A stretch of DNA of 64,000 nucleotides from positions 10,600 to 74,599 of the forward strand of contig DXJV01000001.1 in assembly GCA_019056785.1 (NCBI GenBank). Direction: 5' to 3'. Numbering within the stretch: position 1 is the first letter of the stretch; the number at the start of each line of letters is the position of its first letter. Source of the DNA: Candidatus Heimdallarchaeota archaeon (GTDB taxonomy: Archaea > Asgardarchaeota > Heimdallarchaeia > JABLTI01). The translations under genes and the position numbers were made by a program. This document shows positions 1 to 64,000 of the stretch, piece by piece. Below the pieces are notes generated by a model. The model worked only from the letters and a program-made list of their open reading frames with translations. It was not told the DNA's origin and did no database searches.

Positions 1-16
1 TTGTTCTTTTCTATTA

Positions 17-730
17 TTACTTTTGAACAAAGTCTCGATAGGCTTTGAAAACGAAATTAAACCCACCGGTTTCCTCGCCTTCATTTATTGTTATTGTTTG
101 TGGTGCTTCTCTGAATTCTCGGTCAATCAAATCCGATTTTAGGGCCCCGAAGAATTTTTCTTTCGGTCGAGCATTCTTTCCGACCCAAGTATAGATCATC
201 ATTGCTTCTTCGCCCATTAGTGCAGCAACGATAAATACGTCATTCGAATCTAAAGAATCTCGAGAGAATTCTACATCTGTATATTCAATGTTCTCGCCCA
301 CTTGTTGAACACGGATCATTCTGAATTGCGGTTTGAAGCTGGTATCAATATGAATTAACATGGAGGGTGTGTCTCCTTCCACCACTTTGAAATCCGGACC
401 CAATTTTTCAAGTAATTCTGGGTCTTCTTCTCCTTCGAAGCAGGAGTCTACTTTTGGCAATCCTCGTCGTTCGAAGTCTAATTCTTGGGCTGTTTTTGCT
501 GCGATGAATTTCTCATCGACTTGGGAGCCACTACCAACCCAAATCCAAATTTGTTTTCCTGCGTCAATGACATAGGAATCTCCGCGATTGAATTTGGGCT
601 CTTTAACAGGCACTAATTCACCTTTTGCAACTTGATAAATCATTATGTCTTCTGGCAAAAAATCACCTAACTTTTTTTCGCTCATTTTTGGTGTTTTACG
701 TACGCTATTCATTCCTAAAAAATCTTTCAC
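17..730 (-). CDS. Two-domain gelsolin-family actin regulator (Asgard 2DGel-like)
   Basis: Two gelsolin repeats: FNRGDSYVIDAGKQIWIWVGSGS..EK and SLDSNDVFIV..IYTWVGKNA..EK..EGEE. The true start may be the ATG at 685 (MSEKK). Confidence 0.88.
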   Translation of the reverse strand: MKDFLGMNSVRKTPKMSEKKLGDFLPEDIMIYQVAKGELVPVKEPKFNRGDSYVIDAGKQIWIWVGSGSQVDEKFIAAKTAQELDFERRGLPKVDSCFEGEEDPELLEKLGPDFKVVEGDTPSMLIHIDTSFKPQFRMIRVQQVGENIEYTDVEFSRDSLDSNDVFIVAALMGEEAMMIYTWVGKNARPKEKFFGALKSDLIDREFREAPQTITINEGEETGGFNFVFKAYRDFVQK

Positions 731-830
731 TATGACCTTTGTTGAGCAAATTCCTTTTAAATTATCGATAATATATTCTAGCTATAAATTTTACAAAATT
801 TGATTACTAATAGTTATAGGTGGTAAAGTT

Positions 831-1412
831 TTGAATTATCGGAAATCTTGTAAGCTCTTTTTTGGTTTGGTAATAATTCTCTCAACAATGCTCTCTTCGA
901 CCTTTGTTCTTGCGAATCAACAGGTTACTCACTCGGCACAGCTTCTTATCGACGATGATCCTACAATCCGCAAAGTCCCTTTCTTGAAATCTGGCGTTTT
1001 AGGAGCATTAATGGATTATGACAGTTATCATCTGCAACTTAAGAAAGATGTAGAATATTTCTGCTGGGCGAACATAAAGATTACAGAAGGAACCTTCCTG
1101 ATTACCGCTGTTGGCGCTCCAGACTTTTTTTCAGCAAGTAACTCTTGGAATTCTTCAACTCCTAACCGTAAACATGTTGTAAAACTGACATTCTTTGCTT
1201 CCCACGATGGCGAATACACAATTTCGGTTTCAACTGTGGCTGCAAGTGAAGAGGGTAAATACACTCTTTATATAAATAAAGCAGGTTTTGCTGGCATTTG
1301 GTGGATGGTGCTTATTCCGATTGTGGTTTTGCTTTTAATTTTTAGTCTTATATACTTCTTAAGAGTGAGGAAAAGACGAAAAAAGAGGAGACCCCGAAAA
1401 CGGAAGCGTTAA
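831..1412 (+). CDS. Secreted/membrane-anchored protein (beta-sandwich, PPC-like) with C-terminal TM and poly-basic tail
   Basis: Signal peptide, DGEYTISV..GKYTLYI strands, TM helix, RKRRKKRRPRKRKR tail. Confidence 0.65.
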   Translation: MNYRKSCKLFFGLVIILSTMLSSTFVLANQQVTHSAQLLIDDDPTIRKVPFLKSGVLGALMDYDSYHLQLKKDVEYFCWANIKITEGTFLITAVGAPDFFSASNSWNSSTPNRKHVVKLTFFASHDGEYTISVSTVAASEEGKYTLYINKAGFAGIWWMVLIPIVVLLLIFSLIYFLRVRKRRKKRRPRKRKR

Positions 1413-1455
1413 ATCTACTTTTTTTCTTTTTTTATACATCAATTAATAAATATGC

Positions 1456-2478
1456 TTGTTTTTAAGGGTGCGTGAAATGATCGTCCAGATTACAACTCCA
1501 AGTCGATTGCATTTTGGACTTATCGATTTGAATGGTGAACTAGGCAGAATTAACGGTAGTCTTGGCGTGGCACTTGAAAATCCTTCCTGGTTGATTCACG
1601 CTGGAGAAAGTGTCAGTCCAAATGATACTATTCTTTCTGAAGAATTTAAGAAGCAATTTTCTTCTTTTAAAGCGCGCTTTGATCAGCAATTCAAAACGAA
1701 TTCTAAACAAATTAACTTTTCTTTTGTTAAAGATATTCCTGCTCATGTTGGTTTGGGTTCGAAAACACAATTCTTGTTAGGAATTGGCGCTCTTTTAGCA
1801 AAAATACACCATCTTGACCTTGAAGCTCGACCCCTAGCAAAACTGGCAGAAAGAGGGGGAACTAGTGGAATTGGCGTTGCTGCTTTTACTGCAGGGGGAT
1901 TTATTGTTGATGGTGGGCATTCTTTTGGCCCTGGAAAAACAACAACTACTTTTCAACCGTCGAGTACATCAAAAGCGCCACCGCCACCTGTGCTGTTTCA
2001 AACCCCTCTCCCAGCTTCTTGGCGATTCCTTATCATCACACCTAAGGGGTTCAAGGGTTTTTTTGGTTCTAAAGAACAACAGCTTTTTACCGAGTGCTGC
2101 CCTGTCCCGGCAAGAGAGGCAGAGCAGCTTTCACGTTTGATCTTGATGAAAATTTTACCGGCCTTGAAAGAAGCAGATATTCAAACTTTTGGTGCAGGCC
2201 TTACGGAACTTCAGACTAAGTTCAAACGTTTTGGCTTTGAAAAATACTCAGGGACGATTGTTGCTGAACTCCTTGAACTCGTGCGAAAGCAGGACTTTAT
2301 TTTTGGCTCTGGCATCAGTTCCTTTGGTCCCACAATTTTTGGCCTGACCAATGCTCTGAAAAAGGCATCTCAATTTCTGGAAGAACTTGCTCAAACTTTT
2401 TCTCCGAAACGATTCGAAATTCTAGAGGTAACAACTTGTAATACTACTGGTGCAAAGATTAATTTTCTCAAGGTCTAA
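1456..2478 (+). CDS. Beta-ribofuranosylaminobenzene 5'-phosphate synthase (GHMP family)
   Basis: TPSRLHFGLIDL, PAHVGLGSKTQ, RGGTSGIG, GGFIVDGGH and SSFGPT motifs. Likely start is the ATG of MIVQI. Confidence 0.9.
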   Translation: MFLRVREMIVQITTPSRLHFGLIDLNGELGRINGSLGVALENPSWLIHAGESVSPNDTILSEEFKKQFSSFKARFDQQFKTNSKQINFSFVKDIPAHVGLGSKTQFLLGIGALLAKIHHLDLEARPLAKLAERGGTSGIGVAAFTAGGFIVDGGHSFGPGKTTTTFQPSSTSKAPPPPVLFQTPLPASWRFLIITPKGFKGFFGSKEQQLFTECCPVPAREAEQLSRLILMKILPALKEADIQTFGAGLTELQTKFKRFGFEKYSGTIVAELLELVRKQDFIFGSGISSFGPTIFGLTNALKKASQFLEELAQTFSPKRFEILEVTTCNTTGAKINFLKV

Positions 2479-2525
2479 ATTCCATAGAAAAAAAGAAAAA
2501 AAGAACGAGAGATCTGTTCTCTTTT

Positions 2526-2975
2526 TTATGTAATTCCTAATTTTGTTTTTGCCATTTTGTAGACTTCGCCACCGATCTTTGTTGCAATTTGTTCATAGAA
2601 ATACTGATAGCCAAAAACAACTGCTCCGAGTTCGGATTTAAATGAAACAATGTCAGTTTCAACTGGCAAGTCATTTTCAGAATAAATATTTCCTTTTGGA
2701 TCAATTGAGTAGGTCACTTCATTTAGATTGAAATTCGCTAACAAGAGGTTTGCATGAATGGCAGGAACTAATTCTTTTGGAATTTCATTTTCGGCCATTA
2801 TCAAGCAGAATAATTGCATCCAATCTGGTGCAATAACAATCCGTACATTGAATGTTCTTTGATCGATTTTGTACGGGAGCATTATTTCGGTTCCTTCTTG
2901 GGAAACATAATAATTTAGGTCAAGCTCATCGAGCCAACCTTTTACTTTCTCAAGGGTTTCATTTACGTCTGCCAT
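2526..2975 (-). CDS. YbjN-like (T3SS chaperone fold) protein
   Basis: About 150 aa with LLLANF..YSIDPKGNI pattern typical of YbjN. Confidence 0.65.
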   Translation of the reverse strand: MADVNETLEKVKGWLDELDLNYYVSQEGTEIMLPYKIDQRTFNVRIVIAPDWMQLFCLIMAENEIPKELVPAIHANLLLANFNLNEVTYSIDPKGNIYSENDLPVETDIVSFKSELGAVVFGYQYFYEQIATKIGGEVYKMAKTKLGIT

Positions 2976-3188
2976 GATTGTTAGACTCCATATTTCTTAA
3001 GCTTCGAATGATTTCTTAACAAAAAAACTTTTCCAAATATGCTAAGTAGTGGGCTTATTTTTGTCGATAAGAGCAAATTATTTAAGGATAAAAGAGAAAT
3101 GGAAACAATAATGCTCATGTTAGAAAATTTATAAATGGTGAGTTGATAGAGAAAGAGAAGATTACTGTTTGGGAGTACAACAACACCA

Positions 3189-3356
3189 ATGAATGAAGGT
3201 TCGATTAAAGTAAGCGAAAAATGCCCTCTTTGTGGGAGTAAAACTGTGAAAATAGTTTATCATACAGAGGGTGGGGTGGTGCTTCTCTCTGAGTACAATT
3301 GTCCGACTTGTGGGACCTATACTCGCATGAATTTTCTCGTGTCTGACGAAAAATGA
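3189..3356 (+). CDS. Small zinc-ribbon protein (ZPR1-finger-like), 55 aa, not in ORF track
   Basis: Translated by hand: MNEGSIKVSEKCPLCGSKTVKIVYHTEGGVVLLSEYNCPTCGTYTRMNFLVSDEK. Two CPxCG knuckles; GGAG upstream. Confidence 0.75.
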   Translation: MNEGSIKVSEKCPLCGSKTVKIVYHTEGGVVLLSEYNCPTCGTYTRMNFLVSDEK

Positions 3357-3372
3357 ACAACATTGCTTTTAG

Positions 3373-4395
3373 TTAACTAATGATTAACCAAATTCCTGTT
3401 GTTGTTAGTAATGTTCCTAGTATAAGTCGAAAAGAAACGCGTTCCTTGAGAAAGAGTATGGAAAGTGGCGTGGCAATAAGTGGTGCTGCTGCGGAAATAG
3501 CAGCAGTTGTGGATGCTTCTGTAAAGCTTAATGCAAAAACATACAAAAGGCTTCCAATAGTATTGCCAATTATGCCGGCGATTAATACGAGTAAGATACT
3601 CTTCCAATTAAATTTTGTTTTTAATTTACCTCGATTTCCGGCGAGAAAAATAAGTACGGATGCCGGGGCAATGAGTGCAATTCGATAAGCATTCGCTGAA
3701 ATTCCTGACACGTTGTTCTTCAATCCTTGGTCCATCATAATTGTTCCGATTGCCCAACAAAAAGCTGTTGTCGTTGCGAGGAGAATTCCCAAGATGATCT
3801 TTTGTTTTGCTTTTTTCTTTTCAAGTGCAATTTCACTTATTTTTTTAGCAATAATTTCCTCCTCTTCTTTGGTGCGTTCTTTTCTTGTAGTAATCTCTAC
3901 AGTTGGAGCTGACTGGCGAATTGTCAAAATGGATTGATCTTCCGTCGATGTTGAAACTAGATAAACTCCAAGAACAACCAATAAGACACCTTGAATTTTG
4001 AAAAAGTCATAAGTCTCAAAATGAAAGGCAATCCCTAATAAATATGTCACGAGAGGATAGCTAACAGCAATAGGATAAGCTTTAGACAAACCAATAAGCT
4101 GCTGACTAAAATAAAAAATGACATCACCTATAACTACACCCAAGAGCGAACCACCAACAAGCAAAAGACCCGTTTTTGCATTGTAGCTAAAAGTTTCTTT
4201 TAATGTTCCTAAGGAAAGAACGAGTATGAGATAAAAAACAGCCGAGAAAGAAAGGCGAATGGCATTAATAGCTATAGGGTTTATTTTTTTTCCTTGAGAT
4301 TTGATGATTACATTTCCTACACCGAAACAAATTGCTCCGGCAATTGCAGCGAGTTCGCCATAATAGTTACTAAGCGTCATTGTTTGTAGTCTCAA
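3373..4395 (-). CDS. DMT/EamA family transporter
   Basis: Two 5-TM EamA repeats with a charged linker; LFLKERVS motif. Confidence 0.9.
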   Translation of the reverse strand: MRLQTMTLSNYYGELAAIAGAICFGVGNVIIKSQGKKINPIAINAIRLSFSAVFYLILVLSLGTLKETFSYNAKTGLLLVGGSLLGVVIGDVIFYFSQQLIGLSKAYPIAVSYPLVTYLLGIAFHFETYDFFKIQGVLLVVLGVYLVSTSTEDQSILTIRQSAPTVEITTRKERTKEEEEIIAKKISEIALEKKKAKQKIILGILLATTTAFCWAIGTIMMDQGLKNNVSGISANAYRIALIAPASVLIFLAGNRGKLKTKFNWKSILLVLIAGIIGNTIGSLLYVFALSFTEASTTAAISAAAPLIATPLSILFLKERVSFRLILGTLLTTTGIWLIIS

Positions 4396-4406
4396 AACTT
4401 GCTAGT

Positions 4407-4910
4407 TCATTTTTTATCGGCATATAAGATGGTAATTTTTTTCATTAGTTCCTCATATGTTTCTTCTAGTGCTTGAGAGAGAACTCGCGTGTTCGCAACT
4501 ACAGGCATAAAGTTTGTGTCCCCGCCCCAACGTGGGACAATATGGACATGAACATGAGTCCGTAAGCCTGCACCGGCAACTTTCCCTAGATTTATGCCAA
4601 CATTAAACCCTTGAGGGTGTATTGTTACTTTTAAAAGTTCGATTGCTTTTGTAGTAAGGTTCCAAATCTCCCTTCCTTCTTCTTCTGAGAGATCGGCAAG
4701 ATTTGGGCAGTGTTTTAGTGGAGCGATCATTAAATGCCCGGTGATATAAGGATATTTATTCAAAAGAACAATGGCTTTTTTCCCACGATAGAGCAAAAGA
4801 TTTTTTTTGTCCTCGGATTCGGGTGCTTTTATCATATCACAAATGAAGCATCCTTGATCTTTTGGTTGTTTGATATATTCTATTCGCCATGGTGCCCAAA
4901 TTTTTTCCAT
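4407..4910 (-). CDS. HIT family hydrolase (Ap4A phosphorylase type)
   Basis: WAPWR..YI, CFIC, LNKYPY..GH and HVHVHIVPRWGGD. Confidence 0.93.
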   Translation of the reverse strand: MEKIWAPWRIEYIKQPKDQGCFICDMIKAPESEDKKNLLLYRGKKAIVLLNKYPYITGHLMIAPLKHCPNLADLSEEEGREIWNLTTKAIELLKVTIHPQGFNVGINLGKVAGAGLRTHVHVHIVPRWGGDTNFMPVVANTRVLSQALEETYEELMKKITILYADKK

Positions 4911-4988
4911 CAGATATCACTTTTATTTTGCGGTTATTTTTTAGTACTTTCTTTTCCTTATAATCGTTTTCAAAGAGTAAAAGTTTGT

Positions 4989-5261
4989 TTAATCTAGAGG
5001 TTCGAGAGGAATGGCTTTCATGAGGATGAGATAAACAATAGCCATCAATCCACCAGTTATGATCGTAAGGAAGATATAGAGTAGTCGTATCAGAGTTGAA
5101 TCCATGTTCCAGAGATTTGCCAGGCCACCACAAACACCGGCAAAGAAATAATCATCCTGTGATCGGTAGAAAATGCGTTTTTTCTGTGCTGTCCTCTCTT
5201 TTTCTAGTTCAAAGGGGAGCAGTAGTGTTTCGTTAGCAGCTTTTTCTTGCATCATTATCAC
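4989..5261 (-). CDS. PspC domain membrane protein
   Basis: YRS..D..FAGVCGGLA..D.TLIRL..YL..IP signature. Confidence 0.88.
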   Translation of the reverse strand: MIMMQEKAANETLLLPFELEKERTAQKKRIFYRSQDDYFFAGVCGGLANLWNMDSTLIRLLYIFLTIITGGLMAIVYLILMKAIPLEPLD

Positions 5262-5290
5262 TTCTAAATAATCATCGGTAAAATGATAAA

Positions 5291-6004
5291 TTATTGTGAG
5301 TTGTTTCGTTGTAATTTATAATAGTCTTTTAATGCTTCAGGAAAATCCTCGAGTCTTTCAAGATAGGTTAAAATAATTTGCGGAAAGAATGATGCTTCTA
5401 CAAACCGTATACCCATACGTTCTGCCCACGCTTTAATGCCCGAATCGGCTGAAACAACGCCAGCGTTCAATTCTTTTGCGAGAATTAAAGTATCAATGTC
5501 TGGCAAGGAGTCTAGCACACCTCTCCGCATCTTTTGCCGGTATTTTTCCTCAAAATTCCTTGTCAGCGAATGTTCTATATCCTTAATATTTTTGCTATGG
5601 TTGTCTTCAAAGATATTTTTCTCACAGTACTTAAGTGCTTCTTTAATAGCCTTTCTAACGATGCTCATTCCTTGATCAAGTCGCTTCCGGACATCACTAA
5701 CATATTCATAAATCACATGTGAGGATAACATTACGGAATATCTATCCGGGGTTTTCCGGACAACCCATGCTTCTACTTGGTCGACATCGCGTAGAGAGCA
5801 TTTGTTTTCCAGCAAAAATTCCTTAAGCTCTTTAAAAGTGGAAGGTGGCATATAACAAGAAATGTTTAATCGTAAGCGACCGATGCTAATCAATTCAGTT
5901 AAACGAATGACAACATCGCTAATTGTCCCACCAAATTGTTCTAAGAGTTTTGAATCTGTAAAAGCAGTCGTGTCGAGAACGAATCTTTGCCTGGGAAAAG
6001 ACAT
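5291..6004 (-). CDS. RNA-free RNase P (HARP / Aq_880 family, PIN-like)
   Basis: RFVLDTTAF, YMPPS..E, K.PDRY and R.GVLDS.PD.D.L.LAKEL.A.VVSAD.GI..WA..G motifs. Confidence 0.88.
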   Translation of the reverse strand: MSFPRQRFVLDTTAFTDSKLLEQFGGTISDVVIRLTELISIGRLRLNISCYMPPSTFKELKEFLLENKCSLRDVDQVEAWVVRKTPDRYSVMLSSHVIYEYVSDVRKRLDQGMSIVRKAIKEALKYCEKNIFEDNHSKNIKDIEHSLTRNFEEKYRQKMRRGVLDSLPDIDTLILAKELNAGVVSADSGIKAWAERMGIRFVEASFFPQIILTYLERLEDFPEALKDYYKLQRNNSQ

Positions 6005-6156
6005 TTACTTTACTCCTTACTCGAGAGATTTTCGTGCTGTGTTAAGTATTTTACCATAATTAAAATGATTTGTGGTAAAAGCTATTTAAGTTTGAATGGT
6101 ACAATTAATGCTGTAAATTAGCAAATACTACTAAAAGCAAAGGTTTGTGAATTTTT

Positions 6157-7701
6157 ATGTCATATTTATTGAGATCTTCGACACTTCCGCCAGCAAAAAT
6201 TGGGATACTTTCTTTTACTGACCCTCGAAAAGATGTTAAATTAGTAGAGGAGCGAGAGCAATTCATTCAGAAGCAGCATTCGCTCCTTGTCTCGGCACTT
6301 CAACAACAAGGTTTTGTTGTCGTTGATCCATTGCAAACTCGAGGAAAGAAAGAAGGCATCTGGGCAATTAGTACCCAAAAAGAAGCTCTTGCACTTCTCT
6401 CTCAATTGCAATCAGAAGAAATTTTTGCGTTGATTGTTGGTTGCTTTACGTGGAATGAACCCAATGTCCCTCTTTCTCTAGCAGAGAAATTACAAACACC
6501 TGTTGCTCTGGTTACCTCAACAAATAAGGATTGGCCCGGCATAACCGCTCTCGCATCAACTGGCGCCTCGTTTTGGGAAAATGCGAAAAATGTGTTTATT
6601 AAAAAACACGCTCGCTTTCTGTTTACTCGAGAAGCAGACATTGAAAAGATGACACCATGGTTAAAGGCAATGAGAGCCTTACAACATGTCAGAACCGGTA
6701 AATTGTTGCTCTGGGGATCCGGCCCTGCTTTGCACATGGAGCACTTAACAGATGATATTTCAACTTTACAACGCCTTAATCTTATTGAAGAAGTTTTCAC
6801 AGAAGGGCAATACCAACTGATTCAAAAAACAGAAGAGCTTCTTCTTCGGGCGCCGGAAAGGATCTCTGCTTTTAAAAATTGGCTCGAGACAAATCAAGTA
6901 AAGATTCTCTATGATGATAAAATGCTCTCAGAACAGACTTTGCAAAAGCAAATTGCTCTGTATTTGGTGGCGAAAGATATTATTAAAACTTATATTCAAA
7001 ATGGCGAACGAATTATTGGCGTTTCAATAAAATGTCAACCTGAACTAAGCGTACAGTATGGCATCACCCCTTGTTTCTTGCCGGCTTTTCTTCCTTTCAA
7101 TAGTGATAGTGAGGAACCCGAGAAAGAGATAATCCCAACTGTTTGTGAAGGAGATATTAAAGGTCTCATAACCTCTGCTCTTCTTTATGGTTTAAACCCG
7201 CAATATCCTCCGCTTTTTGGTGACGTTCGATTTTTTGAAGAAAATTATTTTGTCCTTGGTAATTGCGGAGCGGCAAGTATTTTTTATGCTACTCTAAAAG
7301 AAAATCCTTTGGAAAACCTCAAGCAAATCTCTCTTGAGCCACAATGCCAAGGTGTTGCAGGAGCGGCGATCAAATATCATACTCCCCCAACCACGGATGG
7401 AGTAGTGACTTTTGCAAGGCTAATCCGCATTGCAGGGAAGCACTATTTCCAAGTTGGCACAGGAAAAATTGTTCCAGGAAAGGAACCAAAAGTAGGAACA
7501 TGGGGCGCAACTTGGCCCTATACCGCAATTGAGGTACCGGTAGAACAAGACCTTTTCATAAAGGCGCTTGGCACTAATCATTTGTCAGTTACGCCGGGAA
7601 ACTTTTCAAAAGAATTTGCGATTCTCAGTCAAATGCTCGAAATTCCAGTAATAAATCTAAATGATTCAAAAGCTCTCGAAAGATTTTTGGCAGAAATATA
7701 A
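6157..7701 (+). CDS. L-fucose/L-arabinose isomerase family protein
   Basis: IKCQPEL, CEGD, FGD, NCG, VTFARL and NH motifs. Confidence 0.8.
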   Translation: MSYLLRSSTLPPAKIGILSFTDPRKDVKLVEEREQFIQKQHSLLVSALQQQGFVVVDPLQTRGKKEGIWAISTQKEALALLSQLQSEEIFALIVGCFTWNEPNVPLSLAEKLQTPVALVTSTNKDWPGITALASTGASFWENAKNVFIKKHARFLFTREADIEKMTPWLKAMRALQHVRTGKLLLWGSGPALHMEHLTDDISTLQRLNLIEEVFTEGQYQLIQKTEELLLRAPERISAFKNWLETNQVKILYDDKMLSEQTLQKQIALYLVAKDIIKTYIQNGERIIGVSIKCQPELSVQYGITPCFLPAFLPFNSDSEEPEKEIIPTVCEGDIKGLITSALLYGLNPQYPPLFGDVRFFEENYFVLGNCGAASIFYATLKENPLENLKQISLEPQCQGVAGAAIKYHTPPTTDGVVTFARLIRIAGKHYFQVGTGKIVPGKEPKVGTWGATWPYTAIEVPVEQDLFIKALGTNHLSVTPGNFSKEFAILSQMLEIPVINLNDSKALERFLAEI

Positions 7702-7703
7702 AA

Positions 7704-7740
7704 ACAAAGAAAGAAAAGAAAAGAAAAGAAAAGGGAAGAA
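7704..7740 (-). terminator. Purine/pyrimidine tract with (GAAAA)n; U-rich terminator for the minus-strand RHH gene
   Basis: aaagaaagaaaagaaaagaaaagaaaagggaagaa lies between convergent genes and reads as oligo-U tracts on the minus strand. Confidence 0.4.
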
Positions 7741-7762
7741 TAAGATTGAAATCAAAAAAGCA

Positions 7763-7909
7763 TTAACGCTGATCCCAGAGTTCTTCTCGTAAGAGATCGC
7801 GAATTGCTATTCTAATGATTTCGCTTCTATTTGCGTACCGTTTTTGTCGTACGAGTTCATCTAGCCCTTCTAAAAATCCATCAGGAACGTGCACTGTTAA
7901 TAGTCTCAT
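7763..7909 (-). CDS. Ribbon-helix-helix (CopG/CdrS-like) regulator, 48 aa, not in ORF track
   Basis: MRLLTVHVPDGFLEGLDELVRQKRYANRSEIIRIAIRDLLREELWDQR, with GAGGTGA SD upstream. Confidence 0.9.
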   Translation of the reverse strand: MRLLTVHVPDGFLEGLDELVRQKRYANRSEIIRIAIRDLLREELWDQR

Positions 7910-8137
7910 CAAACTTGTTCACCTCAGCTGACAGTTCTGAACTGTCATCTTTCGACACACTACATCCTCGGCTTATTTGTGGTGTCGAAATTTCATATAT
8001 CGGTAGATATTCTTCTGCAAATACGTTATTTAAATAGGGTTAATATAAGGTTAGTACTCCAGTATTACCTGAGGATATACAGAAGTATTACTCTTCTAGT
8101 ATTTTTCTCTATCTCATAGGGAAAGAGAATTTAAAAA

Positions 8138-8863
8138 TTATTCTAATTTTTTTAATTGAAAGAGCATTTCTTCTTTAAAAGCAATCCAATCGTCAAGCAG
8201 GTCACGATTCTCTTCCGCGAAATCGAGGAAGATAAAGTCCCCGGCGATCTGTTTAAGTCGCTCTTGTAATTGTTCATTGAATTCAATTATTGCATTTAAA
8301 ATCCTATTCCGATGTTCGATGGCTTCTTCTTTTATCCCTGATTCGTATATCCCGGCAATCCGTTTTACAGAATCACGGATGTTGCTTTTCGAATCATCTA
8401 AAAATTCCTTTAGTTCCTCTCGTCTTTCAATAAAGAGCTTTCTTTCTTCTTCCTTTAGCTCTGCTTGTTCTTCCTGTGTTGCTTTTGCTTGCCTTGTGAG
8501 GATGGTTCTCACGCGGTTGCTTTCCTCAAGTGCTTCTTCATTTTTTGGTTCTATCTCGAGAATATCTTCATAGACGAACAATGCCAGGTCGAATTTCTTT
8601 TGCATTTTCAATGCTCTGGCTTTATTTATCATCGCTCGTATTAGTTTTGGTTCAATACTCAACGCTTTATTAAAGCATTCAATTGCTTCTTCAATTTTTT
8701 TCAGTTTCCGTAATGCTACGCCTTTATTGTTCCAAGCCATTGAGTTAGTAGGGTCGATTTCGAGAATCTTCTCAAAGATTTGCAATGCTTCGTTATTTTT
8801 ATTTTGCCGTAAAGCAATTAACCCTGCTGAAAGCATTTTGTTTAACTTTTGCTCTTGAACCAT
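8138..8863 (-). CDS. TPR protein with C-terminal coiled coil
   Basis: Three TPRs (AWNNKG.AL..L...EEA..CF.KAL...P) followed by a helical tail. Confidence 0.85.
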   Translation of the reverse strand: MVQEQKLNKMLSAGLIALRQNKNNEALQIFEKILEIDPTNSMAWNNKGVALRKLKKIEEAIECFNKALSIEPKLIRAMINKARALKMQKKFDLALFVYEDILEIEPKNEEALEESNRVRTILTRQAKATQEEQAELKEEERKLFIERREELKEFLDDSKSNIRDSVKRIAGIYESGIKEEAIEHRNRILNAIIEFNEQLQERLKQIAGDFIFLDFAEENRDLLDDWIAFKEEMLFQLKKLE

Positions 8864-8947
8864 TTTCCACCCTCTTTTTCTCTGCTGTTTTGTCAGTTTT
8901 GAGAAATATACTAAAAAGATGGTATAAATTTTTGCAAAATTTTAAAA

Positions 8948-9772
8948 TTAGCCGCTTTGTGCCATTGCAATCCATTCTTTCTCAAGTGCTTTTTCAATTA
9001 TTTTTGCGATTTGCTCAAAAATTAGTGAGAGTTTGGATGATAGTCTTTCTTTCTGTTCCTCTGCATTGTTTGTCAATGCTCGCCCAGCTATGAAATAGCT
9101 TGTTGAACTGATACGTTTTATCATCCACGCTTCAAAATCTGTCATGATGTCGTCATTCAAGTCTAAAATGTTGTAATTCGAGGTTTTCCCTTCAGCCATC
9201 CAGCTCATCTCAAGAGGGATTTTCGATATGATATCCAGGAATTGTTTCATAATACTGGGGTTGATAGGTCGGCGCCAAACTTGAATGATGCCATGATTTA
9301 TACTCGAGAGAAACATTAAATCAAAATTCAGTCCGGAAGAAGCGATGATTTCTTCAATTTCGTTATTGATTGTTTTTAGGATGTTCACCGGGAAATATTC
9401 TGTTTCAATGAGGTTGGTGATTTCTTTTGTAATTGTCTTTCGCACCTGTTCTAATGCGAGGTTCATTGTTAAAAGTTCGTCATGATAGATGTCAATAATT
9501 TCTTTTAGTGCCAAGCGAGCAAATGGCTCATTATCAAATAGATCTTGAAAGACGGCATAAGTTAGGTGGTCGCGAGTGATTAAAGAAAACCGATTGTCAC
9601 CGAGGTCTGCTCCTTTGAACTCAATAGACTCCTCTCCTAAACATTTAGCAAAAGCGCTTAAAGCTGAAATGAAGCCTGTGAGTAGGTCGGTTTCTAAAGG
9701 AACAAGCCCATCATCATAGAGCACTTGCCCTACGGTTGTTCTTTGGTCGATGACAATTATTTTATGAATCAT
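8948..9772 (-). CDS. Longin-domain protein with a second profilin/roadblock-like domain
   Basis: N-terminal beta hairpin plus DLLTGFISALSAFA helix, the typical Asgard longin pattern. Confidence 0.7.
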   Translation of the reverse strand: MIHKIIVIDQRTTVGQVLYDDGLVPLETDLLTGFISALSAFAKCLGEESIEFKGADLGDNRFSLITRDHLTYAVFQDLFDNEPFARLALKEIIDIYHDELLTMNLALEQVRKTITKEITNLIETEYFPVNILKTINNEIEEIIASSGLNFDLMFLSSINHGIIQVWRRPINPSIMKQFLDIISKIPLEMSWMAEGKTSNYNILDLNDDIMTDFEAWMIKRISSTSYFIAGRALTNNAEEQKERLSSKLSLIFEQIAKIIEKALEKEWIAMAQSG

Positions 9773-9982
9773 ATAAGAGCCTTCTTTAATTTAGTTGCTT
9801 TTAAGTTCATAATTTTACATTTACATATTGCCATTTACCTAGAGGAAATATGGCATTTTAACAATTAATATTATAATTGTCCCTGTAATTTGTTGTATTC
9901 TAAGCTTACTCTTGTCGCACTATTAAATATGAGTTTCGAATGCGGTAAAATTCGTTTTAATTTTTGGTTGAAAATTTTTCTA

Positions 9983-12900
9983 TTAAGGAGGATCGACTTG
10001 AATATTTTTCTCCTTTTCTTTTATTTTTTTCATCTTTTTACGATAGCGGATTTCTAAATAGAGAATTAAAGAGCTTAGAAGGATAATTGGGAGACTTGTG
10101 TTAAGAATAATGCGTTTAACCTTTTGTGTCAAAGGATTGTCCTGTTTCTTCAGAGGGTCAGTTCCGGCATTTATTTCTTCTCTGTCTGTGAATCCGTCTC
10201 CATCGGTGTCAGGTAATAGAGGGTTCGTTCCAAATCGCAACACTTCATCAGCATCACTAATTGTATCAGAATCTGTGTCAATATTCAATGGATCGGTGTA
10301 CCAATCTTTGACTTCTGCACCATCCGACAGGCCATCGCCATCAGTATCATTTACAAGTGGGTTGGTTTTACTGCTAAATTCCTCAAGATTAGTTAGTCGA
10401 TCATTATCGAGGTCAAGATAGCTATCGTTGGTTAAGGGGTCAAGTGAGTAGAATACTTCCCAGGCATCCGGTGTGCCATCGCCTTCTGTGTCGTTATTTG
10501 TTGGGTCAGTAAAATAGATGAAAATTTCGTCAAAATCATCCAATCCATCTGAATCCGTGTCATCTGTTGTGGGGTCAGTATGCCAGATGGTTGCTTCCTC
10601 CCCATCAAACAACCCATCATTATCTGTATCGATTTTCAATGGGTCTGAAAAATACTGAGAAACTTCTACCCCATCTGAAAGATTATCCCAATCCGTGTCG
10701 CTCAAGGCGGGATTTGTAAAATAGGTGTAAATTTCCACGCCATCTAATAACGTGTCGTTATCGCTATCTGGCACATTTGGATTGGTGCCGAAGTATTCCT
10801 CATCGAAATCCCCAAGATTATCATTGTCTGTATCAATTTGTCTCGAGATAAAATGAAATTGCGTTTTTGGTCCTCGTCGTTCCTGGACCCCTATAATAAC
10901 ATTGTTTCTAATGGTATCATAGAGTCCAAGAGGTTCACTTCCAAATGCCGGATTATTAAACAATATTTCCCTTTTTGCCCACCCTGTGATGGTCTTTATT
11001 CGAACAGCCACCAAATCCACGCCTTCTTGTGTAAATTCATCAGTCGGGAGATTCGTTAAATGCTGTACGTAGATCAGTGAGCCATTCGCCAGGTTGAAAA
11101 ACGCGTGGTAATTTGTTCCTTCTTTTTCAAAAACAGCGCCAATTTTCTTCCAATTGCTGCCAGGTTTTTTTGTGAAAAGGATTGAATCTGACACGAGGTA
11201 GGGACCACTATAGTATTTTTTGAGAAAAATAATCTCGAGGGTATCTTGTGAATCAATTAGTTGTAATGGCCGGACCAATAAACTATTTGTTGCTACTTCT
11301 AGGGTTTGCTCTTCTAACCAATCTTTTGCATATGGTTTTGAGTTATATTTAATATAGCTGGCAGGAATATTGCGGTCAAAAAGTGTATAAGATAAATGGA
11401 GGGTCCCGAGAGAATCAACAATAAGATTAGGGGTAATGGCTGAAATTTGTTGCGAATTTTCCAATAAAGTCATTGATGTGAAATTTTGTTCTCCCTCGAG
11501 TTTGTAACTATAGTAGAGTTTATTTTGATAGATGCTTATTTGTTCTCCCCAAACAATATGAAGAGTATCATTAGCATCAATAATTGCATCATAATTATTT
11601 TTTTCAGCATAATTCTCAGGTTCCTTAATCAATAGAGGCTTACTCCAATTCTCTTGATGGAAATTTTTTGTCATAAGGAATAACCCATCGAACGGACCCA
11701 TGATATCATCAGCAATAAAAAGACAGTAGAGGGTATTTTTCGAATCGATTAATAATTTTGGATTTTCAGCTTCAATAATCCCTCCGGCAGTAATACTTCC
11801 AATAAATTCCCAAGAATCATTTTGATATCTTCGTTGATAATAGATTTTTGAGTTAAACCACCCCGCATGTTCCCAAACAAAATGTATAACCCCCTCTTGA
11901 TCAACAACGATTGACCCTTTGTTATTTTCAACAGTAGTAAATAGCACCTTTTCTGCAGAAGAAAGGTCTCCTGATTTATTGAAACCCATTGCTACTAAAA
12001 CGTCAAGATCAAAAAAGAAAATGTCGCCCAAGTATCCTGTTTCTTGGGAGTAACTTGGAATAAAAAGCGAGTTGGTTGCTTTCCCGGTTGTTGTTATCGC
12101 TTCACTGATTTGCCAAGTCTGCGTGTCACCAAATCGCTTTTTATAAAATATATTCATTTGAGCACTAACATCTTCTTCATAAAAAACATAAAGATCATTG
12201 GTAAGCTCATCTTCCACAATGCCAGCAATAAAGGCGTTATAATTTGGATTATTCAAGATTCGTTGTGGAGTATTGATAGAACCGTTAGCAAAAACTTCGA
12301 GATAAACAAGTTCTTTGGAAACATCATCGGCAGTCCAAAGAATATGAAAACCTTTTGTAAGATTACTTTTGAAAACATGAAGCTCATCAATGGGAACATC
12401 ATAAGTATCCAACAAAGAAATGTTTTCCCAGCTAATTCCATCATTTAAAGATGCTGCCATGTAAAGTTCATTTCCTTCAAATGAACCGTCCCATGTAACT
12501 ATAATGGCTCCCAAGACCCCAGAAAGAAAAGTCTTTAAGTGAATTTTAAGTGGCGAGTATTCTTTAAAGAGTTGTAGTGGAGTTGATATTGAACCATCCG
12601 GAAGAAATATTCGGACTAGTTGTACTGCACTTACTACCTCATTGTTCTCTGTCTCTTTTTTCGTGCTCACCCAGGCTATGTCAAGAACGTTTTTTTCGGC
12701 TAATTCCATCGTTAGACTCGAGTAATGTTGTTTTAAACTGCGGCTAATAGTTGTTATATTGGACCAATGATTACTCTCAATGTTTTTGAATAAAAATACG
12801 ACTTCGTTCTGAATTTCTCTTCTTGCTATAAATGCTAAATAGAGGGTATTGTTTGCTAATACGAGCTGAAGGTTTTCTATAGTCGAATCCATCACTTTGA

Positions 12901-13285
12901 ACTGTTGTGGTAGGGCCCAATGAGCAGTGGTGTTTGTGTCGCTCTTCATGTAATTGAGACTGTAACCATATAATGAGAGATGTTTAATGAAAATGCAATG
13001 ATACACGCCGGTAGAATCGTGGCGAATAATATATTCTCCATGCTCCAATGCCGGAAACGTCACCTGTTGAGGTTGGCTCCAAACGGAGTTTTCTGAGAAG
13101 GCTTTTGTATCGTTCATTGTTATTTGGTGAGTTTTTCCTTCAAGCTCCGGCTGTGAGTTTGATTTCAAGTGAAAATTATTAATTGGACCGTTATACCAAA
13201 AGCTATTAACAATAAGTAAAGATAGGAGTATCGTTAAAAGAAGTTTGGAATACTTCATGTTATGGTTGGATGCTTTTGGGTTCAT
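9983..13285 (-). CDS. Large cell-surface protein: beta-propeller(s), TSP3-like Ca2+-binding repeats, C-terminal TM
   Basis: Signal peptide; repeated VDxxGxxHxVW..IYY..W blades; Asp-box SLNDGISW; DTDxDGLxD repeats; TM followed by basic tail. Confidence 0.85.
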   Translation of the reverse strand: MNPKASNHNMKYSKLLLTILLSLLIVNSFWYNGPINNFHLKSNSQPELEGKTHQITMNDTKAFSENSVWSQPQQVTFPALEHGEYIIRHDSTGVYHCIFIKHLSLYGYSLNYMKSDTNTTAHWALPQQFKVMDSTIENLQLVLANNTLYLAFIARREIQNEVVFLFKNIESNHWSNITTISRSLKQHYSSLTMELAEKNVLDIAWVSTKKETENNEVVSAVQLVRIFLPDGSISTPLQLFKEYSPLKIHLKTFLSGVLGAIIVTWDGSFEGNELYMAASLNDGISWENISLLDTYDVPIDELHVFKSNLTKGFHILWTADDVSKELVYLEVFANGSINTPQRILNNPNYNAFIAGIVEDELTNDLYVFYEEDVSAQMNIFYKKRFGDTQTWQISEAITTTGKATNSLFIPSYSQETGYLGDIFFFDLDVLVAMGFNKSGDLSSAEKVLFTTVENNKGSIVVDQEGVIHFVWEHAGWFNSKIYYQRRYQNDSWEFIGSITAGGIIEAENPKLLIDSKNTLYCLFIADDIMGPFDGLFLMTKNFHQENWSKPLLIKEPENYAEKNNYDAIIDANDTLHIVWGEQISIYQNKLYYSYKLEGEQNFTSMTLLENSQQISAITPNLIVDSLGTLHLSYTLFDRNIPASYIKYNSKPYAKDWLEEQTLEVATNSLLVRPLQLIDSQDTLEIIFLKKYYSGPYLVSDSILFTKKPGSNWKKIGAVFEKEGTNYHAFFNLANGSLIYVQHLTNLPTDEFTQEGVDLVAVRIKTITGWAKREILFNNPAFGSEPLGLYDTIRNNVIIGVQERRGPKTQFHFISRQIDTDNDNLGDFDEEYFGTNPNVPDSDNDTLLDGVEIYTYFTNPALSDTDWDNLSDGVEVSQYFSDPLKIDTDNDGLFDGEEATIWHTDPTTDDTDSDGLDDFDEIFIYFTDPTNNDTEGDGTPDAWEVFYSLDPLTNDSYLDLDNDRLTNLEEFSSKTNPLVNDTDGDGLSDGAEVKDWYTDPLNIDTDSDTISDADEVLRFGTNPLLPDTDGDGFTDREEINAGTDPLKKQDNPLTQKVKRIILNTSLPIILLSSLILYLEIRYRKKMKKIKEKEKNIQVDPP
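10153..10834 (-). repeat. About 10 tandem ~23-aa thrombospondin type-3-like acidic repeats
   Basis: D[TS]DxDx[LI]xDxxE....T[DN]P units in the translation. Confidence 0.85.
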
Positions 13286-13382
13286 TTTCCTAACTAATTA
13301 TTCATTCTTTTTTTGCTATTACAATTTAATGGTAAATCTTATTCCTTTTCAGAATTATTTTTGAAAAATTCCTCGTACGCCT

Positions 13383-14471
13383 TTAATCAAACGATTCATC
13401 GATAATTTTTATGCGATTCATCCTTCCCCAGCGTTCACGCTGTATGACCCCCTTCTCTTCTAACTGAGAAAGGTAGTAAGAGACTTTTGCCTTTGAAAAC
13501 CCACTTATAGAACCAATTTTACTTTGTGTTGTAACGCCGTTTTCTCGTTTAATTATTTCCAAAATTTCTCTCTCGGGCTCTGAAAGTAATGTTTCAACTA
13601 TTTCTTTTTTCTCGAATTCTGCCTTTGACTTTAAATAGAAATACGTTGAAAGGCTCCCTACAATACCACCTAGAAGAAATGTTACAATTAAAAATGCCCA
13701 AAATTTCATATTGAAAGTATTGATATTGTCGGTTGATGGATATTCTTGGAAACGAACGATCCATGTTTGGGTGTCATCCATTTTGATATTATTGTAATTC
13801 CACTCGAGTCGCCTGCCATCGCTGGATTGGAAATTTGGTGCAGGCTCGATATTTGTTTTATTATATAGCTTAAATGGTGTTGGTAGTGTTAATGTTAGGG
13901 AAAATTGTTCCACATCTTCGTCGTGAGTAATCGACCATTCAAAAATGTATAATTTATTTAATTCTGCCTGAAAAACAATGGAATTTTCTAAAATGTATGA
14001 AACTGTGAAGGAATAGAAACCAAATGGTTCCAGGGGTTCCCGTAAAGAAATATTGATTAAATGATAATTTGTGAAAATTTCCCATTGATAATACAAATTG
14101 CCTTTCGAGTCATAAACAGTAATAGAAGACAATCGATTATTTGTCAAAATAGTGACAATATCGAGGCGATGTATAATGTAACTGACATTTGCATATCCGG
14201 TATTCTGATACGTAAATTGGGTGCTAAATTCTGCATCATTGCCGTTCTCATCAACATTCACAGATAGCTTGTAAAGCAATCTTGAAAGATTCTTATTGAG
14301 GTCTCTAATTGTAAATAGTCTGGCTTGTTTTATTGCTACTCCTTGACTGATCGGTCTCTCTTGAGGGAGAGACAACTCGTTTTTTTCTCCTACAATATTG
14401 ATAATGATTATTGCATTAAAAATAAAGCCGAGAATTAAAATGTGAGTTAAGAATCTTATTCTTTTATTCAT
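13383..14471 (-). CDS. Membrane-tethered winged-helix transcriptional regulator with extracellular beta domain
   Basis: Signal anchor, extracellular domain, TM, then LSEPE.EIL....G..TQ..I....GFSKAKVS..L..LE.KG.I.RE..GR.N. Confidence 0.85.
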   Translation of the reverse strand: MNKRIRFLTHILILGFIFNAIIIINIVGEKNELSLPQERPISQGVAIKQARLFTIRDLNKNLSRLLYKLSVNVDENGNDAEFSTQFTYQNTGYANVSYIIHRLDIVTILTNNRLSSITVYDSKGNLYYQWEIFTNYHLINISLREPLEPFGFYSFTVSYILENSIVFQAELNKLYIFEWSITHDEDVEQFSLTLTLPTPFKLYNKTNIEPAPNFQSSDGRRLEWNYNNIKMDDTQTWIVRFQEYPSTDNINTFNMKFWAFLIVTFLLGGIVGSLSTYFYLKSKAEFEKKEIVETLLSEPEREILEIIKRENGVTTQSKIGSISGFSKAKVSYYLSQLEEKGVIQRERWGRMNRIKIIDESFD

Positions 14472-15432
14472 TGCGCACCCCTCTTTTCCTTCTTTGGTTT
14501 AACCATTTTTTAGAATAGAGCATTGTTGCTAAGGAAATTATAATGGCTATCATAGTAAACCCATTTGTAGATGCTGTTTGTTGGGGAATAATTGTACAAA
14601 CAAATGTTAGGATGATTTTTCTGATGTCACCTCGAGAAGGGATTGATACCCAAAAGTCTGCTGGTGCATGCTCTTTTGTAGCAATGTTGTAATTGACAAA
14701 AAACATTGAAAAGTACGATTCTTCTTTTTGTTTGTCTGTGAGAATCGTCAAAAACTGGTTAAAACGTAGCTCGAAGATGTACTGCGCTCCCAGAATCTGG
14801 ACAACATATTGATCATTCTCAATGTCTACAAAAGGTCCAAGGCGTTCATAATAATTCGGCTCTTCTAAGAAGGTTACAATTCTAAATGCTAAACCATTTG
14901 TGCCAGCAGAAAAGGTCCAATTTGTTAATGTTAATTCCAAGAAAGTGGATTCCAAAGGAGTAATCTTGTATCCATTGATGGATTTATTTGTATCTAACGA
15001 CACAATAGAAAATGTGAGAGAAGCATTGTGGTCAAGTGCACCTCGAGACATGTTCACATATGCTCGTGTCGGTTCTGAAACACCAAAAGCTTCCCATAAA
15101 AGATAATTGAGGTTGTAAGCTTTTCCTGTCAAGTGTTCCATCGAACTTAGATAGGTGGAAGGCGAAAAGTATTCTGAGAGATAGCTAAACTTGAGCTTCA
15201 ACTCACCAAAATTCGTTTTCTCGAATGAAATTTCCGGCCCTTTGTTTTTAGGAATTATTATATTATAATTTTCGCCTGAGTAGATTCTAAAGAGATCCTC
15301 TTCCTCCACTAAATTCACTTGTCCAAAAACAGGAGTAAATAATTGAAAAAAAGGCGAGAGAAATAGCAGTAAAATGCTTAACCCCAATAACATGTTCTTT
15401 TTAGGTAATATCATTTTTCTCCTCAAACTCAT
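14464..15432 (-). CDS. Secreted surface protein with C-terminal NGF-TM-basic anchor
   Basis: Signal peptide; ends TASTNGFTMIAIIISLATML..RRKR; overlaps the next gene by 8 nt. Confidence 0.7.
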   Translation of the reverse strand: MSLRRKMILPKKNMLLGLSILLLFLSPFFQLFTPVFGQVNLVEEEDLFRIYSGENYNIIIPKNKGPEISFEKTNFGELKLKFSYLSEYFSPSTYLSSMEHLTGKAYNLNYLLWEAFGVSEPTRAYVNMSRGALDHNASLTFSIVSLDTNKSINGYKITPLESTFLELTLTNWTFSAGTNGLAFRIVTFLEEPNYYERLGPFVDIENDQYVVQILGAQYIFELRFNQFLTILTDKQKEESYFSMFFVNYNIATKEHAPADFWVSIPSRGDIRKIILTFVCTIIPQQTASTNGFTMIAIIISLATMLYSKKWLNQRRKRGVRNE

Positions 15433-15507
15433 GAATATAGCTTGTTTTTTCTATATTTCAAATGCTTTCCTACCTTAAAAAGCTATTTGCTATTGTTCAG
15501 ATATTTT

Positions 15508-15700
15508 TGAACAGTTCATGAACAAAAAGTTTTTCAAACTTAAGGGACTCTTTTTGAAAGGTTGTGGGATTTTCAAGTGATTTTTTAAAAAAAGGATTAA
15601 AGAATTTCCTAGGAATACAGTGTATAAATTAGGTTGGGAAAAACGTTAAAAAATGGTTCAGCATAGTTCACAAAAGTTTAGAAAAGTACTGAACAGTTCA
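15508..15700. promoter_or_regulatory. Two identical palindromes TGAAC-A-GTTCA plus half sites
   Basis: Exact copies at 15508-15518 and 15690-15700; extra TGAAC/GTTCA half sites near 15495, 15519, 15656 and 15666. Confidence 0.55.
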
Positions 15701-15754
15701 TAGATTGTCATAAAGGAGTATTTAATTATTTTCAAAACAATAATGTAACTATCT

Positions 15755-15866
15755 TTGGCACTCTTGCAATTGCTTTAGTAGCTGATAAGAAAGCAAAATG
15801 CGAAGGAAGGCCGAAAATCCCTCTTGATTAATGCCTGGTCGGGGAGCAATTCCCCGCCATCATTTT
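15755..15866 (+). ncRNA. Candidate structured small RNA or bidirectional terminator
   Basis: Hairpin TTGCTTT..AAAGCAA, then GC hairpin TGG(T)CGGGGA-GCAAT-TCCCCGCCA followed by a T-run. Confidence 0.3.
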
Positions 15867-16525
15867 TATTCTTCTTGTAATTTCTCTACGGGCGAAAGGG
15901 GTTCTTCTTCTGTTTCCTCCGTTGCAGCTTCTTCTATAGGTGGTTCTTCTAAACCAAGTTCGATCCTGCTTTTGCGTAGTTCTGCTATCAAAGCTTCATC
16001 ACTTTCCCGGGGAATAGAACTATCTCCAATCCTTCGATAGATCCCTCTTATTCTTGCCAAAGTATATGTTAAGGCAATTTCCAACAGATAGAAAACAATA
16101 GGTATAGCGATCACGGTATAAACATTAAATTCAAATGGTTGGGGAATACCCAACGTTACCTCGACAATAATATAGACAACTAAAGAACTGATTATTGCAC
16201 TGGCACCAACAATGGCACTTACACCAACAGCTTCTTTCTTATTCTCAACAAGATAGGATATTGCTAAACCTGTAAAAGGGGCAAAAATAAAGATGCCAAA
16301 GTCAAATAAACCTTGTTCATATCTATTTAGAAATCCATAGGTAAAAGCGAGTATCCCAGCAATTTGTAAAACGCTGAAAACAATCGTTAAAATTATGAAT
16401 CGTTTTTTATTTGGAACAAATTCCAAGTCTGCCCATTTTGGGAGCATGGACTTTTCTTTCTCAGCTTCTGGAACTTCGGGCTCCAAAGTTACATTGGAGG
16501 TGTCGTTAGTAGTTTCATCCGGCAT
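15866..16525 (-). CDS. 4-TM membrane protein with acidic termini, unknown function
   Basis: Four hydrophobic segments; GGTG SD upstream. Confidence 0.7.
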   Translation of the reverse strand: MPDETTNDTSNVTLEPEVPEAEKEKSMLPKWADLEFVPNKKRFIILTIVFSVLQIAGILAFTYGFLNRYEQGLFDFGIFIFAPFTGLAISYLVENKKEAVGVSAIVGASAIISSLVVYIIVEVTLGIPQPFEFNVYTVIAIPIVFYLLEIALTYTLARIRGIYRRIGDSSIPRESDEALIAELRKSRIELGLEEPPIEEAATEETEEEPLSPVEKLQEE

Positions 16526-16657
16526 AGAAAAACACCGACTTCAATAATTACTTTGATGCTTTAAACAAAAAATTTCCCCTATTATACTTTTAGATAAATC
16601 TTTATTGCTCTCCTCAAAATACTACTTGCTAATTAATGAAAAAAAAGGTTACTGCCA

Positions 16658-17329
16658 ATGGAAAAATTACTTCTACAATTAGTAAAAAAATGGGGCGTAG
16701 ATTGCATTATTTTCGACTTAGATGGCACTTTAGTTGACACGCTCGAATTTCACATCAAAGCTTTTCAACAATTGTTCGCTGAAAAAGGATTAAAAATTTC
16801 GTATGATAAAATAGCTGAAAACATGGGTCGAACACCAAAAGATACCCTTCTAACTTTACTCTCTAATTTGGTTGATGCTCCGAAAAAACTTGAAATGCTC
16901 ACACAGGAAAAAGAGCAAAAACTCAGCAAACTTTTAACTACTGTTTATAAAATGCCTGGGGCTGAAGAGATCCTCAAGCTCTTAAAAGCAAACCATAAAA
17001 CACTTTGTTTGGCTTCCTCAACACCAAGCTATAATGTTAAAAAAATCCTCGAAGCAACTACCCTGGAAGTTTATTTTGATGCCATTGTGACCGAGGAAGA
17101 TATCTCAGTTGGAAAACCAAATCCTGAAGTTTTTCTTGTTGCAGCAAAAAAGGGCCGTTGTTCAATAGACAGCTGTTTAGTAATAGGCGACTCGACACAT
17201 GATATTAAAGCAGCAAAAAATGCGGGCATGAAAGTTATTGCTGTAGCAAGCGGAAAACATTCGAAAGTAGAGCTGGAGCAAGAACAACCTGACTTTCTCG
17301 TACAAACATTAAAAACCCTTATAACATAA
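16658..17329 (+). CDS. HAD-superfamily phosphatase (beta-PGM/CbbY-like)
   Basis: FDLDGTLVD, SS, GKPNPEVF and IGDS.HDI motifs. Confidence 0.93.
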   Translation: MEKLLLQLVKKWGVDCIIFDLDGTLVDTLEFHIKAFQQLFAEKGLKISYDKIAENMGRTPKDTLLTLLSNLVDAPKKLEMLTQEKEQKLSKLLTTVYKMPGAEEILKLLKANHKTLCLASSTPSYNVKKILEATTLEVYFDAIVTEEDISVGKPNPEVFLVAAKKGRCSIDSCLVIGDSTHDIKAAKNAGMKVIAVASGKHSKVELEQEQPDFLVQTLKTLIT

Positions 17330-17421
17330 TCACTCGAGATAAACTGGTGGAATTAGTAATAGTGAAAAATCTTTTAAGTAAACGAAAAATTAGAATAATA
17401 AAAACTATGATGGTGTATTAA

Positions 17422-17583
17422 ATGGCAGGTACTCCGACTATTGGATGGGCGATATTTGGAACGTTTTTATGTGGACTAGTTCTGACAATTCCGGTTATTA
17501 TCGTTTATTACATTGTAAGAATGGTTCAAAATCAAATTAAGAAAAGAAAAGAACGAATCGAAAAAGAATCAACCATTATTTAA
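17422..17583 (+). CDS. Single-pass membrane microprotein, 53 aa, not in ORF track
   Basis: MAGTPTIGWAIFGTFLCGLVLTIPVIIVYYIVRMVQNQIKKRKERIEKESTII; GGTG 6 nt upstream; basic residues follow the TM. Confidence 0.65.
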   Translation: MAGTPTIGWAIFGTFLCGLVLTIPVIIVYYIVRMVQNQIKKRKERIEKESTII

Positions 17584-17638
17584 ACACCCTATTTTTTCTT
17601 TGATTCTTACTTTTCACTTTAGAGAAGCATAATTGAGA

Positions 17639-20395
17639 TTAGTTGTTCTTTTCATCATTATTTAAATACCCACTAAGTTTTGTTTGTTTTGATCTTTTTC
17701 TCCGAGAATGGGTGTAACTGTTTTCTTCCTCCTTTTTGGCAGGAAGTCTCTTTAAAATCTCATCGATGGGTTCACACGAAAAAGCCATTTTTATTTCTCT
17801 CACTGATAATTTTATGCCAAACCCTCTGGATGCTCGTAGAATCTCGGAGAGATAATATTCGCGATCGATTTCTTTGGCATATTTTGGGTGTCGCGCTCGA
17901 TCGCTAATTATTCCTTTGCCGGGGGTAATTACCCAAGGAAATTTATCAAATTCTTGCCAAGCGGTGTCAGGGTTAAGCCCTTCTCTTTTCACATAATCAA
18001 GAAACGCTTGGATTACTGGAACTTTAGTTTTGTATTCCTTTGGATTTTTTCTTAGTGGAGAACGAATCAGTGTTTTAGGGAGCAATTCTTCGAAAGGCAT
18101 TGTTAAAATTTGCTCGACCAAGTTTAGTAAGTATTCTTTTGCTTTCTGTACTCCTGTATCTTTTTCAATTTTATTCGAGGATGTTGTTAGAAGGGATTTT
18201 TCATCAACCACAGGTTCAGTCAGAATGTATTTTAAAACCTTTTTTTGTGATTCGCGCGCCAATAAAGACCAATCTGATCTTATAGCTTCAAAGCCGGTGA
18301 TTTTCAATTCATTTTTGAGAATGCTGAAGTAACTATATGCTTTGGCTCGGCCTGGTTTAAAGATCAATTTATAAGCGATGTCTTCAAGAGTGAGCTCCAT
18401 TGCTGAAGGGAATTGTTTGTTTAAAACGGCAAGAATTTTAGCAACTTGTTGGTGAAGCTGATGAAGGTAGCGCTCTTTGGTTGCAGGATTTTTTTCAGTA
18501 TAAACTTTCAATACCAATGACGGGTCCTGCATTTTAATAAAGGCAGAGTCTGTGTCTCCATAAATTATTTCAACTGGGGTGACTTTTTTTGAAACTGTTT
18601 TGAGGTACTCTTCCATTCGTAAAATATATGTTCGAGCGATATTGGTTATTGCATTTCCTAAAGTGATGGAATAAAAACGACTTCGAATGTAATTATGTGC
18701 TCCATACATACTATTAGCAACAATTTTCAAAGAATATTGCTCTTTATCAAGGATTTCCAGCTCTTCTTGAAGTTGTCGTAATTTCGAAGGGCTTTTTTCT
18801 TGAGCAATTTTATGTTCAAGGCTTTTAATGCGTTGTTTTGTTTCTTGCCGGCGATTAATGAGTGTCTCTTCCATTAATGACAGGCAAGATTGCGGTTTTG
18901 AGCGAAAAAGCTCCAAAGGATTGGCATTTCGGACTTCCTTTAATCGTTTTAAAGTTTCACCACCAATATTATGAGCGACACAAACGCTGGGATACATGCT
19001 TCGGAAATCACTGATAATCACCGCTAAATGGAGCCTCCCTTTTGGAACAAGAACGGTTCCGCCGGCATGAGGATTCTTTCGATGTTCTTCTCTTCGTCGG
19101 ACAATTTCGTCATCAGAGGGGGCCATCGGAATTAGCACCCCTTTCTTCTTTGCAAAACGCATTAATTCAAATTCGCCCTGGATCCGTTCGGTGCTTCCGG
19201 GCGCTTCACCAGGTGGGTAGCCGGTTAATCGTATTATCTCGAGCCAACCATTAATTCCAAGTTTCCAAAAAAGATCATATGTTAATTGACTATCCATTAA
19301 GGAGTAGTGATAGAGTTTTTCTTTAGCTGCACTATCACCATTTAAAAAGGCTTTTCGCCATAACTCGCCAGTTGGCTGAGAAATTTCTACCTTTGTTCTC
19401 CCGAGAAGTGTTTCAGCAATATCACCCAAACCTTTTTTCCCAGAGATGGGATGAATCCCCCAAGTACGGGGAGAAAGATCATAAGAGATACGTCCCTTAA
19501 TACGGTAACAGCGATAACGACTCGAGTAAAAGACTTGATCTTCTTGAAAAAGGGATAAGCGCCGAGAAGGAATGTTTAATTTCTCCATTCGGGAAAGCAA
19601 ATAGGGCAAGTCAAATTTATCCCCGTTGAATGTCGTTAAAACATCAGGTTGAATGATTTCAAGCTCGTGTAGGAAATCTTCTAAAAGTGTTCTTTCAGCA
19701 TCGTTAGTCAATTTCTCTAATAGGAAAACTTTAGAGTGCTTTTCTTGACTGGTTGTGCCCCAAACAATAGAAATAACGGTAATTCTTTTGTCTTTTTTCT
19801 TGAGTAATTGTTGGATAGTCTCATTTTGCTGGTCAACTTCAATATCAAAAGCCAAAATTTTCAATTTATAAAAAAAATCCGCTGAAGGTATTTCTGTTTT
19901 AGAAGTGGCTCTCAAATGGCGATAACTGCCTTCACCTACTATTTTATTCTGAAATTTCTCAAGCTTGTCTAATCCCATTGTTAAAACGTTTAAACCACCA
20001 ACGGCAGTATCAAGGAGGAAGCGTTTCACAAATGGAATATCGGCTTCATGTATTTCAAAGCCGGCTCGTTGGATGCGCTCACGAATTTGTGGTGTTCTTT
20101 CTGGGTGAGAGCCATAAACTTTCAAGAGTGAAAGAATCTCTCCTCCAAAATAGCGCTTTTTTTTCACTTCTTCAATTTTTTGAAGCCATTGTTTCACTTG
20201 CAGATCTTGCGTTAAAAATTCTCGTAGCCCGGCTTTTTTCGTAATAAAAAAATAGGGTAAGAAATCTTTAATCTTGATAAGAACAAGTTCCTTCTTTGTC
20301 TTGCCAAATAGCCGTATCGCCGGAGCAGTATCTGATTCATCAATAATATAATCAATGTCGAGTAAAATGAACGTTAGTTCTTTTTGGTCTAGCAT
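17639..20395 (-). CDS. polB: Family B DNA polymerase with 3'-5' exonuclease and C-terminal PIP box
   Basis: AFDIE, FNGDKFD and YSLMD (Exo I-III); DFRSMYPS, KIVANSMYG and YGDTDS; QTKLSGYL PIP box. Confidence 0.95.
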   Translation of the reverse strand: MLDQKELTFILLDIDYIIDESDTAPAIRLFGKTKKELVLIKIKDFLPYFFITKKAGLREFLTQDLQVKQWLQKIEEVKKKRYFGGEILSLLKVYGSHPERTPQIRERIQRAGFEIHEADIPFVKRFLLDTAVGGLNVLTMGLDKLEKFQNKIVGEGSYRHLRATSKTEIPSADFFYKLKILAFDIEVDQQNETIQQLLKKKDKRITVISIVWGTTSQEKHSKVFLLEKLTNDAERTLLEDFLHELEIIQPDVLTTFNGDKFDLPYLLSRMEKLNIPSRRLSLFQEDQVFYSSRYRCYRIKGRISYDLSPRTWGIHPISGKKGLGDIAETLLGRTKVEISQPTGELWRKAFLNGDSAAKEKLYHYSLMDSQLTYDLFWKLGINGWLEIIRLTGYPPGEAPGSTERIQGEFELMRFAKKKGVLIPMAPSDDEIVRRREEHRKNPHAGGTVLVPKGRLHLAVIISDFRSMYPSVCVAHNIGGETLKRLKEVRNANPLELFRSKPQSCLSLMEETLINRRQETKQRIKSLEHKIAQEKSPSKLRQLQEELEILDKEQYSLKIVANSMYGAHNYIRSRFYSITLGNAITNIARTYILRMEEYLKTVSKKVTPVEIIYGDTDSAFIKMQDPSLVLKVYTEKNPATKERYLHQLHQQVAKILAVLNKQFPSAMELTLEDIAYKLIFKPGRAKAYSYFSILKNELKITGFEAIRSDWSLLARESQKKVLKYILTEPVVDEKSLLTTSSNKIEKDTGVQKAKEYLLNLVEQILTMPFEELLPKTLIRSPLRKNPKEYKTKVPVIQAFLDYVKREGLNPDTAWQEFDKFPWVITPGKGIISDRARHPKYAKEIDREYYLSEILRASRGFGIKLSVREIKMAFSCEPIDEILKRLPAKKEEENSYTHSRRKRSKQTKLSGYLNNDEKNN

Positions 20396-20476
20396 AAACT
20401 TACCACGCAGAAGGACTTGTTGTTGTTTGTACTCTTTAAAATGACCCTTTATTATTTTTTATTAATAAAAGAAAAA

Positions 20477-21469
20477 TTATTTGAAAGTTTTTTGCAAACG
20501 TTTAACTTCTTCTTCATTTAAAATCGTCTCTGGAGCAAGGATGATCTTGTAAAGACATTCTCGACAAATATCGGTACCAATTTTTCGTCCATAGATTTGT
20601 GAAAGAATCAGTGCGTCTTCATACCTTTTTACGCTGCACTTAATTCCGCGTGTTTCAATTATTTTCTTTGTCACCGGGCAGCGAAGATATTTCTCATTAT
20701 TGATAACAATACAGAAGTCAGGGCAAATATCTATTCCAACTGTTTCGAATGATTCTTTTTGAAGTTCTGGGATAGCTTTAAGAACCATCTGGTTTACTTC
20801 CTCATGAAACCCAAAAATTAATCTTTGTGTTTCGATAAACTCATTTTGATTCAAGCAAAAAGTTGCGCCATCAGGCATTTCTTTTAACATCGGACAGGGA
20901 TAGTGAAAAGTATATCTGTCTTCTTTTTTTCGTGGAATTTCAAATTTGTAAGTTTCGCCTATTGTTTCTTCCAGGATCCAATCATAAAGTTCCTTCAACC
21001 CCTCAAGAGTCACAGCACTACTACTAATCACCTTCCAATGGCGATTTATTACGCGTTTTAGTCCTAATTTTGAGATGATAACATTCGTTTTCATGACTTT
21101 TTTTAAATCCGACTTGTGGCGAAGGACACAGATGGGCGTTAGTTTTTTCTTGCTGTTTTTCAAGATGCGTTGGAATTCATTCTGCACTTCTTTAAATCGT
21201 TTCACATCTGCACCATCGATAACAAAGACAATCGCATCGGCAAAAGGCAATAAAGGGATGATCTCTTCCCGGAATTTCTCCTGTCCACCCAGATCAAAAA
21301 TGCGAAAATTCATATCTTTTACTTTAAAGGTACTCAGTGAAATGCCTAAAGTAGGAGCCGTTTTATAGACATCACCTTTGGTGAAGATATTTAAGATGGT
21401 TGTTTTTCCGGCATTGGAAAGTCCGCAAAAAAGAATTACCTGCGATTTTTCCTTTCCTACTAAGGACAT
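20477..21469 (-). CDS. Arf-family small GTPase fused to a Cys-rich domain
   Basis: GLSNAGKT, PTLG, FDLGGQE, HKSD, SSA; Cys-rich C-terminal half. Confidence 0.88.
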   Translation of the reverse strand: MSLVGKEKSQVILFCGLSNAGKTTILNIFTKGDVYKTAPTLGISLSTFKVKDMNFRIFDLGGQEKFREEIIPLLPFADAIVFVIDGADVKRFKEVQNEFQRILKNSKKKLTPICVLRHKSDLKKVMKTNVIISKLGLKRVINRHWKVISSSAVTLEGLKELYDWILEETIGETYKFEIPRKKEDRYTFHYPCPMLKEMPDGATFCLNQNEFIETQRLIFGFHEEVNQMVLKAIPELQKESFETVGIDICPDFCIVINNEKYLRCPVTKKIIETRGIKCSVKRYEDALILSQIYGRKIGTDICRECLYKIILAPETILNEEEVKRLQKTFK

Positions 21470-21529
21470 ATCTTTACTAATTTAATTTATGAGTAAAATA
21501 TATTTCGATTGGTAATAACGTCACTTTTT

Positions 21530-22594
21530 TCATTGGATAATGTCTCGCCGTTTTCTACTCAGAAAAGCTTGGTAGAGCTCCGGGGAATCGTCGAGAACAC
21601 TTTCAATAATTAAATTAACTAATCGTTCTCCTAATTGTGGAGACATATGCGCGCGTTTATGTGTTAAATAGGGAGGAGTGATAAAGCCATTGTCATCATG
21701 ATAAGTTACCATCATTTCTTGAATGTCCTTTAGTTTGTCTTTTTGTGGGAGCAAAGAATCAACCCGGATAGGAATAGCATTCTCTTTCAGAATAAAATAA
21801 GTTAAATAATAGCTTTGTAATTTTTCATTGGTAAAAACATTGGCAGCTTCCCAGATGCGTTTACGAATGTCACGAATTCGCGGTTTAAAATCAATTGGTG
21901 TGGTAAAGCCTGTTTTTCCCCCTTCTTTTAAACGAATCAATGATGTGTCGCTAATTGCAGGTATCTTTTTTTTACCATAAAGTTTTTTCACTAAGACATT
22001 TGCTCTCGAGTCTTTTGAAACACCAATGAGAATGACGTCATTAGCAATGCAGGTCTCAATCAGTTCGTAAGCTTTTCGTAGATATTTCAGAAACAATTTG
22101 TGAAAGCGCGATCCAATACCCTCTTCTGAAAGCTCCTTTTTTTCCTCGAGTAAGAACTGAAGGCTCCGAGGAATCCCTTTATAGCCAAGATTTGTTATCG
22201 AACCATCAAGAAGGAGAAAGTCGGGTTTATGTTGGGCTAATTCTATTGCTACTTCAACTTCTAAAATGTCACGCAGTAATGAGCCGAAGTTTTTCGGGTC
22301 CTCCTCGATAGTCAATATATCAACGTTATTTTTCTCAATCCAAAGTGGCTCTTTCCCTTCCTCGAAAACGGCACCCGCAGCCCTTACAGGAAAAATCGTA
22401 ACACCAAATAATTCTGCAGAATACCCGCCACCATCTAAAGCAGCAATTCTCTTGGAAGTAACTGGAGCAGGCAAAGGCGCAAGAGCGAGTTCCAATGTTT
22501 TTACTTCTTCTGTTAAAGCTTTTAGCTTTGCTTTTGCAAGGGAGATTTTCGAAGAAATTTCTATGTCAAAACCATTGATTTGTTTTTCAGACAT
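21530..22594 (-). CDS. nurA: NurA-family nuclease
   Basis: AALDGG, E-x-E, LLLDGSI, IGVSKDS and HKRAH motifs. Confidence 0.8.
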   Translation of the reverse strand: MSEKQINGFDIEISSKISLAKAKLKALTEEVKTLELALAPLPAPVTSKRIAALDGGGYSAELFGVTIFPVRAAGAVFEEGKEPLWIEKNNVDILTIEEDPKNFGSLLRDILEVEVAIELAQHKPDFLLLDGSITNLGYKGIPRSLQFLLEEKKELSEEGIGSRFHKLFLKYLRKAYELIETCIANDVILIGVSKDSRANVLVKKLYGKKKIPAISDTSLIRLKEGGKTGFTTPIDFKPRIRDIRKRIWEAANVFTNEKLQSYYLTYFILKENAIPIRVDSLLPQKDKLKDIQEMMVTYHDDNGFITPPYLTHKRAHMSPQLGERLVNLIIESVLDDSPELYQAFLSRKRRDIIQ

Positions 22595-22688
22595 GGTAAT
22601 TCCCGGAATCCAAACTCTTTTATCAGTTCTATATTAAAAAAGAAGGTTATAAACTTCTCCTAAATAGTTCTTCGAGGAAAAGCGGTTC

Positions 22689-23093
22689 TCACTTCTCAGC
22701 TCTTCTTAAAGCGAGCTTCATAAACTCTTTAGCTTCTTGTTGCCGGTTGAGGGACTTTAAAACAAGTGCTTTGTTAAAAAGTACATCGCGATTCGTTGGG
22801 TCAAGAGCAAGGAGCTCATCAAATACCGGTAACGCTTCAGTATATTTACCACACTCAAACATAACGATCCCTTTCATAAATTTATATTCAAAGTTTTCAG
22901 GATAGAGTGTGATTAATTGTTCATGCACTTTCAGTGCCTCTTCGTAATTGTTAAGATGACGAAGGCAAGAAGAAATTTCTAAGAGTACATCTGCTCTTGT
23001 CGGTTCTTTCTCTAAAAGCTCTTGAAGCCTTTGCAACTCCTTCTTAATCTCTTCAGGGTTTTTCTCATGAATATCTTCCAACAAAGAAGTCAT
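22689..23093 (-). CDS. TPR protein
   Basis: Three TPR motifs. Confidence 0.85.
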   Translation of the reverse strand: MTSLLEDIHEKNPEEIKKELQRLQELLEKEPTRADVLLEISSCLRHLNNYEEALKVHEQLITLYPENFEYKFMKGIVMFECGKYTEALPVFDELLALDPTNRDVLFNKALVLKSLNRQQEAKEFMKLALRRAEK

Positions 23094-23258
23094 CTCGGAA
23101 TGTTGTTTTTATCAAGGAATTTTTCTGTGAGCTTTTAAGGCTTCTTTTTAGTAAGAAAATGCCCAGCTTGAAGCCTATGAAAAGGTAAAAATGGTATAAA
23201 GAATTAAAATCTCCACAAAGGAAAGATTATCATAACCAAAAATACAAGATGATTTTTC

Positions 23259-24692
23259 ATGCCTTCTCAATATAAAACCAAGAAAAAGAAAGCAATCCTT
23301 ACAGAGGTAGTTTTCAATAGACGAGAAGGTGACCATCTTGCAGAATTATCCGAATTAGCCCATGTTGCCGGATATGAAGTCGTTGATAGAATAACCCAAA
23401 AATTAGACGCTCCAACAGCCCCCTACCTTTTCGGGAAGGGTAAAGCCAAAGAAATAAAGGGACGCATTAAAGAACTTGAAGCAGATGTGGTGATAATTGA
23501 AAATAAAATCGATGCCATTCAACGGAAAAATCTCCAGGCTATGTGGCATGCCCCCATAATTGACCGGTTCGAATTAATACTCGAGATTTTCATAAACCGA
23601 GCCGGCACACAAGAAGCAATAACACAAATCCGTTTAGCAGCGTTAAAAAAGGAAGGAGGAGCAAGGTCTGAGAGTCATCGCACAGTTACTTCGCGTCATG
23701 CTCTAATAAAAAAACTTGAAAAAAAACTCGATTTGATCCGAAAGTCAAAAGATGTCCGCCGAAAAAGGCGATTACTATCAGGCTTTGATTTAGTGGCAAT
23801 AGCTGGCTATACTAATGCCGGGAAAAGCACTTTAATGAATTGTTTAACTAGCGCAGGCGTCGAAGTAAGTGGAAGAATGTTTACAACCCTTGATACTACT
23901 ACAAGAAGTTTTGATGCTTTAGGTAGAAAAATTCTCATTACCGATACTGTTGGGTTGATATCAAGGCTACCCCATGCATTAATCGAAGCTTTTTATGCTA
24001 CCCTCAAAGAAATCAATGAGGCTGATCTGATACTCCTACTTATTGATGCGAATGATTCTATTGAGAATATCAAGAAGAAAGTCTTGGCTTCCATCAATAC
24101 TTTAACTGCAATTGAGGCAGAACAAATTCCCCTCCTCCCGGTTCTAAATAAAATAGATATCGCTCAAAAAGTAGAGGAGAAAGCAGCTGTTGTCGAAACA
24201 CTGACAGGGAAAAAGGCTGTTTGTATAAGCGCTAAAAAAGGGCTTCATTTAGATTTGCTGGTTAATCGGATCCTCAAAATTTTAAAAACCTATTGTTTTC
24301 ATTTGATTCTCCCAAACACCCCGGAAGGCATGTCGTTGTTTTCACGAATTCATGATAAGACAAGGCTAACTGAGAAAACATATCATCCGAGAAGCATTGA
24401 AATTCGATTCGAAACAAATGAACGAATTGCACGTTACCTTTTCAATATTATTAAAAAAAGCAAACTACCAATTGACTTTGTGAATTGTGAAGAAATCGAA
24501 AAACAATTATTAAAGACGAAAGAATCGCAAACTGGTGACAACTATAGTGTTTTCACAACTGATGAGGGTGAAGAATTCATTGTTTTTAATATTATCGAAG
24601 ATGATACGGAAAAGACGAATGCCTCTGAAAAAGAAGGGGCAACAACACTCAGCAAAAAATGGGGCTCAAAAACAACGATGGGTGAGAAATAA
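23259..24692 (+). CDS. hflX: GTPase HflX with C-terminal extension
   Basis: FGKGK, IDRFELILEIF..RA.T.EA, GYTNAGKST, FTTLDTT, DTVG, NKID, SAK. Confidence 0.93.
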   Translation: MPSQYKTKKKKAILTEVVFNRREGDHLAELSELAHVAGYEVVDRITQKLDAPTAPYLFGKGKAKEIKGRIKELEADVVIIENKIDAIQRKNLQAMWHAPIIDRFELILEIFINRAGTQEAITQIRLAALKKEGGARSESHRTVTSRHALIKKLEKKLDLIRKSKDVRRKRRLLSGFDLVAIAGYTNAGKSTLMNCLTSAGVEVSGRMFTTLDTTTRSFDALGRKILITDTVGLISRLPHALIEAFYATLKEINEADLILLLIDANDSIENIKKKVLASINTLTAIEAEQIPLLPVLNKIDIAQKVEEKAAVVETLTGKKAVCISAKKGLHLDLLVNRILKILKTYCFHLILPNTPEGMSLFSRIHDKTRLTEKTYHPRSIEIRFETNERIARYLFNIIKKSKLPIDFVNCEEIEKQLLKTKESQTGDNYSVFTTDEGEEFIVFNIIEDDTEKTNASEKEGATTLSKKWGSKTTMGEK

Positions 24693-24693
24693 C

Positions 24694-25269
24694 TTGGTGA
24701 TAAATATAACGCGTTTTTGGAAGAGTAACCAGCTTGTTTTCATAGGCATTCTCATAATCTTAGGAATAACTTCTGTACAAATAACAACAGCTTCTTACAC
24801 CAAACAGAATTTTATAATCAATCAAGACAGCAAGGTTTTTTTGGACCTTCATTCTGACAAAAATTACAATGGAAGTATTACAGTTACTGTCACAACAGGT
24901 GCTGTAAATGCAACTGTTAATGGTAAAACAAAAGAAGTAGTAGCAAGCTCTTCTCAGACTTTTCTAATCGTGAATACAAGCACCATTTATTTTGCCTTGG
25001 CTTCGACAGGTTATGCAGAAGGGTATTTTGAAATAGAATTGAATTTAGCAATCAATGGTTCAGGAAGAAATCCAATCACAATTACTATTGGAATACTTGC
25101 AGCATTTCTAGTGGTATTATCTACGGTAACTTATTACATCCGCGCAAAACGTATGGAGCCAAAACCCGGCGAAGAAAAGGATGAATTCTTGGATGAAGAA
25201 ACTTTGCGACGGCGTAAGGAAGCAGCAGGAGCAGAAAAACGCTATTTAGGCTTAGATGATAAGATTTAA
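24694..25269 (+). CDS. Membrane-anchored hypothetical protein
   Basis: Start revised to TTG 24694 (GGTGA SD 8 nt upstream, just after the hflX stop). Signal peptide, beta domain, TM, charged tail. Confidence 0.65.
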   Translation: MVINITRFWKSNQLVFIGILIILGITSVQITTASYTKQNFIINQDSKVFLDLHSDKNYNGSITVTVTTGAVNATVNGKTKEVVASSSQTFLIVNTSTIYFALASTGYAEGYFEIELNLAINGSGRNPITITIGILAAFLVVLSTVTYYIRAKRMEPKPGEEKDEFLDEETLRRRKEAAGAEKRYLGLDDKI

Positions 25270-25774
25270 GGAGAAGAAAATACAAGGAAAACGCCCCAAC
25301 AAAGGAAGGATTGGATTGAGCTTTACAATATTTATCATTCGAGATGGAGAACTATTTGGCTCTGAACTCCCACAAACAGCAGAAGACTTTGAAAAGATTA
25401 AAGCATTGAGAATTAAAGTAATCATTTCCCTAGCAGAAGAGATCAACATTGTTAAATCCCAGATAAATTTCACGAAAGATTTCGAACATTATGAACTTTT
25501 TATTGAGGATTATACCACACCAACACCAGCACAAGTGAAACGTTTTTTGGAGATTCTGAAAGAAAAAAAACGAGAGCAGAAAGCTGTGCTTGTACATTGC
25601 ATTGGCGGATGTGGGCGCACCGGTTTAATGCTCGCTCTTGCAGAGAGATTTCTATATAATGTTTTTGATGGAAAAAAGTCCATTGCAAAAATAAGAGAAA
25701 TACGCTCCTGTGCACTAGAAACACCGGAGCAGGAAGAATTTGTCATAAATTTCGATCTTGATGGTTTCTCTTAA
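25256..25774 (+). CDS. Dual-specificity/protein-tyrosine phosphatase
   Basis: HCIGGCGRTG P-loop; IED acid loop; ETPEQ. Confidence 0.9.
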   Translation: MIRFKEKKIQGKRPNKGRIGLSFTIFIIRDGELFGSELPQTAEDFEKIKALRIKVIISLAEEINIVKSQINFTKDFEHYELFIEDYTTPTPAQVKRFLEILKEKKREQKAVLVHCIGGCGRTGLMLALAERFLYNVFDGKKSIAKIREIRSCALETPEQEEFVINFDLDGFS

Positions 25775-26934
25775 AGCTCCTCCAGTTCCTCAGAAATGAC
25801 AATTTGACGTTTTCGTAATTCTTCGAGCATTTTCCCGGATGGGATGTTGAACTCTTGAACAATCACACCCTTTTTGGTTATCTCCCCCTTAGTAATCATC
25901 CTGGCAATAATGGCTACCGGGAATGCAGTCATTCGCATCATAGATGTTAGGTTAGTTTGTTCATCAAAATAATCGATTATCTGTAGTGTGAATCGTTTTC
26001 GGTTGTTCTTTTGTTTACCAATAACCCACAAGCGAAGTAAAGTAACATCTTTTGTGTCTTTATGGGTGAGCGACTTAACAAGCATGAATTCTAGAAACTC
26101 TCGTGGGGAAATTTTACACCCTTTAAAGTTAATTTTTTGTTCTTCTCTAAAGCCTAAGTCGAAAATCGTTTTGATTCTCTCACAATGTCCCTTATACCGA
26201 ATGGTTTTATAATCTAATTCTCGAACTTTTCCAAGAAAGGTTTTTGGGAGTGTGGAAGTTCCTCCGGAGGTCTGGAACGCCTCAAGTTTTCCAAATGGTG
26301 AGGGAAAAGTAATTTCTTCAATTTCCGTAAGAGATTCGACTTTCATTAACTTGCCATCATGAATGATTTCTGCCGGCTCGAGATATTCGTTTGTTAGCCC
26401 TTTCACATTAAAAATTAATGAATAGTTTAAAGGTGGTTTGGGGTTTTGTGGCAAACCGCCAACACGAATATGTATTTCTTCTAGCGTATCAAATTTCTCT
26501 GTGGCATAGGCAGTAAGGATACTTGCAACGCCGGGAGCAAGCCCACAATCAGGTATAATCGTTATCCCTGCTTTTTTTGCTTCTTCATGTAGAGAGAATT
26601 GTTGTGAAACAACAGTATTATTTCCCCCTAGATCACAATAGTTTGTTTTAGTTTCAATGGCAGTTTTCGAAAGTTCATAATTAAACTGATACGAAACACA
26701 ACCAATGGCTGTATCTACCTGTTCCATTGCCTTTCTAACATGCTCTTTTTTGGTGACATCTAAGGTTAGAGGTTTCACACGTGGGTCATTTATCCATTGA
26801 GCTACTTTCTTTGCTTGTTCAAAGTTAATATCTGCAAGCAAAATTGTTTTTGTGTCTTCATGCCGTAATAAATCAAATGCTGCTGCGCGACCCATTAGTC
26901 CTGCGCCTAAGATAAGATAGTTCATATTTCTCAC
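25771..26934 (-). CDS. Saccharopine dehydrogenase / lysine 6-dehydrogenase family
   Basis: GAGLMG, DLGG, DCGLAPG, VGGLP, YKTIRYKGH. Confidence 0.88.
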   Translation of the reverse strand: MRNMNYLILGAGLMGRAAAFDLLRHEDTKTILLADINFEQAKKVAQWINDPRVKPLTLDVTKKEHVRKAMEQVDTAIGCVSYQFNYELSKTAIETKTNYCDLGGNNTVVSQQFSLHEEAKKAGITIIPDCGLAPGVASILTAYATEKFDTLEEIHIRVGGLPQNPKPPLNYSLIFNVKGLTNEYLEPAEIIHDGKLMKVESLTEIEEITFPSPFGKLEAFQTSGGTSTLPKTFLGKVRELDYKTIRYKGHCERIKTIFDLGFREEQKINFKGCKISPREFLEFMLVKSLTHKDTKDVTLLRLWVIGKQKNNRKRFTLQIIDYFDEQTNLTSMMRMTAFPVAIIARMITKGEITKKGVIVQEFNIPSGKMLEELRKRQIVISEELEEL

Positions 26935-27136
26935 ACAGAAATTCTTCCCATAAATAGTCTTAAAAGTATTTTTAAGCTCTTTGTTCAGACTTTTTTGGTA
27001 AAATGAAACTTTTTGAGTTCTTTTTCTTCACTTATGGCTTGAATGAAAAATTAAAATATATAAAAGAACTTCTTTTTAGCTACTTGATTTTGGAATAGAA
27101 GAATTCCAGTTAAAATCAAACTAGATAAAAGCTTAT

Positions 27137-28789
27137 TTGGAGAAATTAATATTGAACAAGAAAGTGGTTTTTTCAATTGCAGTAATTGCTTTGATGCTAT
27201 TTCTTCCTATGTTCTCAGGGCAAGCAGTAGTCACACCTGACGATTTAAATGATTCTTCCCTTATAACTTCAGCAGGTGACGGTTCGACGGAGATCGCCCA
27301 ACCAGATGGAACATATGTTGTGAATGGGACAACAATTGAGGTAAATAGCATTAATAGCGATGAAACAGAAGTAATCTTAAACAACACTTACAAAGTACAT
27401 ATAACCCAAGCACCAAATGTGTTTCAAGCAGACTTCTATGAAATGTCCGGTGGTGGAGGACCACATATCGAAGCTGACACTCGAATATTGGGCGTCACAG
27501 TCGCAACATATGAGACAAATACAACAGTATCGGTCTATATCTCATCTTTTGGAGAAATAAAAATCATCAATAAGGGTCCTGACACGTGGATGGTTGAACT
27601 TCCAGATCTCGTCGTTCATTATGATGGTACAGTAAATTCACTTGTGATATTAACACCAGACTATGTGATAATTGTTGACGAACATCTCATAACGATAAAT
27701 TCTCCTTCCTATATGCCTATTGCTTTGGAAAAGTATGAAGAGCGTTTCTGGAGAATTCATGTTTTGGCCGGAATAATGAATGTCACATATTTCCCAACAC
27801 GTTATTTTGCTCCCAATGACAATCTCACTGTTACAGACGATCTTGGTAACGTTATTTTTGGTCCTGCAAAACCTGTGCCTTTTAACATCGTTAATCCAAC
27901 AGGTGTAACCTTCACATTTCAAGATGAAGTGTTGGTTATTTCATACCTCTATTGGACCGTTTCGTTCTATCCTGATTTCATCGTTCTTCAATACTTTGAC
28001 ATAGCAATTACTTTATACTTCGACTATTATGGCATCCTTGAGCGAGTTATAATTCTTATTCTAGACTTTACCTTTGTTTTCTACTACATCAATGTCCTCA
28101 TTGAACTTTATTTTGTCATCATTTACTATGACTTCGAAATAAAATTCTATTACACACAGGTCGTAATAGTATACCAAACGATAGAAATAGTGATCGTTTT
28201 TATCTCAATTACATTGTGGGAAATAACTATCATCTGGCATATTGATGTCTGGCTCATTCAAATTGTCATCCTTATCCAACTAAATGTTGTCATCGTTCAA
28301 CCTGTGAGACTTATCTTTATCCCCGTAATAGTCCCAATATTCATTCCAATTGTATATTATGTCCCTGTCTTTATCACAAACATAATTCAAGTGTACATAC
28401 CCTATGCTGCTTTACAAGTCTATATTGATGTCTATTCTCAAGAATTACGAAAACCAACGCACACTATTCAATACTTTGTCTATGATCAAACTGGTGCGCC
28501 AATCAATGATGCAACAGTAACAGTAGCTTACAATGGCACTGTTTATCCTGCGGCCTTCATTGCAAATGGTATTTATGAAGTCAACCTTCCAGCATCTGAC
28601 AAGAAAGAAACAATCACTGTTACAGCTATGAAAGATTGGTATCCTGATGGCATTCTCACTTATGACTTGAATGTTACATGGGTAACTGAGGTCGTTACAC
28701 AAAATACCCCCTTATACATCCTTCCAATAATCGCCTCGCTTGCATTCTTGGCAGTTGGTACAACCATTATCCGGAAAAGAAAGAGGTAA
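27137..28789 (+). CDS. Cell-surface protein with an extremely hydrophobic beta-rich central tract, Ig-like domain and C-terminal anchor
   Basis: Signal peptide; I/V/Y/F-dominated tract; YDQTGAPINDATVTV..NGIYEV domain; TPLYILP-TM-RKRKR. Confidence 0.8.
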   Translation: MEKLILNKKVVFSIAVIALMLFLPMFSGQAVVTPDDLNDSSLITSAGDGSTEIAQPDGTYVVNGTTIEVNSINSDETEVILNNTYKVHITQAPNVFQADFYEMSGGGGPHIEADTRILGVTVATYETNTTVSVYISSFGEIKIINKGPDTWMVELPDLVVHYDGTVNSLVILTPDYVIIVDEHLITINSPSYMPIALEKYEERFWRIHVLAGIMNVTYFPTRYFAPNDNLTVTDDLGNVIFGPAKPVPFNIVNPTGVTFTFQDEVLVISYLYWTVSFYPDFIVLQYFDIAITLYFDYYGILERVIILILDFTFVFYYINVLIELYFVIIYYDFEIKFYYTQVVIVYQTIEIVIVFISITLWEITIIWHIDVWLIQIVILIQLNVVIVQPVRLIFIPVIVPIFIPIVYYVPVFITNIIQVYIPYAALQVYIDVYSQELRKPTHTIQYFVYDQTGAPINDATVTVAYNGTVYPAAFIANGIYEVNLPASDKKETITVTAMKDWYPDGILTYDLNVTWVTEVVTQNTPLYILPIIASLAFLAVGTTIIRKRKR

Positions 28790-28884
28790 AACTCTTTTCT
28801 CCCTTTTTTTTCTTTTTTACTTTCTTACTTTAAAAAGAGCAAGCTTTTAATTTGAGCAGAGGAATGTGACAGCTTAAAAGAACA

Positions 28885-30018
28885 ATGCTCGTGAGAAAAA
28901 TGCAAGTCAGACAACCAACAGTTTTTATTGATAAAGCAAAAGTTTTGGCCAATATCGAACGAATGTGTAAAAAAGCTCAAAACAACAAAGTGCTTTTGCG
29001 CCCTCATTTTAAAACCCATCAATCAGCAACTATTGGTGAGTGGTTCAGGAAAGCAGGTGTCAAAGCAATCACTGTTTCTTCCGTTGAGATGGCTGAGTAC
29101 TTTGCCGAACATGGTTGGAACGACATTACAATTGCTTTCATTGTTAATGTCCAGCAAATCGAACAAATCAATGCTCTGGCAAACAAAATCACTTTGAATC
29201 TACTAGTTGATTCTTTTAATACGGTGGAGTTTTTAGACAAACACTTAACTGCGAATGTAAACCTCTGGATAAAAGTTGATACCGGTTACCATCGAACAGG
29301 CATTAATTGGGATGACGAGGCAACATTATCACATCTCATTCGCCGGATTAAGAACTGTGAGAAAATGCATTTCGAGGGGTTATTGACCCATAATGGGTTA
29401 ACTTACAATGCTAAATCTCGCGAGGAAATAAAAGACTTGCATGAAGATTCTATCATTAAATTAAAAGATATCCAAGAACGGTTGTTTTTGCAAGGTTTTT
29501 CCATCGTTAAACTATCTATTGGTGACACTCCGGCTTGCAGTGTGGTTGAAGATTTTAAAGGTATCAATGAAATACGTCCTGGTAATTTCGTTTTTTATGA
29601 TGTTATGCAATTAAAATTAGGTTCCTGCACAGAAGAACAAATTGCTATGGCAGTAGCTTGCCCAGTTGTGGGAAAATACCCGGAACGGAACGAATTGGTA
29701 ATCTATGGAGGAGCAGTTCATCTTTCAAAAGAGTATGTTAGTGGTTTTTTTGGTAATGAGATTAATTATGGATTAATAGCTTTTCCGAAAGAGAAAGGCT
29801 GGGGAAAAATCGAACAAAACGTCTACCTTGCAAAGCTTTCACAAGAACATGGCATTATTTCTGCTCCAAAAGATTTTATTGAAAAAATTCATGTTGGCGA
29901 CATTCTTTTTGTTTTACCAATTCATTCTTGTCTTACAGGTAATCTCCATCAGCATTATTTTACTTTAGATTCAAAGGAAATTACAACAATTAAAAGAAAT
30001 AAGAGAAACCAAGTATAA
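28885..30018 (+). CDS. PLP fold-III enzyme (D-threonine aldolase/D-serine dehydratase-like)
   Basis: LRPHFKTH, DTGYHRTG, GDTP, EIRPGNFVFYD, SQEHG, P.HSC. Confidence 0.88.
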   Translation: MLVRKMQVRQPTVFIDKAKVLANIERMCKKAQNNKVLLRPHFKTHQSATIGEWFRKAGVKAITVSSVEMAEYFAEHGWNDITIAFIVNVQQIEQINALANKITLNLLVDSFNTVEFLDKHLTANVNLWIKVDTGYHRTGINWDDEATLSHLIRRIKNCEKMHFEGLLTHNGLTYNAKSREEIKDLHEDSIIKLKDIQERLFLQGFSIVKLSIGDTPACSVVEDFKGINEIRPGNFVFYDVMQLKLGSCTEEQIAMAVACPVVGKYPERNELVIYGGAVHLSKEYVSGFFGNEINYGLIAFPKEKGWGKIEQNVYLAKLSQEHGIISAPKDFIEKIHVGDILFVLPIHSCLTGNLHQHYFTLDSKEITTIKRNKRNQV

Positions 30019-30031
30019 GAAATGCTTGGCG

Positions 30032-30643
30032 TTATTTAATATCAATTTGTGCTTTACAAATTGGACAATGTTGCTTGGAAGAAAGCCATTCGATTAAATG
30101 GTCGTCATGGAAGAGAGTATAGCAATTGGGGCACTGGAGGACGAGGTCATCTTTTGTTAAGATTAGTTTGCAAATGCCACAAGTCTGTTCTTCCAATGTT
30201 CCTCTGTAAATTAACGGGGCAATTTTCTGCCAATCGACTTCGTAGGTTTCAGCTTGTTCCTGCAAGCGTATTTGTGAATTCTCTTCAACCTGTTTTGGTA
30301 TCTTTAATGGTGAGTCATCAATTGCTTCTGAGGATTGATACGGTGCTGCTAATTTGGTAGAAGAAACTCTCTCTCCGGATGGCGTTTGTTTCTTTAAAGC
30401 ACTGAATGCTCCTGTAAAAGTCGCTATTGTGGTAAATATTACGACTATGATAAATACAGACATGCCAATGCCACCAACTATCACAAATGGTAAATACGTT
30501 TTAAAATCCATTAAGCGATTAAAATCTCCGCCAATTAATCCAACTCTAATTACCAATGCAATTCCTGATAAGATAACAAGCCCAAAACTGATAAAACCAA
30601 TAATTAACGGAATTGAAAAACGTACAGTTTTTTTTGTCTTCAA
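30032..30643 (-). CDS. 2-TM membrane protein with C-terminal RING-variant finger (putative E3 ligase)
   Basis: CGIC..CPNC...H..H...W......CPIC after two TM helices. Confidence 0.8.
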   Translation of the reverse strand: MKTKKTVRFSIPLIIGFISFGLVILSGIALVIRVGLIGGDFNRLMDFKTYLPFVIVGGIGMSVFIIVVIFTTIATFTGAFSALKKQTPSGERVSSTKLAAPYQSSEAIDDSPLKIPKQVEENSQIRLQEQAETYEVDWQKIAPLIYRGTLEEQTCGICKLILTKDDLVLQCPNCYTLFHDDHLIEWLSSKQHCPICKAQIDIK

Positions 30644-30789
30644 TTTAGTTCCTATTGATGATTATTTTTTAATTATTAAAACCTTTGTAAAAATAACATA
30701 GGCATAAAAATAGAATTAAAAGTAGTCAAAAAAGGCGTTTAAAATTTTGTCGAAAGAAATTTCAATAAAAAAGAAAAAAAAAGAAGTTA

Positions 30790-31692
30790 TTATTCGCTAA
30801 CTTCTTGTACCTGAATGGCTGCTTTTTTAATATCATGAGAAGAACTGAAGGAATAAATAATATGCATGCCTTCTCGTTCTTTCATGGTTCGTACAATCCA
30901 GGCTTTTCCGCGAATTCTTTTCTTTAACCAATCTGGTAAGATCCAACCGAGATAGCCAAAGATCAGCCGTAAAATTGTTGCCGCTAATCGCAAGGCTTGT
31001 AAGAAAAGCATTGCTTTTGAATTCGAATAAATACTTGGGAGGTAAAACAGCACGAGTACAACGGTACTTCCTATCAGAGAAACAATACTTATGTCAATGT
31101 ACAATATTCCTCTTTTTGGCACCGGTTCGGTTATTTTCCTATCAATAATAACAACATTGTAGCTAATTCTTAGCAAGACAAAGATAAGTAATGGAATAAA
31201 CAATACGAGTGAAAGAGCTGCTACCGGCGCAAAAATCTCAATGTTCGTATTTGGCAATAAGAAGAGGTCACTTGTATTAATATACAAGTCCTCTCCAAGT
31301 AATAACTCTGAAAACATGGTAGTAGTAACTACTGCGATTGTTTCACTGAGGAACACACCCATGAGTGATTTGACAAAGTCATTGTCCTTGAGAATATGTC
31401 GTGTGGAAAAGAAATAGAAGAATAAGATACTTAAGGCATACAAGTTCAAGAATAGTATTTGGAAAATTCCTGAGAGATTTTTTGAACTAATATTAAAAGC
31501 CTCAAACCAATAGGATAGTGTATTTGCACCCTCTCCTAAACCGAGTAAAGTAAAAGTGAACAATAAAAATGCTGTACCAAGAGTCTTTTTCTTGATAAAA
31601 GCATAAAGCAAGAATAATGCATAACTAATTGCGAAAATCCCAAGAAACAAAGAGGTAATGAGATAAAACCATGTTTGACCTGTAAGTGCCAT
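30790..31692 (-). CDS. Seven-transmembrane protein with cytoplasmic tail
   Basis: Seven hydrophobic segments ending GYLGWILPDWLKKR. Confidence 0.7.
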   Translation of the reverse strand: MALTGQTWFYLITSLFLGIFAISYALFLLYAFIKKKTLGTAFLLFTFTLLGLGEGANTLSYWFEAFNISSKNLSGIFQILFLNLYALSILFFYFFSTRHILKDNDFVKSLMGVFLSETIAVVTTTMFSELLLGEDLYINTSDLFLLPNTNIEIFAPVAALSLVLFIPLLIFVLLRISYNVVIIDRKITEPVPKRGILYIDISIVSLIGSTVVLVLFYLPSIYSNSKAMLFLQALRLAATILRLIFGYLGWILPDWLKKRIRGKAWIVRTMKEREGMHIIYSFSSSHDIKKAAIQVQEVSE

Positions 31693-31696
31693 TTTT

Positions 31697-32230
31697 TCAT
31701 TCTCCTAAAATTTTTATGAACCAAGACATTGATTCAAAAATACCTTCACCTGTTTTAGCTGAAGTTTCAAAGACTGCCCACGTGATTTTTAAATTTGGGT
31801 CCATTAAACCAAAATCGCCGACAAATTATACACGTTCCATCCTATCGGGCAGATTAATTTTACTAAGAATTATCAACAATACCGGAATTTCAGGATTGAT
31901 TTGGTTTTTAATTATGTTGTGGAAAATTTCCTTTGTCTCTTCAAACCAGAGATAATCTGTGCTATCTACAACATAAATAAGTGCATTTGTTTTTTCATTG
32001 ATATCTGTTCATAGAGGCCGAAAATCTTCTCCTCCCAAATCAAAAATATGGATGTCTAAATTTGGAAAGCTAATTGTTTTACGATTCAATCCCATTGTTG
32101 GTGCTGTTTCTTTGAATTCTTCTTCGATTAAATAGTTTAAATAAGTAGTTTTCACTGCTTTGTCCAAGCCGCAAATTGTTAGATTAACTGGTTTCGACTT
32201 GCGTCTGAAGAGCCTGCGGAGAAATACCAT
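31697..32230 (-). pseudogene. Arf-family small GTPase pseudogene
   Basis: The reading frame continues past the 73-aa ORF: RPL*TDINEKTNALIYVVDST..SKIN..RV*..ETSAKTGEGIFESMSWF. In-frame TGA at 32009-32011 and TAA at 31826-31828; G1, G3 and G4 also damaged. Confidence 0.88.
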
Positions 32231-32257
32231 TTGTCTCTTGCCCCCTCCTCTTACTTG

Positions 32258-32758
32258 CTATCTCCAAATGTCGTCTTTAACAGACTCGAGAAATTCTTCA
32301 CCTCGATCTTTCTTTTTCTTTTTTGAATCGTCATCAAAGTTGAATTCTAAGGTGACAACAGAACTGATTTTAATCTTAACTTTCCCTTTTTTGAGACCTT
32401 CCAACATACTTGACAGAATCTTAGAGAAGGTATTGGTATCGCTCATGTTGTATCTTTGAAGTTCCATGATCGTGGAGAAGAATTTCCGAACAGTATCACG
32501 GTCATAATTTGGATTGTCGTAGATAGCCACTAAGGAGGCAATGTTCTGCCGTTCATCACTGGGAACCGAGAAAATAAAGCACTCTATTTGATAGCCTTCT
32601 ACTGTACTAGAGGCAAAATCACCTGCTTTGGCACTAAGGGGCATACTCTTCAAGACAATTTCATTCAAAATAATATTGGGTATGGTATCAGGGACAACTG
32701 TGACAAGTTCAAGCCCAGACTTTCCAATGCTCGTTAAACAAAGGTTTGTTGGTTTCAA
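32258..32758 (-). CDS. uDENN/longin-like domain protein
   Basis: N-terminal strand-G.EL...P, helix ending SMP, FIFSVP..ER..IASLV pattern as recalled for Asgard uDENN proteins. Confidence 0.5.
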   Translation of the reverse strand: MKPTNLCLTSIGKSGLELVTVVPDTIPNIILNEIVLKSMPLSAKAGDFASSTVEGYQIECFIFSVPSDERQNIASLVAIYDNPNYDRDTVRKFFSTIMELQRYNMSDTNTFSKILSSMLEGLKKGKVKIKISSVVTLEFNFDDDSKKKKKDRGEEFLESVKDDIWR

Positions 32759-33042
32759 AAAACCCCTTACAAAATGATTTTCTTGTAAAACACTCGTTTT
32801 TAAGTTTTAAAGGAAATTGTTTAGGCAAATGAAAAGCATTTTAAGCAAGTTATTTAGTAGAAAAAGAATAAATGTACTTCAAAACAGCAACTTTTCTTTG
32901 ACTTTTTTTTGGGAAAAATACGTTTTTTTAATGATTTTAGTTTCAAAACTATTTTGAAACAATTATTAGAGAATATTCATTTATTTTTTTGACCTTATTT
33001 AATGTGAACACTGGAGATAGTAAGTAAAAAGGAGGAAAAGAA

Positions 33043-35178
33043 ATGGTCAAACAAAAACAAACAATCCTTTTGGTAAGTCTAATAGTCATTTCAAGTTTTT
33101 TTTTGTGTTTTAGTATACAGAGAAATTCCAGTGGGGTATCTGCTTTTGACTATCCTGTTACTCGCAGCCAGGAAGACCTTACAATTGAGTTCACCACAAA
33201 CCAATCTGGCATTGGAAAAGACAGTGGTGCTTTAGGAACCTTGGTCCTAAGAAATAATGGTGCAAATGCCATTGGGAACATCGCTATTGACTTTGGTCTT
33301 AATGGGAAATACGTAGAAATAACTACTAGTTATGCTCAGCATCAAGAGCTAAGCCTGTTAAACCCCGGCTATTCTGAAACATTCAATATCGAAGTTGGAT
33401 TAAACAAGTCAGAATTTACCGGTGAGGAACCATTAAACATGGTAGATCTTTGTCTCGTCTTTGATAGTAGCGGTTCAATGGGTGAGGAAATCGAGGCTGT
33501 AAAAAATGCGTTCTTAGACATTGTAAGCAATTTAACTGAACAGATCGATTCTCTCCAAATTGGTGCTATTGCCTATGGTTGGGCGAAATACTCGGAATAT
33601 CCACAAGAAAGTCCAAACAATTACGTTCCCTTTACCGAAGACTTTGATTGGGTGAATGATTTTATTAATAGCCTTTATCCTGCAGGAGGGACCGAACCGT
33701 GGGGAGACGCTCTCTACCTGGCAAATAGCTGGAATTGGCGCCCGGATGCAAACAAACTTCTCATAATTGTTGGAGATGAGGATTGCGACCCGGGTAAAAT
33801 TGTTGGGGCCGGTTCTTCCGGTTCTTATTATAATGGTTCACAATTGGTGGAGGTCGTTGAAAACCTGAAGGCAAAAGAGGTCAAGATTAATTCAGTTCGT
33901 ACAGGAAATGAAGCAATTTTCGTTAATCAATTCACATGGATAGCTGAAGCCACAGAAGGTATAAGTGTAGATCTTGAGGAGCTTCAAAATGGCGATCCAC
34001 CGATCACTCTGCCTGAGCTAATTGAATCATGGACCTTGGAACTCAAGCGAGAATACTATATCTATCTTTATGCTAATATTACTTGGACAGAATTTGATGT
34101 GGGAGGAGATATTACTTATTCCACCCAAAAAGGACTTTATTTGTTATTTGATGTTGCTCCACCTTTTATTAGCGTTTCAACATTAGTAATAGCAAATCCT
34201 GATTCCACATTTACATTTCAAATCTATGCAACAGTCAAAGATTTATCAGGCATCGCTACGACCAGTATTTACTGGACCTTTGATGACCTAGACGGTGGGT
34301 CCGAACCTCTCTGGCATTTTGAGATTTTAAGTAATATTTCCAATCATGTCTATTTGAAAGAATTAACAGGGTTAGCTCTCGGGGAAAACCTTTCGTTTTA
34401 TTTTGTTGCATTTGATTCATTATACAATCGCGGAGAAAGCCAGATATACAACTGCACAGTGGAAATTCAAAAAAATGTCTTTGGGACAACAACAACAGTC
34501 TTCTTTCCGGCTAATAATACAATGGTCGCCCTCTATTTCGACTTAGCGAAAAAGTCGTATGGGTATTTGAGACTTGATAATTTTATTGGTAGCTATTCAC
34601 TTTTGCCAAATTCAAACTTCACTCTTGAAACCAAATTTGTCAGTGAAGATAAGCAAATCGTTCGTGTGATTAAAACGGGTTTAGAGGATTTCGCAGTAAT
34701 CACCTTTGTTGGCAATACAACAACTGACCCAACAATAATCTTCTGGAACTTCGATATTTTCTTAATAGAGGAAGAATTAAATGGCTATAGTTCCTATTTC
34801 GATGCTAAAAGAACAAACCTTTTGATTCGTGTTGAAATTAGCAATGAAAATCAACTCTGCTTGGTTAGAATTGATCCAGAGCTCATAGCAGTTGTCAAAG
34901 TCTTCGATGAAAATTGGAATTACATCGGAAAAGCCAGTTTCACAGAAGCGTTAACACTAGTAGAAGGGACTTATTATCTTTGGGCGTATAATGTCTTACG
35001 AGATGGATCCTTTAAATTCTATTTCGGGAATGATCCCCCCCTAGAAACAGATAACTATTATAACCAGGTGCCAATTCCATTCCCGATACTTCTTCTTATC
35101 GTTATTCTCACACTAAGTGGGTTTTCCCTCTTTAATCGAAGAAAGAAGCACCGGGGAAAATATAAACAAAGGATTTAG
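33043..35178 (+). CDS. Membrane-anchored vWA (MIDAS) protein with Ig-like domains
   Basis: Signal peptide; VDLCLVFDSSGSM, GGTEPWGDAL, WRPDANKLLIIVGDE; C-terminal TM and basic tail. Confidence 0.88.
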   Translation: MVKQKQTILLVSLIVISSFFLCFSIQRNSSGVSAFDYPVTRSQEDLTIEFTTNQSGIGKDSGALGTLVLRNNGANAIGNIAIDFGLNGKYVEITTSYAQHQELSLLNPGYSETFNIEVGLNKSEFTGEEPLNMVDLCLVFDSSGSMGEEIEAVKNAFLDIVSNLTEQIDSLQIGAIAYGWAKYSEYPQESPNNYVPFTEDFDWVNDFINSLYPAGGTEPWGDALYLANSWNWRPDANKLLIIVGDEDCDPGKIVGAGSSGSYYNGSQLVEVVENLKAKEVKINSVRTGNEAIFVNQFTWIAEATEGISVDLEELQNGDPPITLPELIESWTLELKREYYIYLYANITWTEFDVGGDITYSTQKGLYLLFDVAPPFISVSTLVIANPDSTFTFQIYATVKDLSGIATTSIYWTFDDLDGGSEPLWHFEILSNISNHVYLKELTGLALGENLSFYFVAFDSLYNRGESQIYNCTVEIQKNVFGTTTTVFFPANNTMVALYFDLAKKSYGYLRLDNFIGSYSLLPNSNFTLETKFVSEDKQIVRVIKTGLEDFAVITFVGNTTTDPTIIFWNFDIFLIEEELNGYSSYFDAKRTNLLIRVEISNENQLCLVRIDPELIAVVKVFDENWNYIGKASFTEALTLVEGTYYLWAYNVLRDGSFKFYFGNDPPLETDNYYNQVPIPFPILLLIVILTLSGFSLFNRRKKHRGKYKQRI

Positions 35179-35189
35179 GAGGAACAAAA

Positions 35190-38100
35190 GTGTTACGTCG
35201 GAAATTGCAGCGATATGTCATAATAACCAGCACTATCTTAGTCATCCTATTAGTTGCAACAATAACAACTTATGCGTTTCAAAAGGACCAAAAATTAACG
35301 AATCCACAATTAGTGGAAGATTATTCGTATACATTAATTGACAACACTTCTTTCAATTTTTCTACCATTGAATTTGAGAGCATTAATTATAATAGTTCAA
35401 TGACTGTTGTTGATGTTCTCTCGATTGATGATTCTCTAACTAGCCCTCCGAATCTAATCATGGTTTATGGTTCAAAAGAAAATACTACAGGGTATCAGCA
35501 TGGATTCATTGAGCTTTATGCTGTAAGCCAAGTTGGCTACCAAGCGGCGCTCCAAAAAGTGGCGGGATTCCTTGATGCTTCCCTAGACAATGAGACAGTA
35601 TTCCAAAAAGGATGTTATTTTATCAATAACATTAATGACCTTTTCTTCTATATGTTAAAGCAGAAAGGTCCGGATTATTTTATTGATATATTGGCTTATC
35701 AGAATCAGCACTTGGAATTAAACGCCTCCATCCCAATTAACTCTTTACTGTTAGAAGAAACATGGGATTTTGCTGTCATGGATAAAGAACCGGACAAACT
35801 TGTCAATCTCTTTCTGGTCGGGCAAAATCAAACCACACATAAAATTTCCTTAGTAGAGTTTCAGTTAAATGTGACAACCACAAACATGAATTATATTCAA
35901 TCATTTTCTTGGGATTTTCAAGGAAAAACCTTTGTTGATTTACAGACAACCTTGGAAGCTGACGCTGCGTACTTCTATCTTTGTAGCGTGGGAACGAGTC
36001 CAGCTTTATATACTTCCATGACTGTTTTTTCAGTTCAAAAAACCCTAGAAAGCTCCCTCACACTGGTAAGTAATAACAGCTATACTTATGGGGGCAATTC
36101 TTTCAGAGCTTACTCAACAAAATTCTTGTCAAGAGCTAACACCGGGCACAAACAGCTAGCATTGTTTGGAACATTAATTATCGATGGTGTAGATAGCTAT
36201 CCTTATTGTCTAATTCTCTCCTATACAAATGGCGTTCCAACAGCAGCGGAGGGAATACAACTGGAGCAAACGCCTAGTTGGTGTTTAACAGGTTTTATTG
36301 CTGATTTAAACTATGACAGCGAAAGAGAACTTGTGCTTTTCACATATGACTTTGTTTATCATCAGCGAAGTGAGTTTACACTTCTTTCTAACACCACTAA
36401 GCAAGAACTTACTAGCGGTTTGTACTCTTTTTCACAAGTCAAAAGCAGCGCTTTGTTAACAATTGAGGGGTTGAGTATAAGCGCCATCTTAGCTAAAGAC
36501 TCGAGTCAAAACGATGTTTTAGTTTTTCACAAACTCGGGTTTACACCCTTTAAATTACGAGCAAATTCTGAATTATTGCAAATTAATGCTCTAAACAGTT
36601 TACTCTTAGAAAGCTATGGCATAAATGGTACACCTATTACGGTCTCAAATGCAATTACTAATTTTGCTGTACATGGGGTGGTGAATTTAGACACAACTAT
36701 AACAATAATGCCTTCAATAATAACCTTAGAAATACCTAGCGTTGCTCACTCGAGTGATCTTTTACAGTTCTCTATTGATATCTTTCAAAATTCGTTCGTT
36801 ATTTACAGTAAAACATTTTATGTGTCGTTGGGATATGTGCCAAAGATAACTGTGATTGCCCCAGGGTCACCAATAGCAATCCGTTTGAATGAGTCTAAAA
36901 CCGAGATTTTTGAATTTTTAGTAAACAATCAACTGCCGGTTACTTTAATCGGTGAAATTTCTATTATTAGTTCGCAAAGAACAAAGACTACCCAAATCAA
37001 TTGTTTGCCAGCCGAAGAGACCGAAATAGGCATCAACTTCAATTTTGCAAAGCCTGTCGGAACAAAACAAGCAGTTGAGAATCTATCAATTCTAATTAAA
37101 ACTCAAATTGGAACTTTCAGATTCCAATATGCTGTAGTAGTTTCAACTGGTTTGACAATTGGCTATATGGATCTAACAGCAATAACGGTTACTTTACTCC
37201 TTATAACAACGATAGGTTATTTAGCTTTTGTTTTTGCCATCTCTCGAGAGACAGAAGAAAGTCTCGAAGCCTATTACTTGTTAAAGGAACCCAAGAAGCT
37301 GGAGTTCAAAAGATTTGAAAAACAAGCACAAAGACATTTGCTTCAAAAATGCCTTCAGAATAAAAACTGGCAAGTGGGGTTGGAATTAGCAAAGGCTCGT
37401 TACCCCGAGTACGTTGCGAAATTCCTAAAGTTCAAAGCAGACGAACAATTACTCATGGCTCAAAAGCTTCTCCAGAATGGAGAATTTATCAAAGGTTTAT
37501 CCCATTTGGAATCTGCTCGCGAAGCTCTAGAAATGATCCGTTCCAAACCAATCGTTGAGCTCCTTGATGGGTTCATTATACCCTTAAAGAAGCTCTTAGA
37601 TGCTATAGAACATATGAAAGGGTTAGAGAAAGTTGCCATGCTCAAAGATGCTTTTCAGAAGTTGCTGCGATTACGTAAAAAGAAAGAAGAAGAGAAAAAA
37701 GGAGAAGAGGAAGCGTTTTCCTTAAAAGAATTCCCATTCTATCTTATCGCCAAAGAATTAGCTGTTGCTTTCAAAGAAAATGGTGACTTGGAAAATGCAT
37801 TGAATTTCTTGCAAATCGCATATCAGGACGCTCCCAATGGGAAGAAAAATGACATCGTGCTGGAAATCACAGACCTTATTCGCCTCGGATTAAAGCCGAA
37901 AGAACTAACAATTCCAGATGATTTTGAGGTAATAAAAGAGCGGTTAAAGAATAAAAAAATAATGTGCTTTAATTGCGGGTTCAAATACTTTGACTCTGAA
38001 CCAACTTGTCCGCAGTGTGGTACCGGAACAGTTAAATGTTCTGTTTGTAAACTGCCGATTTCTTTTGGTTCTTTAACACTCGAGTGCCCTCATTGTCATA

Positions 38101-38210
38101 CCATTGCTCACCAAGAACATCTCCTCGAGTGGATAAAAGTCAAAGGCACCTGTCCGGTCTGCCAGCAAAAATTGAAGCTTGATGAGTTTTCTCCAATAAC
38201 TCAAATATAG
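35190..38210 (+). CDS. Single-pass receptor-like protein: extracellular beta-rich region, TM, TPR-like helices, Zn ribbon, RING finger
   Basis: FIADLNYDSERELVL FG-GAP/VCBS-like loop; TM LTAITVTLLLITTIGYLAFVFAI; CFNC..CPQC; CSVC..CPHC..H..H..W..CPVC; GGAGG SD. Confidence 0.82.
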   Translation: MLRRKLQRYVIITSTILVILLVATITTYAFQKDQKLTNPQLVEDYSYTLIDNTSFNFSTIEFESINYNSSMTVVDVLSIDDSLTSPPNLIMVYGSKENTTGYQHGFIELYAVSQVGYQAALQKVAGFLDASLDNETVFQKGCYFINNINDLFFYMLKQKGPDYFIDILAYQNQHLELNASIPINSLLLEETWDFAVMDKEPDKLVNLFLVGQNQTTHKISLVEFQLNVTTTNMNYIQSFSWDFQGKTFVDLQTTLEADAAYFYLCSVGTSPALYTSMTVFSVQKTLESSLTLVSNNSYTYGGNSFRAYSTKFLSRANTGHKQLALFGTLIIDGVDSYPYCLILSYTNGVPTAAEGIQLEQTPSWCLTGFIADLNYDSERELVLFTYDFVYHQRSEFTLLSNTTKQELTSGLYSFSQVKSSALLTIEGLSISAILAKDSSQNDVLVFHKLGFTPFKLRANSELLQINALNSLLLESYGINGTPITVSNAITNFAVHGVVNLDTTITIMPSIITLEIPSVAHSSDLLQFSIDIFQNSFVIYSKTFYVSLGYVPKITVIAPGSPIAIRLNESKTEIFEFLVNNQLPVTLIGEISIISSQRTKTTQINCLPAEETEIGINFNFAKPVGTKQAVENLSILIKTQIGTFRFQYAVVVSTGLTIGYMDLTAITVTLLLITTIGYLAFVFAISRETEESLEAYYLLKEPKKLEFKRFEKQAQRHLLQKCLQNKNWQVGLELAKARYPEYVAKFLKFKADEQLLMAQKLLQNGEFIKGLSHLESAREALEMIRSKPIVELLDGFIIPLKKLLDAIEHMKGLEKVAMLKDAFQKLLRLRKKKEEEKKGEEEAFSLKEFPFYLIAKELAVAFKENGDLENALNFLQIAYQDAPNGKKNDIVLEITDLIRLGLKPKELTIPDDFEVIKERLKNKKIMCFNCGFKYFDSEPTCPQCGTGTVKCSVCKLPISFGSLTLECPHCHTIAHQEHLLEWIKVKGTCPVCQQKLKLDEFSPITQI

Positions 38211-38233
38211 AGACTTTCCAAAGGGGGACCATT

Positions 38234-38277
38234 GACTATCCCTCACAAATGCGTGGGGGATAGTCGCTATTTTTTTA
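38234..38277 (+). terminator. GC-rich hairpin with T-run between convergent genes
   Basis: GACTATCCC-TCAC-aaatgc-GTGG-GGGATAGTC followed by a T tract. Confidence 0.6.
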
Positions 38278-38293
38278 TTTGAAACAATGGCGA

Positions 38294-38845
38294 TTAATTG
38301 ATTCGTTGAAGTAACAGGTCGCTGTAAGAATAGCTTTGGATTTCTTCTTTCTTAATGGCAAATTTTTCTATGAATGTTTGCACCTTTTCTTTAAGCTCAG
38401 CAAACTCATGGGGCGTTTCTGTCATAGCTTCAATTTCAATGAATGTCCCTAACCCCTCCACATTGTCCAGATTAAATTTAATATTTTGGATCCAGACAAC
38501 TTCTCGAATTTTTTTTACTTCCACTAAGACTTCAAAAGCTGCTCGTAATACTTTCTCAAGTTTCGCTGGTGTGGCAGTGGGATAGAGTTCAAAATGACTT
38601 GGCCTAATCTCCTGGAGATCCTCTCGTTTGTAATATATCAAATAACTTTGTTTTGCTCCCTTGCGTAACTTTAACCGCCCTTTCGTTATTTTAAAATAAA
38701 TATCCGTTTGCTCTTCTTGCCCTAGAAAAATTCCTCCTTCCTTTTCAAGAATAGCTTTTATCATAGAGAGGTCTTGGCATTTTGCTTTTATTTCAACAGT
38801 AAACATCTCTTCATCCTCAATCAATAAATACCTTCTCACTAACAA
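38294..38845 (-). CDS. cyaB: CYTH / class IV adenylate cyclase family protein
   Basis: VEIKA, QTDIYF, RLKLR, V.K.R, LD.VEGLG.FIEIE, SYSDL. Start is likely MFTVEIK. Confidence 0.88.
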   Translation of the reverse strand: MLVRRYLLIEDEEMFTVEIKAKCQDLSMIKAILEKEGGIFLGQEEQTDIYFKITKGRLKLRKGAKQSYLIYYKREDLQEIRPSHFELYPTATPAKLEKVLRAAFEVLVEVKKIREVVWIQNIKFNLDNVEGLGTFIEIEAMTETPHEFAELKEKVQTFIEKFAIKKEEIQSYSYSDLLLQRIN

Positions 38846-38911
38846 CTTCTTTAATTAAGAATGTACTGATTTGCTAAAGATTTTTATTAACAAATTTATT
38901 CTTATTTATCT

Positions 38912-40264
38912 ATGTTTTATTCCAGAGTTTTTTACCGTGGCCTTGTCGTTGCTCTTCTCTTTTTTCTCAGTTGTAATCCATTTAAAACTCAAGCGATCTC
39001 ACCAATAAGGGAAGTGACTGGCATTTTCAATCACCATGAAAATTTTCATCTCAATTTCGATGAAGGTTATGTGTGGTTTTGGGACGAATTTGCAAGTGCC
39101 GGAGGGGACGGGCCCGGGAATGACGTGGAGAATTGGGGCGGAAATTTGGGAGCATTTCATAATGCCTCTGAGATTTGGGCAAAACTTCATTCCTTAGAAC
39201 ACCATTTTCCATCTATTATACAATTGGCAGATCTTGGCTTTAGTTACAATGGAAGACTTATACTACTTGTGATTATCACCGATGAAAGCGTTCAATCTTT
39301 CAAGAAAGAGGTTTTAATTGTAGCACATCACCATGGCCGTGAAGTAATTACTATTGAAAACTGTCTTTATTACATAGACAAATTGGTTTATGAGTTTCAG
39401 AATAAAAATAGCACCATTCAGGAGTTGTTAGCTAAGAGAATAATCTATGTGATCCCTACTTTAAATCCAGATTCATTGGATATTGTTTATCGCTGGCCAT
39501 ATGTTAGGAAAAATCTGCATCCTATTGATGAGGATGGTGATGGGATACGAGATGAAGAAGAAATCCTTTATAACTACGACTCGAGGGATAATGATACAAC
39601 AATAGGCGAAGATTTCCCGGGTGGAGTGGATTTGAATCGAAATTACCCCTTCCAATGGAATAACACCTCGGACAATAGTGCAGATCCGCATAGCTTTGTT
39701 TATCGAGGTGCAAGCCCGTTTTCAGAGCCAGAGACAAGGGCTTTCGCAGAATTTGTAAGAAAGCATGACTTCCAATCAGCAACATCACTACATTCAGGGG
39801 TAGAATTAATACTCACACCATGGGCATATGACCCTCAAATAGACTGTCCTGATGAAGAAGTCTATATCAACCTGGCAGTAGAACTAACACGAGTGACAGG
39901 CATCCCACATACAGACTTGTACCCAGCAATAGGAGAATGGGGAGATTGGATGTACGGAGCAAGGGGAATTGTTTCAGTTACAATAGAAACCTATAGACGA
40001 GAAAACGCAGCCTATGTTTGGGACTATTTCAACCCTCCGCCAAATAAAGTGCTTGCGGTGTCTGAAAGAGTATACCCAGGACTCTTGCTAATGACAAGCT
40101 ACACACGACAGGAACTGCAAATTGATCCATTGGAAAACATCACTAGAAGTAATACTTATTCTCCAACAGAGGAGACCAAACCGCCAAAAACAGCCCTTTT
40201 AGCCGGACTTTTGGGAAGCTGGATTGTTAGTATTGTCATCAGAAAAAAGGTGAAAAAATTATAG
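38912..40264 (+). CDS. Secreted M14 zinc carboxypeptidase with C-terminal anchor
   Basis: HHGRE, NPD, GVDLNRNY, FSEPET, LHS, TIET. Confidence 0.92.
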   Translation: MFYSRVFYRGLVVALLFFLSCNPFKTQAISPIREVTGIFNHHENFHLNFDEGYVWFWDEFASAGGDGPGNDVENWGGNLGAFHNASEIWAKLHSLEHHFPSIIQLADLGFSYNGRLILLVIITDESVQSFKKEVLIVAHHHGREVITIENCLYYIDKLVYEFQNKNSTIQELLAKRIIYVIPTLNPDSLDIVYRWPYVRKNLHPIDEDGDGIRDEEEILYNYDSRDNDTTIGEDFPGGVDLNRNYPFQWNNTSDNSADPHSFVYRGASPFSEPETRAFAEFVRKHDFQSATSLHSGVELILTPWAYDPQIDCPDEEVYINLAVELTRVTGIPHTDLYPAIGEWGDWMYGARGIVSVTIETYRRENAAYVWDYFNPPPNKVLAVSERVYPGLLLMTSYTRQELQIDPLENITRSNTYSPTEETKPPKTALLAGLLGSWIVSIVIRKKVKKL

Positions 40265-40289
40265 AAAAGGTAATTTTTTTCCATTCGAA

Positions 40290-40390
40290 ATTAAAAACGC
40301 GAGGCATTCTATTAAGAAGCCCCGCGTTGAAACAGGAGACAGTCAATATTCAAAATGGCGTGCTATATGGCATTAATGCACGCTAATTAA
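40290..40390 (-). ncRNA. Candidate ~100-nt two-hairpin small RNA
   Basis: Hairpins at 40358-40383 (GCGTGC/GCACGC) and 40296-40328 (AACGCG/CGCGTT); minus-strand TTTATATTT at about 40405-40414; ends in a T-run. Confidence 0.45.
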
Positions 40391-40548
40391 TTTTACTCTT
40401 CCATAAAATATAAACTTATTCTTACAACCGTTTTTTATTTATTTAAACAACTTTCTTACTTTTTTACCTCTTTTTTGCATTTTTTCTTGGTTCATCTGTT
40501 TTTTTTTAGTGAGAGGTATCCTCTTTTTTTTATTTTCGAGTCGGTGTT

Positions 40549-40770
40549 TTAGTGTAAAAGATCAGGTAGGTCGCCTACTTTTTTCAAAAGAAAATACGTT
40601 CCAAAAAATATTCCTACGCCAATTCCAATGGCTATCAAGACTCCCAGAATGCTGATGAATCTATCCACAAAGAAAAGTGCTATGAAGCCTATGAACACGA
40701 GTGTGATAACAATCGAAAAAGCGCTTTTTTTACTTTTAGCTGTCTTGTTTCCAAAAAACTTTAGCTTCAA
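40549..40770 (-). CDS. Small 2-TM membrane protein
   Basis: Two hydrophobic helices; GGAG upstream of the TTG start. Confidence 0.6.
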   Translation of the reverse strand: MKLKFFGNKTAKSKKSAFSIVITLVFIGFIALFFVDRFISILGVLIAIGIGVGIFFGTYFLLKKVGDLPDLLH

Positions 40771-40923
40771 ACAGAGGTTCTCCAGTTTTGTTTGCTACAA
40801 GTCAATAGCATTATTCTTTGATTAAAAGGATTTTCTCCAACAAAAACGTTTTCATTACAATATCTTTTTAATATTGTTCTCAAACATTTGTCTTAGAGTT
40901 CCTTATTTGAAAGAGGTATCCCA

Positions 40924-41967
40924 ATGAGCGACTTAAAAACGAATGCTTTAAAAGAATTGGTTTCAACCCCCAAGGATTTGAACAAACTAATTCTCTATGA
41001 AGCTAATCTCAAAAAGGCTTATTTATTATTACTTTTTGACTGTCGCACTTCTCTTCTTAATAGTTTGCAAGGCGGTGGGCTTTCCCCTCGAATTGATCGT
41101 CTTTTGCGCCAATTAAAAACCAGGCTTGATTCCTTAATTGACCGGGCCCGTTATGATGAATTGCGTTTTCGTCCAGGAACAGCCGCTTCCGTTCGAAAAA
41201 CAACTGCGAATAATTGTCTGCTCTATAATTTCATCATTTTCAGTCGTGCTTGGGATTTGAAAGATTATTTAAAGGAATTTGATTCACTTCTTCTTTTTAG
41301 TGAAGAGGCGCAAACTCTTGATAAAGCAAAATCCATTTTACGTATTATTACTGATATTGATGATTTGCTCTCCAATAAAGAGAACGTTAAAACCAACATT
41401 CAATCAACAGAAGAGGTGGCTAATTCCCTGTACGAACGTTTTAACCGTGAATTAGAACTAGCTGAAACTGCTGGTGCGCTTAAAGGAATTATTAAATTAG
41501 AGAAGCCCAAGTTATTAGGGAAATCGAAATATTTCAAGCAGTTGGGAAGTTTAATCTTGAAAGTGGCTTTTTCTTTTGGCATAGAACATGCAGAGGAGCC
41601 CATTTCTCTCATTGCCCTGACAACTCGCTTAAACGACACCTACCCTCGGGTTCGAGCTGAGCCAAAAGATATTTTTAAAGCAGTAGAAAGCCTTGCTGAG
41701 AATGGCTTTCTCTATTTAACGAAAGACGAACATGATGTCTATTGGATCTCCTTAAAACCATCTGAAAGCGAAGCAAATGTCATTCTTTCTTTAGCTGAGA
41801 AGAAAGGGTCCTTAACACTCGAGGAAGTAGTCCGGGAAACGAATTGGTCATTAAAGAAGGCTAAGAGCGAATTAGATAAATTTGTCACAGCTGGTTGCGC
41901 TATTAAGGATGATAACTACTCTTCTGGCCTTATTTATTACTTCCCAGCATTGCAAAACGAAGAGTGA
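40924..41967 (+). CDS. ESCRT-II Vps22/Vps36 (EAP30)-like tandem winged-helix protein with extra N-terminal helical domain
   Basis: C-terminal half YFKQLG..I..DI.KAV..L...G..VILSLAEKKG.LT.EEV....NWS...A...L......G....D......YYFP matches the SNF8/Vps22 pattern. Confidence 0.78.
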   Translation: MSDLKTNALKELVSTPKDLNKLILYEANLKKAYLLLLFDCRTSLLNSLQGGGLSPRIDRLLRQLKTRLDSLIDRARYDELRFRPGTAASVRKTTANNCLLYNFIIFSRAWDLKDYLKEFDSLLLFSEEAQTLDKAKSILRIITDIDDLLSNKENVKTNIQSTEEVANSLYERFNRELELAETAGALKGIIKLEKPKLLGKSKYFKQLGSLILKVAFSFGIEHAEEPISLIALTTRLNDTYPRVRAEPKDIFKAVESLAENGFLYLTKDEHDVYWISLKPSESEANVILSLAEKKGSLTLEEVVRETNWSLKKAKSELDKFVTAGCAIKDDNYSSGLIYYFPALQNEE

Positions 41968-41975
41968 TTATTGAG

Positions 41976-44510
41976 TTACTGATACTTCACCTCAAGTTCG
42001 AGCGGGAAATCAGGATTTGGAATCATAATCGTAAAGCCTTTTTTCTCCTCTAAGTTCTTCCATGATAATTGTTGATTCTCACTTATCTTTTTGACCAGTC
42101 TATCATTCACTTTAATTTCTTTGGGAATTTTCTCTGTAATAACAACAATCTGGAGTTCATTATTGGTTGTGGGAAGGCCTTCCAATTTCCCATCTTTGAA
42201 AATTTCGAGAGCAAGTTTTCGTGGCTCCGTAGCTCCACGAATCAGTAAGTGTGTGTAGTTGCCTTTCTCGAACGCTTTGGTTATACCATCATCAAGATAA
42301 ACTTCCCCCGAAATTTCAGATGCAGGATAAACGTATAAGCTGAGAGGATGTTCTGAAGTTTTTTCAACAAATGGGACGGCTGATCCCATTGGAAGCACTG
42401 CTCCTTTTCGAACAAATAGCGGCACAGTTTCAAGTGGAACTTCTCTTACAAGTATTTGTCCTCCTTGAAATTCTTCTGCGCTCCAGAAGTCTATCCATTG
42501 GGTGCCTTTTGGCAAGTATATTTCTCGTGTAGCCAACTTTCCATTGTTGCCACTGGCAGTTAAAATGGGTGCTATTAACAAGTTAGAACCCACGAAAAAT
42601 TGAGAATTATGCCATTTAGCATTCAATGTTTCTTTATCTTTGGGGAATTCCATGAACAAAGGGCGTATCATTGGTAGTCCTGTTGTAGAAGCTTTCCAAA
42701 GGAGCGTATAAAGATAGGGAAGCAGTTGATATCTTAACTCGAGGGTTTTTCTAATGATCGTTTCATACTTCTCACCAAAGACCCATGGCTCTTGAAAAGC
42801 AGTTCCTTTTGCTGAATGGTTTCGACAGAAGGGGTAGAAAATCCCTAATTGATACCAACGTGTGAGAAGTTCTGGCGTAGTATCAAAAGCAAATCCTCCA
42901 AGATCAGCGGCAACAAAGGGTTGTCCTGTTATGCCCATGTTCAAAATCATGGGAATGGATTGCCGAAGCGAACTCCAGCGGCTAGCATTATCGCCCGTCC
43001 ATGTAGCAGCATAACGTTGTATTCCACTATAAGCTGTTCGAGCAAAAATAAAGGTTCTTTGTTCACCTCGCAGTTTATCGAGCCCTTCGCGTGTTGCCTT
43101 TGCAAACATATTGCCATATGCATTATGGACCTTCCGATTTGGAATCTTTTTTCCGTTAATCGTGTGGAGCACATTGCTTGGGAAGGTTCTCCGCACAGAA
43201 AAGATGGATGGTTCTGCCATATCTAGCCAGAAACCTTCTACGCCAACATCTAAATAACTTTGATAGAGCGCTCCCCACCATTCCCGAACTTTTGGGTCGA
43301 AAAAGTCAGGGAAGATGCAATTACCCGGCCAAACCTCACCAATAAAAGGTTCACCAGAAGGCAATGAACAATAATATTTGTTTTCAAGGCATTCTTGGTA
43401 GATCTGCCAATCTGGGTCAACTTTCAAACCAGGGTCAGTCATTACAATCGTTTTAAAACCTGCATTTCGCAAGTCCTGTAGTAGTTTGGCCAGTTGAGGA
43501 AAACGCGTTGAATCCCAAGTAAAAACACGATAGCCATTCATATAATCAATATCAAGATGAATGCTGTCGCAAGGGATTCGCCGTTCTCTGAATTCTCTCG
43601 CTAATTCTCGAACCTTGTTTTCGGGGTAATAACTCCAACGACACTGGTGATAGCCTAATACCCAGCGTGGTGGGAAAGGCAAGAGGCCATTTAATTGCGC
43701 TATTTGTTTGGAGAGATCTTTTAAGGTTGGGCCGGTGAAAATATAATAACATAAAGGCTCGTTTTCGGTAAAATAAGAAACGGTTCCATCTTCCAATTTC
43801 GATAGTTGTATTATTGAAAAGCCTGGATTGTCATAAAAAATCGCATAAGCTTTCCCATTCTCTTTAATAGAAATTTGAAATGGCTCGTTTTGATAGAGCG
43901 GGTCTTCTTTTGTGTCATAGCCAGTAGGGTCGATGTTCCAAAAAAGCATCTTTTCCTTATTTTTCAACAGTTTGCCGGTCTTTTCACCGAAGCCTAAATG
44001 ATATTCGAAAGATGCACCAGTCTTAATAATTCGCCCCCAGGAACCTTTCTTGCTCCAAGAAATAGGTTGTTTATCTTTTGTGAGAATAGAGCCATCTACG
44101 CACTCAAAGCTGATAATTGAATCTCTTTCTTGTACTTTAATAACAATTTCTTCTCTTGTTGAAACATTTTTATCTTGCTTAATTTGCAGCAAGCCATATT
44201 GTTTGCTTAATTTCAACTGTAAACTGCTCTTTGGCTCCTCTGCAGCGAAAGAGATGTGCTCTTCCGGTAGTCTTTCTTTAGACGCCCGAACACGCCAAAT
44301 GGTGGAAGTAATGATTTTGATCTCTAAAAAGCCGCGCTCACATTCGATGAGTACTCTATCTCCAAGGCTTTTCGAAGAAACGATTCCGCCGATAGATGTC
44401 CATCGTAGGGGCTTTCTCTTATAATTCAGAATTGGAACCGTTATATTTAGAATTCCTCGAATAATCCTCGCATTAAGCTGACTCGCGAAAGTTGTTCGAT
44501 CTTTTGCCAT
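41976..44510 (-). CDS. GH31 alpha-glucosidase
   Basis: LGYHQCRWSY, LDIDYM, WLDMAEP (nucleophile), WTGDN (acid/base), D.GGF, F.RNH. Confidence 0.93.
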   Translation of the reverse strand: MAKDRTTFASQLNARIIRGILNITVPILNYKRKPLRWTSIGGIVSSKSLGDRVLIECERGFLEIKIITSTIWRVRASKERLPEEHISFAAEEPKSSLQLKLSKQYGLLQIKQDKNVSTREEIVIKVQERDSIISFECVDGSILTKDKQPISWSKKGSWGRIIKTGASFEYHLGFGEKTGKLLKNKEKMLFWNIDPTGYDTKEDPLYQNEPFQISIKENGKAYAIFYDNPGFSIIQLSKLEDGTVSYFTENEPLCYYIFTGPTLKDLSKQIAQLNGLLPFPPRWVLGYHQCRWSYYPENKVRELAREFRERRIPCDSIHLDIDYMNGYRVFTWDSTRFPQLAKLLQDLRNAGFKTIVMTDPGLKVDPDWQIYQECLENKYYCSLPSGEPFIGEVWPGNCIFPDFFDPKVREWWGALYQSYLDVGVEGFWLDMAEPSIFSVRRTFPSNVLHTINGKKIPNRKVHNAYGNMFAKATREGLDKLRGEQRTFIFARTAYSGIQRYAATWTGDNASRWSSLRQSIPMILNMGITGQPFVAADLGGFAFDTTPELLTRWYQLGIFYPFCRNHSAKGTAFQEPWVFGEKYETIIRKTLELRYQLLPYLYTLLWKASTTGLPMIRPLFMEFPKDKETLNAKWHNSQFFVGSNLLIAPILTASGNNGKLATREIYLPKGTQWIDFWSAEEFQGGQILVREVPLETVPLFVRKGAVLPMGSAVPFVEKTSEHPLSLYVYPASEISGEVYLDDGITKAFEKGNYTHLLIRGATEPRKLALEIFKDGKLEGLPTTNNELQIVVITEKIPKEIKVNDRLVKKISENQQLSWKNLEEKKGFTIMIPNPDFPLELEVKYQ

Positions 44511-44604
44511 GTGAATCCTAATTGTGCCTATGTTTTAAATTTATTTTTACAAAGGAAAAATTTTTCTTCCCTTCCTCTTTCTTCTTAGAAACCTTTTTTT
44601 TCAC

Positions 44605-45477
44605 TTGGTAGCAATATTACAAATATTTAGAAAGACTCGAGTGGAAAAGATGGAAGAAAAAGATTACTATTTGCGGGAATTGTCATTAAACGATTGGGAA
44701 AAATTCCATGAGATGGATAAATTAATTTTTCAGGAGGATTTTCTTCGTGAGGAAGGTTTCCGGCGAAGTTTAATGGGGTTAAAAAGTCTAATAGTGGTTG
44801 CAGTTGAAAAGGAGACCAAAAATTTTATTGGTTATTACAGAATCGCCATTTACGGAAGAGAGGGACACATTCAGACAATTGGGGTTCATCCTGATTATCG
44901 TCGGAAAGGCGTGGGCTCACACTTACTCGAGAGAAGTATTTATCAATTAGAAAAAAGTGGTTGCATAAATTATTTCCTTTATGTCCAGACAAATAATACA
45001 CCTGCAATTAATCTCTATAAGAAATATGGTTTTCAGGAGGAAACAAAAAGTTGGCAATTTGTTGTTCCTTTTGATCGGTTACCAAATAAACCTCGCGGAA
45101 AATGCCGCCATGTTGAATGGGGTGAAATTCAACTCCTCTCTTTGCGCTTTAATGTTAATCCCCTACAAATCCAACAGTATTTTGGAAAAAAAGAACAATA
45201 TGTTCTTGTATATGAAATGTTGGGGCAACAGCTGGGGTTCGCAAGATTCAATCCTGCTTTTCCTGGAGCTTTTCCTTTCATCTTAAAGGACTCCAATTAC
45301 TTCTTAGATATGGTTGCTATTCTTAAAAGTTATATCAGTCAAAAGAATTTCACAGAAATGAAAATAACTTTTGAGAATCAAGGTAGATTGGTAAATTATC
45401 TAAAAGAACAGAAAATTCCGCTAAATTACTCTCTCCTTAAAATGCGAAAAGAGAAAGATGATAATTCAACAAAATAG
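44605..45477 (+). CDS. GNAT acetyltransferase (RimI-like) with second domain
   Basis: IGVHPDYRRKGVG and N.PAINLYKKYGF. Start is probably the later ATG (MEEKD). Confidence 0.85.
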   Translation: MVAILQIFRKTRVEKMEEKDYYLRELSLNDWEKFHEMDKLIFQEDFLREEGFRRSLMGLKSLIVVAVEKETKNFIGYYRIAIYGREGHIQTIGVHPDYRRKGVGSHLLERSIYQLEKSGCINYFLYVQTNNTPAINLYKKYGFQEETKSWQFVVPFDRLPNKPRGKCRHVEWGEIQLLSLRFNVNPLQIQQYFGKKEQYVLVYEMLGQQLGFARFNPAFPGAFPFILKDSNYFLDMVAILKSYISQKNFTEMKITFENQGRLVNYLKEQKIPLNYSLLKMRKEKDDNSTK

Positions 45478-45579
45478 TGACAACATCGATTTTACTAATG
45501 AATTCTATTTTCAAATGTAAAGGGCCGTTTAAAACTATAAAAGGCCATTCGAAGTAAATAGTAAGTATAAACTGTACCG

Positions 45580-46119
45580 GTGGCTCCTCTTACAATGAAC
45601 ATTCTAATAACCGGTTATCCCCGGACAGGGAAAACAACCCTAATTAAAAAACTTCTCGAGAAACTAGAAGTAACACGCGCGGGTTTTTATACCGAGGAGC
45701 TGTGTAAAAATAACAGACAACGAGTTGGTTTTCAAATTAAAACAATTAAAACAAAACAAACAGGACTATTGGCACATGTAGCCATAAAGTCAAATTGGCA
45801 GGTGGGAAGATATTATGTTCAATTGCCAGAGTTTGAGCGATTGGTTATCCCAGAACTCCAAATTGCTGCAGATGTTATTGTTATAGATGAAATCGGCAAG
45901 ATGGAATTGTTCTCAGAGCCTTTCAGAGAACAGTTGCTTAAAAATTTGGCAAAAGGAAATGTCTTAGCAACAATAACCAAGAAAGGTGGCGGAAAGTTCG
46001 TCCAACAAATAAAAGAACGATCAGATGTTCAATTATTGGAGATCACAATCAAAAATAGAGATGCACTCCTCCCTCTCATCTTAAAGATGTTGTACAAAGG
46101 ACGGAAAAATAATGATTGA
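45580..46119 (+). CDS. THEP1-family nucleoside triphosphatase
   Basis: ITGYPRTGKTT, GFYTEE, VIDEIGKMEL. Confidence 0.92.
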   Translation: MAPLTMNILITGYPRTGKTTLIKKLLEKLEVTRAGFYTEELCKNNRQRVGFQIKTIKTKQTGLLAHVAIKSNWQVGRYYVQLPEFERLVIPELQIAADVIVIDEIGKMELFSEPFREQLLKNLAKGNVLATITKKGGGKFVQQIKERSDVQLLEITIKNRDALLPLILKMLYKGRKNND

Positions 46120-46468
46120 GAAAAAGAACACCAATGAACTTTTAGGAGAGTTAAAAGAAAGTCAAGATGGTACACTTGTTGTGGAACTGGCACAAAATGC
46201 TTCCTATTCAATTGCTTATGGAACACTTGAACCAAAACAAGGAAATAAACGACATCGCTTGAGCTCTTCAGAAACCTATTTCTTCCTCGAGGGTGAAGGT
46301 ATTTTAATATTTGACGATCAAAAAATTCCAGTTCAGAAAAACATGCTTGTTACTGTCCCTGAAAATTGCAGCCAAAAATTAGTCAATACTTCTGAAAAAA
46401 AGTTGACCTTTTTAATGATCGTTTCACCGCCTTATAATGTCAGCCAAGAATGGATCGAAGAAGATTAG
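46112..46468 (+). CDS. Cupin domain protein
   Basis: H....ETYFFLEGEG..VP....KLVN..SPP. Confidence 0.85.
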   Translation: MIEKKNTNELLGELKESQDGTLVVELAQNASYSIAYGTLEPKQGNKRHRLSSSETYFFLEGEGILIFDDQKIPVQKNMLVTVPENCSQKLVNTSEKKLTFLMIVSPPYNVSQEWIEED

Positions 46469-46527
46469 CAAGTATTGAAAAATTATTTATATTATACCGA
46501 AGCGAGCTCTCTTATCTAAACACTTGA

Positions 46528-47175
46528 GTGTTATTATTAATGGCTGATCTTCCTTTTAACCCTGAAAAACCCTTGCCAACCCCCTCAACTTCTCCATGGG
46601 AGAAACAACGATTGAAATTGTGGAATTGGTTGTTATTTGATTTTTTAATGATCCTAGTTGAAAGTGCTTTGGTTATCATTTCCTATGAAATTACTATCAA
46701 AACGAATCCTGATCTTTCTATTTGGAATGCCACGAACATCGTTTTGGCAATTGTTATCTTAATTTGCTTGATTTCAGCCTTAATGCTAATCGGTGTTTTC
46801 ATTACTTTTAATATTACTTCACTAATAGGCGTGATTCAATATTGGCAACTCAAAAAGCTCCTAGAAAATGAAGACTTTGAGGAAGTGAAAAAAAGTGCAG
46901 AGAAAAAATTAAAACAATATACTGCCGGGGCTTCTTCTGACTCTTCTCCGATGATCGATTTTATCATGAACAAGACTTATAACGACAAGGAGTGTGCAAT
47001 AGCGGCTCTATCAGAATTAGAAGGCAAAGAAATAGATGAGCTCCTGTTTACTCTTGCTTTTGGAAAGAAAAAAACGATTGCTTCAAAGTCCATTAAAGCT
47101 TTAGAATACCGAGCAGTAAAAAGAGGTTTTCAATCACTTGGCGACTATCAAGAGTATTTACAAATTCACGAATAA
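46528..47175 (+). CDS. 2-TM membrane protein with HEAT-like C-terminus
   Basis: Two TMs; AIAALSEL..EIDELL..L....SIKAL. Confidence 0.6.
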   Translation: MLLLMADLPFNPEKPLPTPSTSPWEKQRLKLWNWLLFDFLMILVESALVIISYEITIKTNPDLSIWNATNIVLAIVILICLISALMLIGVFITFNITSLIGVIQYWQLKKLLENEDFEEVKKSAEKKLKQYTAGASSDSSPMIDFIMNKTYNDKECAIAALSELEGKEIDELLFTLAFGKKKTIASKSIKALEYRAVKRGFQSLGDYQEYLQIHE

Positions 47176-47215
47176 AATACTTTTATAATTACTTTATAAC
47201 TTTTTATTACTAGAA

Positions 47216-47989
47216 ATGAGTGACACAATTGACTACCTTTTAACAATATCATTTATTATTCTCCCTCTGTTAGGTGGATTTTTCACTGTATATATGTTCT
47301 ATAAAAGAGATGTATTAGAAAAAGAACCTAAGAAGCTCGTCCTTAAAACTTTCCTCTGGGGAGTTGCAATGGGATTAGTAATTATCAGCATTTCTATTCC
47401 CACCTATTTTGTTGCAGAGAGGCTCATTACAAAGTTAAGTAAAGATTGGGCAATTATTTGCTTTATGCTTTCCCTAGTAATTGTCATTGCAATAATTGAG
47501 GAGCTCATAAAAGGCTTTGCTCTTAGATATCTCTGCCAAAAAGGCTTGTCACGAGAAATAAATGGTCTGTTTGATGGGTTCTTTTATGGGGTAATTCTTG
47601 GGACAGGCACCGGAGTTATCGATTCCGTTGCTTATAGTATTTTAGCAACAGATTGGTTTGAAAACTTGAGAATTGTAGTAATCAAATATGTGCGGGTCTC
47701 AGGAACACATGCCTTATTTACCGGCTTGGTGGGGCTGTTTTTTGTCTGGAAACAACTCGAGGGAAAAAAGGCAGTGTATGGTTTTCTCATTGCCATCGAA
47801 TTACATATCGTTTGGAGTTGTGTGACCTATATTTTATATTATTATTTAACGATGCCATGGGTGTTGTATCTCACCAATTTTAGCATTGCCGCAATCTACC
47901 TTACTGGAATGTTCGTCCTCCCATTTTTCTTGATAAAAGCCGATAAAACATTCACGACAATTGAAGTTCAAACGAAGAAAAATCAGTAG
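47216..47989 (+). CDS. prsW: PrsW-family intramembrane metalloprotease
   Basis: D..EKEP, IIEELIK, DG.FYG...G.G, HA.FT, H..W. Confidence 0.82.
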   Translation: MSDTIDYLLTISFIILPLLGGFFTVYMFYKRDVLEKEPKKLVLKTFLWGVAMGLVIISISIPTYFVAERLITKLSKDWAIICFMLSLVIVIAIIEELIKGFALRYLCQKGLSREINGLFDGFFYGVILGTGTGVIDSVAYSILATDWFENLRIVVIKYVRVSGTHALFTGLVGLFFVWKQLEGKKAVYGFLIAIELHIVWSCVTYILYYYLTMPWVLYLTNFSIAAIYLTGMFVLPFFLIKADKTFTTIEVQTKKNQ

Positions 47990-48109
47990 TTTAGGGATAG
48001 AAAGCAAGAAATTATGAAAGTCTCTTTTTTCTTGCAAGCCAAACAATTGACTGATAATGCTAGAATTGTTTGGGAGATATATTTTTCTGAACAGCGAAAA
48101 AATAAGACA

Positions 48110-48258
48110 ATTAAACCGGACGGAGGCGAATGCCCCCGTCGCGGGAAAAGGGAGTTTATTTTTTTATGTATCTTGTTGATACATAAAGGGGGAGAGAGGT
48201 TTATGGGGTGAGGTTTGGATCAAATTAAAGAATTAGTTTTTCCCAAACCTCGTTTTTA
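48110..48258 (-). ncRNA. Candidate ~145-nt three-hairpin small RNA with C-rich linkers
   Basis: Stems GAGGTTTGG/CCAAACCTC, TTTATGTATC/GATACATAAA and GACGGAGGC/GCCCCCGTC; BRE/TATA-like AAAAGCTTTTTAAAG on the minus strand about 20-25 nt upstream. Confidence 0.55.
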
Positions 48259-48443
48259 TTTTCTTCATATTTCTTTAAAAAGCTTTTGATTTAAGAATAT
48301 TTTTTCCGCTTTTTCCTGGAAAAACTTTTTCTTATTTTTTACTCGTTTAAATTCATTACTTTGCACATATCCCTTGGATAATCTTGTTCTTCTTATTCTT
48401 TGAAGTTCATTTCATTTAAAATAAAAAGAACAGGTGTTAGCAT

Positions 48444-48593
48444 TTGAGTGATTTTGACGGTATAGAACGTGAACTTGAAAGTTTGCAAAGAACTTTATAT
48501 GATATCAATCGGCAGTTGGAATATCAGACACGCATCATTGAAAGCGCTCTTGAACGGATGATTCGTTCTCTCGAGCGGCTTGCAAATAAATAG
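48444..48593 (+). CDS. Coiled-coil microprotein A, 49 aa, not in ORF track
   Basis: TTG start with AGGTG SD: MSDFDGIERELESLQRTLYDINRQLEYQTRIIESALERMIRSLERLANK. Confidence 0.72.
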   Translation: MSDFDGIERELESLQRTLYDINRQLEYQTRIIESALERMIRSLERLANK

Positions 48594-48695
48594 CTTTTAA
48601 GTCTTGAAACTTGGTTTGGTTTCTTCTAACATTAAGCTTTTTGTAATATTCTCATAATCCCTCTTTTTTTAATATCATATTTCACGTCAATAATT

Positions 48696-48830
48696 ATGTT
48701 AGAGATTGTTGAGCTAGAAGATGAACTCGAATCTTTACAGTTAGAGTTATTTGAATTACAAGAGGCTTTGCAGCAGCAATATCGATTAATTGAAAAAGCT
48801 CTCAAAGGGATTAATGATTTATTTACCTAA
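48696..48830 (+). CDS. Coiled-coil microprotein B, 44 aa, paralog of A, not in ORF track
   Basis: MLEIVELEDELESLQLELFELQEALQQQYRLIEKALKGINDLFT; shares E.ELESLQ..L......L..Q.R.IE.AL with A. Confidence 0.68.
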   Translation: MLEIVELEDELESLQLELFELQEALQQQYRLIEKALKGINDLFT

Positions 48831-49026
48831 TTTCCCTTCTTCTTGTAATCGCCATTAACTCCTAGAACAAGAAAAGCTTTCGACAAATTTTCTTTCTATT
48901 CTTTTTGCGTAGAAAACAAGTTTTAAAAATCAAATGTAATTGAATCATTTAGCATAGAATGTAATCAATTCTATTGTTGTAGAGGGATACCATTTTAACA
49001 AATGGTTTGAAGAAGGTTAGAAGTTA

Positions 49027-50136
49027 ATGAGCCAAAGTGCTGCCTTAAAATCAAAATTCAGTGTCTTGATTATCGATGACGAAGAAGACATTCGAGAGAT
49101 TTTCGAAGAGATCTTAAAACGCAATGGCTATCCAAAAGTTGAATGTGTGGCAACTGGTGAGGAAGCAATAAAACTTCTCTCTAAAAAGTCGATTGATATT
49201 GCAATGGTTGATCTTAATCTTCCTGATATTAATGGGATGGAGCTTATCTCTAAATTACGGGCAATTGGTCCGGATACTGAATTTATTATTATTACCGGTT
49301 ATGGAACGCTCGATTCTGCCATTAAAGCGATGCAATTCGAAGTCTCTGGTTACTTGGAAAAACCAATTAGTACTGATAAGCTTCTTCGCACTCTTAATGA
49401 AGTTGTAGAGAAACACAACTTGAAGATCGAGAATCGCTTATTCCTTAAGAACTTGGAGAAGGCAAACAAAGAAATCCTCTTTCTAAATGATTTGCTGGTG
49501 AATAATATCAATGCTCTTAACCAATCGCTCCTTATGACTATGATTCAAATTGAAAAATTAAATCCGACAAATGAACAGCGAAAAGTTCTCAAATTATTTC
49601 AACAAGCCATAAGAAAAAACGCTCGGTTAACTCGTAACATTAAGAAATTACGGGCTATTGAAACGAAAAAGAAAGAGGAGCTTAAGGAAGTAGATCTTAC
49701 GAGTACAATTTCAGCAGTGATTAATCGCCTTAGGGATGATTATAGCGATAAAAATTTTGAAATTACTTATAATAAAACAGAACCTTGTGTTATTCTTGCC
49801 GATCACGATTTAAATCATTTAATAACGGAAATTTTTCTTATTGCTATTCTTAATGACCCGAGCCCAAAAATCCGTCTTTCGATTAAATCAGCACTTGTTA
49901 CTGTCGATGGGCGAGTATATCAAAAACTTTCTATTTATGCTTTTAAAATGAAGTGCATCTATGATCAAAAGGATGTAAATCATCCCACAGAATTACTAAA
50001 GATAATAAATGAAAAAGACTTTCAAGACTTGGGGCCATTTATCATAAACGTTCTGATCCGTTTCTACAATGGATTTATTGAGATGCCCCAACCAAAGAAT
50101 CAGAATCATATTGATATTTATCTGCCTTGCCCATAA
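49027..50136 (+). CDS. Response regulator receiver fused to a degenerate histidine-kinase module
   Basis: IDDE, VDLNLPD..G, ITGY, LEKP; coiled coil with DLLVNNIN where HD would be expected; eroded HATPase boxes. Confidence 0.82.
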   Translation: MSQSAALKSKFSVLIIDDEEDIREIFEEILKRNGYPKVECVATGEEAIKLLSKKSIDIAMVDLNLPDINGMELISKLRAIGPDTEFIIITGYGTLDSAIKAMQFEVSGYLEKPISTDKLLRTLNEVVEKHNLKIENRLFLKNLEKANKEILFLNDLLVNNINALNQSLLMTMIQIEKLNPTNEQRKVLKLFQQAIRKNARLTRNIKKLRAIETKKKEELKEVDLTSTISAVINRLRDDYSDKNFEITYNKTEPCVILADHDLNHLITEIFLIAILNDPSPKIRLSIKSALVTVDGRVYQKLSIYAFKMKCIYDQKDVNHPTELLKIINEKDFQDLGPFIINVLIRFYNGFIEMPQPKNQNHIDIYLPCP

Positions 50137-50162
50137 AAGAAGAAAGAAAAAATTTTTCTGAA

Positions 50163-50867
50163 TTAACTTTTCTCAGTTAATTCAGCGCGTTTTTGCCGCC
50201 TTAGAAAGAATTGTAATAATCCAAGTGTAGCAGCAATGGTCAGGAGAATACTAACAAAAGGCGGTCCGGCTGCTGAGGTTGTTCGAGTAGCAGTATAAAC
50301 AATCTCTGTGCCATTCACCGTTTCTGTTATAACTGTTTTTAGAACATTATACCATTCTGCCATAGAGGGGGCATAAAGAGAAGAGAACATTAACACCCAA
50401 AACATTACAAAGAGCGCTAAATAGGGGAAGAAGCCACTAAAAATCACTTCTTTAAAATTCCATTTGAGTTTAAAGAGAAAATAACCGCCTGCTGTAATTG
50501 CTGCATAAACTCCGATAAGTAGGAAAAGCCACCATCCTGTTTTCGCTCCAAAAAGTCCCAACAAAACGCCGGCAACGCATCCGGATAAGATCTTTATCCA
50601 ATATAATCGTTGATTATCGTCTAGGTCCCGCATTTTTTGTAGTTGCCGTTGAAACCATTTCATCTCTTTAAGAGGTTTCTCGATCTTTTCTTCTTTCTCA
50701 AAGCCTTCAGGAACTTCGTATTCGTCATAATCGATTGCTTCGGGTTTTTTCACGTCCATTCCATCAAATTGATCTTCGTATTCACTTAAGTCAACTTTTT
50801 CTGCTTTTTTAGGTTCTGCCTTTTTAGACTTTGAGGAACCTTTTTTTGTTGGTTTCTTTTTTGACAT
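50163..50867 (-). CDS. EMC6/Rab5ip(OPTI)-like membrane protein with charged N-tail and extra C-terminal TM
   Basis: LYWIKI.SG..AG.L.G....G..F......L..SGFF.YLALF..FW.L.FS three-TM pattern. Confidence 0.62.
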   Translation of the reverse strand: MSKKKPTKKGSSKSKKAEPKKAEKVDLSEYEDQFDGMDVKKPEAIDYDEYEVPEGFEKEEKIEKPLKEMKWFQRQLQKMRDLDDNQRLYWIKILSGCVAGVLLGLFGAKTGWWLFLLIGVYAAITAGGYFLFKLKWNFKEVIFSGFFPYLALFVMFWVLMFSSLYAPSMAEWYNVLKTVITETVNGTEIVYTATRTTSAAGPPFVSILLTIAATLGLLQFFLRRQKRAELTEKS

Positions 50868-50882
50868 CTTAGGTGTTCTCCG

Positions 50883-52907
50883 ATGAAAGTAGCTATGACA
50901 AATTTCGATATAAATGCAATCATTACCGAGCTTTCACAGCGATTAAGCAAAAGCGAACTTAAAAACATTTTTGAACTTAACGATATATTCTTTTTTAAAT
51001 TCAGAACGAAAACAGAAGGCACCCAGTTTCTTGTCGTCGAGCCCGGTAAACGAATCCATCTAACAAAGTATAAGCGAGACTTCCCACCAAGCCCCTCAGG
51101 CCTGTGCAAAGTCTTTAGGCAGCATATAAAGGGAAAATGGCTTCAATCAATTGAACAATATGACTTTGACCGTATTTGCGTGATGAAGTTTGAAGCCTAT
51201 GAAAAAGTGTACACACTAATTATTGAACTCTTTAGTAAAGGCAACATCATTTTGTTGAGTCCAGAAGGAAAAATCCTTGTCGCAAAAAATTATAAAAAGA
51301 TGCGTGACCGAGATATCCATCCTGGCATTGAATTTAAGTTTCCACCCAGTAGTGGCCAGAATTTCTTAAAAGCCGATCTTGATTGGATTCAACAACAATT
51401 TTCTGAACGGAAAGAAAAAGACATTCTAACTTTAATTTCAAAGACTTTGAATATTAATAAATTGTATGCCCAAGAAATTTGTCTCTTGGCTGAGGTGGAT
51501 CCAAAATTAGCTGGTGAAGAGCTCCCAGAGGAAGTTGTCCAAAAATTACTCATAGGCATTACGAAATTACGTGAGAAAATGAAATCACTTGCCCCGGTAA
51601 AAGTGGTGCATGGAGAAACAAACGAATTAATTGATATCATCCCCTTTTCTTTAAAAGTCTACGCGCAGTATAAGGAGGAACCCTTTGATTCATTCTCAGA
51701 AGCATTGGATTTTTACTTTAGCACGATGGACTCTGAAAAAGAGTCAAAGGTGGAGCTTTCAGCAGAGGCAAAACGGATTAAACATTTACAAGAAGTTAAA
51801 CGAAAGCAAGTTGAACATATCGAAGAAATGACTTGGCAAGCAAAGAAAGAGAAAGAAAAAGCGAATGCAATTTATCTTTACCTAAATGAGGTGGATGAGC
51901 TTCTTTCAACAATAACCAATGCTCGGCGTAAAAATGTTCCATGGACGGAAATCAAAGAAAAACTTGCAAAGGCCGCAAAAGAAAATAGAAAAGGTGCTCG
52001 CCTTCTTAAAAAAATCAATGAGAAAAACAAAACTGTGGTGTTGACTCTAGACGGGAAGGATATTGTTGTTGACTTTTTAAAATCGGCTTCAGAAAATGCA
52101 AATAATTTCTACTTGCGCGCCAAAAAAGCAGAAAGTAAAATTCCAGGTGCACAAAAGAAAGTTCAGGAATTAACTGAGCAGATCAAGAAGTTAGAGTTAG
52201 GACTTGAAACTTTGGCAAAAAAGGAGCGTATATTAATAGAGAAACGCAAGCGGGAATGGTATGAAAAATTCCATTGGTTCCGTTCTTCCGATGGCTTTTT
52301 AGTGATTGCCGGCAAAGACCAAAGAACAAACGTAGACTTGACAAAGAAATACCTCGAGAAAGGAGACTTGTTCCTCCATGCAGACATACACGGAGCAGCA
52401 GTAGTGATCATCAAGGGTGAAGGAAAAACAATTCCGCAAAGTACGATCGATGAAGCTGCAATATTCTCTGTGAGTTATTCTAAAGCGTGGAAGGATCGAT
52501 TAAGTACAGCAGATACTTATTGGGTGACACCAGAACAAGTGTCCTTTTCAGCTCCTTCAGGAGAATATCTCGCAAAAGGAAGTTTTATTATCAAAGGAAA
52601 GAAAACTATCCTAAAAAACATTCAACTTGAAATTGCTGTAGCACCAGTAATAGAGGAAAAATGGGCGTATGTATTAGCTGGACCATTAGCAGCATTGAAA
52701 GCAAATCCTAAAATTCTCAAGGAAAAAATCATAACAGTCATTCCTGGAGATATTTTAAAGAGCAAAATCGCTAAGAAAATTGTGAATCGCTTTTTAGAAG
52801 GGTTAAGTGATAGTGATCGAGCAAAAGTTGCAGCAGTTGCCCTAAATGAGCTCATTTCTCATCTCCCTGGAGATTGCTTCATAAAAAATGAATTGGATAA
52901 AAAATGA
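50883..52907 (+). CDS. rqcH: Ribosome quality-control factor Rqc2/NEMF (RqcH)
   Basis: FDRI, IELF..GNIIL, ENA..FY..AKK, WYEKFHWF.SSDG.LVIAGKD, HADIHGA, SGEYL.KGSF.I.G. Confidence 0.95.
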   Translation: MKVAMTNFDINAIITELSQRLSKSELKNIFELNDIFFFKFRTKTEGTQFLVVEPGKRIHLTKYKRDFPPSPSGLCKVFRQHIKGKWLQSIEQYDFDRICVMKFEAYEKVYTLIIELFSKGNIILLSPEGKILVAKNYKKMRDRDIHPGIEFKFPPSSGQNFLKADLDWIQQQFSERKEKDILTLISKTLNINKLYAQEICLLAEVDPKLAGEELPEEVVQKLLIGITKLREKMKSLAPVKVVHGETNELIDIIPFSLKVYAQYKEEPFDSFSEALDFYFSTMDSEKESKVELSAEAKRIKHLQEVKRKQVEHIEEMTWQAKKEKEKANAIYLYLNEVDELLSTITNARRKNVPWTEIKEKLAKAAKENRKGARLLKKINEKNKTVVLTLDGKDIVVDFLKSASENANNFYLRAKKAESKIPGAQKKVQELTEQIKKLELGLETLAKKERILIEKRKREWYEKFHWFRSSDGFLVIAGKDQRTNVDLTKKYLEKGDLFLHADIHGAAVVIIKGEGKTIPQSTIDEAAIFSVSYSKAWKDRLSTADTYWVTPEQVSFSAPSGEYLAKGSFIIKGKKTILKNIQLEIAVAPVIEEKWAYVLAGPLAALKANPKILKEKIITVIPGDILKSKIAKKIVNRFLEGLSDSDRAKVAAVALNELISHLPGDCFIKNELDKK

Positions 52908-52994
52908 ATGGTTTTCAGAAGAGGCTTTGTCTTCTGATTTTTTATTCTGAAGAGCTAACTTGAATGAGCGTTTAGTACTAAATTGCAAGCGATG

Positions 52995-53303
52995 CTATTG
53001 AATGTCAATATTAGATGGATCGTATCCTTCAGCAACAAGAAGGTCCTTTATCTTATAACGATGGTCACCTTGTAACTCGATAACGCCCTCTTTATTTGTC
53101 CCACCACAAGCGCATTTGTTCTTCAAACGTGTGGTGAGAGCATTAATATTGACTTCTTTCGGATTTAACCCCATTATCAGAGTTACTTCCCGTCCCCACT
53201 TTCGAGTTTCAATACGTACCTTAATTCTTTGTTCTTCCTTAGCAATGGTTTGACACATGCATAACTCTTCAGGAAGGCCACACTTTGAACAGGTTCTTGG
53301 CAT
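52995..53303 (-). CDS. sui1: Translation initiation factor SUI1/aIF1
   Basis: CSKCGLPEELC.C, LK.KCACGGT.K...IELQGDH. Confidence 0.95.
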   Translation of the reverse strand: MPRTCSKCGLPEELCMCQTIAKEEQRIKVRIETRKWGREVTLIMGLNPKEVNINALTTRLKNKCACGGTNKEGVIELQGDHRYKIKDLLVAEGYDPSNIDIQ

Positions 53304-53453
53304 AATTTCTGTCCTCTAAATTTTTACCTCACATTTTTTTTAATAGGTTAATTGTTTATTTGACTTATATCTTTAAATAGTTTTTCGATAAGAGAAGAAA
53401 AAAGTATTTTTTAGCTTGAAAATGAATAAAAAAAGAGAAGAAAAAATCCCACA

Positions 53454-53945
53454 TTAGCTTCCTTCGTTTTCGATGAGTTTGAAAGCTTTTTGTAAGATTT
53501 TCTTTTGGGAGGGAAACGAGATAATTCTTAATGATTCTTCTTTGGTGAACCACTGGCCTTTGTCAAAATTCCCTTTTTCCACTGAAATGTTGTCTTTATC
53601 ATTTACGTCTTCATAAAGAAAGAAATGGACTTCCTTAGTAAGCTTTTTCTGATTTTTTGTTTTGAACCAGTAGTTTGTTTTGTCAATTTTCTGAATAAGT
53701 TTGATATTTTGGAGTCCCGTTTCTTCCTTTACTTCCCTGTGTGAAGTATCCTCGAGGCTTTCGCCAAGCTCATTTCGGCCTTTAGGGAGAATCCATTTGT
53801 GGGTATTTTGGTCACGGATTAAGACAACACGGATCTTGTTGTCTTTACATTTGCGATATACAACTCCCCCGGCAGATACTTGGTCTATGCTTTCATCGAT
53901 GCCATTTTTTCGGTAAAGTTCAATGTTTTTCTTATATTTGCTCGT
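53454..53945 (-). CDS. Nudix hydrolase (Ap4A hydrolase-like) with no canonical start codon; not in ORF track
   Basis: Open frame SKYKKN..QVSAGGVVYR..W.LPKGRNELGESLEDTSHREVKEETGL..KEVHFFL; intact Nudix box; best start is ACG at 53945-53943 after GGTG. Confidence 0.8.
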   Translation of the reverse strand, partial: TSKYKKNIELYRKNGIDESIDQVSAGGVVYRKCKDNKIRVVLIRDQNTHKWILPKGRNELGESLEDTSHREVKEETGLQNIKLIQKIDKTNYWFKTKNQKKLTKEVHFFLYEDVNDKDNISVEKGNFDKGQWFTKEESLRIISFPSQKKILQKAFKLIENEGS

Positions 53946-54149
53946 TTTCTTTACACCAACCCTTTTTCTTATAGTTTGATATTTCTCGAATAGCTAGCTA
54001 AATCCCAAAAATACTTATTAAACTCCTCAGACAACTCTGAAATTTTAGCACGTAACAAAATGATGCCTCTTACAATAGGCTGACAAATAGAATAGTCAGC
54101 CAAGTTAATAGTTAATTTTAGTTTTTGGTAATTTTAAACCTTATGCTGA

Positions 54150-55502
54150 TTAATTTTGTAGTGATAACCTATTCCATTTGTTTCTTTTTGCCCAAAATCG
54201 CTTGTAGAACGGATTCAAATAATGACTTGCAGGTACTTCTTGCACCTTTTCTATCCATTCGTCCTCTTTTTTCATGGCTTGAAGTATTTTTTGGCGAGAG
54301 AATTCTTTCAACTCCACTGATGTGGGATTTTGTTTCAGAAAGCCTTCTGTCTCTTCAATAAATTGCCTTTCAAGAGCATCTCGCTCCTTTTTGTAGCTTG
54401 GTAAACGGTTTTGATAATCTAATAGAACTAACCTATGAAGCTTCTCATGTTGCCACCAGAGGTTTTTAGGATCATAAAAAGCCGTTGTTTTTGGTTCAAT
54501 GGCAGCTACAGCTCTTGGCATAAAAAATGGCTTAAAAATCGATGTACACGGGCTGGATGTTCCAGTTATCCAATGGATCTGCAGTTTTTCACCTACTTCA
54601 GAAACCATTGAAATTGTTGTTTGGGAGGGGTTCAAAAAATTTTTGGCATGGACACAGAGAGAGTGAAAGGAAGCATCTTTCGCCGGAGTCCAGTCTTTTT
54701 TTACTGGTTGATGGTCGCGTAAAACTTGCATCATATATGCCACATCAATTTCTTTTTTCTTCTGTTGAAGTAAATATGAAGACCGTTTATAGCGTGCATT
54801 CCCTTTTGCGACGATTTGCTCAATCTGTCGTTTTGCTACATAATGAGTATAAAAGTCAAACTTTTCAGGGTCTTTGCACCACCCCTTTTCAACTGCATGT
54901 TCAACTAGCTCCGGATGATGAATGTCACCTTCCCCTCGGATTGTGATTGTGTTTGAAATTGTTCTGATATCTTTCACTTGCTCTGCAATCCAAAATCTAT
55001 CGGCAGTTTCCAACACCCAGGCTTCTTGTTTATCAGCAATGAGAAATGAGTTGTGATAGAATTCTTTCTTTCGGTAGCCACAATTGCCTCCTTGGCCATA
55101 TAATTCTAATAAATCAATAATGACTTCCAGCGCTGCTCTGGCAGATTTCCCTCGCTCTAAAGCGAACCTTAAAAGGTCCATTCCAATAAGACCGCCTTTT
55201 TTATTATACTTTTCTTTGGTAAACACCGCTTCATTTCCAATAACAACGCCATATTCATTGGCGCCCATTTCGCCACCGAAAATCCAAATTGGTTTACACA
55301 AAAGAATTTCAGCTGTTTCTCTTACTTGTGGAATAGAGATATAAGTGGCTTGAACTTCTGAGCCTTTCGAATGAATAGTTCGAGGAACGTGAACAATTTC
55401 TGCAGGCTCATCAGGCTGGCGGTCGCTGTTTTTAGCAAAAAGAACTTTCTTACCCCGTGTCACATTGGGAAGGGCAACCATGGTGTCACACATTTTTATC
55501 AC
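54150..55502 (-). CDS. Secernin / C69 dipeptidase (Ntn hydrolase)
   Basis: MCDTMVA, FAKNSDR..DE, EMGANE.GV.IGNEA, YHNSFLIAD..EAW.LET. Confidence 0.92.
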   Translation of the reverse strand: MIKMCDTMVALPNVTRGKKVLFAKNSDRQPDEPAEIVHVPRTIHSKGSEVQATYISIPQVRETAEILLCKPIWIFGGEMGANEYGVVIGNEAVFTKEKYNKKGGLIGMDLLRFALERGKSARAALEVIIDLLELYGQGGNCGYRKKEFYHNSFLIADKQEAWVLETADRFWIAEQVKDIRTISNTITIRGEGDIHHPELVEHAVEKGWCKDPEKFDFYTHYVAKRQIEQIVAKGNARYKRSSYLLQQKKKEIDVAYMMQVLRDHQPVKKDWTPAKDASFHSLCVHAKNFLNPSQTTISMVSEVGEKLQIHWITGTSSPCTSIFKPFFMPRAVAAIEPKTTAFYDPKNLWWQHEKLHRLVLLDYQNRLPSYKKERDALERQFIEETEGFLKQNPTSVELKEFSRQKILQAMKKEDEWIEKVQEVPASHYLNPFYKRFWAKRNKWNRLSLQN

Positions 55503-55672
55503 ACATTTTACTTCTAAAGTCGAAAAATACTATCTATTTAAATAATATATGCTTTTCTGGAGGGAAAAAAGTTAAAGCGCATTCAATGAACTAATCAAAA
55601 AGCTTTGTTGGCAACAATTTTTTAAACGATTGACAAGCATAATAGAGCAAGAAAATAAAGGAGCAAAGAAAA

Positions 55673-56041
55673 TTGAAGATAAAAAAAATCGTTTCAACAT
55701 GGCTTCACTCGAGTGATCTTGTACAAACAAAAGATTTCTTGAAAAAATTAGGGCTTAAACCGATGGCAGAGACTGAAAAATCCTTAATTTATAGCTACCC
55801 TGAAGGAGGGCCAAATACTGCTTATTATCTCTATCCGGAACCGCTCAATGATGGCGCTCCACAAAGAAAAGGTGGCGTCTTGACAATCGAAGTTGATGAT
55901 ATTGCAAGTGTTTTACAGAAATGTAAAGAAGAACATCTCTGCTCCGCTGAAACAGATATATATGCTCAGGAGAATTTTGTTTCATTTCTCATAGAAGATC
56001 CAGATGGGAATTTGTTTGAAATTATTCAGCACAAAGAATAG
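55673..56041 (+). CDS. VOC/glyoxalase family protein
   Basis: IEVDDI..V and F.IEDPDGNLFEI. Confidence 0.82.
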   Translation: MKIKKIVSTWLHSSDLVQTKDFLKKLGLKPMAETEKSLIYSYPEGGPNTAYYLYPEPLNDGAPQRKGGVLTIEVDDIASVLQKCKEEHLCSAETDIYAQENFVSFLIEDPDGNLFEIIQHKE

Positions 56042-56086
56042 GCAAAATCTTTCTGTGGAAAGATGGACTAAAGGGAGCTTGTGTAA

Positions 56087-57064
56087 ATGATTAAACGCAT
56101 CCTCTCCTTTAATAAGGAGGATTCAAAACTCCATGGATTGGACGTTCAGAAAGCACTGGAAGAGAATTTGGGCACACTATGGATAGACTATATCGAACCA
56201 ACTGTTGATGAGCTCAATACTTTGCAACAGCTTTTCAATTTTCATTCGCTTACAATAGAAGATTGTTTAGAAGCAAATCAGCGACCTAAACTCGAGGAGT
56301 ACCCGGACTATCTGTTCTTCATCCTGGTGGGTGTTCGAAAGCTTTTGGACGTCGATGAAATTGAGCCCTATCAAATTGCATTCTATTTAGGAAAGAATTT
56401 TGTGATTACTATCCGGGAGAAACGAGGTGGGCTTAGTTTGAAGTCTGTTCATAATAAAATTCTCTTGAAAAACACTCGAATTCTCACGCATGAAGTTGAC
56501 TTTCTTGCCTATGTGATTGTTGATACTTTTATTGATGGGTATTTGGATTTACTCGAGGAAATAGAAGATACTATCGAAGAAATTGAAGAGATTGTTGTCC
56601 ATCGCCCAGAACGGGAGTTGTTAGACAAGACATTTGACCTTCGTACTAATATTCTCATCGTTCTAAAAGCCATTCGACCCCAGCGAGTTGTTATCCGGGA
56701 ACTTGCAGTAGATGAAATGCCCTTGATAAGTAAACCCGCTCAGACATACTTTAATGATGTTTATGACCATATTTTAGAAGCCAACGATCTCTGTTCATCA
56801 TATCGTGACCGTGTGAGCAGTATAGTCGATATTTATCTGTCTTCAGCTTCTAATAAAATGAATGATACTATGAAATTGATTGCTGTGCTAACAGCAGTTA
56901 TTACTATTCCAAATCTTATTGCTTCCTTTGGTGGTATAAATTTCACAGAATTTGCAACGCATGGAATTGACTTGTTAAAAGATTGGCCATTTTGGACGTT
57001 TCTAGGCACAATTATTTTCACTACAATTATGATTGTTATCATTTTCAAACGAATGAAAATCTAA
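56087..57064 (+). CDS. corA: CorA/ZntB family divalent cation transporter
   Basis: FH.LTIED....NQRPKLE.Y, YF.DVYDH, MN..MK, P.LIAS.GGINF. Confidence 0.9.
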   Translation: MIKRILSFNKEDSKLHGLDVQKALEENLGTLWIDYIEPTVDELNTLQQLFNFHSLTIEDCLEANQRPKLEEYPDYLFFILVGVRKLLDVDEIEPYQIAFYLGKNFVITIREKRGGLSLKSVHNKILLKNTRILTHEVDFLAYVIVDTFIDGYLDLLEEIEDTIEEIEEIVVHRPERELLDKTFDLRTNILIVLKAIRPQRVVIRELAVDEMPLISKPAQTYFNDVYDHILEANDLCSSYRDRVSSIVDIYLSSASNKMNDTMKLIAVLTAVITIPNLIASFGGINFTEFATHGIDLLKDWPFWTFLGTIIFTTIMIVIIFKRMKI

Positions 57065-57096
57065 GGCAGACGATTTATCAGCAGTAAATTCAAACT

Positions 57097-58908
57097 TTAT
57101 AATAGTGCTTGGTGTTTAAAGTACGTTTCATAAAGTTTATAGTATTTGCCTTTCTTCTTCAAAAGCTCTTCATGGTTTCCCATTTCGACTATTTTCCCAT
57201 ATTCGATCATTACTATAACATCGGCATTTTTAATTGTTGATAATCGATGGGCTATGACGATGGACGTGCGCCCTTCCATGATCGTTTCGAGAGCATCTTG
57301 AATCATTGCTTCTGTATAGGCATCAACACTGGCAGTGGCTTCATCCAGGATTAGAATTTTAGGGTTTGCCAGAAGTGCTCGAGCAAAGGTGATTAATTGT
57401 CTTTGACCAGTAGATAGTCTTTTCCCTCGTTCTAAAACATCTGTTTCAAAACCATCAGGAAAAGCTTCAATAAATTCTATTGCTTGGACAGCTTTAACAG
57501 CAGCATAAATCTCTTCATCGGTTGGGTCGTCGTAAATCCGGCCATATCTTATATTGTCTTTAATAGTTCCTGAGAACAGGAAGCTGTCCTGGAGGACAAT
57601 TGCAACTTGTTTGCGATACCACGGGATATCTAATTGCCTGAGGTCAACACCATCAATGAGAATCTTCCCCCCTTTAACCTCATAAAATCGTGCGATGAGG
57701 GACGCTAGAGTTGTTTTCCCTGCACCTGTATGCCCAACTAACGCCACCTTTGTTCCTGCTTTAATTTTCAAAGAAAAATTCTTGAAAACGGGTTCATCTT
57801 CATTATACCAGAAATCAACATTCTGGAATTCTATTTCCCCTTTCAAGTTTGGAATGATGATGGGATTTGTAGGTTGTTTGACTTCAGACTCAATTTCCAT
57901 TATCCCAAAAATACGTTCCATTGCAGCAAGGCCAGCTTGGTATTGTGAGTAGAAATTCGCCACCTGTGTGAGCGGGAAGTAAAAGCGCCATAAATAAAGT
58001 GTAAAGCTATACAAAATCCCTGGTTCAATTGCATGTTGGAGGATGATAATATTCTGACCGTAAACATAAACGGCAATCAACACTAGTGTCTGTAATAAGT
58101 TTATTATCGGCCACATGGTCGCAAATGTAAGTGCTCGTTTAAAAGATGCCATAAAATTATCTTGATTGATCTTTCTAAACTGTGCCAAATTCTTTTTCTC
58201 TCGAGAGAACGATTTGCTAACTGCAATACCCGAGATGCTTTCACCCATTGCAGCATTTACCGTTGCAACTGTTTTCCGCCAGTTGAGCATTGTATTTCTT
58301 ACTATTTTCCGGTAAATATACATAATAAAAAATAATAACGGCGTTAATGAGAGAGATATTAGGGCAAGCCGCCAGTCAATATAGAAAAGAAAACCCGCTG
58401 AAGAGACAACTAAGAGAATATTGCCAAAGAGCTGGATAATAAACGAGAGCGTATCCCGTAAAGTGTCAGTATCATTCATAACGCGAGACATGATTTTACC
58501 GGTGATATGGGTGTCAAAGAATCGAAAGTCGTGCCTTTGGATTTTCTGGAACATGTCCATGCGAATGTCTCTTGATGTTTTGGAAATGGTTTTAATGGTT
58601 ATTACTCGTATTAGGTATTCTCCAAGAAACCATGTAAGAAAATTTAAAAGCAGATTTGTGAATATCAACATTCCGAGGATAACGTAGCTATTGGGTTTGT
58701 CAAGGGTTTTTGCAAGGTCAAGAACATAGCCCATTAAATAAGGTGGAGCAATGTTAAGGGCAGTGTTTACTATAATAATTAAAGTTGCAAAGAAAATTGT
58801 TTTCTTATAAGGACGAATATATCTTATCATTTTCTTTGTAAGCTCTCGATCTGAGAATTTTCGCTCATCTTTTTCTTCACTTCTGCCAACACCAAAGTAA
58901 GACATCAT
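57097..58908 (-). CDS. ABC exporter half-transporter (consensus NBD)
   Basis: TMD, GHTGAGKT, LSTGQRQ, LDEAT, AHRL. Confidence 0.93.
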   Translation of the reverse strand: MMSYFGVGRSEEKDERKFSDRELTKKMIRYIRPYKKTIFFATLIIIVNTALNIAPPYLMGYVLDLAKTLDKPNSYVILGMLIFTNLLLNFLTWFLGEYLIRVITIKTISKTSRDIRMDMFQKIQRHDFRFFDTHITGKIMSRVMNDTDTLRDTLSFIIQLFGNILLVVSSAGFLFYIDWRLALISLSLTPLLFFIMYIYRKIVRNTMLNWRKTVATVNAAMGESISGIAVSKSFSREKKNLAQFRKINQDNFMASFKRALTFATMWPIINLLQTLVLIAVYVYGQNIIILQHAIEPGILYSFTLYLWRFYFPLTQVANFYSQYQAGLAAMERIFGIMEIESEVKQPTNPIIIPNLKGEIEFQNVDFWYNEDEPVFKNFSLKIKAGTKVALVGHTGAGKTTLASLIARFYEVKGGKILIDGVDLRQLDIPWYRKQVAIVLQDSFLFSGTIKDNIRYGRIYDDPTDEEIYAAVKAVQAIEFIEAFPDGFETDVLERGKRLSTGQRQLITFARALLANPKILILDEATASVDAYTEAMIQDALETIMEGRTSIVIAHRLSTIKNADVIVMIEYGKIVEMGNHEELLKKKGKYYKLYETYFKHQALL

Positions 58909-60848
58909 TTCGCTCCTCCAGTAGCTTCTTTTTGAATGGGCGGCAGCTGAATGTGACGGCCAAAAATCCTCCGGTAATCTTCACTGGTACGAAGTAGTTC
59001 ATCATGGACACCTTTTGCCACAATCCGCCCTTTTCTCATTACAATGATTTTATTGGCCCGCTTTATCGTTGCGAGTCTGTGGGTAATAATAAAGACAGTT
59101 CGGTTCTTGAGCAAATTATTCATCGCTTTTTGAATTTGCTCTTCCGTTTTCGCATCAATTGCTGAGGCAGAATCGTCTAAAATGAGGATCTTTGGATTTG
59201 CAAGAAAAGCCCTTGCTATTGCAATTCGCTGTTTTTGTCCTCCACTGAGAGTAACACCACGTTCCCCTACAAGAGTGTCATAGCCATCTTTAAAGCTCAT
59301 AATGAATTCGTGTGCTTGGGCTGCCTTGGCATATTCAATTATCTCTTCATCAGAAATTTCTCTTTCTGCACCATAGGCAATATTTTCCTTTATTGTTGTA
59401 GAGAACAGGAAGATATCTTGCTCGATAACACCGATGTTTTTCCGTAACGACTCGAGGGTAACATTCCGGATGTCATAGCCATCTATCAAAATAGCGCCTT
59501 TATCGACATCATACATCCTTGCTAAAAGTTTTGTTAAAGTTGATTTTCCACAACCTGTTGGTCCGAGAATTGCAACGATTTCACCCGGCTCAGCTACAAA
59601 ACTTATGTCTCTTAATGTTGGCCTATACTCATCCTCGCTATTATTTTCTTCAAGATCCTGTTGATGTTGTCGTTGATAACTAAAGGAAACATTTCGATAT
59701 TCAATCTTCCCATTGATTTCCGGAAGTTCAATAGCGTCAGGTTTCTCAATAATGATATCTTCCTCTTTCATGGTTCGTAAGATTCTTCGTGCCCCCGCCA
59801 GCCCCATATGTGTCAGGTAAAGCACCCAACTGATTTGATAAGTGGGGTTGTAAAGTTGAATTAGAACTCCAAGGATCGTTATTGCTTCGCCCCCATCCAT
59901 TCTACCAATGATAATGAAGTAAATGCTTAAGCCTAAAGCTAATGTTATAGTAAACGAGAGGAGCAAAGGTGGGAAATATCTTGCTTGTTGTACTCCCCGT
60001 TTAATAATATCATCCCGAAGGATGTCCACTTCTTTCCCAAATTTTTTGATCTCAAATGCTTCACCAGTAAAGGCACGAATTACTCGAACACCGGAAACAT
60101 TTTCCTGTAAATGAGCGTTGCAAATACCAAATTGCTGTTGAACCTTTTGTGTTAAGGGGCTCAATTTCTTGGCATAGGACCGGAGAGTAATAATATAAAA
60201 TGGGAAAAAGAAGATAACAATAATCATAACATATGGTTCCAGCCAGAATATAAGGCCAAAAGTTACAAGCGCTGAAATGGCTGCTTGTGTGATCATGCGA
60301 AAGCCAGGGGAGATAGTGGCATTTATAATCCTGACATCATAAGTTGCTTGAGACATTAGCTCCCCCACTTTTGCAGTGTCAAAAAATGCCATTGACTTGT
60401 TTTGAACAGACGCATAAAAATCTTCACGAATCTGACGCTCAGCGTTCTGCGCTAAGTATTCATTTAAAATGCCTACTATAATGCTTATCAGAAAATTAAT
60501 TGTCCCAAGAAGCAAAATTGCCTCGACATATTTCAGAATTTCATATTCAAAAAAGAACCGCTGAAAAAACACATAAAAAACTGCTGGTTGTTCCCTGAGA
60601 TAAATTGCCCAAAGGCGGTTAAACATTCTCCCCGTCAAATACGGTACCGCCATTGTCAATCCAATTGAAACTAAAATACCAGCAATTACTGTAATCGCCA
60701 TTGCTGGTTTCTGGAAAATTCGCTGCACTAACCACTTGAATTCACTCTCTGGAATTTTCCTCATTTCCAGTTGGAGTGTGCTCAACTCCGGCTCTTGCTT
60801 AGTTGTTATCGCAGCTGTTATTTTCCTAACACCTCTGAAATCATTCAT
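58905..60848 (-). CDS. ABC exporter half-transporter (degenerate Walker B)
   Basis: TMD, GPTGCGKST, LSGGQKQ, LDDSAS; ATGA overlap with partner gives a heterodimeric exporter. Confidence 0.93.
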   Translation of the reverse strand: MNDFRGVRKITAAITTKQEPELSTLQLEMRKIPESEFKWLVQRIFQKPAMAITVIAGILVSIGLTMAVPYLTGRMFNRLWAIYLREQPAVFYVFFQRFFFEYEILKYVEAILLLGTINFLISIIVGILNEYLAQNAERQIREDFYASVQNKSMAFFDTAKVGELMSQATYDVRIINATISPGFRMITQAAISALVTFGLIFWLEPYVMIIVIFFFPFYIITLRSYAKKLSPLTQKVQQQFGICNAHLQENVSGVRVIRAFTGEAFEIKKFGKEVDILRDDIIKRGVQQARYFPPLLLSFTITLALGLSIYFIIIGRMDGGEAITILGVLIQLYNPTYQISWVLYLTHMGLAGARRILRTMKEEDIIIEKPDAIELPEINGKIEYRNVSFSYQRQHQQDLEENNSEDEYRPTLRDISFVAEPGEIVAILGPTGCGKSTLTKLLARMYDVDKGAILIDGYDIRNVTLESLRKNIGVIEQDIFLFSTTIKENIAYGAEREISDEEIIEYAKAAQAHEFIMSFKDGYDTLVGERGVTLSGGQKQRIAIARAFLANPKILILDDSASAIDAKTEEQIQKAMNNLLKNRTVFIITHRLATIKRANKIIVMRKGRIVAKGVHDELLRTSEDYRRIFGRHIQLPPIQKEATGGAK

Positions 60849-60945
60849 CTTATTTTGAGTATTTAATGATGATTGAATGTTTTAAATACTTTTTCTTAAT
60901 CTGCAAAAAAAACATTGCGCAATTTTAATGAAATAACAAACTTTT

Positions 60946-61206
60946 CTAATGTTTGCTAAAGGTTTCTTCCCCGTTCATCAATTTGCCATTGGTAGCATTT
61001 TGTTCGAAAGATGTTTTCTTGCGAAAGAAATCAAAATAGAACAAGAACCAGCTGAAGACGATGAAAAATGAATAGATAATCGAAAAGATAGAGACACCCA
61101 TATTGACATTTCCAAAGGCAATGAAGATAATGTAGATTGGTATTAAAGCTGAAGCAAGTATCAATACCATCATAAGTTGTTTTTTATAATCTTGATTAAA
61201 ATTCAC
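60946..61206 (-). CDS. Small 2-TM membrane protein
   Basis: Two hydrophobic helices. Confidence 0.55.
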   Translation of the reverse strand: MNFNQDYKKQLMMVLILASALIPIYIIFIAFGNVNMGVSIFSIIYSFFIVFSWFLFYFDFFRKKTSFEQNATNGKLMNGEETFSKH

Positions 61207-61312
61207 TAAATGTTAGCCCCTTTGGTAATTTTTTCACTATATTGTAATTAAAGACTTTTTCTATTATAAACATAGTTGTTTATACACTAATTATTTTCGC
61301 TCAGTAAATTCG

Positions 61313-62863
61313 TCAGTCAGCAACCTGGTAGATCACATCTAAGACGGAACCATCACGATATTCGATGATTGCAACGATGCGGTCAGTTGTTTTTGGTTGA
61401 TTTGGTGGTCCGCCAGCAAGGTCTTCAGCAATACGCTTCAGTTCTTCGATGGTCTTGATATTCAAGTGTTTGGCTTTTAGCAAAGTATCATAGAATGCTG
61501 ATTCGGGATTCACAGCAATGCCACGCTCAGTCACAACGACATCGACATTCTCGCCGGGGGTATTGACAGAAACGACATTATCTACCACAATTGGAATTCT
61601 GCCGCGCAAAAGAGGAATGGCAATAATAGTAAGTTTGGCTCCTTCGGCTGTGTCTTGGTGTCCACCCATACCCCACTGTATTCTACCATCTGATTCAGTG
61701 GAAGTATTCACATTGAAATTGAGATCGACTTCTGTTCCCCCAAGAATAATGGTGTCTAAAAGATTGACTGCACAGCCGGATGTTTGAGGGTTAGCATATT
61801 GGCTGGCACCAATTTCTATGTGCCGTGGATTGTTTAAAAGGGATTGAACAGCATATGTGTCAAATGTTTGCACATCAAGGATGGCTTCGAAAAGACCATC
61901 TTCAAGCATGCGAACCAATGCTTCAGTTGCTCCTCCCATTCCAAACGACCCTTTAATATTTTTGCTTTTCATATAGTCTCGCAAGAAATTGGTGGTTGCT
62001 AGGGCCGTCCCGCCGGCTCCGCTCTGATAGGAAAAGCCTTCTTTTAATAATCCTGAGGCTTTAATTACTTCCACACAATCGTGGGCGATCTTCAAGTTTT
62101 TAGGGTCGCGGGTGATACGCAAAGTTGTTGAAACTATCCCTTTTGGGTCGCCAATTGGTTTATCAGTTTTGACAACAGCATCAACATGATCCTGGCTAAT
62201 ACTAATAGGATTGTTCGGAAAAGGGACTAAATCATTGGTTACAGCGACAACATAATTGGCAAAATGTGCATCAGGAAAAGCATAGCCTAAAGACCCACAA
62301 GCATTTTTACCACGAACACCATTGATATTGCCGTATGGATCAACTGTGGGGGCAGCAATAAATGCAATGTCAATTTCGACATCACCATTTTCAATGGACC
62401 GAGCTCTACCACCATGTGAACGAATGGTTAATAGTCGTTCCATTTTGCCATGAGAGATAGCATCAGCAATCACACTAGAAGTGCCACAATTGATCTCAGT
62501 AATAATTCCTTTTTCAAGGTAGGGCAAAATTTCTTTGTGGACACCTTGTATGGATGATGGAACTAATCGGATATCCTTCAATCCCATAGCTGCAATTTCA
62601 TGGCAAACCATGTTCAAAAGAAAATCGCCATTGCGAAAATGGTGATGGAATGAAATGGTCCCACCATCTGTTAACTCTCCGGCTTTAATTGCTTCTCGAA
62701 TGCTGCCGAGTATTTTTTGTTCTCCAGGACGTCTCATTCTGATCTTTGGTGCATATTTTCTTACTTTGTAGGGTCCTTTCCCTTTTCCTTGAAAGGGAAT
62801 TAGTTTCTTCTCAAAAAGTTCTTCTGGAATTTTCCGACCGATTTTATTAGCTGTGAATTTCAA
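61313..62863 (-). CDS. citF: Citrate lyase alpha subunit (citrate:acetyl-ACP transferase)
   Basis: ISFHHHFRNGD, RSHGGRAR, CGSLGYA, Q.GAGG, EVD..FNVN, GGHQDTA, TPGE.VDV.VTE.GIAVNP, EYRDGS..D. Confidence 0.95.
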   Translation of the reverse strand: MKFTANKIGRKIPEELFEKKLIPFQGKGKGPYKVRKYAPKIRMRRPGEQKILGSIREAIKAGELTDGGTISFHHHFRNGDFLLNMVCHEIAAMGLKDIRLVPSSIQGVHKEILPYLEKGIITEINCGTSSVIADAISHGKMERLLTIRSHGGRARSIENGDVEIDIAFIAAPTVDPYGNINGVRGKNACGSLGYAFPDAHFANYVVAVTNDLVPFPNNPISISQDHVDAVVKTDKPIGDPKGIVSTTLRITRDPKNLKIAHDCVEVIKASGLLKEGFSYQSGAGGTALATTNFLRDYMKSKNIKGSFGMGGATEALVRMLEDGLFEAILDVQTFDTYAVQSLLNNPRHIEIGASQYANPQTSGCAVNLLDTIILGGTEVDLNFNVNTSTESDGRIQWGMGGHQDTAEGAKLTIIAIPLLRGRIPIVVDNVVSVNTPGENVDVVVTERGIAVNPESAFYDTLLKAKHLNIKTIEELKRIAEDLAGGPPNQPKTTDRIVAIIEYRDGSVLDVIYQVAD

Positions 62864-62889
62864 TTCATGCTACACCTTCTGTTTTTCTG

Positions 62890-63786
62890 TTATTTCTTCC
62901 CTGCTTTCGCACGTTTTAAGATGCGTTCTGCTCTCATAACAATCGGTAAATCAATCATCCTCCCGTCAACTGAAACAGCGCCTAAACCTTTTTTGAGCGA
63001 CTCGCGATAAGCTTTAACAATTCGTTTTGCTTTCTCGATTTCTTCTTCTGAGGGCATAAAGGCACGATGGACAACTTCAATCTGAGAGGGATGAATAACA
63101 CTTTTTCCTTGGAACCCTCGACTAATTGCCCTTTTTGTTGCTTGAAATAATCCTTCTTGGTCATTAATGTCCGCAAAAACCGTGTCAATTGCTTGGATAT
63201 GATAGGCGGCACAAGCAACAATTATCTTTGAAGAAATATACTCTAATTCTCGCCCATCTGGCGTTCTTATTGCCCCAATGTCTGCAGTAAGGTCTTCACC
63301 GCCAATGCCAACTGCAGCTATTCTTGGGGCAGCAACGATCTTTTCAACATTAACTACCCCAAGGGCTGTTTCAATTATCGGCATAATGCGAATTTTTCCC
63401 ACAGGAAGGCCATGTTTCTTCTCCAGTTCAGTAATCCTTTCATGAAGAAAGAGAATATCTTCTTCTGTTTCTGCTTTGGGTAAGAGCAAACCATCTGGCT
63501 TTGTTGGAACGATTGCCTCGAGGTCTTTTTCAAGAAAAGGCGTATTAATACCATTGATTCTAACAGTTACCTCACTTCGACCAAAATTGAGCGCTTGAAT
63601 AGCATTTCGCACCAGAATTCTTGCTGTGTCTTTTTCCGTAAGGGGAATTGAATCCTCGAGGTCGAAAATAAGTGAATCCGCTCCGTAGATTTCGGCATTT
63701 TGAATCATCGCTGGATGATTACCTGGGATATAAAGACGTGTCCGGCGCAATCTATCATCCTTTTCTTTAAAGGGTTCTTTCTTCAT
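62890..63786 (-). CDS. citE: Citrate lyase beta subunit (citryl-ACP lyase)
   Basis: LRRT.LY.PG, FDLEDS....EKD.AR, VRIN, LPK.E, IETA.G, G.ED, GK..IHP.Q, G.MID.P. Confidence 0.93.
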   Translation of the reverse strand: MKKEPFKEKDDRLRRTRLYIPGNHPAMIQNAEIYGADSLIFDLEDSIPLTEKDTARILVRNAIQALNFGRSEVTVRINGINTPFLEKDLEAIVPTKPDGLLLPKAETEEDILFLHERITELEKKHGLPVGKIRIMPIIETALGVVNVEKIVAAPRIAAVGIGGEDLTADIGAIRTPDGRELEYISSKIIVACAAYHIQAIDTVFADINDQEGLFQATKRAISRGFQGKSVIHPSQIEVVHRAFMPSEEEIEKAKRIVKAYRESLKKGLGAVSVDGRMIDLPIVMRAERILKRAKAGKK

Positions 63787-64000
63787 TTCTCATCCACTCC
63801 AAAGGCGCGCTTAATCGCTGCTTCTGTCCGTGCTTGTATACAATAGGTCAAAGCCCCTTTATCAACAGCTGAAATGACGATGTCTGTCACCCCGAATTTC
63901 TTGACAACTTCCATGATCTCTGCAATGATTCTATCACCAAATTGCTTCTTTGCTGATGATTCCAGATTGATCTTTACACCTGACTGTTCTTTTCCTTTTG
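63783..64000 (-). CDS. citD: Citrate lyase acyl carrier protein (gamma subunit), 5'-truncated by window edge
   Basis: Hand translation ..INLESSAKKQFGDRI..VDKGALTYCIQARTEAAIKRA..; its stop overlaps the citE ATG (ATGA). Confidence 0.88.
   Translation of the reverse strand, partial: KGKEQSGVKINLESSAKKQFGDRIIAEIMEVVKKFGVTDIVISAVDKGALTYCIQARTEAAIKRAFGVDEK

Follow-up and report, generated by a model that had tools for sequence, protein, structure and literature searches.

The window, i.e., the whole stretch of 64,000 nucleotides analyzed here, carries the gene for a 550-amino-acid surface protein with an exceptionally hydrophobic tract (27902-28420; residues 256 to 428), the core of which is predicted to form a ribbon of short beta-hairpins, in a family that, judged from its sequences, is unannotated and nearly confined to Asgard archaea. 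Our preferred reading, which we hold tentatively and rate at a little short of an even chance, is that of a lineage-specific Asgard surface glycoprotein whose hairpin ribbon serves as a self-association core holding the variable N-terminal domains.

The initial annotation had singled out about 170 residues as ultra-hydrophobic and scarce in Ala and Gly, which the composition bears out: I/V/L/F/Y/W/M make up 68.8% of residues 256 to 428 versus 39.8% of the remaining protein, and Ala and Gly total 5 (I38 V27 Y19 F16 L15 W4; G2 A3 K1 R2 D7 E6). The short strings it had read from this stretch (FYPD, FIVLQYFD, IAITLYFD, IIYYD, FEIKFYYT, QVVIVYQT, and IWHID) are each found in the translation, and the Pro-periodic run that it reported, IPVIVPIFIPIVYYVPV, lies at residues 395 to 411. 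When all 1768 ORFs of at least 200 amino acids from the same genome were compared, the best 170-residue window of the tract ranked first in I/V/L/F/Y/W/M content (0.706; 99th percentile, 0.578) and again first in the beta-formers I/V/Y/F/W/T (0.671; runner-up, 0.529), with an Ala-plus-Gly fraction of 0.024 versus about 0.09 to 0.15 in the next-ranked helical membrane proteins. The composition of the tract is far outside chance for its own proteome. So extreme a composition could in principle betray a mis-assembly, a misread frame, or a gene in decay, an explanation to which we give hardly any credence. The frame is the sole one open across the region, all alternative frames being closed over the tract, and the gene is present with zero indels in independent metagenome contigs, one of which covers it entirely, so that an assembly artifact is excluded. 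Strain variants consist of substitutions only, the sampled ones mainly synonymous or of the V/I type, and pN is far below pS. Conservation, moreover, spans more than 35 sequences from several GTDB families, with invariant residues, and by this comparison of sequences an artifact appears effectively refuted. The gene is present once in its own genome and starts with TTG, although the true start may lie a few codons away.

Full-length homologues number 17, at 35 to 67% identity, and bear the names Heimdallarchaeota or Asgard; two alignments, A1 and A2, were used, the latter comprising 33 sequences. The family splits into two or more subfamilies, whose N-terminal domains are unrelated but which share a common layout of signal peptide, variable domain, tract, Ig-like domain, Ser/Thr stalk, TM anchor, and Lys/Arg tail (Table 1). 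In subfamily B, a longer, unrelated domain stands in place of the N-domain while the tract is retained, and more distant members likewise swap the N-domain and keep the tract. The tract is the best-conserved portion of the family, with a column entropy of 1.02 versus 1.73 in the N-domain (the highest value) and, between syntenic orthologues whose synonymous sites are saturated, a pN of 0.33 to 0.40 versus 0.52 to 0.59. Invariant or near-invariant residues of its core include D310, T312, Y316, E323, VIIY327-330, E334, K336, Y338, E350, W361, and W372. The family is represented by one or two copies per genome and has a patchy distribution, occurring in 7 of the 10 genomes of its own genus and in only a few other families. 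The present gene has cellular neighbors, not phage or type VI secretion (T6SS) genes; no partner gene is conserved beside it, synteny is limited to close relatives, and paralogues and distant members have no common neighbors.

Table 1. Features of the gene and its product, with nucleotide positions in the window
Feature	Residues	Position	Strand	Remarks
Whole gene	1-550	27137..28789	+	550-aa type-I membrane-anchored surface protein; ORF list and translation
Signal peptide	1-30	27137..27226	+	KK n-region, hydrophobic core, LP.FSG.A motif conserved (alignment A1)
Variable N-terminal ectodomain	31-255	27227..27901	+	beta-rich, sequon-rich, fast-evolving
Tract core	257-381	27905..28279	+	about 13 predicted short strands (5-10 aa), mostly 2-residue turns
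E334-I335-K336	334-336	28136..28144	+	charged pair, mid-strand
Pro-periodic hydrophobic segment	388-428	28298..28420	+	alignments A1 and A2; modeled at pLDDT 45-67
Ig-like (macroglobulin/Big_1/CarboxypepD_reg-like) beta-sandwich	429-515	28421..28681	+	
Thr-rich stalk, short	516-526	28682..28714	+	
TM anchor and cytoplasmic RKRKR tail	527-545 and 546-550	28715..28786	+	C-terminal

The view that the tract belongs to an Asgard surface protein holds up well when the parts of the protein are considered one by one. The hydrophobic window of the signal peptide (residues 10 to 28) is comparable to the C-terminal anchor, and cleavage is likely to occur after its conserved motif. The N-domain, in which AF2 predicts strands at pLDDT 60 to 80 with beta-meander or barrel-like matches at Z of about 8, holds 2.5 N-X-S/T sequons per 100 amino acids versus 1.1 expected; sequons reach about twice the expectation both here and in the Ig-plus-linker region and are essentially lacking in the tract. 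Pro is conserved at positions 389, 396, 400, 404, 410, and 422 of the Pro-periodic segment (alignments A1 and A2), the counterpart of which in subfamily B consists of P-[VI]-F-I repeats followed by PVPTPVP. The Ig-like domain is modeled at pLDDT above 90 and matches the C3/C5 MG4 domain, an MtrC domain, and SlaB (8qox_B) in VIA at Z of about 10 and an rmsd of 2.0 to 2.6, and its Pfam matches are all below threshold (PF13620, E 3e-4; Big_1; Invasin_D3). The stalk measures 14 to 31 amino acids in subfamily A and 22 to 62 in subfamily B, where it is rich in Ser/Thr and sequons. It is followed in 33 of 33 members by a hydrophobic 18-mer and then four to six Lys/Arg, and AF2 draws a helix at 529 to 549 of the present protein. 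Signal peptide, enriched flank sequons, and a stalk with TM anchor and basic tail would together place the flanks of the tract outside the cell, and the tract itself is presumably extracellular as well. A general role as a structural component of the Asgard envelope, as had been proposed, is weakened by the patchy distribution. Signal peptide, N-glycosylated ectodomain, Thr/Ser-rich stalk, and hydrophobic anchor with basic residues are also the architecture of the haloarchaeal S-layer glycoprotein, and all of its elements (with a sequon-rich ectodomain) have their counterparts here; we know of no hydrophobic beta tract in proteins of that type. A PGF-CTERM-type sorting signal was not detected with the NCBIfam CTERM models, nor was an archaeosortase (PF09721) found in the genome, which is 82.5% complete.

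Neither of the two outcomes that the initial annotation had named as speaking against it, ordinary TM helices confidently predicted or a match to a characterized family, materialized. Beyond the family's own members, an exhaustive profile search of 1.84 billion proteins retrieved nothing but proteins with Ig domains, a search of PDB sequences with the family profile gave zero matches at E up to 1, and Pfam and NCBIfam on the 33 members yielded only subthreshold Ig-type matches and none to the tract. With the whole protein as query, a feature search of the Atlas gave a lead at 0.76; the tract brought no usable match.

The tract had been read as beta-strands with a turn every 8 to 9 residues instead of TM helices, in agreement with its periodicity, the position of indels at turns, and the meander drawn by AF2. 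The family-averaged hydropathy power peaks at 64 and 48 between 160 and 180 degrees and does not exceed 18 between 95 and 110 degrees, and hydropathy autocorrelation is negative at lags 1, 3, and 4 and positive at lag 2 in 31 of the 33 sequences. We judged beta-periodicity by this autocorrelation and a proteome control rather than by the single-sequence global Fourier test, which discriminates poorly (even a 7-TM control showed no alpha peak). Among the 40 most hydrophobic windows of the genome, the tract ranks first in beta-type alternation, and its helix-type score lies about 2.7 standard deviations below those of the genome's other most hydrophobic windows. Its composition is dominated by the strongest beta-formers, and all 12 indel blocks between residues 256 and 390 fall at or beside turns of the model. 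Within residues 324 to 357, strand-plus-turn units measure about 8 residues; the autocorrelation peaks at lags 7, 9, 16, and 18 and not strictly at 8, 16, and 24, so that hairpins fit. The claim that both strand faces are apolar stands approximately, with 60% and 68% aliphatic residues by a simple hairpin-register rule that uses no coordinates and is itself approximate, and a weak but consistent period-2 signal is found all the same.

Structure prediction points the same way. With the 33-sequence alignment A2, AF2 predicts an all-beta meander of hairpins, open in overall shape and not made of ordinary TM helices, with a pLDDT of 74 to 92 in the tract core (80 to 92 over residues 257 to 380) and strands of 5 to 7 residues in 9 of 13 cases. 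The confident model of the tract depends on these 33 sequences only: a run on the whole protein with 17 sequences gave a pLDDT of 58.6 and a pTM of 0.42, with residues 310 to 425 mostly at 26 to 55. In VIA, the tract model matched the CPAP/SAS-4 G-box (Z 9.9 and 9.7), OspA (Z 9.1), and MORN proteins (Z 8.1 to 8.6), alignments to such single-layer sheets covering 133 to 151 residues at an rmsd of 4.3 to 5.7; repeating-beta-groove/AsmA-like lipid-transfer proteins were absent from the top VIA matches. The G-box (TCP10 domain; 4bxp and 4by2), OspA (6kk9 and 1osp), and MORN structures (6t4r and 7jr9) share with the model a run of next-neighbor hairpins with tight turns, and the G-box self-associates into fibrils. 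Their faces, however, are polar or charged and solvent exposed, in contrast to the largely aliphatic faces of the tract, and the Pfam families TCP10_C, MORN, and OspA have zero matches among the 33 members; at such Z values, the resemblance may reflect a mere common arrangement. Membership in the RHS/YD-repeat or MORN families, suggested by the Y-D and Y-T turns, was rejected for want of any Pfam signal. Foldseek matches of the whole model in PDB and BFVD (TM 0.15 to 0.32) were driven by the Ig-like domain, and a fold search of the ESM Atlas with the AF2 model retrieved Ig-domain clusters only. Monomer models of obligate trimers (Phage_base_V spikes and YadA stalks) are structural neighbors of the tract as modeled in the ESM Atlas, at TM 0.43 to 0.53, which we take as a lead only.

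Among the options listed in the initial annotation (oligomeric beta-helix or spike, amyloid-like fiber, lipid groove, and membrane-inserted beta structure), the models single out none, as they show a hairpin-meander ribbon only. Since both of its sheet faces are apolar, the tract must be buried. Given that these faces are 60 to 68% aliphatic and that the N-domain evolves fast and is swapped while the tract is kept, the cover should come from outside the protein's own domains, and, with both faces apolar and no conserved intramolecular partner, binding to itself is the most likely route of burial. In the arrangement that we propose, the C-terminal TM helix would anchor the protein, with the entire body outside the cell, and residues 257 to 381 would form about 13 antiparallel hairpin strands, amounting to a covalently linked cross-beta sheet some 6 to 7 nm long, which the Pro-periodic segment would connect to the Ig-like domain. 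This ribbon would be buried by binding other copies of itself, either stacked face-to-face or intertwined as a multichain beta-prism or beta-helix, and as an assembly core it would hold the variable, glycosylated N-domains at the cell surface, presumably in a coat or in adhesion. The patchiness within the genus, the one or two copies, and the near lack of Cys for cross-linking are points against such self-association.

Archaeal sheath (SH) proteins, which might offer a precedent in that they assemble via an amyloid-like beta core, are known from Methanospirillum, Methanothrix, ANME-1, and Thermoprotei and have not been reported from Asgard archaea (PMC10593813, PMC11576556). They combine a signal peptide with an amyloid-like antiparallel beta core and cap/Ig domains and assemble through the core, in which two six-stranded sheets are joined by beta-arches and the hydrophobic and aromatic packing is completed only by neighboring subunits; they were surveyed as secreted, with no membrane anchor described, have disulfides, and reach up to 40 copies per genome (PMC10593813, PMC11576556). 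The Asgard family likewise has a signal peptide and an Ig-like domain, but it differs in its C-terminal TM anchor, its near absence of Cys, and its one or two copies, and the model of its tract is a single meander of about 13 strands with two-residue hairpin turns. No SH-related sequence turned up in the profile search of 1.84 billion proteins, which started from the Asgard family, and SH chains were absent from the top matches of the fold searches, the libraries of which may lack them.

Alternatively, the tract could lie within the cell's own membrane, as two to four packed TM helices or as a novel inserted beta-sheet or oligomeric beta-barrel, which we regard as unlikely. The helical version needs an even number of helices, so that both flanks remain outside. 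Extreme hydrophobicity on both faces would suit a lipid environment, as would the lack of sequons in the tract, the clustering of Tyr/Trp at strand ends in the manner of a membrane aromatic belt, and a stalk of merely about 14 amino acids in the protein itself. Several 19-residue windows, moreover, match the bona fide anchor in apolarity: by a rough reckoning on a translocon hydrophobicity scale, two or three of those within the tract come to between -2.8 and +1.4 kcal/mol, as against -0.1 for the signal peptide of this protein and +0.6 for its anchor, and the Sec machinery might integrate such windows into the membrane instead of exporting them. AF2 with 17 sequences also drew a helix at 356 to 385, albeit at low confidence, and porins appear among the VIA matches of the meander (Z 8.1 to 8.3; rmsd 5 to 6). 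Yet the periodicity is of the beta type and the helix type is missing, indels of 2 to 5 amino acids recur every 8 to 20 residues and interrupt each putative 20-residue helix, four helices within 300 to 390 would leave loops of just 1 to 3 residues, segment 391 to 411 contains 4 Pro, and subfamily A lacks Lys/Arg-rich "inside" loops. Near-invariant charges (R303, E334, K336, E350, and E362) occupy the segment centers, and the subfamily B module sits on a glycosylation-type stalk of 22 to 62 amino acids. As for a membrane-spanning sheet, outer-membrane beta-barrels such as porins and OmpA-type proteins do share the next-neighbor antiparallel meander and the aromatics near strand ends, but their strands have at least 9 residues and alternate between apolar lipid-facing and polar lumen-facing positions, whereas most strands predicted for the tract are too short for a bilayer, both faces are apolar, and charges lie in the center. 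To our knowledge, Asgard cells have a single membrane and neither an outer membrane nor Bam or other beta-barrel insertion machinery. The short strands and central charges argue against a lipid-spanning sheet, and so weigh on the membrane-inserted beta structure that had been offered as one option.

Another possibility, which seems to us rather unlikely, is that the tract is displayed to an external hydrophobic partner: lipids, for which it would serve as a transfer groove or binding sheet, hydrophobic substrates or mineral surfaces, or else a partner cell's membrane. The N-domain would then be a cap or recognition head, and contact with a partner membrane would be of an adhesion or fusion type. 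The succession of variable head, conserved hydrophobic module, membrane-proximal Ig-like domain, stalk, and TM anchor is compatible with such a role, as are the rapid evolution of the N-domain, expected of a recognition or exposed surface, the stand-alone gene, and the reliance of cultured Asgard archaea on syntrophic partners. Lipid-transfer grooves, however, pair an apolar concave face with a polar one, no Pfam or NCBIfam match to AsmA, Chorein, LptA-type, or fusogen families was obtained (which also leaves membership among lipid-transfer grooves without sequence support), and the Foldseek matches to class II fusion proteins stay at noise level (TM 0.15 to 0.17). A bare apolar sheet of about 130 residues would, in addition, aggregate if unshielded, which leads back to self-association. 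A beta module that resides in or inserts into a bilayer, either as an oligomeric lipid-facing sheet or barrel or as a greasy beta-prism that is unmasked by its head and engages a partner-cell membrane, appears improbable. We are also doubtful that the protein is an ordinary monomer, in which the tract would be the core layer of a multilayer beta structure wrapped by its own N-terminal and Ig-like domains and by glycans. The ectodomain as a whole is about 50% I/V/L/F/Y/W/M, which is high yet conceivable for an all-beta protein from an AT-rich genome, and the predicted meander of the N-domain is continuous with the tract, a structural match extending across both (residues 95 to 355; Z 8.9). A fixed cover, though, would not be expected to be the least conserved part of the protein or to be exchanged in subfamily B and distant members, and AF2 packs the N-domain on the tract without confidence (pTM 0.42). 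Homology to the intertwined triple-stranded beta-helix spikes of phages and T6SS (gp5, gpV, and VgrG), finally, is very improbable. These spikes and the YadA stalks are obligate homo-oligomers with short strands, tight turns, and an apolar interior, their single chains also look like meander ribbons in monomer models, the units in 324 to 357 approach 8 residues, and Phage_base_V and Phage_GPD clusters are among the Atlas neighbors (TM 0.43 to 0.50). The gp5 octad repeat, however, reads VxGxxxxx, and its Gly is missing from the tract (2 Gly in 173 residues), the outward-facing positions of which are apolar too; the lag peaks are hairpin-like, AF2 draws hairpins, and the gene neighborhood is cellular. 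PF04717 and PF05954 remained unmatched at E up to 1, a survey of all 33 members with an E cutoff of 0.01 was likewise negative for both, and membership among gp5/VgrG spikes is unsupported by sequence.

We know of no description of the composition of the amorphous protein coat of cultured Asgard archaea, and models of eukaryogenesis give a central place to the surface contacts between these archaea and their partner cells. The family offers a concrete, conserved, Asgard-restricted surface protein that is amenable to expression, localization, and imaging. Biophysically, it is unusual for a secreted domain of about 130 residues to be apolar on either side of its beta-sheet, and two questions follow: how such a domain passes through Sec without being integrated, and by what it is buried once outside. 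Whichever way they are answered, the archaeal envelope would gain a new type of module, be it a self-assembling beta core of great stability or a beta structure that acts on membranes, and the tract would define a domain family missing from current databases. Should the partner-membrane reading be true, the archaeal lineage closest to eukaryotes would possess a device for contacts of an adhesion or fusion type; should the bilayer reading be true, a beta-module would be lodged in a bilayer of a single-membrane organism that lacks machinery for assembling beta-barrels. In cultured Asgard archaea, a Heimdallarchaeial strain among them, the coat is amorphous, with no S-layer or other lattice (10.1101/2025.11.06.686947).

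Two further observations concern variation within the tract. The charged pair at positions 334 and 336 is E-x-K in 21 sequences, whereas the other 12 have K-x-E; such a reciprocal exchange between i and i+2 would fit side chains that both project from the same face of a beta-strand, and it probably goes back to a single evolutionary event. The distant members also have K-x-E at this pair, and their tract shifts toward W/Y/F/I, with W accounting for 30 of 181 residues.

The tract occupies a single ORF of the translated window, no other frame being open across it. It comprises 38 I, 27 V, 19 Y, 16 F, 15 L, and 4 W, with only 2 Gly, 3 Ala, 3 Lys plus Arg, and 13 Asp plus Glu, and I/V/L/F/Y/W/M account for 68.8% of it versus 39.8% of the remainder of the protein. 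When the best 170-aa window was taken from each of 1768 translated ORFs of at least 200 aa from the 2.87-Mb genome, this protein ranked first in apolar residues (0.706; 99th percentile, 0.578) and, by a wide margin, in β-formers (I/V/Y/F/W/T; 0.671, next 0.529). Next in rank comes one spurious low-complexity frame, followed by ordinary helical membrane proteins, whose level of Ala plus Gly is three to six times that of this protein. Composition counts and genome rank thus bear out the initial annotation, which had described about 170 residues dominated by I/V/Y/F/L/W and poor in Ala and Gly; each sequence string it quoted is found in the translated ORF, as is its Pro-periodic run (residues 395 to 411). 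The gene is present, with substitutions only, in contigs of independent sediment and vent metagenomes, one of which covers it entirely and gap-free; tract differences in the sampled contigs are synonymous, V/I, F/I, or L/M, plus one Y/C. The ultra-hydrophobic tract is therefore confirmed as a real observation. An artifact, a reading to which we assign next to no probability, was rejected as excluded by conservation.

The genome's runner-up "hydrophobic" ORF, an F/L/C/R-rich frame of low complexity, is apparently a spurious or antisense reading and not a gene. The longest ORF at 27137 begins with TTG; the homologue P0009 has the same L-E-x-K-I-L N-terminal extension and most homologues start with MKKK about 5 codons later, so that the true start codon may lie downstream.

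A word-indexed search returned 17 full-length relatives (35 to 67% identity), whose named sources are MAGs of Heimdallarchaeota or the "Asgard group"; Pfam domains are absent from all 17. In their alignment, mean column entropy is 1.02 for the tract, 1.73 for the variable N-domain (aa 31 to 255), and 0.87 for the Ig-like domain (aa 429 to 515), and most invariant residues fall in the tract (D310, T312, Y316, VIIY327-330, E334, K336, Y338, E350, W361, W372, and R391, together with prolines 396, 400, 410, and 422). When 1.84 billion cluster representatives were searched exhaustively with the family profile, just 44 proteins matched, revealing, alongside these close relatives (subfamily A), a subfamily B (434 to 693 aa) that shares with A only the tract, Ig-like domain, stalk, and anchor, its N-terminal domain being different and longer. 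Six-frame searching of 400 genomes from the phylum recovered the complete module from 7 of 10 genomes in the same genus. Two other families of the class had it in 4 of 12 and in 1 of 2 genomes, and weaker full-module matches came from four genomes of two further families; the remaining matches were to the Ig-like domain only. As far as seen, the domain family appears restricted to Asgard archaea. The source genome holds one copy and other genomes one or two, and no conserved neighbor gene was found past genus-level synteny.

Same-genus orthologues lie in one 10-gene syntenic block yet share merely 36 to 39% protein identity. Synonymous sites are saturated between them, and nonsynonymous differences per site (pN) are 0.33 to 0.40 in the tract versus 0.52 to 0.59 in the N-domain, which is itself near saturation. 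The protein is a very fast-evolving surface protein within an otherwise conserved gene neighborhood. Some genomes of the genus carry, at an unrelated locus, a second, divergent paralogue that resembles the homologues P0021/P0022 and has a DK[VI]V motif, as in subfamily B, linking subfamilies A and B.

Coordinates of the ORF, its features, and related loci (L, loci in other genomes; G, genome; C, contig)
Feature	Location	Strand	Remark
ORF of the source protein	window 27137-28789	+	550 aa
Hydrophobic tract	window 27902-28420	+	residues 256-428
P-L-[PY]-I-[VI]-P motif	window 28682-28730	+	immediately N-terminal of TM anchor
Same-genus orthologue	L019 6737-8353	-	
Same-genus orthologue	L020 5534-7165	+	
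Same-genus orthologue	L021 6730-8337	-	
Second paralogue	G090 C14:338739-339635 and C61:24759-25643 (L019, L025); also L026		
Trp/Tyr-rich distant member	L016 836-2482	-	
Trp/Tyr-rich distant member	L015 1255-2940	-	
Trp/Tyr-rich distant member	L017 868-2580	-	
Runner-up "hydrophobic" ORF	C65 from 6682	-	276 aa

All members share one architecture: a signal peptide with a conserved LP.FSG.A at its end, a variable β-rich domain, the hydrophobic tract, the Ig-like domain, a Thr/Ser-rich stalk often with sequons (median length, 20 aa in subfamily A and 42 aa in B), a hydrophobic 18-mer, and four to six Lys/Arg. The Ig-like domain (AlphaFold2 pLDDT above 90) has subthreshold matches to CarboxypepD_reg, Big_1, and Invasin_D3, and its model matches macroglobulin MG4 domains, an MtrC domain, and SlaB at a Z of about 10. 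The density of N-X-S/T sequons per 100 aa is 2.5 for the N-domain and 1.7 for the Ig-plus-linker region, about twice the compositional expectation, and essentially none were counted in the tract; both flanks are therefore most likely extracellular. Together with the signal peptide, stalk, and anchor, this upholds the proposed surface location. No archaeosortase was found in the 82.5%-complete source genome, and CTERM models gave no match to the protein. The P-L-[PY]-I-[VI]-P motif, conserved in subfamily A, is not among the recognized CTERM sorting signals; it could serve in lineage-specific processing or introduce a kink.

The claim that the tract does not form TM α-helices is supported by β-type alternation, indel placement, and predicted strands. 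The family-averaged hydropathy spectrum has its maxima at 160 and 180 degrees (power, 64 and 48), with power of at most 18 at 95 to 110 degrees, and autocorrelation at lags 1 to 4 is -0.13, +0.08, -0.14, and -0.07. Of 33 sequences, 31 show the β-type sign pattern, in which lag 1 is below zero and lag 2 is above zero and larger than lags 3 and 4. When the tract is compared with the 39 other 134-aa windows of highest hydrophobicity in the genome, almost all from helical membrane proteins, its β-type alternation is the strongest (0.25 versus -0.05 ± 0.10), and its helix-type score lies about 2.7 SD below theirs. Column statistics give runs of alternating positions with a phase flip every 6 to 11 residues. 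All 12 indel blocks in residues 256 to 390 fall at, or at most 1 to 2 residues from, a predicted turn, and since indels recur at 8- to 20-residue spacing, any 20-residue helix would be interrupted. At positions 334/336, 21 sequences have E-x-K and the other 12 have K-x-E, with zero exceptions, which fits β structure because only a strand puts residues i and i+2 on one face; the swap is probably a single evolutionary event and hence modest evidence. Longer-lag autocorrelation peaks (7, 9, 16, and 18) fit mirror-symmetric hairpins and not a strict octad repeat.

From the 17-sequence whole-protein alignment, AlphaFold2 gave no usable tract fold (mean pLDDT, 58.6), with a low-confidence helix at 356 to 385; in this weaker model the N-domain is meander-like too. 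The 33-sequence alignment of the module common to both subfamilies (mean pLDDT, 80.7) yielded 13 consecutive strands of 5 to 10 residues within 257 to 381 (pLDDT 74 to 92), joined mostly by 2-residue turns, with a confidently modeled Ig-like domain and anchor helix and a low-confidence Pro-periodic segment (pLDDT 45 to 67). This monomer check, suggested at the outset, is thus all-strand over 257 to 381 and not confident TM helices, and the tract is predicted from 33 sequences to be a ribbon of about 13 short β-strands. By a simple hairpin-register rule applied to the model, both faces are 60 to 68% aliphatic and 11 to 13% Tyr/Trp, so that their supposed apolarity stands approximately, although weak β-type alternation is present. 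In an all-against-all structural search of 48,161 PDB chains, the tract portion of the model matched long single-layer hairpin-meander sheets, namely, the G-boxes of CPAP (4bxp_A; Z 9.9, rmsd 5.1, 134 residues aligned) and SAS-4 (4by2_A; 9.7, 4.7, 133), OspA (6kk9_O; 9.1, 5.4, 144), MORN proteins (8.1 to 8.6, 4.3 to 5.7, 144 to 151), and porins (8.1 to 8.3, 5.1 to 6.1, 144 to 156), which may share only a common arrangement with it. Several structural neighbors of the ESM Atlas tract model (TM 0.43 to 0.53) are monomer models of phage baseplate spikes, MORN proteins, and YadA-type stalks; as several are obligate trimers, this likeness is just a lead.

A ribbon apolar on both faces could not stand alone in water and would need burial. 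Among four burial modes we rank self-association first, tentatively and at somewhat below even odds: ribbons would stack on one another or intertwine into a multichain prism. The N-domain, the sole candidate for an intramolecular cover, evolves fastest and is replaced by an unrelated domain while the tract is conserved, which favors self-association and makes a monomeric multilayer fold, wrapped by the protein's own domains, the least likely of the four. Self-association is further favored by subfamily B, in which a glycosylation-type stalk keeps the module at a distance from the membrane, and by the precedent of archaeal sheath proteins, in which a signal peptide and cap or Ig domains accompany an amyloid-like, antiparallel β core completed by neighboring subunits (PMC10593813, PMC11576556).

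The tract might instead be embedded in the cell's own membrane, since a translocon scale puts some 19-aa windows on a par with the genuine anchor in apolarity and the Sec machinery might therefore integrate them. This is unlikely, at about one chance in five, given the β-type signals, the indel pattern, four prolines within 396 to 410, near-invariant charges at strand centers, the absence of Lys/Arg-rich inside loops in subfamily A, and predicted strands too short for bilayer crossing; with both flanks outside, it would also need an even number of crossings. Slightly less likely is that the tract binds lipid, hydrophobic surfaces, or the membrane of a partner cell: a variable head and a conserved hydrophobic module, carried on an Ig-like domain, a stalk, and an anchor, would be consistent with such a role, but no lipid-transfer or fusogen family was detected and neither face of the sheet offers a polar back. 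Homology to gp5/VgrG spikes is very improbable, as it fails on Pfam, the Gly repeat is missing, and the periodicity does not fit.

Searches of Pfam, NCBIfam, the PDB, and the 1.84 billion representatives found no described family for the tract. Its function is probably closest to the amyloid-like assembly cores of archaeal sheath proteins, from which the family differs in topology, membrane anchoring, Cys content, and copy number; its predicted shape is closest to single-layer β-sheets, from which the ribbon differs in being apolar on both faces. The protein would then be a surface protein with a proposed self-assembling β core, built on an undescribed domain family.

In subfamily B, the Pro-periodic segment consists of P-[VI]-F-I repeats and then PVPTPVP. 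Directly upstream, a Lys-rich stretch (e.g., IKIKIKIVVKIIK) is found in some members, and P0034 carries the insertion PWWPWWPWWWWP where the segment begins, just before the Pro-rich part. The most distant members retain the architecture and the K-x-E motif with a W/Y/F/I-rich tract. In other families of the phylum, this reaches 30 W and 23 Y per 181 residues, to our knowledge among the most aromatic natural sequences met so far, and these members may form a third subfamily.

Follow-up and report, generated by a model that had tools for sequence, protein, structure and literature searches.

A vWA surface protein paired with a propeller-TM-RING protein in a Heimdallarchaeota archaeon: candidate subunits of a receptor-type ubiquitin ligase

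Results

Two adjacent genes encode membrane-anchored proteins

The window analysed here, a stretch of 64,000 nucleotides, contains two co-oriented genes separated by 11 bp, as the first-pass annotation had described, which encode proteins of 711 aa (gene 1) and 1006 aa (gene 2, with a GTG start) in the list of open reading frames (Table 1). The motif positions given earlier are also exact, with DSSGS at nt 33463–33477 (D141 onwards in gene 1) and ADLNYDSEREL at nt 36300 (A371 of gene 2). Contigs from at least six further metagenome studies of sediments and vents contain the same locus, which is therefore no assembly artefact. AlphaFold (AF2) models each chain with confidence (mean pLDDT in Table 1). 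N-glycosylation sequons (N-x-S/T) number 11 in the gene 1 ectodomain and 13 before the second transmembrane (TM) helix of gene 2, with none in the 308-aa tail that follows; their distribution along the sequence indicates that both ectodomains lie outside the cell and the gene 2 tail inside.

Table 1 Features of the gene pair, in window coordinates
Feature	Position	Strand	Basis
Gene 1, vWA surface protein ("vWA-711" family)	33043..35178	+	ORF; 52 Asgard homologues of ~700 aa; AF2 pLDDT 83.8
Signal peptide or N-terminal hydrophobic helix, aa 1-34	33043..33144	+	AF2 helix 2-23, then low-pLDDT linker
N-terminal Ig/CARDB-like segment, aa 45-122	33175..33408	+	Weak CARDB match, E 0.022; six AF2 strands
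vWA domain, aa 133-333	33439..34041	+	Pfam VWA (PF00092) at 135-289
Long β-hairpin after vWA, aa 337-370	34051..34152	+	AF2 strands 337-352, 355-370
Ig-like domain (aa 375-472) and membrane-proximal β-sandwich (aa 483-662)	34165..35028	+	AF2 secondary structure
C-terminal TM anchor and Lys/Arg-rich 14-aa tail	35074..35175	+	AF2 helix from 681
Gene 2, propeller-TM-RING protein	35190..38210	+	ORF; AF2 pLDDT 84.3
N-terminal hydrophobic helix (signal anchor or signal peptide), aa 2-31	35193..35282	+	AF2 helix
Seven-blade FG-GAP-like β-propeller, aa 55-451	35352..36542	+	28 strands (AF2)
Degenerate Ca-loop position, aa 193-206	35766..35807	+	Blade alignment
DxNxDxxxE loop (DLNYDSERE), FG-GAP-type Ca-binding motif, aa 372-380	36303..36329	+	Sequence alignment
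Two Ig-like leg domains, aa 454-557 and 569-652	36549..37145	+	AF2
Second TM helix, aa 659-690	37164..37259	+	AF2 helix 659-698
Cytoplasmic helical (TPR-like) scaffold, aa 707-898	37308..37883	+	Nine AF2 helices
Zn ribbon (CxxC...CxxC), aa 923-946	37956..38027	+	Weak DZR match
RING finger, aa 949-992	38034..38165	+	zf-RING_2 match; invariant ligands

Gene 1 carries a vWA domain on a putative split sandwich

The vWA domain of gene 1 matches PF00092 with an E-value of 1.5e-9, its 38.8 bits lying above the cut-off of 23.8. Across 42 homologues the DxSxS...D residues D141, S143, S145 and D245 are invariant, which bears out the intact MIDAS claimed for this domain, while the canonical MIDAS Thr (Thr217) is variable and the adjoining Glu218 invariant. 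The segment that precedes the vWA domain, whose CARDB match spans profile positions 3–73 of 101, is probably the first part of a split β-sandwich, and the long hairpin that follows is likely the second part of this hybrid-like unit: it superposes on the integrin β hybrid-domain strands that come after βI (model residues 132–374 on β3 110–392), and in the complex model described below its tip (351–356) lies beside loops 72–79 and 104–110. In these models the vWA domain appears to sit between two parts of one β-sandwich, as its reading as an insertion into an Ig-like segment had anticipated. Further along the chain, residues 385–461 match the Ig-like domain of Porphyromonas peptidylarginine deiminase in a profile search (E 0.001). 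The C-terminal anchor, which is followed by the tail NRRKKHRGKYKQRI, is similar to two C-terminal sorting signals of Asgard archaea, with both scores short of the cut-off (Loki-CTERM, 16.8 bits where 19.9 are required; Heimdall-CTERM, 16.1 where 24 are required), and may be processed.

Gene 2 joins a propeller ectodomain to a cytoplasmic RING finger

The N-terminal hydrophobic helix of gene 2 is kept in all homologues. The β-propeller predicted for this chain is present in the AF2 model as 28 strands at 61–448, or seven blades of four strands, with VIA Z-scores of 25–27 against integrin α, CylK and WD40 propellers (αL, Z 25.7 and rmsd 3.8 over 348 residues; αM headpiece, Z 27.3; WD40 proteins, also Z ~25). 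The propeller probably belongs to the FG-GAP/VCBS type of prokaryotes: of 20 family members, two match FG-GAP_3, at best with E 2.8e-6, and language-model features place it nearest to FG-GAP/VCBS clusters (score 0.84), which serves as a lead only. The window's own protein gives no FG-GAP Pfam match at E up to 1. The FG-GAP-like putative Ca loop singled out earlier is conserved, with D372 and D376 invariant, E380 nearly so and relatives reading DIDYDGxDE; an additional candidate site lies in another blade, where relatives have DxDxDGxxE at 193–206, a motif that is degenerate in the window protein; D198 and D202 are invariant. The Ig-like legs are likewise present in the model, two in number rather than three. 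Integrin α headpiece and leg chains align over residues 55–650 and are the only matches that also cover the legs, which are the fastest-evolving part of the protein (median identity 19–23%).

On the cytoplasmic side, the TPR-like helices, Zn ribbon and RING reported for gene 2 are all found. The scaffold has a weak LapB match (E 3e-4), and weak TPR matches appear in some family members; C926, C929, C940 and C943 of the ribbon are invariant or nearly so among relatives. The RING ligands C950, C953, C966, C969, H974, H977, C988 and C991 are invariant throughout the family and follow the pattern C-x2-C-x12-C-x2-C-x4-H-x2-H-x10-C-x2-C, that is C4H2C2 rather than the canonical RING-H2 order. The zf-RING_2 profile is matched by 18 of 20 members; gene 2 itself scores 27.8 bits with the tail scanned alone, against a cut-off of 27.3, and 23.8 bits, below that cut-off, in the full-length scan. 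The closest solved sequences are those of the active E3s RNF4 (1.9e-5), RNF126 (1.2e-4) and EL5 (0.01); the best matches are RING-H2 fingers, and H974, H977 and W981 fall in register with the H, C and W of EL5. Also invariant are V952, W981 and P989, presumably the usual three E2-contact positions of a RING (the hydrophobic residue following Cys1, the helix Trp, and the Pro following Cys7). Many active RINGs have Arg or Lys right after the last Cys; Gln invariably follows C991 in the gene 2 family, and K or R takes this place in paralogues and in the g8 and Loki partner proteins. Identity among gene 2 homologues is 62% in the RING, 40% in the scaffold and 19–25% in the ectodomain, a contrast of rates that would fit a diversifying sensor coupled to an output kept by selection or otherwise conserved. 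The genome gives three E2 matches to UQ_con over its cut-off (best 1.2e-34) and encodes one ubiquitin (3.4e-13), ThiF-type E1-like proteins and ten such RING ORFs.

The vWA protein is repeatedly paired with a membrane RING protein

Relatives of gene 2 number 24 among 1.84 billion representatives, of which 11 are full-length (all ~1000–1030 aa) and the others shorter and apparently partial. Gene 2 is confined to one GTDB genus, where it is present in 8 of 10 other species, and the linkage of the pair is strict: gene 1 lies directly upstream in all eight species of the genus that have gene 2. Synteny around the pair covers about ten genes in this genus, and an ESCRT-II-like EAP30 gene lies 1.4–2.7 kb downstream in conserved synteny. 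Across the class, the vWA protein repeatedly comes with a membrane RING protein, a TM-RING neighbour standing beside the gene 1 family in ~40 of ~50 loci fetched, with an exchangeable ectodomain that may be an FG-GAP-like propeller, a WD40, an SBBP or a small domain. Same-orientation gaps of the gene 1–gene 2 type measure 1–47 bp in g1 and ~5 bp in g8. A 2-TM RING gene lies directly downstream on the same strand in all 20 g8 loci and in one g6 locus; in g16, an adjacent TM-WD40-TSP3-TM-RING-like gene is found in 8 of 14 loci, many of the partner genes there being convergent with the vWA gene rather than co-directional; and in a Loki MAG, an SBBP-propeller-TM-RING gene is flanked by two vWA-711 genes. 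The pairing persists between genera despite different flanking genes. Some vWA-711 genes have no RING neighbour, namely a paralogue clade of the same genus, six g16 loci and one Hodarchaeales MAG, and in one lineage the 2-TM partner of the vWA-711 protein ends in a winged-helix tail instead; the vWA protein is therefore not strictly dependent on a RING.

Complex prediction supports a heterodimer

The heterodimer proposed for the pair passes at the level of prediction, with an ipSAE of 0.74 against 0.00 for the best of three controls, a mark that 58 of 80 solved complexes attain, as do 2 of 110 mismatched pairs, counts that hold only roughly here because our own alignments were used. These were unpaired alignments of little depth, that of gene 2 having 20 rows; runs of the complex model agree in at least 85% of contacts, with a partner pLDDT of at least 79. 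In the model, the Ig/hairpin unit of gene 1 docks on the gene 2 propeller through residues 72–79, 104–110 and 351–356, the last of these, at the hairpin tip, contacting the propeller. No vWA residue (133–333) enters the predicted interface, so that an integrin-like contact through the vWA domain gives way in the model to one made by the Ig/hairpin unit. Since this interface is unlike that of integrins, the predictor is unlikely to have drawn it from integrin structures. Residues of the predicted interface show no extra conservation relative to the rest (p = 0.50 and 0.98).

Discussion

We read the two proteins as subunits of a membrane receptor complex in which a modular receptor-type RING ligase is accompanied by a vWA co-receptor and the RING output is gated by ligand, a reading to which we assign a probability of roughly 0.55. 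The data above show how the domains are arranged, how the chains lie in the membrane, that the genes are linked and that this genome has ubiquitin and E2 genes; the heterodimer and its interface are predicted, and from these we infer ligand gating, E3 activity and substrates as follows. Subunit 1 would be a glycosylated surface protein with a MIDAS vWA domain on a split Ig-like, "hybrid-type" sandwich, and subunit 2 a membrane-spanning protein with a propeller on two Ig-like legs outside and the scaffold, Zn ribbon and RING inside. The far end of the subunit 1 sandwich would plug onto one propeller face, as modelled, while the vWA/MIDAS face stays free for ligand. Ligand binding or clustering outside could then alter the state of the cytoplasmic RING, which would recruit cellular E2~ubiquitin and ubiquitylate itself, its partner or nearby membrane proteins, and the products could feed proteasome or ESCRT pathways; the receptor would in this way signal directly to ubiquitylation, as the first-pass annotation had supposed. 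The module would be one version of a wider Heimdallarchaeial scheme that combines a vWA-711 protein with a 2-TM protein bearing an exchangeable ectodomain and a RING tail.

The receptor-type transmembrane RING-H2 ligases of eukaryotes include ZNRF3/RNF43 and the PA-TM-RING proteins RNF13, GRAIL/RNF128 and plant RMR, in which an ectodomain, a single TM and a cytoplasmic RING work with a membrane partner or substrate. Gene 2 shares with them the order ectodomain-TM-RING, and its RING sequence is nearest to RING-H2 E3s. It has no Pfam match to a PA domain, its ectodomain consisting of propeller and Ig domains, so that only topology is common to it and the PA-TM-RING proteins. It differs further in its N-terminal hydrophobic helix, in the TPR-like scaffold and Zn ribbon that precede the RING, in the C4H2C2 ligand order, in its archaeal host and in having a dedicated vWA partner gene.

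The pair could alternatively be a structural adhesin or surface scaffold whose RING tail serves only the turnover or quality control of the complex and relays no signal, which we consider unlikely. A vWA/MIDAS domain on Ig stalks is typical of adhesins, and the pilus adhesins PitA, RrgA, SpaC, GBS104 and Mfa5 are among the matches. Together with prokaryotic FG-GAP/VCBS and CARDB proteins, such adhesins are built from the same blocks as the pair, namely an FG-GAP-like propeller, CARDB/Ig domains and a vWA domain grafted into an Ig-type domain; they are, however, single-chain proteins without a cytoplasmic signalling tail, whereas the pair distributes the blocks between two chains and connects one of these to a RING. 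The ectodomains show the fast evolution of proteins exposed at the surface, the Lys-rich tail of gene 1 could be a substrate, and the nearby EAP30 gene would also suit a turnover role. The cytoplasmic part, on the other hand, is large and its scaffold conserved, and the winged-helix tail found in another lineage's partner looks like one of several swappable sensor outputs rather than a housekeeping tag.

Distinctly unlikely, in our estimation, is that the finger is a RING-like treble-clef Zn module with no role towards E2 or ubiquitin, which binds another protein, a lipid or a nucleic acid. Some prokaryotic RING fingers may not act with ubiquitin, and the atypical ligand order with its C-x2-C second knuckle, sub-threshold Prok-RING_1, PHD and C1 matches, the Gln after the last Cys and a weak match to the archaeal output domain TackOD1 in 7 of 20 members all point in this direction. 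Against it stand the best sequence matches to active RING-H2 E3s with their EL5 register, the invariant E2-contact positions, the E2 and ubiquitin genes with ten such RING ORFs in the genome, and Asgard E1/E2/RING cascades that function in vitro. Small RING proteins of archaea, including Asgard archaea, are active E3s in vitro, and those encoded in the ubiquitin operons of Caldiarchaeum subterraneum (PMC5654768) and Helarchaeia (10.1101/2023.07.25.550441) act or can act with eukaryote-like E1, E2 and ubiquitin, of which E2 and ubiquitin genes are present here too. Those proteins are short soluble chains from ubiquitin or ESCRT operons, whereas the gene 2 RING is the tail of a 1006-aa membrane protein whose gene lies beside that of a vWA surface protein and away from the E2 and ubiquitin genes.

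The likeness to integrins noted in the first pass stands as far as architecture goes. As in the integrin heterodimer, there are two membrane-anchored chains, one with a MIDAS vWA domain apparently set in a β-sandwich and the other with a seven-blade propeller with putative Ca-type loops on Ig-like legs, and integrin β and α chains are rich in the top Foldseek lists and among the best VIA matches. It is a likeness of architecture only, generic vWA and propeller folds matching the single domains equally well, and homology is not supported. That the pair is a true homologue of integrin β/α, whether ancestor or transferred copy, with a RING added to the α chain, we regard as very unlikely. The variable MIDAS Thr beside an invariant Glu218 would suit such descent, integrin β presumably also using Glu at the corresponding position, and "Integrin repeats" have been reported for Asgard genomes, according to passages in PMC9197732 and PMC9258230 that cite such reports. 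Neither protein, however, matches Integrin_beta, Integrin_alpha2 or FG-GAP profiles of Pfam at E up to 1; the vWA domain fits ITIH1, TFIIH p44, ArnB and Rpn10 (Z ~20) better than integrin β (Z ~16), and WD40 proteins match the propeller as well as integrin α does. None of the PSI, EGF, β-tail, NPxY or GFFKR elements is found in either chain. Integrin β has PSI, four I-EGF and β-tail domains and a tail NPxY, whereas the gene 1 stalk is all β-sandwich, and with four to five Cys per ectodomain (four in gene 1) there is no PSI or EGF stalk. Integrin α stands on thigh, calf-1 and calf-2 legs, one domain more than gene 2, and ends in GFFKR and a short tail, where gene 2 has SRETEESLE after the TM and its long RING tail. 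In integrins βI sits on the propeller, unlike the predicted contact here. Gene 2 is moreover limited to one genus, its propeller being replaced by WD40 or SBBP in relatives elsewhere, and prokaryotic FG-GAP/CARDB surface proteins are its nearest neighbours in feature space. Given a propeller of probable prokaryotic FG-GAP/VCBS type and swapped ectodomains elsewhere, the integrin-like look is best read as a convergent assembly of common surface modules.

We give very little credence to the view that the proteins do not interact and are neighbours through conserved synteny or co-regulation only, which could draw on the ten-gene synteny, the ordinary conservation of the interface residues and the convergent g16 partners, but is opposed by a complex prediction that passes with controls at 0.00, by the tight same-orientation gaps in g1 and g8, and by a pairing kept across genera though the flanking genes differ.

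The reading of the pair as a receptor-type RING ligase with a vWA co-receptor leads to a broader and more tentative possibility, that the vWA-711/TM-RING module is a real ligand-gated ubiquitin-ligase receptor whose vWA subunit is a common co-receptor for exchangeable sensors (FG-GAP-like, WD40, SBBP or small) and outputs (RING or winged helix). If so, the closest archaeal relatives of eukaryotes would possess a transmembrane route whose output is directly ubiquitylation, and an archaeal instance of the integrin-style two-chain architecture. The receptor-type RING ligases of eukaryotes would then have in this module either a prokaryotic forerunner or a counterpart that arose independently.

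Organization of the gene pair

Gene 1 (P0001) encodes a vWA surface protein and is followed directly by gene 2 (P0002), which has a GTG start and encodes a propeller-TM-RING protein. As the first-pass annotation had it, the two ORFs are co-oriented with a gap of 11 bp (Table), and the motifs it quoted lie where it placed them, DSSGS from nt 33463 and ADLNYDSEREL from nt 36300. The G+C content is ~37% throughout the window. The same DNA recurs in contigs from at least six other sediment or hydrothermal-vent studies, so the locus is real; RNA datasets are not among the matches listed. Upstream, a reverse-strand block of four features (30032-32758) separates a D-Ser-dehydratase-like gene from gene 1. 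In three relatives the dehydratase-like gene leads directly into the vWA gene with nothing between, and the block is therefore a species-specific insertion outside the conserved pair. Downstream, the RING gene is followed after 1.4-2.7 kb by an EAP30 gene (ESCRT-II Vps22/36-like), with CYTH and GH31 genes around it. Its assignment comes from a weak Pfam match seen in relatives and its position is conserved synteny; the neighbourhood may hint at a link between ubiquitin and ESCRT, or be mere synteny within the genus.

Table. Positions of the gene pair, its predicted structural elements (aa) and related genes; G000 is the window's genome and L-numbers are loci of relatives
Feature	Position	Strand	Source
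Gene 1 (P0001), 711 aa	33043-35178	+	ORF
Gene 1 N-terminal hydrophobic helix	first element	+	AF2
Gene 1 Ig-like unit, six strands	aa 46-120	+	AF2
Gene 1 vWA domain	aa 133-333	+	AF2
Gene 1 long beta-hairpin	aa 337-370	+	AF2
Gene 1 Ig-like domain	aa 375-472	+	AF2
Gene 1 large beta-sandwich	aa 483-662	+	AF2
Gene 1 TM helix, then 14-residue Lys/Arg-rich tail	nt 35074-35175	+	AF2
Gene 2 (P0002), 1006 aa	35190-38210	+	ORF
Gene 2 N-terminal hydrophobic helix	aa 2-31	+	AF2
Gene 2 propeller, 28 strands (seven blades of four)	aa 61-448	+	AF2
Gene 2 two Ig-like domains	aa 454-557, 569-652	+	AF2
Gene 2 TM helix	from aa 659	+	AF2
Gene 2 nine helices (helical scaffold)	aa 707-898	+	AF2
Gene 2 Zn ribbon	between helices and RING	+	AF2
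Gene 2 RING	aa 949-992	+	Pfam, AF2
D-Ser-dehydratase-like gene	28885-30018
203-aa 2-TM protein, same C4H2C2 RING as gene 2	30032-30643	-
Multi-TM protein	30790-31692	-
Short Arf-like region	within 30032-32758	-
166-aa ORF	32258-32758	-
EAP30 gene	40924-41967	+	Pfam
EAP30 counterparts	L001:12460-13506, L004:12361-13476
524-aa WD40/TSP3 part (g16)	L013:5484-7058	+
222-aa TM + Zn-finger part (g16)	L013:7138-7806	+
1554-1557-aa neighbours (g16)	L017:1198-5871, L018:3160-7824	-
G155 partner, 485 aa	L057:677-2131	-
G000 finger ORFs, examples	C14:28094-30157, C14:37359-39191, C47:59405-60667, C47:102309-103460
G000 finger ORFs, further examples	C51:55549-56751, C63:881-1486, C72:3209-3604, C99:3711-5027

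Predicted architecture of the two chains

The AF2 model of gene 1 was built on 42 homologues (mean pLDDT 83.8). The vWA domain (Pfam, residues 135-289, E 1.5e-9) is its best-conserved part, at 56% identity. The MIDAS had been called intact: D141, S143, S145 and D245 are invariant among the homologues, while the usual Thr (217) varies between T, H, I and V next to an invariant Glu218 in the motif E-P-W-G-D-A. An Ig-like segment interrupted by the vWA had also been proposed, and is likely. The weak Pfam CARDB match ahead of the vWA (residues 45-122) is truncated, spanning no more than positions 3-73 of a 101-position profile, the hairpin overlays the strands that come after betaI in the integrin hybrid domain (as with gene 1 model 132-374 on beta3 110-392), and the hairpin tip at 351-356 adjoins loops 72-79 and 104-110 in the complex model. 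As such, the N-terminal Ig segment and the hairpin likely form one sandwich into which the vWA is inserted as in a hybrid domain; this insertion, like the propeller face discussed below, was read solely from residue ranges and lists of contacts. Cys residues number only 4 in the ectodomain, which carries 11 N-glycosylation sequons and lacks PSI, EGF and beta-tail elements. The C-terminal anchor scores just short of the thresholds for the Loki-CTERM and Heimdall-CTERM sorting signals of NCBIfam, and a PGF-like motif lies ahead of the TM helix in several homologues, a resemblance by which the anchor may be a sortase signal; no archaeosortase/exosortase (PF09721) was found in the window's genome, which is 82.5% complete.

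Gene 2 was modelled on 20 homologues (mean pLDDT 84.3), and RING is the sole Pfam family found in it. The model contains the anticipated beta-propeller, and the proposed FG-GAP-like Ca loop appears as conserved D-x-D-x-D-(G)-x-x-E loops in two blades, at 193-206 (degenerate in the window protein) and 372-380. Pfam FG-GAP_3 matches two of 20 family members (best E 2.8e-6), and the nearest language-model-feature clusters, a lead only, are prokaryotic FG-GAP/VCBS and CARDB surface proteins (score 0.84). On this evidence, the propeller probably falls within the common prokaryotic FG-GAP-like class. Topology is fixed by the sequons, 13 of which precede the second TM helix and none of which falls in the 308-residue tail. 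In this tail, NCBIfam finds only a weak LapB-like (TPR + Zn) match (E 3e-4). Identity within the family is 62% for the RING, 40% for the helical scaffold and 19-25% for the ectodomain.

Predicted contact between gene 1 and gene 2

An interface between the two chains, as the heterodimer proposal called for, is predicted for gene 1 residues 42-375 with gene 2 residues 32-455 at a score of 0.74, against 0.00 for the best of three controls. Scores this high occur for 58 of 80 solved complexes and for 2 of 110 mismatched pairs, counts that hold only roughly since custom alignments were used. At least 85% of contacts are shared between runs, with partner pLDDT of at least 79. In the predicted interface, gene 1 contributes residues 72-79, 104-110 and 351-356, which meet gene 2 at propeller loops 247, 267-273, 304-309, 328-336, 362-366 and 388-390. 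With the blades read in FG-GAP register, in which the DxDxDG loop lies between strands 1 and 2, we infer that these propeller loops would be the 4-1 and 2-3 loops on the 'upper' face, opposite the Ca loops. In integrins the betaI domain sits on the propeller, whereas no vWA residue of gene 1 is among the predicted contacts; because the interface differs in this way, recall of integrin structures is an unlikely cause of the passing score. Conserved positions are not over-represented among the contact residues (p = 0.50 and 0.98), which so lend no extra support for binding.

The RING finger and its ubiquitin context

The RING placed by the first-pass annotation at the inner end of the alpha-like chain holds up. 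All eight Zn ligands (C950, C953, C966, C969, H974, H977, C988 and C991) are invariant, and zf-RING_2 scores 27.8 bits against a cut-off of 27.3 when the tail is scanned alone, versus 23.8 bits for the full protein. Also invariant in the family are V952, W981 and P989, which we take to be the usual RING E2-contact positions. Genes for one ubiquitin, for ThiF-type enzymes and for three E2-like proteins of the UQ_con family (best E 1.2e-34) are present in the window's genome. It further contains ten ORFs with a C4H2C2 finger at their end (C-x2-C-x12-C-x2-C-x4-H-x2-H-x10-11-C-x2-C), several of which share a CxxCKLPISFG start; a rough hydropathy scan predicts membrane anchors in six. Together these ORFs make up an enlarged RING family whose N-terminal parts vary.

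We propose, with a probability of roughly 55%, that the pair is a two-subunit receptor, the output of which would be recruitment of an E2 by the RING tail. Eukaryotic receptor-type TM RING ligases would be its nearest functional analogues. Foldseek with gene 1 also matches pilus adhesins bearing a vWA grafted into an Ig-type domain, and the pair might instead be an adhesin using its RING only for its own turnover, which we consider unlikely. That the C-terminal finger is RING-like and not an E3 is rather improbable. Many active RINGs have Arg or Lys after the last Cys, and the invariant Gln after C991 is a caveat for E3 activity of the putative ligase. The solved sequences nearest to the finger are active E3s, RNF4 (1.9e-5), RNF126 (1.2e-4) and EL5 (0.01), and H974, H977 and W981 are in register with the His, Cys and Trp of EL5. 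E3 activity in vitro has been demonstrated for small RING proteins of archaeal, including Asgard, origin (PMC5654768; 10.1101/2023.07.25.550441).

Comparison with integrins

The pair had been described as an integrin-like beta/alpha pair. Its layout stands, a vWA chain beside a propeller on Ig legs, but homology does not follow. An exhaustive structural search with gene 2 places integrin headpieces at or near the top (alphaM, Z 27.3, 446 residues aligned over residues 55-650; alphaL, Z 25.7, rmsd 3.8 over 348 residues), yet CylK and many WD40 propellers score equally (Z 24-27), so that in the model only the combination of propeller and legs appears integrin-like. Similarly, the suggested Foldseek check of gene 1 returns a list dominated by headpieces of integrin beta (E about 1e-10 over about 390 columns). 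Foldseek tolerates domain motions; in rigid-body comparison, by contrast, ITIH1, TFIIH p44, ArnB and Rpn10 reach Z 19-21 against about 16 for integrin beta, and the modelled domain is best described as a generic vWA. The gene 1 family profile matches, among PDB sequences, only the vWA of collagen VI (E 9e-4) and the Porphyromonas peptidylarginine deiminase Ig-like domain (E 1e-3), with no integrin among them, and neither protein has an integrin-specific Pfam family. True integrin homology is thus very improbable. Because every integrin-specific test fails or is neutral (profiles, vWA/propeller closeness, stalk domains, tail motifs and interface), the likeness is read as convergent, an FG-GAP-like propeller on two Ig legs with a probable vWA-in-sandwich partner. 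'Integrin repeats' in Asgard genomes are mentioned in passages of papers citing Liu et al. 2021 (PMC9197732, PMC9258230). Such repeats need not mean integrin ancestry, and common surface modules of prokaryotes can come together in a two-chain layout that resembles an integrin.

Distribution and exchange of the partner

Searched against 1.84 billion representatives, the profile of the gene 2 ectodomain recovers only 24 proteins. Eleven of them are full-length, each of about 1000-1030 aa, and the others are shorter and apparently partial; beyond the family there is nothing except one marginal Ig-domain match in a 3623-aa protein. Within the class (83 genomes), gene 2 is confined to the window's own GTDB genus (8/10 other species; 0/72 outside the genus). 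Linkage in relatives is as had been anticipated, with gene 1 directly upstream on the same strand in all eight gene 2-bearing species; gaps at loci of the genus measure 1-47 bp. That the two are mere neighbours is very improbable. MAGs assigned by GTDB to this genus (loci L001/L002, L003 and L004/L005) bear NCBI names of three groups, Bathyarchaeia, Heimdallarchaeota and Thorarchaeota, and source names are unreliable for the lineage.

The gene 1 (vWA-711) family is broader, being present in 44/83 genomes of the class and in 41/301 of an even phylum sample, 40 of the 41 from the window's class. About 50 vWA-711 loci were fetched for a survey of neighbours. All 20 loci of genus g8, and the single g6 locus, have the vWA gene followed directly by a shorter same-strand 2-TM protein ending in the same RING, mostly 426-464 aa (two are truncated, 215 and 257 aa), and the g8-type finger exceeds the zf-RING_2 cut-off. 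At 8 of 14 loci of genus g16, the adjacent gene, convergent or co-directional, encodes a TM-WD40-TSP3-TM protein with a RING-like finger and Zn ribbon. One complete g16 genome has this partner split into two ORFs. A Lokiarchaeial MAG carries a 1272-aa SBBP-propeller-TM-RING gene flanked by two vWA-711 genes. A RING neighbour is lacking in a paralogue clade of the window's genus, at six g16 loci and in one Hodarchaeales MAG. Two of these six g16 loci have, after the vWA gene, a gene for a 1554-1557-aa protein whose TM segments are N-terminal and late and whose 200-aa tail has neither a Zn finger nor a Pfam match. The sole homologue outside the class in the sample, in genome G155 of another Asgard class, has a downstream partner with an ectodomain of about 250 aa between two TM helices and a tail of two winged-helix (HTH-like) domains; its receptor layout matches that of the other pairs, with another kind of output in the cytoplasm.

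The conserved unit is thus a vWA-711 surface protein with a 2-TM protein bearing a RING tail. The RING protein's ectodomain can be swapped; in the window's genus it is an FG-GAP-like propeller on two Ig legs. A quick ML tree (IQ-TREE) of the vWA proteins has clades by partner type and by taxonomy; because the two coincide, it is no proof of co-evolution.

Implications

No description of a vWA and TM-RING pair was found in the literature on Asgard integrins, RING, vWA or transmembrane ligases. Eukaryotic membranes are typified by ubiquitin signalling, ESCRT sorting and receptor down-regulation. Here, a Heimdallarchaeial genome with ubiquitin and E2 encodes a candidate surface receptor ending in a cytoplasmic RING, with a dedicated vWA partner, and the pairing recurs in several genera with the sensor domains swapped. 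The soluble tail, E2 and ubiquitin can be made in E. coli and, if the RING is active, the pair would provide a simple, testable model of receptor-coupled ubiquitylation in archaea, one that bears on how the ubiquitin/ESCRT machinery became coupled to events outside the cell.
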